A DNA stretch of 64,000 bases. Origin: Octopus vulgaris (taxonomy: Eukaryota). The first letter of the stretch is position 1, and each line of letters begins with the position of its first letter. The stretch lies in the NCBI GenBank assembly GCA_951406725.2, contig OX597815.1, forward strand, positions 90,086,001-90,150,000, given 5' to 3'. The position numbers were made by a program, and so were the translations under genes. The notes beneath the pieces were generated by a model that was given only the letters and a program-made list of their open reading frames with translations, was not told the DNA's origin and did not search any database. Below are positions 1 through 64,000 of this stretch, piece after piece.

Positions 1-560
1 TAACGAAGCCTTCGGTACCATCCTCCACAACATACCCCTCCTAAAAAAATACCACAGAATGAACACAATCCTCCAAACACACACGATCATAAAAAGCAAG
101 AGACAGCCTAAATCCATGAAAAGTCTCCTGACACAAGCCCGAATTCACTCTTCAACACAGAAGCCGACAGTAAAAAAATGTGGAAGACCCAATTGCGGGA
201 TATGTGACTATCTAATTGAGGGATCAGAGTTCTCCTTCAAACAGGGACAACGGTTTACAGTGAAAAGCAACTTCACATGTGCTTCGGAGAACCTAATATA
301 CTCACTAACCTGCTCCGGGTGTCAAGAGCAGTACATAGGCCAAACAAAAAACAGTTTGCGTAAACGAATGGCCCTGCACAGATCCCAGATAAAAATTCCC
401 CAAAACAGAAAAATAGTTTTTAGCCAACACATAGATACTTGCGCCAACAAAAAACACCAAGCTTCAGGATTTTCCCCCTCTACCAATTTAGGGACGATAC
501 AACCTCGAGACAACGAATAAGTAAAGAAACTCTCTTTATTACAAAATACAGGCCACTTCA
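1..560 (+). mobile_element. Penelope-like element, C-terminal linker and GIY-YIG endonuclease (runs off window start; frameshifted near the end)
   Basis: ORF 59-520 reads KSKRQPKS...KKCGRPNCGICDY...FTCASENLIYSLTCSGCQEQYIGQTKNSLRKRMALH. This is the Cys-rich linker plus LIY...YIGQT GIY-YIG motif typical of Penelope-like elements. Confidence 0.9.
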
Positions 561-754
561 TAACGGGTCTACGACAAACAATTAATATACCTCAACTTTA
601 GAATAAAAGAAATATTCACACACAAATATTACATTCCAAAGAATCCATTACTAATCACAGCTAAAATCACAGCTATAATCCATAACATGCCAACTTCAAG
701 TCATACAACACCTCACTACTTTAACCCATTCATATTCTCCCTTCTCTGTTTTTT

Positions 755-950
755 TCTTCTTCTTCCTCTTCTTCTTCTTCATCATCATCATTATCATCAT
801 CATCGTCGTCATAATCATCACCACCATCACCATCATCGTCATCTTCTCCTTCTCCTTCTTCTTCTTCTTCTTCTTCTTCTTCTTCATCATCATCATCATC
901 AACATCGTCATGTTCTTCTTCTTCTTCTTCTTCTTCTTCTTCTTCTACTT
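755..950. repeat. Compound (CTT)n/(CAT)n microsatellite
   Basis: Directly visible trinucleotide runs. Confidence 0.95.
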
Positions 951-1727
951 CTCCACCTTCTACCCCTTAACTTTGTCACTAATGTTTTTTAGTATAACAC
1001 CTACGCAAATTCTATAAACAAGCCTTTCAATAGAAATATTCTCCTGAATTGAACTGCGACTGCCAGCCGCCACTGACCATTCAAAATACGACCATCAGGG
1101 CACTCCCAGATTCTCCCACCCCTTTCCTCATCAGCCTTCTTCCTCTACTACCCTACCAAGAACTCACAACGACCTCCAACACACAAGTGCAAACAAGGGA
1201 GTCAGAGAAAGGCAGAATGCCACTTATATCTGAACACTACTATAGAAATATTCCTTTAAAAAAAACTTTTCTTCTAATTTTTCTAAAGTTAATTATTTAA
1301 TCGTTAAATAATTAACTTTAGAAAAATTAGAAGAAAAGTTTTTTTTAAGGAATATTTCTATAGTAGTGTTCAGATATAAGTGGCATTCTGCCTTTCTCTG
1401 ACTCCCTTGTTTGCACTTGTGTGTTGGAGGTCGTTGTGAGTTCTTGGTAGGGTAGTAGAGGAAGAAGGCTGATGAGGAAAGGGGGTGGGAGAATCTGGGA
1501 GTGCCCTGATGGTCGTATTTTGAATGGTCAGTGGCGGCTGGCAGTCGCAGTTCAATTCAGGAGAATATTTCTATTGAAAGGCTTGTTTATAGAATTTGCG
1601 TAGGTGTTATACTAAAAAACATTAGTGACAAAGTTAAGGGGTAGAAGGTGGAGAAGTAGAAGAAGAAGAAGAAGAAGAAGAAGAAGAAGAAGAAGAAGAA
1701 GAAGAAGAAGAAGAAGAAGAAGAAGAA
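914..1727. repeat. Near-perfect long inverted repeat (unique arms ~945-1300 and 1304-1659, loop TCG), likely an inverted Penelope terminal repeat
   Basis: Centre reads ctaaagttaattatttaa-tcg-ttaaataattaactttag. ORFs 1049(+) and 1555(-) begin with the same peptide. The differences seen are homopolymer-length changes. Confidence 0.9.
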
Positions 1728-2339
1728 TATATAATTATTTTATATATTAGTAATTAAAATGGAATAAGGTGAATTGGTTCTTTTCAAAGCCAAGGACAGC
1801 ACTCTCATTGATCGCTAGTAGTAGTAAACACATTTAACCTCCGCTGACCCCAAGGGTGTGAGGCCTCTTTTGTCACTTTATCGAACAGGAAGGAGTGTCC
1901 ATTGCCTATCTCTTCACCATCTACCGAATCTATTTACAGACCTGTGGACTTTAATCAATTCACCAAGCTGCTTCTCTTGCTCCTACTATTCCTTTAAACC
2001 TTCACATACTTACGATTATCTTCAGTACAAGACAAAGATTGGAACTAAGCAACATTTAATGATACCTTTCTAATAATAAACGGAAATTATAATAGTGATG
2101 CCAATAATAGTGATGATAATAATTATGATAATAACAGTTAGCCAAAACCTATGTCGGATCAGAGGAAATATTAACAATGACAAATATTTTTAAAAAATGA
2201 AAATAAAAATTTCAGTGATGACAATAATAATAATGAAAGGAGGCGTTTGGAATATCCCTATTCTCTGATTGTTGATACATCTAGTGATGGTGTCACGATA
2301 ATAACACTGGTAATTGCGCATCCTGATAATCGCTACCTC

Positions 2340-5300
2340 ATATGAGTGACGATGAAAAAAACAAAATATTGAGAATAACAGTGGTAATGAAACTGAAGCG
2401 CTTGATGGTGACAGTGTTGCATTTGGTAGGCTCAGAGATACTGGTCCGACTCCAGTCTGTTGTTATCCAGTAAGGGACCAGCACACACAACATAGATGGA
2501 ACAAACAAGTCAATGCTGTGGTCATGGAGTGTTACTACCTGGGCAACCGCGTAGAGGAAAAGGGTGTTCATCTTAGGGTATACTGACAACGTATATATGA
2601 TCAATGAAGAGAAAGAGTATGGTTCCAACTCACGGAGCAGAAAGTATGTGACCAATAAGAAAAAATTGTTGGTTCACAGAAGTAGAGATCGGAGCTGTCA
2701 AAAAAAAAAACACAGGTACTGGAAACTAGCGGCAGTGGAAAGGATGAAAATACAGTTCCTACTTAGAAAAGTAATCTCATAGCAGAAAACAGAGGTGGAA
2801 TCTCTAATAAGCTACCGGAAAGGAACAGTGGTTGCGTGTATCGAGAGAGACATAGATGGTTTGGAAGAAGTCAATCAAACTAATACTGACATGACAGATG
2901 GGCAAAAAAAGCAAAACTACAAGACACAGACAGTAAAATTATTTACAAACTTAAAAAGGTTGATCGGTGGAAATTAAACGAAGAAAAGCAAAATGTCAAT
3001 AAAATTCTGAAATATACCAGAACAAAAAAATCCCAGAAACAAATAATTTGATCAAAGTAGCAAGTATTGTTGTAGCAGAAAATAAGGGTGATGGTGTCAA
3101 GAAACGAATATAATGGGAGTGACAAAAGATGAGATCCATAGAGGAAAAGAAGAATACAGGCGGGGTTAGATATGCTCTCGAAAGACATTTCTGTGTTAGA
3201 CTGAGAAAGGGGGGTTTTAAAGCGAACAAAAATACGTGGCACTGAACAGGAAGTATGATATTGAAAGCAAAGGCCTGAAAATGGTAATGGAGGAACTGAA
3301 ACAGCGCATCGTTGCAAAGAAAACAAAGATGGTAAGATAAGACCAAATAAAGAAGAGGTTATTCAGAGAAGATCAGAAGAGATTCTATAAAGAAACAAAT
3401 AGAGGGTGTACAGATGGAAATTGATACCAGATAACATTTAAAGTCAAAGGTTTTGGATTGACATCTGGAGCAAAGGCAAGGAGCACAAGAAGGATGCTGA
3501 ATGGTTGCAATAACTGAAATAAACAGTAGTCTATCTAAAATAGGCTGAACTTGTCGTTTCAGCTAGGGAAGTGAAGGAAATCAGCAAAGAAAATGAGCAA
3601 CTGGAAGCCCCCGGAACTAGATGGAGTTCAAGGCTACTGAATCAAAAGATTTGGTGAATGCCATGCACGAACATCTACGCAACTCAACACCTTGTTAAAT
3701 ACCGGTCATATAACATAGGGATTGGTTGACATTGGATAGGAGAGTGCTGTGCTTGAAAAACATCGAAAAAGGCAATACGGTAGACGATTACAGGTAGACA
3801 ACCTGTTTGCTATTTATGTGGATGTTATTGACTGGAATACTCGCAGGATCAATGTACGAATATTTAGAAAAAATGGAGTCCTGCCACATGAGCAGAGGGG
3901 TTGCAAGCGTGAGTGAAGAGGTACGAAGGATCAACACTTGATAGAGAAAACTGTATTGAGAGACTGCAAGAGGAGGAAAAGTATCTTAGCCATGTCGTGG
4001 ATCGACTATCGTAAGGCGTACGATATGATCACACATTCTTGGATTATGGAGTGTATGAACCTATTTGTAATTGCATCGAATGTTGAGCGATTTCTTGGAA
4101 AAAGTATGGCGAATTGGAGGACGGACATGTTATCATACAGAAGACATTTAGGGACAGTAGAAATTAGGAGGGCTATCTTCCAAGGAGACTGCCTGTCCCC
4201 ACTGATCTTTGTATTGTGTTTGATACCATTGACACTGATAGTGAGGAAAGCAAAAGCGAGGTGTGTATTCAAAAAGCCGCCAACAAAATGTCTACCATTT
4301 GTTATTCATGGATGATCTCAAACTTTATGGTAAAGATGAAGCCCAAGTCAGTTCTCTCATTGATACAGTGTATAACTTCAGTGCTGATATCAAAATGGAA
4401 TTCGGACTGAGAAAGTGTGGTGTGTTAGTCTTGAAGAGAGGCGAAATCAAATGTATGGACGGACTAACGATACCATCGGGGGAGGTGATGAAGCAGACAG
4501 AAGAAACGGACTATAAGTACTTGGGGATTTTGGAAGTGGATGAATTGATGGAGAAAGGAATGACAGAAAAATTTAAGGTGGAGTGTTTCGCAGACTGAGA
4601 CTGATCCTAACGACGAAATTAAACGGACAGAGTGAGATGGAAGCTATCAACACCTGGGCTGTGTCACTCCTTAGATATGGAGCAGGGGTAATCGCATGGA
4701 CAGTAGACGAACTAAATAGCTTAGACAGAAAGACAAGGAAGTTGCTAACTAGATGTACCAAGAAAACTAAGGGGAAGAGGACTTATTGGAAGCGAACACA
4801 GCATTATAGCAGAAGAAAACAACATAGCACGGTATGTAGAAAATGCCACAGAACCGCTGTTAGTAGACGTAAGACGGTCAGGCTTTTGTAGGATGAAAGA
4901 TTTGAAAGATAAAGTACTATACAAGAAATTGAAAAACCAATGAAACTGAAAATAGGTGGGTAAAGAAAGGAATGCATGGATAGGGATGTTGAAGAGCAGA
5001 CAAACAGAGAAAAAGATGGCTGTGGATGACTAAAACTGATTTAAAACTGGAAATGGAGGCTCTAATCTGTGCTGTCCAAGAACAAGCACTAAGAACAAAC
5101 TACATAAAATCCAGAATAAACAACACAGCGGAAAGTGATAAGCGCAGAATCAACTGTGGACAAAACGTTGAAACCGTGTGGCATATTACCAGCCAATGTA
5201 CACCACTATCCCCGAAGGAATATAAGAGACGCTACGACAATATAAATTTGCAACAACTATGGACTTGAGCGGCGCAAAAATTTGGTACGACAATATAACT

Positions 5301-5479
5301 TTGCAACAACTATGGACTTGAGCGGCGCAAAAATTTGGTACGACCACAAACCTGAAGGCATTATCGAAAATAGAAATGTTACGGAAGGTGCTCGAAAAGT
5401 AAGAGGTGTTAGGTTAGTTCACTGGTAGTGAATAGCTGACATTGTAGTACATCTCCAGCGTTAGAAGCTGTGCAAAGGC
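2340..5479 (+). mobile_element. R4/Dong-clade non-LTR retrotransposon, lineage A, near full-length but degenerate
   Basis: N-terminal RWNKQVNAVVMECYY (~2493). RT motifs WKAPG-like, WIDYRKAYD, FQGDCLSPL, HLLFMDDLKLY, YKYLG. Also EALICAVQEQALRT and a CCHC remnant. 3' UTR ends gctgtgcaaaggc followed by (AAT)n. Many stops and frameshifts; the endonuclease region is deleted near 5380. Confidence 0.9.
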
Positions 5480-5541
<62 letters not shown>

Positions 5542-5551
5542 TGATGATGAC

Positions 5552-5626
<75 letters not shown>

Positions 5627-5638
5627 GATGATGATGAC

Positions 5639-5690
<52 letters not shown>
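5480..5690. repeat. (TAA)n tract with two TGATGATGATGAC interruptions; tail of lineage A and target of lineage B
   Basis: Directly visible. Confidence 0.95.
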
Positions 5691-8298
<2,608 letters not shown>

Positions 8299-8707
8299 GG
8301 CAGATCTGTGATGGTGATGATGGCAATGATGATGAGGATGTTGATAATGATGAGGATTTCATAATCATACTAAAAATAATTCATGATACTGAATAGAATT
8401 GTGTTGATAAATTCAAGAAAAAACACACTCATATCTTCAAGATTTCATTCGATTTTCCCAATATATTAGAAAGTGTATATCCGTAATTGGTTAAATTTAG
8501 AAAAGGTTTTTGTGCTTCAGTGAAAAATCTAATCGGGCATTTGCTAATTTAAAATAGGAGCTTCGTTTTGGTATTTGATCAGAGTAAACTGTTTGTCATA
8601 GATGATTTAATAGCAATAACAGATCGGTAGCTAATACTGATTAAAAGTTTTTCTATAGAAATATTAGATAAAATAGTCAGAAGCCAGTACATATATATGT
8701 ATATTTG

Positions 8708-8777
<70 letters not shown>

Positions 8778-8893
8778 TATATACATACATACATACATAC
8801 ATACATACATGAAAGTATGTATGTATTTAAACATATATTTTTGTGTTAGTCTATGTATGTCTGTATATATCGGTGTATATGCGTGTGTAGACA

Positions 8894-8933
<40 letters not shown>

Positions 8934-9231
8934 CAGATACACAGTAAGTGCGGTTAATTTATTGTCTAAATTACGCAAAAATGTAAATATCACTGATATG
9001 TATATGCCTATATGCTTATATATAGCTGTTGAGTGTTCTTTGCTTCTACCTATTTCAAATAGTTATCAATGGATGAGGATGCTCTGGACATTCAGTCCTA
9101 CAAATGGAAACGAGCTATTCCTTTCCAACTATTTTGGGGTTGCATCTAGTGTTGGCATATGAGCGGCAGCCTCTTCGGCGTACTTCCAATGATACAGACT
9201 TGTTTTTCAAAGTTTGTTTTTCATTCTCTCC

Positions 9232-9720
9232 AGGTTGATAAAATAAAGTACCAGTATAAAATAAAGGAATCTGTATAATTGAACAACCCTCCCTACGTCT
9301 AAAATGTTTGGCCGTGTACCAAAATTTGAAAGTATTATTATTGTTGCTAAGGCGGCGAGATGGCAGAACCGTTAGCATGCCGGGCGAAATGCTTAGCGAT
9401 ATTTCGTGTCTTTACGTTCTGAGTTCAAATTCCTCCGAGGTCGACTTCACCTCTCATCCTTTCGGGGTCGATAAATTAAGTACCAGTTCCACACTGGGGT
9501 CGATTTAATCGACTGGCTTCCTTCCCCAAAATTTCGGGCCTTGTGCCTAGATTAGAAAAGAACCGTTAGCACGCCAGGGAAAATGGTTACGGTATTTCGT
9601 CTATCTTTACCTTCTGAGTTCAAAATCTGCTTTTTAGGATTGATAAAATTAGTACGAGTTAAATACTGTGGTTGATGTAATCCCTTCCTCGATATTGCTG
9701 GCTTTGTACCTAAACTCGTA
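9232..9720 (+). mobile_element. Cluster of tRNA-type SINE family A copies (full copy ~9349-9560 plus two partial)
   Basis: ggcggcgagatggcagaaccgttagc (A-box-like), gagttcaaattcc (B-box), then tcatcctttcggggtcgataaattaagtaccag. The same sequence recurs many times in the window. Confidence 0.85.
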
Positions 9721-10539
9721 TTATTATTATTGTTGTTTTGATGTTGTAGTTGCGTGGTTTTAATCGATTCAGCAGTACTTGTGCTTCTTCCATGGAGTGA
9801 GGGCAGGTGAAGAAAAAAAAACATTTGATTTTGAATAAATTCCTCTAGGGAATTGTAGTATTTCATTCGTCTTACCATACCTTTTAGACATGAGTTCTGA
9901 ATATTTTCAAACATACATTTACTTTGTTTACATTCAATATATGGTGGCTGCTCGTCAGAAAATAAAGCACCCACAAGAAACAACATAAATGACCGTAACA
10001 GCACATTAACACTCTCGCCCCCTCCCCCCCCCAAGAAAATAATTACATAATTAAGATGAGCTTATTCAAAGTTGAAAAATATTGGCTATTGAAGATAATG
10101 ACGATTTCTTATACTGCAAGGCAAAAACCCAGAAATTGTAGTGGCACGGTTCGATCGATGAAATCCACCTTAGATTTTTTTTTCAATATTCGTCTTTTCT
10201 CGTGTAATGACACTTCAAAATTGTCCTTCCCGTTTGGAAACGTCCTCCTGAAGGTAATGTCGAGCAGATCATTGCTGTAATCGAGGAGAATAAGAAGAAA
10301 TAAATTCAAGAAATGATCAAGAAAGTAAAACAGTATTTCAAAGCAAAAAAATAACTTTTGAAATCAAGACAATATTCACGCGCGTGCACATAAACACACA
10401 CACACCTAATGTTTTGAATGTAAGTTAAATGCTGTTTTAACCACATATAAAATTACCGTTGATGTCAAAACATTTCATTTGCAGAAGACATGTAAAGAAA
10501 CGTCATCTTACAAGAATAGCTGCTTCACTAAACGAAAGA

Positions 10540-11047
10540 TCAACTGGCACGAGGAAGAAGAAAAGTAAGTTATCTTTGCACTGAGATAGCTATAATGAGT
10601 TTCCTTGCTACCCACCATAGTGGAAATTGATGTGGATCTCCTAGAGACATGGAGCAAAAGCCCCTGACACAAGAGGGATGATAAAACGAGGAAAGTGCCT
10701 CCGCTTTGCCGCATCTGCAATAAAGTGGATGAATCCCTTGCCCATATGTCGACAGAATGCCCTAGACTTGCCCCAAACCACTACAAGTTGTAGCGACACG
10801 ATCAAGTACAGAAGGTGTTGCATTGGAAGATGTGCAAAAAGTGGAGGTTAGAGAGAGGAAAGACGGGTATGAGCACGAACTACAGAGAGGAGTGGTGGAG
10901 TTGGGAGACTAGCAAAATACTCTGGGATTTTCCAACCCAAACAGATCAGGTGGTAGAGCATAACAGACCGGACCTGGAGGTAGTGGACAAGGCGTACCTC
11001 ATATGCTGTATAGTTGATGGTGCATGCCCCTATGATCCCCGAATATT
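10540..11047 (+). mobile_element. Degenerate R4/Dong fragment (CCHC to endonuclease)
   Basis: LCRICNKVDESLAHMSTECP, RHDQV, VLHWKMCKKW, KILWDF, HNRPDL. Confidence 0.85.
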
Positions 11048-11432
11048 CTTAGTGACTGACGATATATGCATCTCTGATCACGAACAGAAGTAGTTGGGGA
11101 GCATCATAGCTATGTGTTGAGGGACATTCTTTGGGGTTTGAATAATTCACCTCGTGAAACAGGAGTGTTTCGTTCATCGTCCTCAAACAAATCTTATGCA
11201 GTGACCTTTTGGACGGAATGGGTTATTCAGCCGGAAGAAAATTCTAACTAGGCCCCACTTGCTTAGATCATGCGCTGTTTATCTTGATATGAGATCACAA
11301 TGTCGCGCATATGTGGTTGTGATGCATGTACCTGGTATACCTTTATCAGACGAGTAGTCATAATGAGTATATTGAGCTTCGTATAAATTGTAACCCAGTG
11401 TCACTTTGATGGCATGCCCTGCTGTCACACTC
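11048..11432 (+). mobile_element. Element X, 3' ~385 bp, ending in (AAC)(AAT)n
   Basis: Reverse-complement match to 60934-61315 (e.g. ctgacgatatatgcatctctgatcacg; actttgatggcatgc...cactc). Confidence 0.85.
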
Positions 11433-11456
11433 AATAATAACAACAACAACAACAAC

Positions 11457-11551
<95 letters not shown>

Positions 11552-11553
<2 letters not shown>

Positions 11554-11969
11554 CGAGCATGAGACAGTGAATAGGAAACCAGACATAGTCTTAATTGAGA
11601 AAGAAAGGAAATGATGCTGGATCATAGATATAACATGCCTAACTGAAAACAAGTTGTGCGATAAGGAAGAAAGAAAAGTTGATAGATATAATAGGTTAGC
11701 TTGGGACATTAAGCAGTTGTGATCGCTGAAAAATGTTGTAATAGACCAATAATTGTTGGAGCTCTGAGAACGGTGAGTAAAAATCTTGAGAAGTACGTGG
11801 AACAAATAAGGACTGCAATAAGCGTGGAGCATTTGCAGAAAACAGTAGTGCTTGGAACCGCTCCAATACTCCGGATGGTGCTCGAAAAATAAGGGGTGTT
11901 ACCTTAGTTCACTGGTAGTGAACAACTGACACCGTAGCACATCTGCAGCTTTAGAAGCTGTGCAAAGAC
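11552..11969 (+). mobile_element. R4/Dong lineage A 3' fragment
   Basis: NRKPDIVLIEKE...WIIDITC and LQKTVVLGTA..LRMVLEK*. The 3' UTR matches 5400-5479. Confidence 0.9.
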
Positions 11970-11985
11970 AATAAAATAATACTAA

Positions 11986-12205
11986 TAAAGGTTTCAAATT
12001 TTTGCCACAAGGGCAGTTTAGGGGAGGGGGTTAAGTCGATTACATTGAGCCTAGTACGTAACTGGTACTTATTTAAACTTTTTTAATCGACCCCGAAAAG
12101 ATGAAAGGCAGAGTTGACCTCGGCGGAGTTTTAACTCAGAACGTAAAGACCGATGAAACACCGCTAGGAATTTTGTCCGTTGTGTTTTAGATTCTGCCAG
12201 CTCGG
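11986..12205 (-). mobile_element. SINE family A
   Basis: Reverse complement of the family A sequence (tcgaccccgaaaagatgaaaggc...ctgccagctcg). Confidence 0.85.
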
Positions 12206-12319
12206 CAGAATCTATATTACATTTCAAATTAGATAAGTAATTTGCATAGCATTTTTACATTATTGGTTTTATCCAGTACGGGTATCATTTTGATAGTGTA
12301 CAATATTAGAGCATTTGAA

Positions 12320-12515
12320 CGTGGCGAGCTGGTAGAATCGTTAGCACACCGGGAAATACACTTAACAGGATTTCGCCTGTCTTTACCTTCTGGGTGCAAA
12401 TTCCACTTCAGATAGAATTTACTTTTTACCTTTCGGTTTCGATACAATAAGTACCAGCTGAGCACTAGGGTTTATGTAAGTGATTGTTCCACTCTCTCGA
12501 AATTGCTGGCCTTAC
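12320..12515 (+). mobile_element. SINE family A (diverged)
   Basis: ggcgagctggtagaatcgttagcac...ataagtaccag. Confidence 0.8.
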
Positions 12516-13039
12516 CAATATTAGAGCGTATGTGTATCAAGAAAAGCAGAAGGCATACCATTACGATTTTTTTTTACATGGGTATTTTTCAATGTAACTG
12601 AAAGGAAATGAATTCAAAAATATGTTAACCTCACACATATTTGGATCGTAGTGAATTCCCGTTACGCTCTACGATGCGATATGATGAAATACACACAGGA
12701 AAGCAGTAATAACTTCATACAGAAAAAAGACGAGATCAAAGAGATAAAAATTACATAACAATAAATAAAAAAGTGACATGTTAAGATAAAAAGATACTTT
12801 GAAATATAATGTGTATTCCATTGTGAATATATTAAACCCCATCTACGAATCCTTTTTGTTCCCATCAATCTACTAATGTATAGTTCAAGAGTAATGTGAT
12901 ATAACAAGTATATGTATGCATATTTGCATATGCATATGTATTTAAGTATATTCATAAATATATATTTATACACAAACAAGGACGTATACATATTGACTCA
13001 CAAATATACGCATACACATACACACACTTGCGCACACAT

Positions 13040-13074
<35 letters not shown>

Positions 13075-13113
13075 CATATATATGTATATATATATACATA
13101 CATACATACATGC

Positions 13114-13189
<76 letters not shown>

Positions 13190-14980
13190 TTATTTATACC
13201 CCGCTTTAGCACCCTTTAGTTTCTATTTCAGTATTTGATGTTATTTGAGGTTTTTGTCAACTGATGTTCCCTAACATATAATGTTTAAAAAATGCATTTG
13301 CAGCTTCATACTCTACTTGATTATTTACTTTTTTTCTTGTTTCTATGTTATTATGACTGTCCTGATAAAATTTGTACAATATAAAGTTTTTTTATCAAAA
13401 AAATAACGCTAAGGATAGATTTGTTTAGCAAAATATGCAGTATGAATAACCCTTACCAATCTTAAGTTGATTATATTGCGCATTGCTCAGTATAGTAACG
13501 TATAAGCCGTTTTTATTATTTCATACATTATTTTGTAATACAATACATAATAAAATAATCATTATTATGGTTATTATATATTTGAATTATTACTATTTTT
13601 TATCATGATTATTATTCATTTTATCATAGGTTTTGTTGTATTTCCTGGAGTCATCATCATCATCATGATTAACAATAATAATAGTTGTATTTCAAATAAT
13701 AAATCAAACACTGGCGTATCTACAAATAAAATCATGAAATAGTCCTACCATGAATATGCTGTAGATAGATATATACATGTGTGTATTAATATGTTCAAAA
13801 TTGCCGACCTATACAAGTTTGTTTCTCTGAATCAATATTGTCACGTAAAAATAATATACTGCGTTTCGTTTTTGACTTTGTTTTACCGATATTTGAGCGA
13901 GGAAACGGAGTAAACGTAGTTATTCCGCAATGAATTGTGTAGAGTAGATGTTTTGGGGAAAGTAACACCGTCTGTTATAAAATTAAGAATATTACAGGTA
14001 TGCACATGAATTAACAAATTTAGTATAATATTTTTCAAATATACAAACATATATATTTGTCAAAAATATAAATTTGTCACTTTAAATATAATCTTCCTTC
14101 GTAAATGCAGTATATATATTACTGTTATTCTACACAGTCTATAGAATTGTTTTGGGAAACTATATTTATAGCGCTTTGCTTAAATTAGCATTGAGTATCT
14201 ATATAGTAATCTGCTTGCTCGTTCGCCCGTTATGTATTAGTTAGTTAGAAAGGTGGAGGTGGGTGTAGAGTGAGTGAGAGGTGGGGAGAGTGAGAGATGA
14301 GGTGAGTGAGGGTGGAGTGAGTGAGAGCTGGAGTAACACTGAGGAAGAGAGGGAGGAGTGAAAAAAGAAGAGAGGAAGTAGAGACAGGTGATTAACATTA
14401 ATACACTTAGGCCAAATTGTCATGTGGTCAGCTGAAAGTAGAGGCGAAGAACGAGATAAGAAAAAAAACCGACGAAAGAAAATGAGGGAGAAAAAAGTGT
14501 TGGCATGTGGTGGCGTGGGGAAAAGAATACTTATTACGTGCTTAGAAAGTTAGCTGAAGGGAAAGGATGCACAGAGAAGGCAGTTATATTGAGAGAGTGA
14601 GTAAGAGGGGAAGGTAGTGGCGGTAGAGCTAGCGGTGGTGTTTTGTTGTTAATAAAAATTCTTTTTTTGTTTTTTGTGAACTAATTTTTTAATTACGAAT
14701 ATCGCATACGCATAATCGAAATTATTCATCGTCTGCCCGCTTAAAAAATGATATTTGTTTATAAAAGTAAATATAGCATGAGCTCTGGATTTACAAGAAA
14801 CGCGGTTACTCGAGAAAGGATGTGCAGACACAGAGCTCGGAGCAGAGAGAAACAGTTCAAAGGTATAAGGAAAAGAGGGAAAAAAACAACACCGACGGAG
14901 ATATGAGGAAAGGAATTTAGACGAACGTCAAGAAAGCTAAATAATAAATGCTATATGAAAATGCAGATAATCCTTTCTTT

Positions 14981-15025
<45 letters not shown>

Positions 15026-16210
15026 GAGTGAATCTTTATACTACAATGAGTTTCACATTAGCAAAGTGTTTCTCGTTTAAGAGTGATAAAATGAGTTAAC
15101 TAAGTAATAACAGGGTTAACTAAATCAAATTTGAAATTGTTTCTAAATCGGATAACGTGGCAGAACCGCAGCGTTATTCAAAATATCGAAAATATCTCAC
15201 ACATACTGAATTCGAAATGATTCTATGATGCTTCATAACTTATCTATAATTACATGTTATATTAAAATACCATAAAAAATTTCGCACATCTGAACATGGA
15301 CGCTAAGACGGAACGAGCTATAACAACTAAACTACTTCTAGCGAAATAATAAACACTTGTTTAAAGTAAGGCACAGTTCGGAAAAGATGTTGGATTATTC
15401 AAAATCATAAGGTTAAAGGTACCACTGAGAGACATTTCATTTCATGTATTTTGTGTAGCTGGATCTTGTCACCCCAAACAGCAGTCCAACTAGGAGAGTA
15501 TGAACTTTGACTTTAATTCCGAGCGAACTATGAATTCAAAGAAAAAACTTCAATAGTAAACGTCGAAGGTACATCCACAAGCGAAGCACATAAATCAGTT
15601 TGTAGTTACGAACATTCTCTTTAATGTCGATCAGGAATCTTTAGTGCATGCATTTCATTTCTTTTGGATTCGTCGGTGTGGTGGAGAGAGTTTCTACTGC
15701 GTGACAAAAACTTGTTCACCTTAGCACAGCAGATTTGTGAATAACTACAGATTCACATACATTCACTAGCGTATATCTAAACCAACAACATGCAGAGTAC
15801 ATTCTAGCTTTGTTTACCACGATCTAACTATAAGTTGTAAGTGGAAACTGCTGCATTCTTCGATTGCCAGTTGAGAGCTAATAACCAAAAAGGTGGTATT
15901 GTAATGCAACGCTGAGTGCACAGAGATTAGGTACAGTAGAACGGAACCCATTCAAGGAAACAACGGCCTTTGAATTCTCCTCGTGATTCAGTCACTTTTT
16001 GGGTGTCTCTAGCTGCCGATAGTATTCATTCCTTACACTGCACAACATAACTTTTCAGACCTAGTACCGCAATGTTTACAGTGACTTCTGTGTTCAGTAA
16101 CTCACAGAGTTGTTCGGTATGGCTTTTAGAGTGAAGTGCGCTATGCATTGGGAAAATGTGTTGTTAAAAATGCACCTAAATTTCAAAAACTCGTAAATGT
16201 TTAAAATACA

Positions 16211-16387
16211 TTTATTTACATATATACCAAACTAGTTTCAATAATATTTTTGGTTTATCAATGGTAAAAGTTTAAAATTAGAAAAACATCTTTAAAAGTT
16301 TCAATGTTGACAAATTAAAATGTTTCAATATTGATAAATTAACATATTCAAAACAGGTGAAACTAGTTTGGTATATATGTAAATAAA
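16211..16387. repeat. Perfect 30-bp inverted repeat
   Basis: tttatttacatatataccaaactagtttca (16211-16240) pairs with tgaaactagtttggtatatatgtaaataaa (16358-16387). Confidence 0.9.
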
Positions 16388-16539
16388 CGTCGGCAACTGG
16401 TGTTTGTATGGTGATTTGGAGTTGCGGTTTCAACCTTGGGTAGAAGATTGTTACTAAAGTTTATTTTAAAAATATTTTGTTGTTCCTGATTGTTTTTTGC
16501 GTTGAAATTGAATGTTATCTTTATTTTACTGCTTTTTCT

Positions 16540-17160
16540 TCTTTCTAAAAGATATTCAGCTGTAGTTTATAATTTTTAATCAGTATGTTTTCCTTATTTA
16601 AACGGAATTCGGTTGAAGTGTTACCAGCGCATTGATAGAGAGGAAATATTTGGTATTTAGGGTCTATGTCTACGGGGCATTGGTCTAGGTGCTTGCTTCC
16701 GGGAATTTTCCTAGTGGTGGGGTCCCGGATTCGTTGCCTGTGCCATCGTAAGTCTATCCTTCAAAGTTAAGCTAGTTTGACCAATGTAGTCACCACCCAA
16801 CCGCCATATCTAAGTCCATAGATTAAGTTCTTCGAAGCACAGGTGAAATCATATTTTATGGTAAAATCTTGACCTGACTTAGATTTGTATGTTGAGCCCT
16901 CTAAGAGGAAGATGCAAGTTCCGCAGTTAGGGCGATTGCACTTTTTGACTTGAGGGGTTATAATTTTGGTGGGTAATTTGGCGCTGGTGAATAATTTTTT
17001 CGGGATTGCGGTTGTCTCTTGCTTTTAATAATCCTACGTGTTTCTAGTACCTTTTTTATTCGTGGGTCCTTCATGAGGAGGGGTATGTTTTGGTGGATGA
17101 TGGTGTATACTTCCATGTTTTTTGGATTGTGTGTTGATACGGAAGATAGAATTTTAAGTG
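16540..17160 (-). mobile_element. Penelope-like element remnant (GIY-YIG), related to the copy at 1-560
   Basis: Manual translation: STHNPKN...IIKSKRQP...VKKCNRPNCGTCIFLLEG...FTCASKNLIYGL...YIGQTS. Confidence 0.85.
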
Positions 17161-17161
17161 T

Positions 17162-17745
17162 ATCATGGTGTTTTCTTGTTTTCTAAGCCAAATTTTATAT
17201 TTATTTCTTTGGTAAATATATGTACTAACTGTAGTAATGTTTCCAGTTGTTTATCATTTGTAGCGTACAGTTTTACGTCATCCATATATAATAGGTGGCT
17301 GATTGTTTTGCTGTAATAGTTGTATCCACATCCTGTTCTGTTCAGCATGTCAGATAAAGGTGTCAGTGCCAAGCAGAAAAGGAGTGGAGAGCGCGTGTTT
17401 CCCTGGAATATTCATCTACTGAGGATGGCTTTGGTTTTTATGAATCCCTTTTTTGCTTGGACCTGTAGCACTGTCTGCCATTTATTCGCGGAATGTGTTA
17501 CATATTTTATGATTATTGGTGCTACCTTGTTCATGGCTTGTATTTCTAGAATCCATGTGTGGGGAATACTATCAAAAGCATTTCGGTAATCGATCCAGGC
17601 CATACTTAGACCCTTCTTGATTCTGTGGATGCCTTCAGTTATGGCTTTATTGATCATTAGTTGATCTTTACAGCCGTATGAGTCCTTGCAGCGTCTCTTC
17701 TCTGGAAACAGGTTATTTTCTTCCAGATGCTTGCTCAATTTCTGC
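17162..17745 (-). mobile_element. R4/Dong lineage B internal RT fragment
   Basis: ORFs 17163-17372 and 17412-17738 closely match the 5691-8075 protein (SYGCKDQLMINKAIT, HLLYMDD). Confidence 0.9.
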
Positions 17746-17747
17746 GA

Positions 17748-17804
<57 letters not shown>

Positions 17805-17892
17805 TATTGTTGTTGTTGTTGTTGTTGTTGTTATTTTTGTCGTTGCTGTTGTTGTTGTTGTTGTTGTTGCTGTTATTGTGGTAGTTGTTGTT

Positions 17893-18458
17893 AGGGCAGC
17901 GAGCTGACCGAATCGTTAGCACGCTTGTCGAAATGCCTAGCGTTATTTCGCGCGTCAATACGTTTTGAGTTCAAATTCAGCTGCGGTTGTCTTCACCTTT
18001 CATCTTTTCCTGATCGATAAAATAACTACCAGTTAAAGACTGGGGTCGATTTAATCGACTCATCCCCTCCCCCAAAATTGCCGCTTTTTGTGGCGAAATA
18101 TGAAACCATTATTATTATATTAAGGCGGCGAGCCAGAAGAATCGTTGCGTACTGGGTTCGTTGTGATCGACCGTTCCTCTCCCCACAAAATCCAGACCTT
18201 GTGCCTATAGTAGAAAGGATTATTATTATTTTTGTGATAAGGCGAGCTGGCAGAATCGTTAGCACGCCGAGAGAAATGCTCAGCGGTATTTTGTAAGTTG
18301 CTACGTTCTGAGACCAAATTCTGCCGTGGTCGACTTTTCCTTTCTTCGTTTCGAGGTCGATAAATTAAGTACCAGTACTAATGAAACACTGGGGTCGTTT
18401 TAATTGACTAGTCCCACTCCCCCAAAATTTCATGCCACGTGCCTTGAGTAGAAAGAAT
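17893..18458 (+). mobile_element. Three tandem SINE family A copies separated by (TTA)n
   Basis: Heads at ~17893, ~18121 (internally deleted) and ~18239. Confidence 0.85.
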
Positions 18459-18649
18459 TATTATTATTATTAGTAGTAGTAGTAGTAGTAGTAGTGTTCT
18501 TGTTGTTGTTGTTGTTGTTGAACTTCTTCTTCTTGATGTTGTTTATTTTGATGTTCTTTGCTGTTGTTCTTTGCTGTTGTTGTTGTTCTTTTGTTCTTGT
18601 TGATGTTGTTGATGTTGATGTTCTTTGCTGCTGTTGTTGTGCCATGGCT

Positions 18650-18900
18650 GTTACATACTATATTAGTTAGTATGGATGCTGTCTTGACATTTGATAACAA
18701 GTTTCCTCAGATCTCAAGAATCTTTTTGGTATTATTAAAGAATGCAGCATTGTACTTTCTGTGTACCAAACCGCAAGTATCAATTCCAGTCAATTCCGGT
18801 TTCTTTGGTTACGGTTTGGGAGTTGTGTCAATGCACCAAATATCACTCGAATAATTTCCAACTTATTCTTCAAATGTCTTTCATCTCGCCGGTTACATTT
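18650..18900 (-). mobile_element. Probable highly degenerate R4/Dong 3' end
   Basis: Reverse strand reads ...NAAFFNNTKKILEI* then ggaaacttgtt, resembling the QKAALLGT..ILRKVL* terminus. Followed by an (AAC)-rich tail. Confidence 0.45.
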
Positions 18901-19059
18901 TGATATTTACCAATATTTTCAATTTTGAGTCATGTTTTTTTTCTGTAATCTTTAAGAACTCTTCAAAATATGAAAGAGCTTCATCTATCTTTCTCTTTAC
19001 TGCCAAAACCTTGATAGAAGGAATTTCTTCTTCCTCGCGAACAATACCATCACTACCAC

Positions 19060-19400
19060 CACAACCACCAGGAAGAAAGGCTAAAAATAGACGGATACAA
19101 TCCTTTTAAATACGAGATAGCTTGACTGCGGAAAAGGAAAATGGGGAAGATAGTGCCAACTATTGTGGAATCCTTTGGTACAGTATCAAAAGGTATCAAG
19201 TGAAATATAAATGAAATCGGAAGAGTGTAGCTAGTAGAGCTGTTACAAAGAGTTTGCCTCCTTGGCACGACCAGAATCATATGGAAAGTATTAGATAATT
19301 GTAAAGAACAGATAGCATGGTATCGTACTCTGTAGGTAACAAGTCCACTGCGCATGCAAGACTCCTAGAGTTCCAATAAACCTGAGTAAAAAAGTTATTA
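19060..19400 (+). mobile_element. Degenerate R4/Dong C-terminus
   Basis: KIDGYNPFKYEIA...IVPTIVESFGTV...LLQRVCLLGTTRIIWKVL. Confidence 0.75.
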
Positions 19401-19779
19401 AACGATGACGTAGATGAAGAAAGTCAGAAAAGAAACGAGAAAATAATAGAACTATGAAATACAGAAGTAATTTGTTACCATACACTAGCGTTACCATACA
19501 CTAGAGTTACCATACACTAGAAATAGAAATTGATACAAGGCAAGTGTAAAGATATTACGGAAGGGTGTTAGTAGCCAAGAGGGAACATTTTAAATGTGCA
19601 AAAAACATATGCAGTGAGTGGTACAAATCTATCTCAGGTTATACGAATTACGAAAAACCGAGAAAATACAAGCCGTGAATAAATAAACTTGAGGTTACTA
19701 TATTTAACAAGCAGCCACATTAGCCTTCTAAACACATGATCACAAAGAAAGATTTTTTAAAAACTAAGCTGAAACACTC

Positions 19780-20100
19780 ACTGTTAACAAAAGTATATAC
19801 AACCAAATGACTACGAAGATATCAAATCGTCAAAATTACTGAATTATGACCTTCCCGCACAATGCCTTAACTGCAATAATATTGCAGATAATAAATGCTC
19901 ATGTGTAAGAAAATCCAAGACAGAATGGTATAAAGCCTCACATGTAAAAAATGAGTATTTAGCAACAAAGCCATAACTGAAAATTGCAGTGTGAGAGATA
20001 AACTGTTGGAACAATGTATACACTGATTACTGGTTGAAGTTTGACGGTCTTTCCAGCTGGTGGAAATATTTAGTATTAGCTACCATAATCAATAAGGTGG
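19780..20100 (+). mobile_element. Very degenerate R4/Dong RT fragment
   Basis: aacaaagccataactgaaaattgc (NKAITENC) and DY..FD.L..W remnants collinear with lineage B. Confidence 0.5.
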
Positions 20101-20173
20101 GGCGTGAAAAGTACTACATCAGTACCAAACAATTCAGCAAGTAATAATAAAACGTGACATATTATAAATGCGC

Positions 20174-20257
<84 letters not shown>

Positions 20258-20302
20258 ATTACTATTACATTAGAAAATGTGTGAGTTCCTTTTTTTCAGT
20301 TT

Positions 20303-20363
<61 letters not shown>

Positions 20364-20959
20364 GCACGCACACACACACACACACACAAATACATATACG
20401 CCAGGGTAACTAAGGACTGGAAACGCTATAACAGAGTACACGAATTCATCTGAGTAAATGTTATAAAAATCAGCTTTAAAAAAACCACAGCAAAATTGAA
20501 AAAACGAAAATAAATGAATAAAAACTACTATTATTATGTTAGCTAAAAGTCACGTATGAGATAATTAGATCAAACCTTGTCGTACTAAGAGTTATGAATT
20601 AATAAAGAATAGAGGCTCCAACCCATACAAATGAAAGAAAGAGCACAGATAAGTTAGATTAATATTTAAAACAAAGGTAGAAGCCGAAAGTAAAGATATA
20701 TACGTCAATAATTTTCCATTAATACATAATAATTATACACATAACAAAAAAAAATAATTGAGTTTACAAGACTTTGGAAGAAAACTAGATAAATAATGAT
20801 TGTAATATAAAATATATTACACAAAATCCTGCCAGTCAAAATATTTATGACTAGAAATACTGTGATTTCCTTTTATCACGCAAACACTTCTTTTAAGATA
20901 TATCCTGTAGGACTACAAATATCAAGCGAAAATAAGGAAGAGTTCAAGAGCTTTGTACT

Positions 20960-21145
20960 TAGGTGCAGGTGTGGCTGTGTAAAAAGAAACATGTTTCCTA
21001 TATACGTGGTTCGGGTTCAGTCCCACTGTGGAACTCAGGGCAAATGTTTTCTAGTTTAACTCCTGGGCGACTAAAGCCATGTGAGTGGATTGGAAGACGG
21101 AAACTCAAAGAAGCTCATCGTCAGTAAATGTATATATGCGTGTGT

Positions 21146-21200
<55 letters not shown>
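20960..21200 (+). mobile_element. tRNA-type SINE family B (CORE-SINE-like), 5' part
   Basis: gtggctgtg...ggttcagtcccactg...gggcaaatg...gtgagtggatt...gacggaaact followed by (TG)n. Confidence 0.8.
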
Positions 21201-21204
<4 letters not shown>

Positions 21205-22112
21205 CATGCAGCCAATGGTGCCCTTCTGAGGAAATTCAAGTCCTAACTAGCATTCCCCAGGGAACTGTTCTGGGGTCATTACTGTTCATCGGTCACTCGA
21301 ACAGCTACTATCACCAGCTGTGCCGATGACAAAATTGTCACAGGCAAGAAAAAGTCACGATGAGGTCGCAAGCTCACAGCGATACCTAAATTTAATACCT
21401 GAAAATGTTAAGCACTACACTCTCAACTCACGAATGCACTGCAGCCTGTATATACAGGACTCGATCGCACTGCAATCCCAGAGTCACAGGCAGTGAAAGA
21501 CCTGGAGATGAGTATGTGAAATGATGCAGCATTTCATATGCACATTGCCAAGATGGGATCAAAGTGCAGACAATTTGCAGGATGGAAGCTGAAGTTCTTC
21601 AAGACGACAGACCAAGCAACTATATTGACTCTATGGAGAACCTTTGTTCTCTGGCGCTTGGACTACTGCTCCCAGTTATGATCACCACATAGTGCCAAAC
21701 TAGCAGCAGAGCTTGAAGTAGTCCAACACCACAATGCTAAAAAGATTGAAACAGTGCAGCGGATGAACGTCAGAGACAGGCTGAAAAAACTGCATCCTTA
21801 CTCCCTGGAACGAAGGCGCAACAGATATATAATAATCTGCATATGAAAATTCTACAAGGGCTACTATCTAATTTAATCATTGACTGTTATACAAATGTCA
21901 GAACTGGACGCCATTGCATTGCACCAAAAGTACCATCCACTTCATCTAAATTCAGGACCAGGTACTGCTATAGCCTAGGGTTCAAAGGCCCACAGATCTA
22001 GAATGCCCTGTCAAAAAAATTAAATCTCCATGATGTGGATGTACATGTCTTGAAAAGGAACTAAACACTCTCATCCCTATAATATCGGATGAACCAATGG
22101 CCGACATCAGGG
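21205..22112 (+). mobile_element. CR1/L2-group LINE 3' RT fragment, degenerate
   Basis: IPQGTVLGSLLF, CADD, RLDYCSQL, RLKKLHPYSLERRRNRY, FKGPQI, DEP. Confidence 0.85.
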
Positions 22113-22116
22113 ATTC

Positions 22117-22313
22117 TTTCTTTTATTCTTTTACTTGTTTCAGTCATTTGGCTGATGCCACGCTGGAACACCACCTTTAGTCGAACAAATCAACTTATTC
22201 TTTGTAAGCCTAGGACTTATTCTGTCGGTCTCTTTTGCTAATTGACAGGGACGTAAACATACCAACACTACGCAATGGGTGAGTGGTAAACACAGACAGA
22301 CACACACATATGC

Positions 22314-22355
<42 letters not shown>

Positions 22356-22419
22356 ATACATACATATATATATACATATATATATATATATACATACATA
22401 TATATATACACATATATAT

Positions 22420-22465
<46 letters not shown>

Positions 22466-22606
22466 GACACGCTTCTTTCAGTTTCTCTCTACCAGATCTA
22501 CTCACAAAGCTTTGGTCGGCCCGAGGCTAAATTAGAAAATACTTACCCAGAGTGCTACGCAGTGAGACTGACCCAGGAACCATGTGGTTAGGAAGTACGT
22601 TTCTTA

Positions 22607-22610
<4 letters not shown>
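22117..22610 (-). mobile_element. SINE family B, full-length with internal microsatellite
   Basis: ttttacttgtttcagtcatt tail through gctttggtcggcccgaggcta...ggaaccatgtggtt head. Confidence 0.85.
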
Positions 22611-22695
<85 letters not shown>

Positions 22696-22749
22696 GCACG
22701 CGTCAATTAACGGAAGCATGCCAGATATAAGAGTACTCAGTAGGATTGC

Positions 22750-22932
22750 AGGAAGAAGGGATGGCAGTAGCGAGTTGGACGTTGCCGCTCTTGTTTGTGC
22801 CTCCTGTGGGTTAATCCTGCCAGCCCTTCTTTGTGCCTCTTCTGTTTCTCCGCTATTACAGATTCAACTGTCAAGAGGTTTTTTGAAGACTTATGTTCCG
22901 TGGTAGGGTATTAAAAAGTTGTGGTCCTTTGA
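22750..22932 (-). mobile_element. CR1-like LINE 3' remnant
   Basis: FKGPQLFNTLPRNI and ...AQTRAATSNSL, similar to the end of 21205-22112. Confidence 0.65.
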
Positions 22933-23050
22933 ACATCGGTCTGACCGAGGCTATAGTAGAAGACACTTGTCCAAGTTGCCACGCAGTGGGACTGAACCCG
23001 GAACCATGTGGTTGGGAAGCAAGCTTCGTACCACAGCCACGTTTGTACCT
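22933..23050 (-). mobile_element. SINE family B head fragment
   Basis: gaggctatagtagaagacacttg...gggactgaacccggaaccatgtggttgggaagc. Confidence 0.85.
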
Positions 23051-23944
23051 GCGTATTATTGAGAATGGAAAAACTGAGTACAAACAAAATTGTATCAAAT
23101 ATATAGCTACAAAGCATTCAAATTAAAAGAATTCAAATCGGACGTTGCTATCTGAAAAGTTTAGAACAATATAGAACTAGCAAACTCAACTTCAAATATG
23201 TAAATTATTTTATGAACTCATATCAATAAGTATGCTGCTTCATATTCTGTAGCACATTACAAACAAACCAAAGACCCCAACAGCGGATTAGATACAAACT
23301 AGCGGAACAATATGCTGGTTAACCATCAGGTTTCAAACGTCTCGAAAACATGTGACATCCGAGTAGACTTACATAAATCAAGATCTATTAAATATAAATG
23401 AAATTATTGAAAATAAACTCATGGAATTAACTACAAATCAAAAGAAAAATCAGAAATGATATATGTTAAAATAATACAGAAATGACATAAACTTTTAAAT
23501 CATAACAAATAACTAGCATGAATTAAACAAATGAAATTCAAACTAACTGAATATAATATCATTTAACGATAAAGCATTAATATCTATGCGTTGAGAACAA
23601 TTTAATATAAAGCTGTAACTGGTGAATATGCATAATTATAGAAAGTATTTCACCTACTGTTTTCGTCTAAAACATATGAATACTTTAAAAATATTTAAAA
23701 CAAACAAATCTTAAGTAAAATACAATTGGAATACTCAAAAGCATGTGTCGCAAGTAAATTAAAGTTAGCAGAAACGTACGTCTTCACTCCACTCCTACAT
23801 TCTGGTGGAAGTGGACTTGTACACAGTAATATCAAATATATATGACAACAAGTGGACAAATTTCAAAACAGCTACTTAAATTTTACATTTATTTAAAACT
23901 AATCCAAACGAATCATTTGTAATGTCCAGACTAAGGATATGTGC

Positions 23945-23989
<45 letters not shown>

Positions 23990-23991
23990 CG

Positions 23992-25340
<1,349 letters not shown>

Positions 25341-25546
25341 AAGCGAGAATGTGTATAGAGTTAAGTTATAGTACAAACTGTGTCCCTTTGAAGTACATCT
25401 GCATACTCCAGTATCCTAAACTATATTTATGAATGTTATATTTTTATATTTTATATGAGCGTTGAAAATACAGGCATACATTTTTGGGAGAGTAATTACA
25501 TATCAAAATAGAGTACTGGAAAAAAATTATTGTTATCTATGCCCCA

Positions 25547-25718
25547 TATAGTTTTAGTTTAGCCACATTTGTACAAATGCATATGTAACTCCTATAAGGT
25601 AACGTAACAAAATGCAATAAATAATAAATAATACCAAATTGATTTCAGTTTTGCGAGAAACACATAATCATACAGATATGCATTTGTACAAATAAAGTGT
25701 TGCTAAACTAAAACTATA
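25547..25718. repeat. Imperfect inverted repeat, MITE-like
   Basis: tatagttttagtttagc..atttgtacaaatgcatat pairs with atatgcatttgtacaaat..gctaaactaaaactata. Confidence 0.7.
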
Positions 25719-26050
25719 AATTACTACTTAAACTATGAATTAATTTCGTAAGGAAAGTTATTAGAGTATTACTATGAGAACCAGAGATGAAACGTAAATG
25801 GAAGACATGAGCTTGAAACATCCGTTTTTGCATTTTTGGAACATTTATATAATATATTCAATCAACTGATATTTTAAGAAAAAAGAAAACGGAAAATGAT
25901 CACAAACGCGGAATTCAGAGTTCGCAGACAATTTTTTTTCTTTTTACTTATAATGAATCAGAATAATTTATACTTATGCATATAGTTCTGTAAGTTATCG
26001 TTTCTCGGTGAATCAAAAGGGATATATATATACACACATGCATGCACACA

Positions 26051-26125
<75 letters not shown>

Positions 26126-26126
26126 T

Positions 26127-26173
<47 letters not shown>

Positions 26174-26361
26174 CTGTCTGTCTGTCTGTCCGTCTCTCTA
26201 TCTATCTATCTGTTTGTCTGTCTATCTGTCTATCTATATATCTATCTATATATCTATCTATATACAATGTGCGTGTGTGTATGTGTCTTTATACACATTT
26301 TGCTTTTGTGATATTACAATTATACAATATAGCATATTGCAACATTACAAGTACTGTGTAG

Positions 26362-26562
26362 TGCGGCGAGTTTGCAGGATCGTTAGCACGCCGGGCTAAC
26401 TGCTGAGAAACATTTCGCTCTCTTTACCTCTTAAGTTCAAATTCCTCCGAGGTTGACTTTGCCTTCCACCTTTTCGGACACGATAAAATAAATGCCAGAT
26501 GAGCACCGGCATTTACTCCCTGCCCCTAAATTGCTGCCAGTATGCCAAAATTTGAAACCAAT
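26362..26562 (+). mobile_element. SINE family A
   Basis: gcggcgagtttgcaggatcgttagcacgccggg...agttcaaattcc. Confidence 0.8.
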
Positions 26563-27087
26563 ATTACAAGTAACGTCATGTGTTATAGTAGTCACAATAT
26601 AACATACAACTTTTCAACGAATAGTATATTTTCTTGTTATTAACAATCTCCAGGTAAATGTTTATGTATTGGTGACATTCACAAATTGCTTATGTGCTTC
26701 ACATTAACAAACTCCTAATGTACTTCACTTTTAACATTACAAAATATTTTTAAATATTTAGAAAGGTAACTAAGTCAGCTCTGTTACTGCACAGGTATAT
26801 TGTAAGATAACCGACAGTTTAACGCGCCAGAATTAAAATTTGAAGAGGTTATTTTACTTACCTGGATTGTGGACAAGGGCATTTTTCGTTCTGTATACTT
26901 CCTTGGTTGGTCATAGGGAGATTCACTTAAACCAAAAAGAAAGTATCGCCATCTATTTGTACATTATGTGCGTCTCAAGAGTCATTTATTTGATTCGACA
27001 ATTATGTAACCCGTTCTTGTAATGTTCATTACATCCAACACTTGTGTCAAATAAAAAAAATATCATTGCTATTATTAATTTACTTTT

Positions 27088-27089
27088 TA

Positions 27090-27163
<74 letters not shown>

Positions 27164-27229
27164 TTATTATTAATATTAATATTATTATTATTATTATCAT
27201 AAGTAGTAGTAGTAGTAGAAGTAGTAGTA

Positions 27230-27310
<81 letters not shown>
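27088..27310. repeat. (TTA)n(TAG)n compound microsatellite
   Basis: Directly visible. Confidence 0.95.
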
Positions 27311-27763
27311 CAATAAAAGTTATATATTTGTTAAATGTCTAACAAGGACGATTATAAATTGGAATGTATAATAAACAATGCTAGACGAAGCAGCTGCTCG
27401 AAAAACTAATGTCTTGGTTAACTGCTATATTTTTTAGAAGAACAACTATGTGGCTAGATGAAACAAAGGTATCATGTATACCCAAAAGCATACATACCTA
27501 TATAAATACGTATGTGTGTGTGTATGTGTTAGTGTGCAGAAAAAAACAACAATTTGCGGTGTTAATCTCATATAATTACACATAAACTGACATTACGCAT
27601 ACACAGATAGGTATTATTCACAGAAACTGAAATTATAATCAAAGCCAACAACTTTTTTCCTAATCGCTCACCGTCCAGTGTTCTGGGTTTCTAAATAAAT
27701 CTAACGCACAAAGTGTGTCTAAATCTTCCTATTGGGAGCTCTTTCGTATCGTGTATTAAATTG

Positions 27764-27815
<52 letters not shown>

Positions 27816-28102
27816 ACACACATACAGAGATACACACATATACATATATTGATACAGGCGTAAGTTCCTCAAGGATCTCGGTGCAGGAGGTTAGTGGGTC
27901 TCATCATATACATAGCGTCCATAGATGATAAGAAGCGTGTAATACGCGGTATATGTAATACTCTTCCCCTTGCAACGGTGCAAGCAACCGCTGGTAATTA
28001 GACCTAAGGAAAAGAGAAACGACGGTTTTATTTTATGGGCCACGTAAGACCCGTTTAAGTTTAGATTAGATGATTATGTAGCCTTTATTTACCTTTTGTA
28101 TT

Positions 28103-28166
28103 CCTTACACTCTTTGATGATTGATATATGTATATGTATATAATGACCACTCGAAACAGCTGTAAG
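28103..28166 (+). ncRNA. Degenerate type I hammerhead ribozyme-like motif (Penelope-type)
   Basis: cttac...(t)TGATGA...cactcGAAAcagctgTAag: near-core CUGANGA (first C is T), GAAA, and a palindromic stem III acagctgt. Confidence 0.4.
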
Positions 28167-28332
28167 CCAAATTTGCTCTAATAGAGGAAAATGTAATGAC
28201 CATTATTCATAACATGTCTTATATATATGTGTGTGTGTGTGTGTGTATGTGTGTGTGTATAAAGGGAGAAGGTATATTAACAAAGAGATGGATAGGGAGA
28301 CATAGTTCTGTCTAGCATATGTCTCTCTATCA

Positions 28333-28369
<37 letters not shown>

Positions 28370-28420
28370 CACACGCACAAACATATATATAATTAATTAG
28401 TTAGATAGACAGATAGACAG

Positions 28421-28481
<61 letters not shown>

Positions 28482-28557
28482 GGAGGAGGGAGATATGTCA
28501 GTGTGTGTATATGTGTATATATACACATGTGAATCTGTGAATATGTATTTACACATA

Positions 28558-28647
<90 letters not shown>

Positions 28648-29610
28648 GAAGTGGTAGGGAGTTACAGAGAGTTTTTGGGGAATCTGAAATTTCATAAGTA
28701 TTAAACCCCGAATTTCTGGTTTTCGGTCAACAACAGAATACGGAAAATAAAACACATAATTCGTTTGTTAACGACAAAGCCTGGGAAAACTGGAATATCT
28801 TAATAATTGCTGGTTATATAAAATACAAATATTGTGTTTATTGGTTGATAATATAACCGATATTTAAAATATATTGTATCCATAAATAATCACTTTGATT
28901 GATTTCTTGGAACATAGGGAGCAGCAATTTTCTTGTTAGAAGAGTGATGATTAAAGGCTACTTGCCAACATAATGTGGCTGTCCTGGAAAGGACGAGGGT
29001 TACTGTTGTTTAACCCCAGGATAAATCGTTTCCATCCTGCTATACGACACAATATCTATGTCCTTATAATTTCCCACACGGAGTCCAACACACCAATACA
29101 GCACACAGCTACATCTGTGGACCGGTTTCTGGGTTAATGCATTGAGTTCTAGTAAATGTTTATAAACGTACATGAGAAAATTTTGGTGTCACGAATGTGC
29201 TTTAAATAGAAAGAGGCCGCTTATACATTTAGAAGCGGGAAGATAAGTTTACGCAAATCTATATAAATCTGTTGGAAAATATGAGCAGATTGTAAAAATC
29301 ATGTACATATATTTGGAAATATAAAAAAGATATCACTATTTTAAAAGTCTCAATCTGCAGGTAAAATAAGACCAATTTCTTCTAAATGTTTCCTGAGGAA
29401 TATTTGAAACTCGATATTGTCCTGCATTTTCAAAATCAGACATCGATCGGAAAGCGGAAAGTGGTAGAAACGATCTCTGAGTCCCAACTATGATGCTGTT
29501 TACCCTCGATTGTGACTCTTGTCGCTGAAATATACACGTCTTCACATACACATCAATACATTCATGCACTCGCGCACACACATACCTACATACATACACA
29601 CACACACACG

Positions 29611-29697
<87 letters not shown>

Positions 29698-31434
29698 GGC
29701 GCGCTTCTTTCCAAAGTGAGCAAACCTTGCTAGAAACAGTTAGAGATGAGGGCAGATTGAAATAAAAGAAAACAAGAAAAACAACACAAGAAGTACGAAA
29801 AGAGTACGAAGCACTGCACAAGGGAGTACACAATCAATTTCATATAGCTACAACCGTGACACAGGGAAAGAATTAGTAGCTTATGTAACTGAAGTTCCTG
29901 TCTGTATTTTTATTTCATGCTTTGTCTTGCGTCGTGTTACTTGTGTATTGCTTGACGGTTACTGAGTCTTATTCTATTTCTCTATAATTTAAATTTTATA
30001 CTGCTGCCTTCACCTTATTTCTCGTATATGCCAAATATTTATCTTCGCAACTAAATAAGCTTTCAAATACAATGTTTCTCGTATGCAGCAGCTATTTACT
30101 TTCTTTGTTCAGTTGTCAATTTCTAAACTTCAAAATTAGTGAAATTATAGGTCAGCGGTGTGTAATAAATGTTTGAACGTCGGGAGAAATAACAGAAACT
30201 CATCAAACCTTCTGAGTTCAAATGCTGCTAGCAACAACAACATTTTATCTGTTAGGAATCGCTAACTCGAACGCCTTGACAAATACTGAGGTCTGTATAA
30301 ACAAAGAATCTCCTTCCATCAAAATTGTTGGCATTGTATTTAAACTAGTGGTATTATAGATTCGTAAATATGTACACAATGAAGTTGTGTCAATGATAAT
30401 GGATTGCGTGTTCAACTTATGTCTTCTTTGCGATATTAGAAATTTTCTTCTTATTTTGTTCTTACTATTCTTATACATAATCTAAATACAATGATAATCA
30501 TTCTGTTTTTCTTTGTTGTAGCCAGCTCAGTGAAAGTCTCTGATCAGCAGCCATCGACTTTGAAGATTTACTCAGTGTAACAACAAGCTAAAAGTTTTTG
30601 CAACAACTTTATACAGAAAACTTTGAATAGGAAATTAAAAACTAAATATGTGTCATAGACTGTGATTACATCATAGTTATTTTTAGTTGGTGACTGTAAT
30701 GGTTATTCTGAGTTTAAATTCTTATAATGTTACAGCTCACCAAGCACCAAATTTCTCCGAAAAGAATACTTGGAAAAGTCCAGGATTGCCCACTTTATTG
30801 TCGTTTGTTAAATCAGCCAATTCACATAACAATGCTATATCATCATTATCATCGAAAACACAATACAGTAATTTGGTAACGATCATGTGTTCCTGCATAA
30901 AAATTGTATAAATCTCATCTTCATTCCTAGATGATTAGATTTCATCAAAATATCGACAATTATTTAAACAGTCAAACCAAATAAGTAGGCTCTTGATAAA
31001 TGGACACAACACTTCATTCAATTTAGCTTTGCAAAATTATATTTCTAATTTATTCTAGTTGAACAGCTACTGAATTCATTCATCCAAAACCATCAGGTAT
31101 TTTCGTGTAGTCAAAGTAAACAGTAATAGTATGTTGTTGGTTATGAACGATTTAACGCTTCAATTTCTTCGTCGTTCTTCATTGCTAATGAAACAAAGTA
31201 TAAAAAGAAAAATCATTTTCCACTATCCATAAAATAGCGAGAAAAATATTCTTCTCTATAGCGTTACATTTTTACGATTCAAAACATTTTGTAATAATAC
31301 TGAGTATTTTTATTCATTTTTTGCTATCATAACTAGAATAGATTTTGAATTTCTCGATATTTCTCTTGAAATATTTACTTGTTTTATAGAGAACGTGTTT
31401 TAATTAACATTTCACCGGTATGTTTAAATTCCTT

Positions 31435-31632
31435 TTTTGTTTCTTTTATTGTTTCAGTCATTTGACTGTGGCCATGCTGGAGCGCTTCCTTGAAGAGTTT
31501 TTTTTAGTCAAAGTAAGCGACCCTTGTATCGGTCTCTTTTGCCGAGCTGCTAATTTACGGGTGCATAAACACACCAGCAATAGTTCCCAACCGGAAGTGC
31601 GGATGCAAACACAGACAAGAAGACTCACATAG

Positions 31633-31679
<47 letters not shown>

Positions 31680-31830
31680 TATTTATATTTATACGGTGGG
31701 CTACTTTCAGTTTTCGATTGCCAAATCCACTCACAAGGCTTTGATCATCCGGGGGCTATAGTTGAAGACACATGCTCAAGGGAGCACGCAGTGAGAATGA
31801 ATCTGGAAACATGCATTTGTGAAGCAAGTT
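31435..31830 (-). mobile_element. SINE family B (diverged)
   Basis: gtttcagtcatttgactgtggccatgctggagc...ccaaatccactcacaaggctttg. Confidence 0.85.
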
Positions 31831-32134
31831 TCTTTATTTCATAAATTGGCTATGGAAGCCGTGCGTAGATGGGACAGACAAGTACAGGCAAAAATAGAGG
31901 GTGAAGAAGTAGCTTATTACGAATGAAAAAGTTACGAATGATAAAATATTAATGTCATGCTGTTAAAAATTATATCTTGTTTTTTTCTTTTAAAACTTTC
32001 GTTATGAACTTGATGATCATTGCAGATTTTGCAATGTGTGACTGAAGGTAAGGCATGCAACCGCAAGGTTCGAATCTTTACTTTTCCTTCTAGCCCCACT
32101 TACCTGGTTCCAGTCACTCGCAGCTTGTAACTAC

Positions 32135-33360
32135 TTGCTTCCATCTTTTTACGAACATATCTTGTTAAAGGTATCTCTTCTCCGGCCTAATCTTTCTATC
32201 GAGGTGGTAACTAAAGAAGTTAACTAACCCCTGGCCGGAGTCGAAGGTACCTGTTACTATACTTCTTACACGCATCTTCCATACTGTTTCTTTCAGTATG
32301 GCTACTACGCAGAAAAAAAACAAGCCTTTTTTACCTATTCAGGGTAGGAGGCGGCACAATCTTGATAATAGATTCAGACGATAGCTGTACTCTTCCCATC
32401 ATTGACAATAATTGCTGGACAAAATCTATCAGTCCCGGTAATTCCGGACACTCCACGAAGGTGTGCAAGAAAGTTTCTCTCTCCCACCCGCACCTCGGGC
32501 ATATCGGCGAGACGGCACTTCCGTGCCTTGACAGCTTGTTTTGGACAGGCAAAGTCGAACGATAGCACAGCCAAGCCAGGGATTTCTGGTCATTATTCAG
32601 TTACCCTGCCTCGAAAGTTCTGAAAATGTTGATCAACTGATTTCCATCGAGGTTCAGGGCCTCCCCCAGGACATCGTCTGACATAAATTCCATTAACCCG
32701 CTATAGAAATCCGCAGTGGAACTCCTGTTGCCAGTATTGCCCACCCGAGAGAGTAGCTCTATACCCCAGCCTAGGTCTCCGTTTGATCCATGGCCAATAT
32801 CCATTAAGTGCGTCAACTGTGGAAGGTTGAACCTTACGTGCGGTGACTACACCTGCTCCCCATCCAGGTCAAGCCAGAGATGCCTCGACCTTAACGCGAA
32901 TTTTTGCATCTTTAGCCAAGGTATCCCTAGCCCACCCTTTAATTATTTGTGGCAGCAGACAGAGTGCTTCAGAAGTGGTTTTCCTCCATTCCCCAAAAAA
33001 GCGGAAAGGGATTCATTCCAACTTTTTTAACCACTGTGTATACTGAGTGTGGCTCCATCCACCAATATCCTCGTTTTTACAAATTCAGTAGAGCCGAGCA
33101 CCTCTCTTTTTTTCGTCATTTCCTTTTCTAAGTGGTATATGAAAATGTTGACGAAGGCTAGAATGAAGTGGAACGCATTTTTCACAGTACTTTGTGTCAC
33201 GCCGGCGAGACAATCTCTTTCGCCATCGCCACTAGAGAGCAGAAACCTGTTTGCTTAATCCTATCAAAGGCGAGCGACCTCAATAACCTGGCCTGTAGCA
33301 GGATCAGTCCTAAATGCGACAAAAGAAGCATAAAGTACCAATTAAGGCTGGTGTCAACTT
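32135..33360 (-). mobile_element. L1/Tx1-clade LINE 3' fragment
   Basis: PVQNKLSRHG...CPRCGWERETFLHTFVEC zinc knuckle, then AILKETVWKMR...FVKRW terminus. Frameshifted. Confidence 0.8.
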
Positions 33361-35315
33361 AATCAATGGAAATCTCTTCCAAACTTCTCAACGTGTTCAT
33401 AAATCCGAAATTAATGACAATGTAAATTATCATTTTATGATATTTCACAAAAGTATCGGGAGATGAATTTGGGACCGGGATTCCTGTAGTTTTTCAAATA
33501 ATTCTGGTACAGATTATTATTTTCGTTCCGTTATTAGTTTGGTTTTCTTGATAAAAATGATTTCAGCTTACTTGATCTTACGTTCTCTATGCATTTATTG
33601 TGTAGCAATATTTTTAATGATAGTGTTTTCTCTGATGGGTTTCAATGATGGAATCATTATATTGCACCGCTACAATTTCCCAGGAATAACCTTCCATTTA
33701 GTTGTCTCTCAGATTTGTACAGTAACACATTTACAAGTATTAGTTGCTGCTTAATATAATGCACCTGAGAGTTAAGGCGAAACTATCGATATTAAGATGG
33801 CTCAAGCTAAAATTAACTTTTAGGACAGCAGCATATTTATCACGCCATAAAAGTCTCTGCGACTATATTGTGATTGAGGAATGACATTTTGCGCAGGATT
33901 ATTTACCATATGTTATAATAAGTTACTTGTATAAGACAGAAGAACAGACACGTGCTCAATGCTTCATAATGTGCAATTTGAAAAGACGGAGTCAACTTAT
34001 AATTGATACAAGTTAAGCGGTATAAATTCGTTTACCTTGGTGAAATCTATCTATCTGACATGTGCAGACACTGTCTTACTTCATCTATTTTACCGTTATC
34101 TGTATCTAGTTGTCTACAATTCGTCTACTTCAATATTTAACATATTCAGCTGCCGTTCATATATATTTTCAAATTATTATATTTCGCTGACGTATAAATT
34201 CGAAGATTCATAGTTAGTATTTATGAGGTATACTTATAGGTTAACGTTATGGTTATATTCAGACCATTGAAGTATGTGACTCATTAAATGATATAATTTT
34301 CATTAACTTATTTCTCACCAATTATTCTATGTTCCACATTATAGAGAGCCAACAAAATCTCATTTCTATCACTGCCTTTCAAACAATTATTGACATTGGT
34401 ATTCTCTTTTCCATGAAATATCTAAAACTTATTCGAAATTTAATGGTTGAATCGATAGTAATCTTTTCGTATTGTATTCAATCTGGTTATTGTAGTTTGG
34501 CTTTAAATGGGTTTTCCTTTGAATAAAGGGTAAAGAGCTCCAACGAGGTGAAAATCATTCTCATCACTGTGTATTATATTCTGGTGGAGAGGTGTAGATC
34601 TACTCGAATGTTTTACGTTTGACGAATAGACATAACGTAGAGGAAAAATATTTATGAGAAAATCATGTTGTTACCGATTAAAGCGTACACCATTTAGATA
34701 GTAAAGGGATGGTCGCTTTAGCAAAATGTCTACAGAAAGTTCCTCTTATTCCTTTAACTTCTACACTACCCGCTATGTTTTAAGATTTACATGGCGATCC
34801 TCACCAAATATTTTATTCAACATCAGGAAAAGAGTCACATACCATATAAAGGAAACGATGGGATATCTCTCCCTCTCGCTCACTCTCGAGTCTTGGGCAT
34901 ATCCCAAATTTGCTACAAACTATGGTTTTTTGAAATCATTAATAGATCCTTTTGGTGATCTCATATTCATAACACAGTAATAATTAGATCACAAAGTGTA
35001 GGTCTTCCTTGAGAGCTGCAATCTCAACTTCGTCAACTTGCCGATCCCGTACAAGGTTTAATGTATCAATATTCTCACATCAAGGACGATATTTTATTTA
35101 CGCAAACTAACATCCTGGAGTATATAAAAAAATATATCCAATCTGTTTGAATTTATGACCTGCAAACACGTGTTTTCCTCACTCTACATTCTATAATTTA
35201 TAGACCTACCACGGTGTTACGTTGTTTTGGTATTTTGGTTGAAAATTTCTTGATGTGTGCTCATGCAAAGAAACAAATCTTGTATATAGGTATGGTCATT
35301 GCGCTATTAATAATT

Positions 35316-35603
35316 AACACACGCACTGGTTCAATTTCAATCGTTTATTGTTAGTCAGTTGGTTAATTACCTAAATGACGTATAGATCCCTTGTTTAAGA
35401 CTCGGAGCAAAATTTTAGGTAAGAAGGCATGTCACTGATGAAGCTGGAGATAGCGATGAAAGTATCGGTGAACGCTCTTGACAAACGACTAAATCATGGA
35501 CTGTTTAACCAAAAAATTAAACAAGTGATCGATTATTTAATTGGTTAAGGAACTAACCGACTGACTAAGAATAAAGAAATGAAATTGAACCAGTGCGTGT
35601 GTT
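35316..35603. mobile_element. Foldback/MITE-like element with ~55-bp imperfect terminal inverted repeats
   Basis: aacacacgcactggttcaatttca...ttagtcagttggtta pairs with taaccgactgactaa...tgaaattgaaccagtgcgtgtgtt. Confidence 0.7.
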
Positions 35604-36461
35604 TATTCTTATTGATGTAATAATATTTTGTTACATAGCATACCCAGCCAAGACCATTCGATACACATGCGTTATCGCTTTTGTCAACGCCTCTGTCCCT
35701 CTTTCCCGACTCCTCCTATCGCATTATACTGTAAGCTTTCTACTTAGAATCGTATATTCGATATTTTAGTTTTCGAGACGTCGATTCACAAATTTTTCAT
35801 TACCTGAAAATATCTCAGCAGAAATGTATAGCGCGAGGATATTTCGGGAAAATTTTCCTTCCTAGTAACTAAATTGTAACCATAAAGACGCACGTATTAG
35901 ATTTGGAATTATAGCAATTTAATACGACTCAGAAAGAAATAGTATTCAATAAAATATATGGAATATCATTAGTGATTTTTGTTTATCAGACAAAGGTATT
36001 GCCTGAGAAGACGAATGTTTCTTTTAGGGCATGTTCCATTTATCGAAAAACAAAACACAATTTACTTATCGTTGGTATGATAGTCGAGCTAAAAGTAATA
36101 AGCTAAGCCATATTTCTATGACTGAAATAATAGTAATTGAATTATAGAATATTCAAGATTTGCAAATAATATTTCAAGCGTAATATTTCATATATTATAT
36201 ACTTTACCATGAAGATATTTCTTTAAACTAGAACGTCTCAGTTACAGTAGAAATAAATATTGTATGATAGGCGTATGAGGTTTTGGCATTTTTAGCATCT
36301 TACTACATTGCAAAATACATAGTCATTCAGATAATAATTGCTGTGTTAATATGAATAATTTAAATTAAAATTGTCAACTGTGTATCATACAAATACAGAT
36401 ACACTACTAGATTGGACGAAACAGTTGAATTGTCTACAATAAAATCTTTTCATAGACTTCA

Positions 36462-36518
<57 letters not shown>

Positions 36519-36707
36519 CACTGCATCTAATTGTTACCTGCTTAAATAAAATTGCTGCCTACAAATATACAAGAAACAAGGAATACACATTTTGGTGATA
36601 TTTCCTACAGTTATCATTATTATTATGTCATGAAAACTCAGTTTATTTTGCTGGATTTAATGGAAAGTGTCACTTTTCTACAACCAGAAGACTAAGGCGA
36701 CATTTGT

Positions 36708-37120
36708 TTACTCTTTTATTCTTTTACTTGTTTCAGTCATTTGACTGTGGCCATGCTGGAGCACCGCCTTTAGTCGAGCAAATCGACCCCAGGACTTATT
36801 CATTGTAAGCCTAGTACTTATTCAGTCAGGCTCCTTTTACCGAACCGCTAAGTTACGGGCACGTAAACACATCAGCATCGGTTGTCAAGCGATGTTGAGG
36901 GGACAAACACAGACACGCGAACATATACACACACATACATATATATATATACATATATACGACCGACTTCTTTCAGTTTCCGTCTACCAAATCCACTCAC
37001 AAGGCTTTGGTCGGCCCGAGGCTATAGTAGAAGGTACTTGCCCAAGGTGCCACGCAGTGGGACTGAACCCGAAACCATGTGGTTCGTAAGCAAGCAACTT
37101 ACCACATAGCCACTCCTACG
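36708..37120 (-). mobile_element. SINE family B, well-preserved full-length copy
   Basis: Head gtggctatgtggtaag...gggttcagtcccactgcgtggcaccttgggcaagt. Tail ggtgctccagcatggccacagtcaaatgactgaaacaagtaaaag. Confidence 0.9.
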
Positions 37121-37134
37121 AATATAAATTATTG

Positions 37135-38050
37135 TCATTACTGGTAATGCCTCAAAAGCCCTGAGAATAATTCTTGCTGTTCCAAGCAAGGCTAATTTTT
37201 GTAGGTATCTACCTTCACGCTTGTATCAGTCTTTTTGATCCATGTGGGAAGTTGAGTGCTGATACTTCAAAGTGCTTCAATAACTATCGGTATCACGACT
37301 ACTCTCCTCAATGACCACAACTTTCGTATTTCCCAATTCAAATCGTCATAGTTGTATATTTTTCTTCTTTCTCATTGATCCTCTTGTTACCGGGACATGC
37401 GATATCGATTATCATGCAATTCCCGTTTCCCATGTCTGATCAGATGATCGCACTGAATTATTGCACCCAACAGGATTTTGCAGTTCTCATCCTCGATGAC
37501 ACCTTCTGGGGTTTTCTCATACCACCTCTTTGCTCTTTGTAGGCCGATGGTTCATTCTTGCAATATTATTATGTCCACTTTTGTATTCGCATTGTCCCAA
37601 TTTCAAGTATTCACTAACGGTGTGCCATACCATTTCACCCCTCACCCCTCACATTCTGCATTTATCACTGTCAGTAGTGTTGTGTATTCTGCACTTCACA
37701 TAGTCCTTAACGCTTGTTCTTAAGCTGCACATATGTGTGCGTCTATCTCTATCTTCAGGTCACTCCTCCGCATTCATAGCCACCTGTCTTCTATATCTGT
37801 CTTGGCGTTCGTATCTCTTACAAACTCTTCGTACATGTTCTTCTTCCATGATGATTCGTTCTTTTTGTGTTCTCTTCCTCTTTAAATTTTTCTTTCATTT
37901 CACAATTCTTTCATTTTGATGACGCCGCACTTCATTGCATATTTCGACAATGGCTCAACGGCATGTTTTACGAACCATAGTAAGTTGTTTTCTTCTGTTT
38001 CGGTACAATCCTGGCAACTGATCAAACCTCTTCCACCCTTTCTTCTGGAC
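37135..38050 (-). mobile_element. Degenerate R4/Dong 3' portion (lineage A-related)
   Basis: GGRGLISC, ICAA.EQALRT, NCKILW, IIDIACPG, LQKLALLGTARII. Confidence 0.85.
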
Positions 38051-38175
38051 ATTGAGCAGAATATTTGCTATATCCCTTTTGTTATACCAAGACCAAACAA
38101 TGTGAATGATAAAACTTACAATCAGTTAAGAGCAAAGGCCATGAGAGCTTCTGCCTAGTACTGCATCAGGGCATT
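38051..38175 (-). mobile_element. Element X, 5' ~125 bp, fused to a Dong ORF
   Basis: attgagcagaatatttgct...aatcagttaaga...tactgcatcagggcatt matches 61367-61490. Confidence 0.85.
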
Positions 38176-38206
38176 TTAGTATTATTATTGTTGTTGTTGT
38201 TATTAT

Positions 38207-40645
38207 TCAGTAGTCTTGTATTTATAACGTGCTTTCACTGCACTACCGAGCGCAGTTCTGTGTGCCTTGGGTATGTGCTGTGGTTTGTTGTTATGCACTT
38301 ACAGTTACTGTATTGAACGTATTTTAAGTAGGATGTGTGCGGTGCCTAGTAGTGCTATTTTCTGTATATTATATATATATATGTTAGTCCTGGTGTTTTT
38401 GTTATGTATTTGTCTGAATATCTTTTTATCATACTTAATGCGCCTACAATGATAGGAATTGTTTCTGTTTTTAGATTCCACATTCGAGTTACCTCTATTT
38501 CCAGGTCTTTGTATTTTGGAAGTGTCTCCATTTCTTTTAGAGAAAACTTGTTATCTGTTGGCATTGAGACATCAATTAGAGAGCATTTTTTCTTGATATT
38601 CTCTGACAGCTATATCTGGCCTATTGGCCTTAATTTCTCTATCTGCGCACATTGGCATATGAAATAATATTGTTGCTTTCTCGTTTTCTGTGACCTTTTC
38701 TGGCGTGTGCCTATAGCATATCTTTTCTGTTATTATTCCATAGTGTTGGCATAGCTTCCGGTGTTTGTAGGTCCCAACTTTCTCGTGTCTGTGAATATAT
38801 TCCTTCTTGGCCAGGACTGGGTAACTAGAGATAATATGATTTATTGTTTCTTGTCCATTTCCACATATTCTGTAGTTACTTGTTTATGATACATTTCATT
38901 ATGTGCTTTTTGTAATTATTGGTGGGGAGGCTTTGGTCTTATGCGGCAATTAAAACCCCTTTAGTCTCTGTTTTGAGCCTTGAGTTTCTCAGCCATCGTT
39001 GGGATTTTTGCCTTGTCTATTTCTTTTGCGTTTAGTTAAACCCAGTATTTGTCATGAAGTGGCTTTTCTGCCATCGTTTTATCATAATACGTAGCTGTTC
39101 CAATTTTAGTTTGGACTAGCAGTATCGCCCGGCGTTGCTCGGATTTGTAAGGGAAATAACTATAAAGAATTTTTAGAGAGTTATAGCCAAAAAATAGCCA
39201 AAAAATGGGGAAAAAATTATGGTAAATTTTTTTGAGAGTTAAAAAGGTCGAGTTGCATCCCCTAGACAGTCTGTGGTTTGTATTTCTGATTCTCGACCCC
39301 ATGTCGAATTTATCGATTTTTTTCAGAACTGGGGGAACTTTTCAAAATTTTCGCTGCGTTAGTTTTGAATTATGACATTGGGCTATGTGTGTGTCAAGTT
39401 TCATCAGAATCGGTTGAAAGCCGTGGTCAGGGTGAGGGTACAACCTAACAGACACACAGACACGCAGACAGACAAACTGCCGTTTATATATAGAGAGATT
39501 TCATTTGCTTTACAGCTTTTGTTGTTCTTTCTTCTTTTTCTTCATAGCTGTTAAGTAGTATGGGTTCATTTTTGTATTTGTCACCTTCCTTAAAGACTGA
39601 AAACAGTTATTTTATTTTTTGTTTGTGTTTTGTGGCTATTTGTATTAGTTTTCCTTGCTTCTGAAGTAGGTATGTTTGTAGATCTATGGTGGTTATTTTG
39701 TAATAGCTTTCTAGCTGTATAAGACCTCTACCACCCTCTATGCGCTGTATATATAACCTTTCTACGTCAGTTTTTGGGTGGTACGCCCTAAATACTGTCA
39801 TGATTTTTCTTGTTTTAACGTTTATTTTGATTAGTTCGTTTAGTGTCCAGTGAAAGATATTGTAGCTGTAAATTATAACTGGGACGGCTAGAGCGTTGAT
39901 ACCTATTATTTTGTTTTTCGCATGGAGCTATATTTTCAGTATTAATCTAACTTGCCTGTATTGTTCTTTTTTAAATTTTTTCTTTCATTTGTGTGTGTTG
40001 TATCGTATCTTGTTCATTGATTCTTAAATATTTGTATATCTGGCTTTGGTCTAATGCTCTTATTTCATTTGCTTTATCTAGTTTGTTGTTGCGAATTTCA
40101 AGGTTGTTTTGGCATAGTTTTCCAAGCCATATTTCATATATTTATTTCTTTGGTAAATACATGTACTGACTGTAGTAATATTTCCAGCTGTTTATCATTT
40201 GTAGTGTATAGTTTTATTTCATCCATATATAAGAGGTGGCTGACTATTTTGCGTAACAGTTGTATTTGCATCTAGTTCTGTTCAGCATGTTAGATAAAGG
40301 TGTCAGTGCCAAGGAGAAAAGGAGTGGAGAGAGCGTGCTTCCCTGGAATATTCCTCTTCTAATGGGTTTTATGAGTCCCTCATTTGTTTGGAGCTGTTGT
40401 ACTGTCTGCCATTTATTTATAGAATGGGTTATATTTTTTATGATTATTGGCGCTACCTTGTTCATGGCTAGTGTTTCTAGAATCCATGTGTGAGAAAAAC
40501 TATCAAAAACCCTTCGGTAATCGATCCAAGCCATACTTAGACCCTTCTTGTTTCTGTGGCTGTTATCAGTTATGGCTTTATTGATCATTATTTGATTTTT
40601 ATAGCCGTATGAACCCTTGCCTCATCTCTTCTGGAAACAGTTTGT
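38207..40645 (-). mobile_element. R4/Dong lineage B, degenerate 5'-truncated copy interrupted by a Helitron
   Basis: Collinear with ~6080-8172, including the 3' UTR (gcacacagaactgcgctcggtagtgcagtgaaagcacg). (TAA)-type repeats on both sides. Confidence 0.92.
39116..39498 (-). mobile_element. Non-autonomous Helitron (~383 bp)
   Basis: Minus strand starts 5'-TCTCTCTATATATAAA and ends ccgagcaacgccggg(hairpin)cgatactgCTAG-3'. Inserted between A and T of the host sequence caaatgaaa|tccaaac with no TSD. Confidence 0.9.
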
Positions 40646-40686
40646 CGTCGTTGTTGTTCCTGTTCTTTCTAATAGTATTATTATTA

Positions 40687-40760
<74 letters not shown>

Positions 40761-40769
40761 TTCATTATC

Positions 40770-41510
40770 ATCTTTCAATTCTCTTTCCATTTCTTGCCAA
40801 GTGTCCTCCACACATTAGGCAGAGAAGTACATTGACTACATCGGTAGGCCATTAAAATAAAAACACGAAGTTGTGAATTTACTAAGTTATGTAATAGAGA
40901 AAAAGGGGAAGTATTACAGAGGAAAAATAATAAATAATAAAATAAACAAAGTAAATAATAAATAATAAATTAAACAAAGAAAATAAAGGGGGGGGGAAGG
41001 GAAAGAAACTCCACAGTTACAATGCTCTACTCCATACATGTGTCGTACCAGTTAAGACAATCTTTTGCAATTCCTGCATGGATGGTAAGCCAGGGATCAT
41101 TGTTAAAAAAATTTCAGTTCCGTTATTGGTCATTCCAAGTGATCCTACAATCACTGGCATTGTAACCGTCTTGAATTGACACTTGTTTTCGATTTCGATG
41201 AGCAAATCTTGATATTTTCTGAGCTTATCAAATTCTTTTACTGAGGTCACACAGTATGCCCATGTCACACAGTATGCCCATGTCAATTAATAAACTTTAT
41301 AGTATTGGTCTTTCACAACAATACCCTGTTTGATTCCTTTGATTGCCCGGTCTGTACATACTGCGAAGTCCCAGGAATAGTTACATTTTCTCTCTCTGCA
41401 GCCTAAGGGTAGTCCTTGTATCATTTCTCAGCAGTTTTAATTTATAATATCGACACATTATCCAGTGTAGATATTGGGCAACTCTATCGTGTCTTGATTT
41501 GTACTCTATA
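40770..41510 (-). mobile_element. R4/Dong 3' fragment, another lineage
   Basis: RHDRVAQYLHW, KEFDKLRKYQDLLIEI, PVIVGSLG, LQKIVLTGTTHVWSRAL*. Confidence 0.85.
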
Positions 41511-41541
41511 GGTGCTAAAAACTATGATGATGATGATGATG

Positions 41542-41599
<58 letters not shown>

Positions 41600-42291
41600 T
41601 TATTATCATTACTGCTGTTGTTGTTGTTATTGTTGTTATCATTATTTTTGTATTTTTATTACTATAACAGTTTTAGTTACTTTTATTGTATCGTGCCTAT
41701 GTTTTTGGAAGCGTCTATATTTTTGCTGTACCATATTTTTGTCAATCTTATTGCTGCTACTGCTGATGTGATTGTTTACATAGGAAACTAATTCTTTCAG
41801 TTTAATGACGATTATGATGATAAGAAAGAGCGTAATGTGGACCCCGATTATGATGATGCATTTGGTGTCGAAAATGAAAAAGGATAAAGGAAACGAGAAA
41901 TATTGATAAAAAAAAATCAAGAGAAATATATGAGGAATATGACAGTCAGCAATACTAAGAAAGAAAGATATGAAATACGCTCTGTAAAAGAATAATATTA
42001 ACAGCAATAACAGTGTCACTGTTTTCTTTTTTCCATTCGAATCATTGCAAAAACTAATAATAATACCGTAAACAAACATCGAAACTTTTTTTTTATTAAA
42101 TCGTAATTTCACCTTTAATATTAGAATTTCAGAGATAATTTATCTTCTAACTTTTTCTGCATTTCTTCAAGAAATATAAGAACACATGACATATTCTGTG
42201 AAAATGAAAATTGGCCATTTATCTTTGTAAAGAGCTGATAAATATGGATGCATTGTTGCTACCACTGATATATTTGATGTTTTCTTACACT

Positions 42292-42346
<55 letters not shown>

Positions 42347-42832
42347 GCTGCTGCTGCTTCTGCTGCTACTGCTACTGTTGCTGCTGCTGCAGTATTTTTT
42401 TCTTTTTATTTGTATTTCCCCTTAAAAAGTGAATTCGGAAACAAAACGTAATGTAAAGCTATTTTTCAGTATTTATATGGAAAACTATTCAAGAGGAAAT
42501 CATCGTTTAAAAATTATCACTACAAAGATTGACGTTGATAGTTTCATAAGGAATATAATGTATATACTGAAGTAACTGTTGATATCTGTGGATGCATTGC
42601 ATTTTTCAAAGATAATGAATTTCATATCATTTTTCACAAATATTCATTGAAATATAGCTCTCCTTCTCCTCTTCTTTAATGCGTGTAAGATTCGTGCCTT
42701 AAATACATTTGTACAATATAAACAAAATATAAATCGTATATATTATATCACTGAATATTTTATCATGCTTCTTATGTCAATGTCACTTTTCCTCGTTGTC
42801 TTTTTTTATCGTTTTTCCTATCTATAGGAACT

Positions 42833-42915
42833 ATGAGCAATAAATTCTAATTTTCGTTCTTTTGTATGCAGTTCCTACCTGTTTTTTTTAAAACTTGATT
42901 ATACATACATACAGG

Positions 42916-42988
<73 letters not shown>

Positions 42989-43053
42989 GTATGTATGTAT
43001 AATCAAGTTTTAAAAAAACAGGTAGACTCATACAAAGAACGAAATTAAATTTG

Positions 43054-43057
<4 letters not shown>
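42833..43057. repeat. Inverted duplication centred on a (TA)n microsatellite
   Basis: ctacctgtttttttt aaaacttgattatacatacatacaggtata...(TA)n...tatacctgtatgtatgtataatcaagttttaaaaaaacaggtag, with imperfect outer arms. Confidence 0.85.
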
Positions 43058-43098
<41 letters not shown>

Positions 43099-43202
43099 GC
43101 ATTTATATATATATGTATATACATATATGTATATATATATATATATATATACGTGTGTGTATACATACATACATACATAAATACATATATATATATAAAT
43201 AA

Positions 43203-43239
<37 letters not shown>

Positions 43240-43985
43240 CGCTATAACACCTCTTAATATTATTTGGAATACGAAACATTGTTATTCCTACATGTATGTA
43301 ATCTCCTGAGGTAACTTAGGTAATATTTATATTCATCTACCCACAAATAGATTGATTGTTCATCTAATATGATGGTGATTATCTCTGTTAAAATGTATCA
43401 CAACGTTTCGTATACTGAACATCAGCGGAAAATATCATTTTCCTTCTTATGTTTAGCATAATAATTTATAAATATCGAGAATCCATCAAATATTCGCAAA
43501 CTCCTGACTGACGCTAACATTTTATCCATCTCGATGTCACACTGTTTAATAAATTCCTTATTTCTGTAAGTAATAATTTAGAAAACCCTGCTGGCATATA
43601 ATTTCGTAACATATTAAGATGATTGTAGCGTATGTTGTTATTCATGTACGGAATGTAATATTTGACAATTGAATTTCGTAAAACAAACCCACCTGTGCGG
43701 CATGAGGCCATATCCCCTAAATCCATACCCTATTCTGTTCAGTATGAGAAGTAATCTAAGAGACTTTGTCTGAAAATATGGAGACGAAGCAACATAAACA
43801 TTTCTTTGGAAAGTCATATGGAAAGGAAACTTTCTCAAGAAAAATGAAAAGTAAGAAACTAATAAGTAAAGCCAGAATGAATTTAAATATGGTCTATGAA
43901 GTGTAGCGCTTCATGTATAGAATAAAGGAAATCAACTATTCAAAAAACACATAATGTGTGTACCACATAGTAGCTTGATGGGGAC

Positions 43986-44151
43986 AGTAGTAGTAGTAGC
44001 AGCAGCAGCAGGTGCAGCAGCAGCGGTAGTTGTAGTAGTAGTAGTTGTAGTAGTAGTAGCAGCAGCAGTAGTAGTAGTAGTAGTAGTATTAGTAGCATCA
44101 GTAGCAGCAGCAAGAGCAGTAGCCGGAGCAGTAGCAGCAGTAGTAGTAGCT

Positions 44152-44221
<70 letters not shown>

Positions 44222-44321
44222 TAGTAGTAGTAGTAGTAGTAGTTGTAGTAGTAGTAGCTGTAGCAGGCGCAGCAGCAGCGGTAGTTGTAGTAGTAGTAGC
44301 AGTAGCAGCAGCAACAGCAGC

Positions 44322-44394
<73 letters not shown>

Positions 44395-44395
44395 A
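43986..44395. repeat. (TAG)n/(CAG)n compound microsatellite
   Basis: Directly visible. Confidence 0.95.
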
Positions 44396-45303
44396 TGGAG
44401 GAGGAGGAAGGTAGGCTGACGATGAAAAATTACTATACCGGATTTTCTAAACTTTAATTGCAATAACATCATTAATGGCAGCCAATATTCTGAAAAGACA
44501 AACCTTGTATAAGGGGATCGAAACGGGTGTATTGTATGAATGCGTTATCCATTTAATATTGCCGTAAATGAAAACTGTAGAAGAAGAGAAGCGAGTTAAT
44601 ATGCGTCACTGATTAATATATTTAATCCATCATTATTTCAATCTATACCATTTTCAAAGGCCAATGCGATACATGAAGGTATCTGATTGTATTTTCGAGC
44701 TCTCAGCATTGAAATATTATCCATATTATAAAATGTTGCGAATAATTAGCATATGCAACAAGCAAGTAATGAGTTAATGGTTAAACATTATGCAAACTGA
44801 GACAAAAGAAGTAATTATAGAAACGACAAACCCTAATACCGTTATAAGAACATTTCAAGTGGCTTTCCTTTCCTCAATCCTTTTTCTGCCAGGTCTATCA
44901 CTTCTAATCAATGTTAAATCAGTTTGACGTTAGGCATTAAATGAATTAGACAATATTATACTGTGGATTAGAAAATCAATTAGAAGTTGTAGATATACAA
45001 TTGCATCTTGTATACCGCAGAAAGTGAATAATTAGAAATATTGTTTTATATAGTATATGGATTTACTAGACGTATTTGCATGTAATTCGGATTAGAAATA
45101 AAAGGAGACGTAATTTGGAATAATACCATGCTTTGAAATGGAACAAATTAGCAGATATAGATAAAACACAAACATAACTTAAAAATCAAAGTTCTCGATA
45201 ACTTGAATTGAGGGATATATATTTATACACACACGCATATATAGATGATATAAATGACACGCAAATGTCATCTCTATCTATCGCGCTCTCTGTCTCTGTC
45301 TCT

Positions 45304-45382
<79 letters not shown>

Positions 45383-46536
45383 TATATCACCCTAGATTAG
45401 TACACCAAGCAAATAATAGATGTTAGACGTCAAAAGTGTAAATATCTGAGTAGTTACAATATTTTCAGCAAAACGCTAAATTAGTTCGTGATTCTTGACA
45501 AAAGAAAAAGAAAATATGGCCCTATACATCATTTACAGCAATTATAATTTGAAATAGGCTTAAATCCAGTTTCCACAGAGAATTCCGTTACGATGTATTT
45601 CGTAAAAAAAACAATGAAAACCTAAATAAATTTTCTACAAAAAACTCTTTTCTGCCCTAAGTTAAACAATCCAAATGACATTTTGAAGAGAAAGAAATAG
45701 ATATCACCATAAAACGAGAACCCGTTAAAAACTAAATTCAGATTGGGTCTTAAATATAGGATCACCCAAAATTGTGGTAAAACCATACATAATTATTATT
45801 TCTTTTAACACAACGAATTGATGCAGTCTTTGAAAATGACTGAAAATTCAATTTTATCTTATTGATAAATCTTTGATTATTTGACATTTGCAAGTGTCGT
45901 CGATAGGCGTTAAGGATTTTGTACAGACTATTTGAGAATTAGCGATACTTATTAAACATATACTTGCATTGTCCTCGTTTATGTTTTAAATGTATAATTC
46001 TCCTATACATACTGTAATCTTCACATTCCATCTCCAACCAAAAAAGCATAGTTCATACGAAACACTAAAGCAACTTCAGAAACATCAAAACGAATGCCAA
46101 CAAACACGAGAAATAGGTATATCATGTAAATACATTTCTACTAATCCAGTGCCAAATACAATGCTGTACAAATCTCAGGAAGACAGAGATGCAACACGTG
46201 GAAAACTAAAAATTCCTGTAATTTTAAAATAGATAGATGACAACGTAAAAAAACATAACTGTGATCTCAGGAGTTCTTTGATGAAAGTTATTAAGCTGTC
46301 AACACTTTATTAATTCTAATTTCACTTAAAGATTTTTACGATAGAATAAAAATTAAGCGTAATGTTGCTATGTTCAAAATCTTTCGCCACATGATACTGA
46401 ATAAAGTTTTTTTTTGTTACATATTTCCATTCGATTGTGTATTGCACATCCTTCAGATGGAAATAGTAGCATATCGATATATTTTCAATCGAATCAAAAA
46501 AGTTTGTTAGGCCCTCGCTCATCTCCGTTTCTGTAG

Positions 46537-46606
46537 ATAGGAGTCATCGAGCAGATTCCAAAAGCGACAGACAGAAAGTGAGAAACCACTCCACAGTGCT
46601 TAACTG
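46537..46606 (+). other. Possible 70-bp host internal exon (speculative)
   Basis: Pyrimidine-rich acceptor ctcatctccgtttctgtAG, donor TG|gtaaat, and an open frame RSHRADSKSDRQKVRNHSTVLN. Locally GC-richer than its flanks. Confidence 0.2.
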
Positions 46607-47776
46607 GTAAATTATTTCTGACCACAGAAACATGTAAATGAAAGTTGATAGGCCGCAGTATGACCTGATGTCTGATAGCCGAAAGAAATGTGTCCACTCC
46701 CTGTATCTGACAAACTAGGCACTAGATTTACGTAATTGTCGTATATGACGTTTGCAAAATAGTAAGCATTTATTTGTAGTGTTGGGACTTTAAATAAATG
46801 ATACTTAGTGTTGTTATATTTATACCTATAATAGAAAAGATATTTGAAAGATCTAAAAATTTCCGAAAATTGTACAGTAATAGTCACGTTTCAAGAATGT
46901 TACATTCCCATGAAATGCCCGTCATCAAACATTACAACCGGAAGAGATAAGATCTGTGTCTAGGAACTAACTGAATTGAGAGCAGAGAATATAAAAAGAG
47001 AGTGAAAATAGGAAATGAAGGAATACTGAAGTGCGCTGAAATTAACACTTAGATGACTACTTTCCAAACAGAGACGTGAAGACATCATCAGCAAAATTTA
47101 TCTTATATCAAACATCCAAATGTAGCGCAAATAATGTATCAACTACTACACAGTACAATATGTAAATCATCAAGAATCACATTTCATAAAACATCTATGG
47201 TAAATTTAAAAGTGAATATGATAGTATTATACAGCCACATGTAATAAATTAAATTAAATAATGACTTTAAAAATTTGAATTGACAATAAATCAATATAAC
47301 ATAAACAAGACACAATTAGATATTATGCAACACGAATATATGTTTGTGTTTATTTACAGAAATACACGCACGCATACACACACACACGCACACACACACA
47401 TATATATATACAGTTCTACAACAAAAGTATAATAAAAACCAAATCATGTTAACATCATTAAACGTCTAGCTGAAATTATTTATTAGACCGAGTGATTTTG
47501 AATAAAAGTAGTTCTAATTTAATTATGGATATACGAAATGTTTTCCTTTTTTTCAGAAAATAAAGTTTATTAATATTTCGTTGTTTCTTTGTGCTATTCA
47601 TATTTATCTTCCGCAAATAGAACACTATTTCTTTAAAAGGAAGAAACAACAAAAATATCATTGAACTATAATGAAATTTTAAAAAAATGTCTCCTTTTCT
47701 TTAATTCGTGAGAATCATCAGCTTTATATTTGGTACATTTCAGAAAGTGGAGTGAAATGGTGAACTATGAACATAT

Positions 47777-47833
<57 letters not shown>

Positions 47834-50604
47834 CGTGCATTTTCGCGTGTATTTTGGTTCATCAAATATTGTTTATCACGTAGTATGGAATAACAAAGTG
47901 ATGTAAACTTCTGGCTGGTTCTGGGAAACTATAACTATACAACAATTATAACATCACCGATGGATAGCAATGACCCAAAGATACTGAAGATAAGATACTT
48001 TTCTTAAACAGACATGATGACATCTTGTAACACAAGTAGTATACAAGTTAAACGCAAACAAGATAGAATCTCGAAAGAATCACCGAGGATGTACACATGT
48101 TTTATGGTGTGAAATTACATGTTAATGTCGTTGCATTAACTTTATATTTCGAAATGTGATTATTTATTTATTTGTTTTTCAAACAACATCTTGGCTGTCA
48201 CATCAGCCATTCTTTGACATGCGTTCAATTAAGGTGGCCATATATATATAACAAATTTAGCAATCGGTAAAATTCCCTGCATCGGTAGGCCCTTCTACCA
48301 TCGATAACAGAATTTTTATACTATTAGGTACTCATGTTATGGAATTGATATTTATAAACACTAGCGAACTGAATACATATCGCACGGTTACTGTGTTTAG
48401 ATTCAAAATGTATATTCTGGATTCATATTCTTTCACGTTCACTTTTGCATTTGTTCCTCAGGAGGAACTAAAAATATGTTCTTGTTTTGTACCGAGATGA
48501 GCCGAATCAATTCTAACCTATTCTTTGCGTAACTCTGTCATAGATAATGTGAAAAATCTGTCTTTACCTCTCTTCATAAACTTCAAACAATCGAATGTTT
48601 TTCCCGGTCATACTAACCACCAAGCATATCTCAGCACTTGCTATTCATCAGTCTAAAATGTTTTAAGCCATGTCGAAGTTTAATTCGCACAACGATATCA
48701 CATATACATTAATAGGCAACATTTCGCATATGTTGCTTAGCAAGGTACTGTTAACATAAATCTAGAAAAGTTTCTATGAAAATAATTTTCGATAGGATAA
48801 TTTATATTCGACCCTACAGTTTCATTGTATTTTCACAATGTTTACCATCAAATTTGGCATAATTAGGATGTCTAAGCAATTCAAAGTCAATAATAATTTT
48901 GGCTTTGATCGTGGTTACTATATATGGACAAAATGTATTAAACTAAATCATGTACACTATAACTGATTTGACCGTTTTAATCGATATATGAGAATATATT
49001 AATCGATATCCGACAACAGCTATCACATATTCCCATCTACTTTGAATTTACATAACAATCCACTGTGCATACGTCTTTTCCTTGCATTAAATTTATTTCT
49101 AGCACTCACCAAACACAAAACTCATTATTTACGGGGAGAAGGGGATGCTTGCTTTCTACATTTTATTCATAAGAAGCCTAAGAGTTATGTTAATACTTTA
49201 ATATAAAAACATATTTCACACAAAAACAGAAATGGACGATGATTACATCGCTATTTTGTGAACCTAAAGCTAAAATGAGAACGATGATAATGGAAGGTTC
49301 ATATTAAAGTCAGAAAAATAATAAGGTTCTTTGACATCACTTCAACTATATGGCTAATTTTCGCAGCACGCTATATTACAAAAGAGCCTCTTTAACATTA
49401 ACTGAGGGCATAATTTATTTTCTCTTCAAGATAGAATATGAAAATGCTTTGTATGTGAATGAATATAATGTTACTTGTGTAGAGAAATCTGCTCATATAA
49501 ACATTATCTTTTTTAATCAATATCTTCAAAATAACTACAAAAATGGAGAAAAGAAATCATAAGCATCACCAGCATCATTATTATTATTGCTATTATTATT
49601 ATTATCATCATCATCACTATGCTTTCAACATATTCTTGCAAGTTCTTTACCGCACAACCAGGTGCACTTCCGCGTTACTCAAATGTGTACAACATAGTCT
49701 GTTGGTGGTGTAGAATTATGTTTCCAAGCTGTTTATGTATTGCTTTTTAGTGATTATTTAGTTGTTATTTCTATTGTTATTTTGGTGTTTCATCTTTTTG
49801 TTCTGCATTATACGTGCATTGGAAATTGTGTTATTTTGTTAGGTGACGATAGTGTTTTCAATGAGTTTTGAAAGTTGTGATATCTTAAATTCCTGAGTTC
49901 TAATAATGTAGAGTATGCACAGTGAGGGCTGTGTTATATTTTAAGGAAATATTATGTAACAGTGTGATTATATGTAGACTATATGCAGTGTGAGTTGTCT
50001 TACACTAATGAGTGGCACATAAAATAGAATGGGTTTAAAGAGACGATACTAGAGCGATGAATGTGCTGTTGTATTGCTTGTGGATTATGTATGTGATTCT
50101 ATTCTTGTATTATAATAGTGTAACGCTTATGCTATGAAAGGTATGGTATGCCATTGTCATTATTGTATAGAGAATATATTGCGTGAAATGTGAACAAAGT
50201 AAACTAATGCAGTAAAGGTTTTTGCGTAAATTCTGAACTGTGTTATGCAATGCGGGTTGATACCGTTAACTTGAAAAATATACGGAAAGAAATATAATAC
50301 CGGTTCTACTGTATTATATTGTCCGACACAGGACATTTAATAAACGAATGCCTACATTTGCGAGATTTCTTATCTTCTGATTGGTTAGGTTAGTGTATCT
50401 TTTATTTCTTTCAAGAAAGTTATATCTCATGAATTTATCATCTCGTCTTTTTTCTTGACTCAACTCGAACTATAAGGTACAGATCGTTCCTTTCTTGTCA
50501 CTGCCATTATCAAGAAAATCACCAGCGGGAAAGAAGGGTTTATTGTCACCGATACCTCCCTTGCAGTAACAAACAGAAGCAGTGACAATAAAAACACTAC
50601 CACC

Positions 50605-50838
50605 TATTTCTTTATTACCCACTAGGGGCTAAACACAGAGGGGACAAACAAGGACAGACATAGGTATTAAGTCGATTACATCGACCCCAGTATTAAATTA
50701 AGTAACTGGTACTTAATTTATCGACCCCGAAAGGATGAAAGGCAAAGTCGACCTCGGCGGAATTTGAACTCACAACGTAACGCAGACGAAATACCGCTAA
50801 GCATTTCGCCCGGCGTGCTAAGGTTTCTGCCAGCTCGC
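50605..50838 (-). mobile_element. SINE family A, well preserved, alternative 3' tail
   Basis: tcgaccccgaaaggatgaaaggcaaagtcgacctcggcggaatttgaactc...ctgccagctcgc. Confidence 0.9.
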
Positions 50839-52686
50839 AAACACTACCACCACCCCAATATTAATTAAGGTATGGGAAACAGATGCAGTATCAGTAAAAG
50901 CACAGCATAACAGCCAGAAAATGACAACAAAACAAATAACACTAAGCAAATATATCTGTTGATTACAAATTTTCGCCTGTAACATTCGTTAGTTCACGAT
51001 CCTTGTCCTTGCAAAAAACGTTTAGGAGCAATACTGAGCATTAAATTTTAGTTGATAGATATTGAGATAATCTTCGATGCTTTACACTCCGGTTTCTACA
51101 CTACAATAAAATCGATTAAATTTGCTTGCTTTCCATTTGAAATTTTGACATCCTTCAGTGGATAAGATCAAACATTGAAAACAGAACGATTCTCTAGAAG
51201 ACCTAATGCTGTATTTTAAAATAGCGTATTTAATTGGCGTTGTTAAAAAACAAGAAAACAAGCATCACATTTTAAGTAACAAATTTGGGGAGTTTATCTT
51301 TGCAGTAAACTAAAAATATGTTTACACCAACTTTCAAATAATATGTCAATATATTTGTATTAAGTTTAATAGAATTGATCATTGAGTACTTTAATTACAT
51401 TTGAGCCTTACGTTCACCTACCTGACTTCTACGATGAAAAACAACGATGGATGCTATCAGCATTCTGATTTTTCCTACTTTATGCTTGTAGCACAAACTG
51501 AAATTTTCCCTTTGCTGCAAATCTGAAAATGCAGTTGCGTGAAAATTTTTTCCATGAACTCCAGATTTTCATAAATGAATTAAATTAAATTTTTTTCCCA
51601 TGTATCATGACTCTCCACTGGCTGACAGATTAATAAGACTTTATCAAAAAAATTTTCGTAAATACAGTCAAACAGCACAGACATTTTTGCAAGCAACGTT
51701 GTTGACCCGTTTATTTTAAGCTCATAAAGAGCTTATGTGTTCAACTTCATGTAAATATGAAGCGTTTTGAATAAGCCTTGGAAGAGTATCTTTATTAAGT
51801 AGAAAGTTATCGATATTTTTACCGTACTTTAAACATATGAAACACTTTGCACAGAAGATTTATTTTCGTAAGTTTTTCGCCAGATATTGCTAGTTTCCAA
51901 CCAATGCAACATGAAATAAGAAAGGCAGTTCTATTTGTTTGCCATAAAAGCTGGAAATATAGATTTTGTTGAATCCAATATCAAATAAATTTTTTAAGAT
52001 ATTTTTGAAATAGACCTTATATTTCAAATCGCATGTGTTGTTTCGAAATGACACTTCAATTTAGTAGCATGTAAGTTGTAATTAAAACCTTTCTACATTT
52101 AACACAAAATCTACTTGGTCCACCAGCAATCAATATTTCTCGATATTTTCTTTTCTAATTTTTACTTCGTTTAGATTGTTGTATTGATGTTTCGTGGGGG
52201 AAAAATCATGCTGTAGGTGCAAGCTAAATAGCATCAGTTACGTTCATGTTGCCTTGCTTTAGCACTTGATTTACTATCGATTTTTAGCCAAATTATCCGC
52301 TGAGAGAGTAAAAAAAGTGCGATGTATTGATTGTAGGAAATCATAATTGCCCAAAACATTTATGTTCATGATGCGTGCATTAGAAAAGTCATTTAAGTAT
52401 TTAGCGCCAATATTGTACCCTATTTTCAAGAAACATTCCACGTTTATTATTTCCTCAACTAAAAGCAGTATAAAATGATTGTCTAATATAAGCTTAGCCT
52501 GCCAGTTTTCAGCCATATTTATCTAGAATTGAAATTCTTAGATCAAACATAAATGCATAATATTCGAGAATTTATTATGCAAGTTTGGTGTATTTATTTT
52601 TCATAGGCCTGTTTTGCATTTATACTAGGGAACTCCATATGACGTGTGTGTGTTCCTCCTTCACACATACGCACAAACATACGCGG

Positions 52687-52731
<45 letters not shown>

Positions 52732-52794
52732 AAATTAATAGCATAAGCAGACTCATATGTGAATACATGTATATGTGTAGGTAGGTAGGTATTG

Positions 52795-53010
52795 ATGTAA
52801 AATTTGGTCACAACGACAGCAATTTCGAGGAAGTAGGCAAGTCGATTACACTGATCGCAGTACTTGACTGGTACCCATTTTATCAACCCTGAAAAGGATG
52901 AAAGGCAAATTCGACCTCGGCGAAATTTCAACTCAGAACGAAAAATCAATCGAAATGTTGTCAAGCATTTTGCATGGTGAGCACACGATTCTAATATCTC
53001 GCTGTCTTAA
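52795..53010 (-). mobile_element. SINE family A (diverged)
   Basis: aaggatgaaaggcaaattcgacctcggcgaaatttcaactcagaacg. Confidence 0.8.
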
Positions 53011-55954
53011 GGCAAATATATATTAGCTATGGATATAAAGTGACGCTCTTTACATTTTTCAATTTCGACTACGAGAAATTATAAACAACGTTGACGACAA
53101 CGATGGCAATGGCGAAGGTGAAAGTGACGGTAACGCATTAAGGGATACAAACACCAGCACCGTTAGCAACACGAGAACTAGGGCCGAGATGACTACAACA
53201 ATATCACCAGACACATGCTCCGATGACAGCTCTAACAGCAGTGGCAACAAAAACTCCAGGCCCTGAGCCAATACTAGATATTCTCAGAGGCGTGAACACA
53301 ACTAGCAATCAAGTTCGAAGATATATCGGCTTGGCCGAAAGTTCCATAGGTCCTCTTTTAGGGCCCGGAAAGACGTTAAGTCATATCCCTGGCAAACCTC
53401 TTGCGTGCGTGTTTATGTGTATGTGCGTGTATGTGTGTGTGTGTGCGCGCGTGGCTGTGTATTTGAAAAGAAACATTCCTTGCTTCAATATTATGTATCC
53501 ACCATTTGTAACGTTTTGTCAAAGTCACCAGGCACACTTTCCATCATTATCCATAAAATATTTGGCAAAAGGATGCTGGAAAAATAACTTCATGAATCAA
53601 ATTTTAGACCGTAAAAGATGTAATTGCAATTTCATTGCCAACAGGAATCGGCCGAACAGATTTTGCACCAAAGCTATCCTAGGGAGTAAATTTGAGTTAC
53701 AAGATAATCTATGTAATTCTCTTTGAAGAATTATCCGAGTGCCAATTTTATTGCAAGTATGTCGAACCCGATGCTTTTTTTTTCTCACTGCAAAATTCTT
53801 AACTATAAACTTGCTACACTGTATATAATGTTCTTTTAAGATAATCTTTGTGCAGTTCTTTATCAATTCATTTATAGTGATTCTCTTCAGAAAGACGCCA
53901 ACTGCTTGTTGTCGAGGGTCACCCCCAACAACTCACGCGTATCTAGCACTAGCACATAGGGACGTTAACAATAATGTTATTTGACGAATGACAATTTTAC
54001 TCTGTACCTGATGTAAGCGATCACTAAACCGATGACAAGTCTTCACGGTCTCAAAATACCGATTTTGCATTTAGGCTAGGTAATTTTGTACATAATTCAA
54101 GATCCATATCTATCTAGATGTACACTATCTCTCCGTTTGAACCATTCGTAGAAATGAAGTGTAAAATTCTGAGTCATTCAGAGAAAACTATTGAGTACCT
54201 GAGATCCTGATCATATGCATTATTATCACACCCCAAATCGAACGACTTCATATTGATAAGCAAGTGGTGTTGCTTTTATATGTAATGTACACCACATACT
54301 GTTAGTACGCTGAGGGACGTAATTGCAAAAGTTAGAGAGATCTTTTACTTCGTTTCGAATAATTGGAAATTTCATATTTTTGAAAGTACACCCCTATAAA
54401 TATCACAACAATAGTTTCTCGGTTGCTTACGCTTTTTCGGAAAATTCCCCTTATATATGCATATATGAAAAATTTTGTCTTACAGCTCTTGATTGTTGGG
54501 ATTTAAGAAGGAAAATATTTACTTAAACTGTGCAGTAGTCGACCTAAGTGCCACTTACATAAATCTTTGTAAGACATTCCTACTATGTACAACCGAAAAC
54601 GTATAATTACCAGAGAAATGCGCTTCTATGGAAAATCGAATGAAGGATATCACGCTACACGCAGGAGAAAATTTCATTACTATAAATTATTCCGAAAGGC
54701 CAACATTACGAAATATCAAACGTCAAGTATCAAAACAGCAACAGAAATAATAGTTTAGATACAACAATGCCAAAGATATTGAGGCAATAAATGAGGTAAA
54801 ACAAAATAATCAACTGAATAAAATGACTAATTATATCTATATGACAAGAAATACTAGCCCTAAGGAATATACGGAGAACATAATTCGAAATGCAGTACGG
54901 AATATTGTCAGTGAACAGGTAGCAGATACAAAGCGACAAAAATATTTTGACAAATTAAATTTAAATGCTGAAGTGAATCTAATGGTCTTTGTGTATTTTT
55001 AAATGGCTTATAAACATCTTCCACACTGCAATTGTTATATTTTGAAATATCATAAGTAAATTAAAAATCTTTAATCTGTAGAGAGTGGAAATTGCAATGA
55101 AAAGTATATGCTAATATAATCGACAGGCAGAAAAGACAAACACTAAATTTTTCCAACAAAATGCGATAAAAATAACATTTCCTAAAACAGGAACCGTTTA
55201 AATAAATGACTTGTAGATACGGGCGTAGGCATAGAACCAGTTGATGAAAGGTGGTAAGTAAGTTTGCAACTCTAGCAAAGCAGTGTACGACTTCACAATA
55301 GATTTATGTGATTTACTAAAACGTTTAATGAATTATTTAATGAAAAGTGATGCGCATAATCATTTTTAATTTAAAACGACATGCACACAAACAAGTCTGG
55401 TAAAAGAGTATATAATTTAGCAAAATAAGTGCGATTATACGACGGACAAGTGGAAACAAGACACGTTTACGTGACAACGATATGTGATATGGAGATGAAA
55501 AAATCTATTAGAAGAACTGGATATGTTCACGAAGTTGAAAAATACACGCAACGCAAGCTCTGAATTGTTTGATTAACATACACATTAAGATATTCAAATT
55601 CATACGAGAACATTATGCTGAAGTCAACTTATGAAAGCAGAATAACAAATTAGCATATGAAACATGCATCAAACATATGAACTGCTGGATAAAAGATCAT
55701 TGAGAAAAAAAATTAACCTGCTACAGTATAAATGTATGCAAATGCAGTCCAAAATACTGGTGTAAGAACGGTTCACCTGACAGTCGTAATCTAAAATGCA
55801 GGTCGAGAGAGAAAATATATCAGTTTAATTTTAAATGTTTTTTTACAGCATACACAGGATCTTTACGAAGTATACTTCAGGGATATATGTGCATGTATAT
55901 AAACGTGTGTAGGGGTGTTTGTATGTTTGTGTGTGTGTGGGGGGGTACTTCAGG

Positions 55955-57000
55955 CCAACCAGAAGTTCCTCATTAATTCTAAACTTCTGTAAGCCCTCCA
56001 TAGCATATCCCGAAGCATGCGCTCATGAGCCTTTTCCAGGTCCACAAAGCAAGCATACACCTTTTGGCATACATCCACGATTTCTCAATAACCTACCGTA
56101 AAGTGAATATCAGGTCACTTGTGCTGCGACCAGAACGGATGTAATACTATTCATCGGCAAGCTTTGGTTTCAAAATTTCTCCCTATTTTTCCTGTCAACA
56201 GGCATAGACCATACCGAAGATAATCAATAAGGAGACTCACTATCCTTAGAACAGTCTATCTTGTTTCATTGCTAAAGGTGCTTTTGGCTCATCAGGAGTT
56301 GACATCCAAAGATGTAATGAAGAGATTCGCTAAAGAATGCTGTCGGGCAGCGAGAAGAATTAGTAGACTGTACTAGTGGCTTTCTTCAGAAAGTTTTCTT
56401 AGTGCACTTAGTATGTTAGAACACCACTGAGATAAATGGAGAAGTTTAAGTATCCTGGAGCATTATTCATGTGTGACGGGAAGCAGTAGACTGAACTGGA
56501 TGCTAGAAGTACAGGTACTGGTAGAGTAATTCGTCAGTTTCATCATTCATCCTCAGGAAAGGAGAGGATGGTGAAAAGCCAAACTCGTCTTCAATTCGGT
56601 TTTCGTGCGTATCCTGGCACGTGATCATGAATGTTGGATAATGTCCAAAAGTGTACGATCCTGAATACAAGCTACTGAAATGGGATACCTCCGAAAGGTT
56701 TTTGGAGTAAAGTTACCGGAGATGATGCGTTACTCAGAGTTCACGGAGCCTCTTCAGATAGATCTACTGCTCCGTGGTATTGATTGACATAGCTCCGGCA
56801 CTGTGGGCATGTGATTAGAATGTTGTAGGGGAGCTGAACAAGACAGATTCTTCAAGCTAAGCCAAGCATCAGGAGGTCTTGAGGTAGTCCAAGAAGATAC
56901 AGTTGAATATTATGCATTGTGTAAGTAGGTCGCGTTTTGGAATCTAGCTGCAATGTTTAATGACGGCTGCTTCTTATTGGAGATGCCTGGAGTTTCAACC
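55955..57000 (-). mobile_element. RTE-clade LINE RT fragment, degenerate
   Basis: SLLIIFGMVYA, YIRSGRSTSD, VYACFVDLEKAHERMLRDMLW (RTE-type CFVDLEKAYD). The upstream extent is uncertain. Confidence 0.7.
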
Positions 57001-57069
57001 CCGACGCTTCTACCATACATATGTCATCATCATCATTATCATTATCATCATAACTATTATTATTATTAT

Positions 57070-57390
57070 TACTTATTCGTAACACAGTGGAGGTAAAATG
57101 CACCGGAGGCTTTAATCATCTGTCAAGTCACAACAAGTACCTCAGACAGATAATACTTTCTTAAGATGTGCGCCTTGCCCAATAAGGCTGCCTTTTGCAA
57201 GACAACAATCATGCATGGGATTTCCAGTTGCCTTAAGAAGTCATGCAGTTTCAATGGGATTGAGTCCAACGCTCTGATCACCACTGGTATCGCTTTTACA
57301 TTACCCTCCCGAATTCCATACATTCTTGCCACTTCCACTTTCAATTCGGAGTACTTGGTGATTTTTTCAATCCCTTTACTCACAACGATG
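57070..57390 (-). mobile_element. R4/Dong 3' fragment, another lineage
   Basis: EKITKYSELKVEVARM...IPVVIRAL...LQKAALLGKAHILRK, then a 3' UTR and (TAA)n. Confidence 0.85.
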
Positions 57391-58180
57391 TAAGCATTGC
57401 TCGTAAGGTAGCTTCTTAAGTCTAACATGTCTATATCTAGTACGTGGCCCTGTGTGAATCGGTCGACGACTAATTTGGATGGTAATTTGCTTTGTTATCA
57501 ATGACGCATGACGAGCTTCGACGTTGACATTACGGGACGGATTTATCTGTTTAGGGTCAATATTTTGCATGTAAACATTGCTCGTACTGTAGCTTCTTAA
57601 AACTAACAGATCTGTATTCGTCTGTATTGTTTTTGACAGGATTATCTCCGAGCAAAGTTTTTTTGTAGTGTTTTAAAACTTATGAATGGTTCGCTGTGTC
57701 TGTGTTACTTCAAAAATCAAAACAAGAAAAAAGAAAAAAAAACAGTTTTGCTTTTGGTTGTTACTTCGTTTGTGAAATGTGTCTTCATGTGAGTGAATGT
57801 GTGTCCTGCAAGTTTCATGTAGTGCAAACATTGAGATGTATCTGTAGCCCCATATGTATCAAAATGTACATATGATTGTTTGCACATTCGAGTGAATGCT
57901 TAATTACTTAATTTATGTACCTAGAGTTTTGTTCCATTTCTGTTTTATAATTTGTAACTTTCCGGTGTTCATTTCGTGTGTGTTTGTTTCGCACGTTTCA
58001 TTGAGACATCGCGCATAGTAGAAACTATGCTTTGTATGGCAGTAAAATTTCGTTTTTTAAAATTATTTTCGTGAAACCACTTCATTCAAGTCTTCCACAG
58101 GTTCCTTTATCTAATTCCATCGATGTTATTGCATTAGGTTTGTTTTGGAATGGGGTGCCCGATATAGCACGTCCACGTTA

Positions 58181-58280
<100 letters not shown>

Positions 58281-58283
58281 GAT

Positions 58284-58378
58284 TGCCTTTGCAGCTTCTA
58301 ACGCTGGAGATGCACTGCGGTGTCAGCTGTTCACTACCAGTGAACTAAGGTAACATCTCTTAATTTTCAAGCACCTTT
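58284..58378 (-). mobile_element. R4/Dong lineage A 3' UTR only
   Basis: Reverse complement matches 5385-5479 and 11875-11969. Confidence 0.85.
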
Positions 58379-58379
58379 A

Positions 58380-59728
58380 TTTTGTTCAGTATGATGGAAT
58401 GTGTCAGTTGTTCACTGCCAACAGACTAAGGCGACACTTTCTTACTAGTCATGCTTCAAGAACCCTGCGAAGATTCTTGCAATTCCAAGCAATGCTGATT
58501 TTTGTAGGTGTTCTACCTTCACACTTGCACCATTCTTTTTCAGCCATGCTGGTTGTTGAATGTTTTGATACTTCCAAGTGCACCATTACTATTGGTATCA
58601 CGACTACTCTCTTCCATCGTATTTCATATAATCTCAACCATCGTATTTCCCACTTCCAATCGTCATATTTATTTTCCCTTATTCTTTCACAGTGACCCTG
58701 TTGTCACCGGGGCATGTTATGTCAATTTCCATATATGTTCTGTCTTTTTTATTCACCACAACGACGTCCGGTTTCCTATGTCTGGTCGGATGATCGTACT
58801 GGATCATTGCATCCAACAGGATTTTGCAATTCTCATTTTAGGTGACTCCTTCTGGAGCTTGCTCATACCACGCCTTTGCGCTTTCTGGGCATTCTCACCA
58901 TTATGTTATGGCGTATTCGTATTCGCGTTGTGCCAATTTCGGGCATTCGCTAATGATTTGCCATACAGTTTCACTCCTCTCACCACACATTCTGCATTTG
59001 TCACAACCGGTGGTATTACCTAGTCTGTACTTCATATAATTTATCCTTAACTCTTGTTCCTGAACTGTGCATATGAATGATTTTTTTCTCTATCTTCAGG
59101 TCACTACTCCTCATTCATAGCTACCGGTCTTTTGTATCTGTCATGGCGTTCACATTTCTTGCAAACTGGTCATTCCTTGTTTAAATTTATCTTTAGTTAT
59201 ACAATTTTCAGTTTAGATGACCCCGGCCTTTTTCGTGTGTTTCAAGAGTGGCTCCAACCTAGCTTGTTTTCTTCTGCTTCTATACAGACATGGAAACTGA
59301 TCAAACCTCTCCTACCCTTCTTCTGGAGAAGTAAAGCCTATCAGCGTCACCCTTAGGATGGAAGACTCCCTATACTGTCAACATTTTCTGGTCTTATTAT
59401 CTATTTTCCTCATTTCTCTCTTTTGCCATTTTATAATTCCCGCTCCATACCGAAGTGATGCTATCGTCCACGTATTAACTGCTTGGATTTTATTCCATCC
59501 ATCATCTTTGAGCGCAATAGTAACCTCAGACTTCGAAAATACTACATCCTCAGCTGCACTTCCATTTCCTTTTCCACTATCTCGTTGAACTTTAATACAC
59601 CAAGGTATCTGTGCCCTTCCATTTCAATTTGTTTAATCAAGTCTCTATTCGCTAATTCTATCCCTGCTAGGGAATGTACCTTGCCTCCTTTTCGGTAGAT
59701 TATTCCGCACTTCTTGAGTCCAAATTCC
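58380..59728 (-). mobile_element. R4/Dong lineage A-related copy, degenerate and 5'-truncated
   Basis: RYLGVL, AVNTWTIASLRYGAG, GRRGLISF, ENCKILL, LQKSALLGIARI.RRVLEA*. Confidence 0.88.
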
Positions 59729-59749
59729 CTTCTTCTTCTTCTTCTTCTT

Positions 59750-59833
<84 letters not shown>

Positions 59834-59882
59834 ATTAGTAGTAGTAGTAGTAGTAGTAGTAGCAGCAGCAGTAGTAGTAGTT

Positions 59883-59985
<103 letters not shown>

Positions 59986-60009
59986 CAGCAGTAGCAGTAG
60001 TAGTAGTAT

Positions 60010-60586
60010 TTACTTTTCCTCTACATGTTCGTAACTGTAACTTGCCGAGATACACCCAGCGTTCTGGGGCGAGTGAAGCATAACCGAAGTTACATTATGA
60101 CTGAAAGCTTGGGGAGGGGAAGTAACGAATACAATACATTTAAATGGATAGTGTGTTTCTAACGATAGGGGCAGAACACGGCAGTTTCTTACATCCCTTT
60201 TTTTTTATCATACCTAGGGCACCTACAATAACGGGAACTGTTCTCACTTTAAGATACAACATCTTTTGTACTTCAATTTCCAGGTACATATATTTACTTT
60301 GTATATCAGCGGGAACACTTACATCTAAAAGTCTACAAGTATTTTCTTTCTTGTCTTTAATGATTACGTTTTGTTGATTCTGGATCGTTCTGTCAGAGTT
60401 GAGTGGAAAATCCCAGAGAATAGTGACATTGTTATCTTTAACAACTGGCTCAGGATGTTATTCATACCAGTAAGAATGAATGCTGATTTAATAGTGTTTA
60501 CATATTTTCCAGTGTAAATACTGACCTACCCTATCGTGGCTATTTTTGTATTCGTTTGGTGTCAGCACAGGACATCCGAGACGTGA
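60010..60586 (-). mobile_element. R4/Dong 3' fragment, another lineage
   Basis: GCPVLTPNEYKNSHDRVGQYLHWKICKHY, TILWDFP, LDVSVPAD, YMYLEIEV, VPVIVGALGMIKK, RNTLSI*. Confidence 0.88.
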
Positions 60587-60679
60587 CAGCCACTAAGGGA
60601 CATGCTCAACTGGTTACGGTCAAACAACTGACAAGCAAATCTGTGGTATTGAGCAGAATATTTGATGTGGCCCATCTTT
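60587..60679 (-). mobile_element. Element X internal ~93 bp fused to a Dong ORF
   Basis: cagccactaagggacatgctcaactggtt...gagcagaatatttg...cccatcttt matches 61305-61398. Confidence 0.88.
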
Positions 60680-60680
60680 A

Positions 60681-60728
<48 letters not shown>

Positions 60729-60792
60729 CATTATTATTATTATTAGTAGTAGTAGTAGTAGTAGTAGTAGTATTATCATTATTATTATCACA

Positions 60793-60835
<43 letters not shown>

Positions 60836-60867
60836 GTATTATTGTTATTATCATTATTATTATCACA

Positions 60868-60933
<66 letters not shown>

Positions 60934-61488
60934 GAGTGAGCGAGCAGAGCATGCCATCAAAGTTACACTGGGGTAAAATATACGAAGCCCAGTATACCCA
61001 TCATGACTACCAGTCTGATAAGGGTACACCAGGCACATGCATCACAACCATATGTGCGCGACATGGTGATCTCATATCAAGATAAACAGCACATGACCTT
61101 GCAGGTGGAGCCCAGTTAGAATTTTCTTCAGATCGAGTAACCCATCCCGCTCAAAAGGTCCCTGAATAAGGGTTGTTTAAGGACGTTGAACGAAACACCC
61201 ATGTTTCCAGAGGTGAATTATTCAAACCCCAAAGAATCCTTCTCAACACATGGCTATGATGCTCCCCCACTACTTCTGCTCGTGATCAGAGATGCACATA
61301 TCGTCAGCCACTAAGGGACATGCTCAACTGGTTAAGGTCAAACAATTGACAAGCAAATCTGTGGTATTGAGCAGAATATTTGCTGTAGCCCATCTTTTAT
61401 ACCAAGACAAAACAATGTACATGATAACACTTCCAATCAGTTAAGATCAGAAGCCATGAGAGCCAGTGCCTGGTACTGCATCAGGGCA

Positions 61489-61490
<2 letters not shown>
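60934..61490 (-). mobile_element. Element X, apparently full-length non-coding retroposon in (TAA)n
   Basis: Unique ~557 bp between two (TTA)n tracts, with three other partial copies in the window. Carries a 3' hairpin resembling the Dong 3' UTR. Strand is inferred from the (TAA)n tail polarity. Confidence 0.8.
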
Positions 61491-61554
<64 letters not shown>

Positions 61555-61572
61555 GTTGTTGTTATTATTATT

Positions 61573-61790
61573 GCGGCAAGCTGGCTGAACCTTTAGCACG
61601 CCGGGTTAAATGCTTAGTAGCTTTAATCCGTCTGTATTTTCTGAATTCAAATTCCGGCGATGTCGACTTTACCTGTCATCCATTCGTGGTAGATAAAATA
61701 AGTACCAGTTGTGTACCGGGTCGATGTAATCGATTATGCCCCCCCACCCCCAATTTCAGGCTTTGCGCCTATAGTAGAAAAGTTTATTAT
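61573..61790 (+). mobile_element. SINE family A
   Basis: gcggcaagctggctgaacctttagcacgccggg...gaattcaaattcc...ataagtaccag. Confidence 0.85.
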
Positions 61791-62387
61791 TATAACAGCG
61801 AGGGAAAAGCAAATATTTGTAAACTGTGTATATTCATTCTTCATTTATTTGGCCCACCATTACTTCTGCATGTGTATGCAAATTGTCCCAGCATTGTATG
61901 CCAAAAATTCTACTTCTCATCGCTGTTTGTACTTTCCGTTCTTATCGGTTCATGTGCAAGAATATATGTTATCTTTCGATTCTTTTTATCAAAAGGAATT
62001 TTTAATCCTTATAAGCCGTCTTTCTTCTCATCATATATAGCAATTTTAAATTTCCCTTTGGAATTTATCTGATAGTGAGCATGAGCAGGCTTATGGATCT
62101 GTGATCCAAGACATCAATACATGCTCCATTAAAGTAACTCTGTTGATATTATGAAAATCCATCGGCGTATTTCTGTTGAATCAATCTATACCGCTATTTA
62201 AATTCGACATTTTTTTCATAATTCAAATGAATATATCGACATTTTTAGCTTCTAGCCTATCTCTGTGGTGTTATTTGACACCATACAGTACGTTGTTACC
62301 CTGGTTTCATTATGTCAATTTGTCTTTATGTAGCTATTCTACTCCATTTGCAGTTTCCGCTGTGTCTATTTCAGGTATTACACACAC

Positions 62388-62444
<57 letters not shown>

Positions 62445-64000
62445 GCAGGTATAGGAAAGAGACGATACATGTATGTGTGTGCGTGTGTGTAATAGAGAGA
62501 GATAGAAATAGTGAAAAACTGTGGTAGAGAGTGAGGGAGAGAGAAAATGAGTGTGTTGACATGTAACATATTGGGTCTCCATAAATATTCGTAAAACGGT
62601 TATTCCTTAATAGGTATTCACGAGAAAGATTCGTGCGATTCCAAAAATAGTGTTATGTAGTAAAACATTGAAAAATAATCCCCCTCCTGAATAATTTAAA
62701 CGAGGATGAGAATCGTAATAATGAAGTTACAAACAGAACTAAGAAGCGATGAATAATGTTAGAAGCTTTCAATGGACACTAATTCACCTATTTTCAAGCA
62801 TGCATTTTCTCTCTTTTTTTTGTAAGTGCGTGAAATATCAACAATAAATATAAAATTCCTCAAAGAATTGGAGCGTTCTCAAGACGAGTAGTATCTTTGA
62901 CAAGTTTTGCATAAATTTTGAAGAGACGTGAGTAGTGTTCAGTTTTAGCAGTTAGTAAATTTTAAGCATAGAAATTCTCTTACGACGTAGCCAACGTAAA
63001 CGAGATAGTAAGCTATGTCGTATGGAAAATGAGGAACCGCTCAGTGATGATCTGTAATTTTGAAATAAAGATATTTTATACGCCAGGGTTAACCTAAAAA
63101 ATAACTTAAATCTGGTCCAGAAAAAGATAATGCTAATGTGGAAATTTAAAACCTAATTACGTATGCCAAATCATCATGTCAAAAACCCTAATTAAACTCG
63201 AAATAATGAAATAAAACTCAACGCATAGTAACTCGTATATACCGCGTCTCTTTTTTGCATCACGTACTGATGTCTGTTATTCTAAAGCTAGTCTTGCTAT
63301 CCATTCAAAGCGAGCTAGTAATCTTCTTCTGTATGTGCTTTTATCAACACGTGGACCTAAAACTAAAATAAAATAGAATAACCTAAAATAACTGTCACTT
63401 GGATTATATTACATCTGTGTGGCCGGAGCTAACCTAAACACTAACACTTATAAGCCAACTTGAATTACTTTTAAACTTCCAATTTCGTCCTCGAATATCT
63501 GACGTGGAAGACCTGTGTTCATATCTAGGTGTGTACGCATATGTGCATAGATATTCTGCGTGTATGTGTAGGGGTGTTGTGTTTATTTCTGAAGAGCTGT
63601 ATGAACCTTTTACTTATTCGAAGTCAATTCCGTCTGCGTATCAGCTACAACCAGTTGTAAAGTATTAATTGTTCATCTGAAGCATGGAGGAAAGCTGTTT
63701 ATGAGTGTTTGACTTAGTTGGATATTTCAAACGATAAATTCTTCATTTATTTTCCTTGATTCTAAATGATTTGCATGGAAGAATAGTGCACTTCTTTTGA
63801 ATGAATACATTGGAAGCATGTGAGTTTTGAATCGACAGCGAACACTTCATTCAATTTTTGTTTATGCCCCCAGCATTTTTATTATTCATTATAATTTCCT
63901 TTGACAAAAATCGCAAATATATTTTTAGACAAATAATTGGTAAATCGATGGACTAACGTACTATTGTTAGTTGCTCAGAAATGGTGTTGGCATTATGTGA

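Follow-up and report, generated by a model that had tools for sequence, protein, structure and literature searches.

Element X and its copies among TAA tracts

The window, a 64,000-nt stretch of the Octopus vulgaris genome (contig OX597815.1), contains a 557-bp non-coding unit with 45% GC at positions 60934..61490, here called element X. Its nucleotides are numbered along the minus strand, with nt 1 on the 61490 side and nt 557 on the 60934 side, since we infer that the minus strand is the RNA. TAA-type tracts border the full-length copy on both sides. Read on the minus strand, the tract at 60683..60933 follows the 3' end of X as its target or tail and also forms the 5' flank of a smaller X piece at 60587-60679. 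The tract at 61495..61572 lies at the 5' end, again on the minus strand, where X stands head-to-head with a plus-strand tRNA-type SINE (~61573-61790). X is a discrete high-copy unit whose repeat nature and boundaries are established, and the coordinates and both tracts agreed with those of a first-pass annotation.

That annotation had also described X as lacking a tRNA B-box and homology to reverse transcriptase, and our searches bear this out. ARAGORN detected no tRNA in X, a scan of the sequence found no B-box, and an Rfam search returned no family, only chance matches (best E 3.2 on X alone), so that a small-RNA origin of the X head was rejected. A likeness between the first loop of X and a U2 snRNA loop, and between nt 310-355 and 5S boxes, was unsupported by the analysis. 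X carries three T4 runs, which by themselves do not rule out Pol III in molluscs (excerpts of PMC4758252). None of ten X-derived peptides had a Pfam family above the cut-off, and nothing significant was found against 120 R4/Dong proteins (best E 0.022). A coding origin was rejected after a phmmer search of 1.84 billion proteins, in which 13 of 15 matches traced back onto X itself; the remaining two, P0129 and P0141, are tandem-repeat proteins that do not trace to X. The ends of X are not complementary, leaving no terminal inverted repeat, and a target duplication is invisible when an insertion lies inside a microsatellite. X showed no hammerhead fold (stem II of at most 2 bp) and no match to an HDV-like ribozyme with a custom descriptor that had no positive control, and none of the Rfam ribozymes matched even when E values up to 10 were allowed. 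By blastn, it had no similarity to the tRNA-type SINEs or the Penelope-like element of the window.

A blastn search of X against the window recovered the three partial copies that had been annotated previously (86-96% identity), the sole other row being a 14-nt chance match. The copy at 11048-11432 on the plus strand comprises nt 176-557 (85.7% over 385 columns, E 5e-126). Its tail is the tract at 11433-11552, and an R4/Dong coding fragment (10689-11051) is joined upstream with no spacer. The copy at 38051-38175 on the minus strand comprises nt 1-125 (86.4% over 125 columns). Upstream of it lies the tract at 38181-38207, which is the tail of a lineage B Dong, and downstream it is joined to a 5'-truncated lineage A-type Dong (37138-38049), an assignment made from the Dong copy at 59264-59327, with which it agrees in 85% of nucleotides. 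The copy at 60587-60679, also on the minus strand, comprises nt 94-186 (95.7% over 93 columns), with a TAA tract upstream and, without spacer, a lineage D R4/Dong 3' fragment downstream (60010..60586, minus strand; tblastn match 60143-60577) that covers the zinc-knuckle/endonuclease region. One of these three pieces is without the 5' part, one without the 3' part and one without both.

Across the four copies of the window, five of the eight copy ends lie at most 12 nt from a TAA tract, a distance found for 0.85% of window positions. On one and the same X strand, each of the five reads AAT. Two database ORFs, P0125 and P0135, showed matching TAA polarity at either X end. The other three ends adjoin same-strand R4/Dong coding fragments of different lineages. 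TAA on either side is confined to the full copy, and each partial copy has a tract on one side and a Dong coding fragment on the other. It should be noted that these flank statistics cover the four window copies and the loose-end rows listed below. Each of the four copies runs in the direction of the R4/Dong fragments beside it, as had been observed, although the original wording presumed that the minus strand is the RNA.

The three X-Dong fusions occur at three different X positions and in the middle of the ORFs of at least three Dong lineages. Such chimeras can be template jumps, which are documented in vivo for the R2 enzyme (PMC3414825), or can arise when neighbouring elements in a common tract are partly deleted or become nested. 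With either origin, X and Dong use common landing sites, and the fusions need not prove a common enzyme.

R4/Dong elements of the window and the 3' hairpin of X

R4/Dong pieces make up 14.4% of the window (26 tblastn rows at E 1e-3, with the lineage B frame as query) and fall into several mutually dissimilar lineages. At least six lineages lie head-to-tail in common TAA tracts, at 2235-8244, 37138-41521, and 57071-61572. We take the clade name R4/Dong provisionally from the domain order, the TAA association and known motifs. The lineage A copy (2235..5479, plus strand) is decayed and near-full-length, with TAA tracts on either side, and carries a 53-bp tandem duplication at 5233-5344 within its zinc-knuckle/endonuclease region. 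The lineage B copy (5691..8172, plus strand) is 5'-truncated and retains 794 open codons with RT (YMDD), zinc-knuckle and restriction-like-endonuclease motifs, followed by a 100-nt 3' UTR; full-length relatives have an ORF of ~1,200 aa. Lineage B exemplifies the candidate helper class. The genome of O. vulgaris has 51 Dong-R4 families covering 92.7 Mb, of which five families have 1,129 recently active insertions (PMC13282606).

R4/Dong loci of animal type were also found on six GTDB contigs (L001-L006), some with TAA tracts and SINEs, which probably represent host contamination of MAGs. On one of these (L001:131-330, a bacterial MAG contig with likely animal carry-over), the full-length 5' end of an R4/Dong element consists of a TAA tract and then a short 5' UTR. 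This UTR recalls tRNA and 5S promoter boxes, for which Rfam found nothing. No R4/Dong loci were found in viral contigs.

The Dong 3' UTRs seen in the window are ~90-130 nt long and mostly unrelated in sequence (p 0.3-0.98 among lineages, except 0.003 for A versus A-type and 0.017 for A versus L002). Those of lineages A and A-type fold into long hairpins, with a GGT loop in lineage A. X itself folds into a long 3' hairpin at nt 461-500 (60991..61030, minus strand; local z -3.2), 57-97 nt before the tail, which is a candidate recognition structure for a partner protein. The first-pass annotation had pointed to this region, ~60-95 nt before the tail, and to its resemblance to the lineage A 3' UTR as a sign of tail sharing with the mobilising LINE. 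The hairpin stood, but the resemblance is mostly private to one copy. At position 61012, the plus-strand base of the family is C and not A for 83%, 87%, and 92% of the depth of three DNA runs, so that the 4-bp stem with a GGT triloop is private to the full-length copy.

Direct comparisons likewise gave the tail-sharing claim no support. Two X copies were scored against 11 R4/Dong 3' ends (eight from the window and three from outside) under three scoring schemes, giving 66 tests, and the best p value of 0.010 (lineages A and G) did not survive multiple testing. In the second X copy, the same matches had p values of 0.80 for lineage A and 0.53 for lineage G, and the lineage G match was dropped on this account. 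For copy 11048 and the lineage A-type UTR, none of 300 shuffles was as good under one scheme; a retest gave p 0.013-0.029, and the young X copy gave p 0.40-0.77. For the hexamer that X has in common with A and B, p was 0.11. Nothing in the comparison of X with the lineage B 3' UTR (p 0.41-0.98) pointed to lineage B, whose protein had been proposed for binding tests, as the partner.

The 5' region of the lineage A copy (2235-5479) showed no colinear similarity to X, with a sense score of 28 at the shuffle level. An antisense match (score 37, reached by 5 of 500 shuffles) between X and the sequence that codes for the lineage A N-terminus had been picked from 11 windows and two strands, and we regard it as chance. 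No similarity to X was found in L001-L006. An autonomous Dong with X-like 5' or 3' UTRs was not seen among the 11 3' ends, the lineage A 5' region and L001-L006. The helper family of X is probably not among the lineages of this window.

Abundance and modular build of X

Near-identical X was present in 14 of the 24 listed runs, under five organism labels and from eight studies, with 84-96% of the sampled X words found. The number of contigs that fell on X was 114,743, 72,699, and 45,063 in three DNA runs, each from a different organism. Depth summed over X was in the millions, against ~6-50 for the majority of divergent contigs listed; such a sum is not a copy number. X has thousands of copies at least, and plausibly 10^4-10^5. 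The family is old and long-lived, since diverged copies with peptide identities of 44-86% are also present. Stop-free X translations matched Octopus bimaculoides gene models (four of six matches in one search and three of three in another), and at least five O. bimaculoides 'uncharacterized proteins' contain X. Exact-pattern scans for X found none in metagenome contigs, viral contigs or GTDB genomes.

Along the interior of X, depth varied 1.6-2.6-fold, and the ratio of head depth to 3' depth was 0.78, 0.90, and 0.72 in the three runs. X copies are mostly full-length, with a mild loss at the inferred 5' end. Loose ends at 61489-61490 were ATT-rich on the plus strand in all four runs (71, 63, 42, and 1 contigs, among the rows listed). 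Their agreement at 61490 was only ~0.45 in the DNA runs, which fits a variable phase. It should be noted that the contigs carry no information on strand, start or polymerase.

Within X, a head module at nt 1-106 (61385..61490, minus strand) contains a hairpin at nt 38-61 and a TATA-box-like octamer at nt 90-97. It is followed by a central core of 167 nt at nt 107-273 (61218..61384, minus strand). Loose ends at 61218 (nt 273) were found on 120, 141, and 76 contigs in the three DNA runs and loose ends behind 61384 (nt 107) on 75, 86, and 67, and both junctions recurred in all three organisms. The Logan ORF P0138 aligned to X at 61219-61383 and nowhere else, and a comparison of frames by eye showed its flanks to agree with the sequences of both junctions. 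In the RNA run, the central block was 2.75 times deeper than the X 3' region. The recurrent junctions, P0138 and the block depth together indicate a second repeat family, Y, which has the central 167 nt of X but differs from it in both the head and the 3' part. Both Y-type junction motifs were absent from the window.

In further recurrent joints, the start of an X copy was preceded by a head piece whose last base lies at ~nt 126-195. The joint near nt 136-139 (~nt 1-139 before nt 1; window 61352-61490) was seen in the O. bimaculoides gene models P0121 and P0124 as well as in a sequencing run, which suggests an amplified head-duplicated X subfamily. Family Y with its common core and the recurrence of head-duplicated copies are new here. 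At nt 120-125, X has an initiator-like word. We speculate that a start near nt 120 would drop the head from the RNA, and the head would then be usable only from an upstream copy.

Contigs with X and Y pieces and octopus-type junctions also occurred in an RNA run labelled insect metagenome (share 0.20; 19 contigs with depths of 5-38). These may be carry-over, which is the simplest reading, or DNA, and they are evidence neither of transcription nor of horizontal transfer.

Probable strand and mobilisation of X, and comparable elements

Several features are consistent with the minus strand as the X RNA. The minus strand folded better than shuffles (z -3.5 in one analysis; -3.0 versus -0.6 for the plus strand in another). 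Depth was lower on the 61490 side in all three DNA runs. The 61490 junction is phase-variable in the window copies and among the loose ends, whereas the 60934 junction is identical in both window copies that carry that end. On the other side, the older copy had no notable fold asymmetry (z -0.6 versus +0.6), truncations in the window are symmetric, with one large partial copy retaining either end, and the tRNA-type SINEs of the window have tails of the opposite polarity. Base skew does not decide the strand of X: the sense strand of other octopus SINEs is rich in T (-0.11 and -0.21), compared with -0.16 for the X minus strand.

The tRNA-type SINEs of the window have ATT tails and a polarity opposite to that of X, and point to a second TAA-associated retroposition system alongside Dong and X. 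Their copies, with ATT-rich flanks and tails, lie at 9346-9560, 17892-18454, 50670-50838, and 61573-61790.

We consider it fairly probable that X is a high-copy non-autonomous retroposon inserted into (TAA)n by an R4/Dong protein through target-primed reverse transcription. An X minus-strand RNA of 557 nt plus a UAA-repeat tail would be bound by a single-ORF R4/Dong LINE protein, whose restriction-like endonuclease would nick a (TAA)n tract and whose reverse transcriptase would copy X at the nicked tract. The 3' hairpin may be used for recognition by the partner, and X may be transcribed by Pol II, either from its own head or by read-through in stacked arrays. This model would account for the fixed polarity, the stacking with Dong in common tracts, and both X-Dong and X-X chimeras. 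It is supported by the insertion context, the one-way polarity, the Dong fusions and the discrete high-copy structure. The first-pass proposal of a SINE- or SIDE-like RNA moved by R4/Dong is supported in its outline, but its argument from tail sharing, its choice of lineage B and the status of X as a SIDE are not.

An alternative that we regard as unlikely reads X on the plus strand, with a small hairpin beside an (ATT)n tail and with the LINE of the ATT-tailed tRNA-type SINEs as helper, so that the adjacency to Dong would be incidental. ATT-tailed SINEs with ATT-rich flanks are indeed common in the window, one of them using the 61495-61572 tract of X, and the X plus strand, as also the Dong ORF, is rich in A. 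In this orientation, joints that lead from 61478-61490 back to 61296-61365 are easily taken for 5'-truncated copies landing on the end of an older copy. However, the plus strand has no folding advantage over shuffles (z -0.6, as above), and in all three DNA runs depth falls, and does not rise, towards 61490. In addition, the phase of the 61490 junction is variable, as is usual for 5' junctions, whereas the 60934 junction is constant in the window copies, the T-rich sense strands of octopus SINEs resemble the X minus strand, and neither strand of X has a tRNA head. It is also very unlikely that X is the terminal piece (a long 3' UTR or 5' UTR) of an ordinary autonomous LINE absent from the window, a possibility already raised for the 3' UTR in the first-pass annotation. 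Three X pieces are joined to Dong coding sequence, and O. vulgaris has Dong-R4 families beyond those compared here (51 in total; PMC13282606). However, these fusions lie at three X positions in at least three lineages and in mid-ORF, and the Dong 3' UTRs here reach only ~90-130 nt. A LINE 3' UTR would be expected to pile up depth towards its 3' end and to continue into coding sequence. X is unlikely to be such a UTR, because its depth stays roughly flat as far as the head and, among the loose ends listed, the sequence that recurs beyond 61489 is of TAA type and not coding.

A non-autonomous origin of X from a Penelope-like element, as a pseudo-LTR unit with a microsatellite bias, seems highly improbable to us. 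Such elements account for 6.8% of the O. vulgaris genome (PMC13282606), and Naiads, which are present in Octopus, prefer microsatellites and are without hammerheads (PMC8557442). Partial X tandems exist, and a GIY-YIG ORF lies at window 2-517. However, the joints listed show a head piece and then a full copy, whereas pseudo-LTRs have the 3' piece first, and the bias quoted for Naiads is for (TA)n (PMC8557442). X also shows neither a hammerhead nor similarity to the Penelope-like element of the window. A solo LTR or a non-autonomous DNA transposon preferring TA-rich tracts is more improbable still. X is mostly full-length and can be read as TG...CA with the TATA-like octamer at nt 90-97, but it has no terminal inverted repeat, no internal domain among the loose ends listed, and a strict, single polarity relative to the tract. 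LTR elements, moreover, make up merely 0.77% of the O. vulgaris genome (PMC13282606). Terminal inverted repeats, which the first-pass annotation had named together with LTR structure as grounds for abandoning its proposal, were thus lacking in X.

The proposed mobilisation of X by R4/Dong can be compared with known partnerships, and X would work like EhSINE1 or the R2 SIDEs; it lies outside the tRNA-SINE class and is at most a candidate SIDE. The EhLINEs of Entamoeba histolytica belong to the R4 clade. Like X, EhSINE1, the partner of EhLINE1, is a non-coding element of 500-600 bp with a restriction-like-endonuclease LINE as partner, no identified small-RNA precursor and a body unrelated to the LINE (PMC2996970, PMC1635306). 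However, EhSINE1 has ~70 bp of its 3' end in common with its LINE and inserts without a specific target (PMC2996970, PMC1635306), whereas X is confined to TAA tracts as far as seen and had no common tail in our comparisons. R2Dwi_SIDE of Drosophila willistoni resembles X in its size (~530 bp), its lack of coding capacity, its insertion at the specific target of its helper, its middle part of obscure origin and its variable 5' junctions (PMC3414825). Unlike X, it is 64% and 81% identical to the helper UTRs, has an active HDV-like ribozyme and resides in rDNA (PMC3414825). X had no such identity to any Dong seen and no ribozyme in our searches, and is dispersed at very high copy.

Dong LINEs of silkworm (Bombyx), mosquito (DongAg), and snail (DongBg) target (TAA)n as X does (PMC3812793), and X has the polarity of the R4/Dong copies in the window. 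They are autonomous, with an ORF of ~1,200 aa in full-length relatives, whereas X encodes nothing. Insertion of X into (TAA)n in the polarity of its presumed helper is seen at five of eight ends and among loose ends in four runs, a small sample read with the minus strand as sense. Tail, brevity, great abundance and modular build are shared with the tRNA-derived SINEs of octopus and molluscs (OK, OR1, and OR2; superfamilies CORE, Deu, V, Meta, Ceph, and MESC; PMC4824008, PMC4758252), which also end in a microsatellite; X differs in having no tRNA head or B-box. SINEBase defines SINEs as <700 bp with a tRNA, 7SL or 5S head and an internal Pol III promoter (PMC3531059). At 557 bp, non-coding and on 45,063-114,743 contigs per DNA run, X has the size and abundance of a SINE, but ARAGORN, Rfam and the B-box scan gave it no such head. 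Without a hammerhead fold and with head-then-full joints among those listed, it also falls outside the Penelope and retrozyme elements, as it falls outside solo LTRs and MITEs with its non-complementary ends and single polarity.

In the excerpted text of a 2018 survey, ORF-less bipartite derivatives are reported only in the RTE, Ingi, Vingi, and R2 clades (PMC5786205). No described Dong partner element was found in the literature searched, mainly open-access papers. Excerpts of five studies name octopus or mollusc SINEs and no Dong partner (PMC8967140, PMC9115989, PMC4824008, PMC4758252, PMC11481361), two of them also naming Dong LINEs (PMC8967140, PMC9115989). X is probably already catalogued as unclassified, among 1,279 unclassified SINE or 1,102 unknown families of O. 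vulgaris (PMC13282606). X is real and abundant, with a probable R4/Dong helper and a probable minus-strand RNA. A more specific reading, possible though we hold it only tentatively and would not expect it to hold in full, is that X is the first very-high-copy, microsatellite-targeted Dong parasite in animals. It would have a Pol II-type RNA with no small-RNA head or known ribozyme and with exchangeable modules such as the 167-nt core found also in Y. Its structure, and not a common tail, would be what the enzyme recognises, which would open several Dong lineages to it, and in stacked or head-duplicated arrays its transcription would begin in the TATA-bearing head of the copy upstream.

Should a Dong protein be the helper, X would be a natural minimal cargo that defines the cis RNA needs of a site-specific restriction-like-endonuclease retrotransposon, needs that also bear on RNA-templated gene insertion. 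In that case, X would explain a sizeable share of octopus repeats and compound TAA arrays, together with false gene models such as the O. bimaculoides 'uncharacterized proteins' mentioned above. The general understanding of retrotransposition is unchanged by X.

Other repeats were noted in the window. A Penelope-like remnant at 2-545 and 1110-1500 has a GIY-YIG frame (Pfam E 0.0003, below the cut-off) and then, centred near 1290, an inverted duplication that is almost perfect over ~190 bp, with TTC/AAG tracts on either side. At 42900-43235, self-blast revealed an AT-rich inverted duplication around TA repeats.
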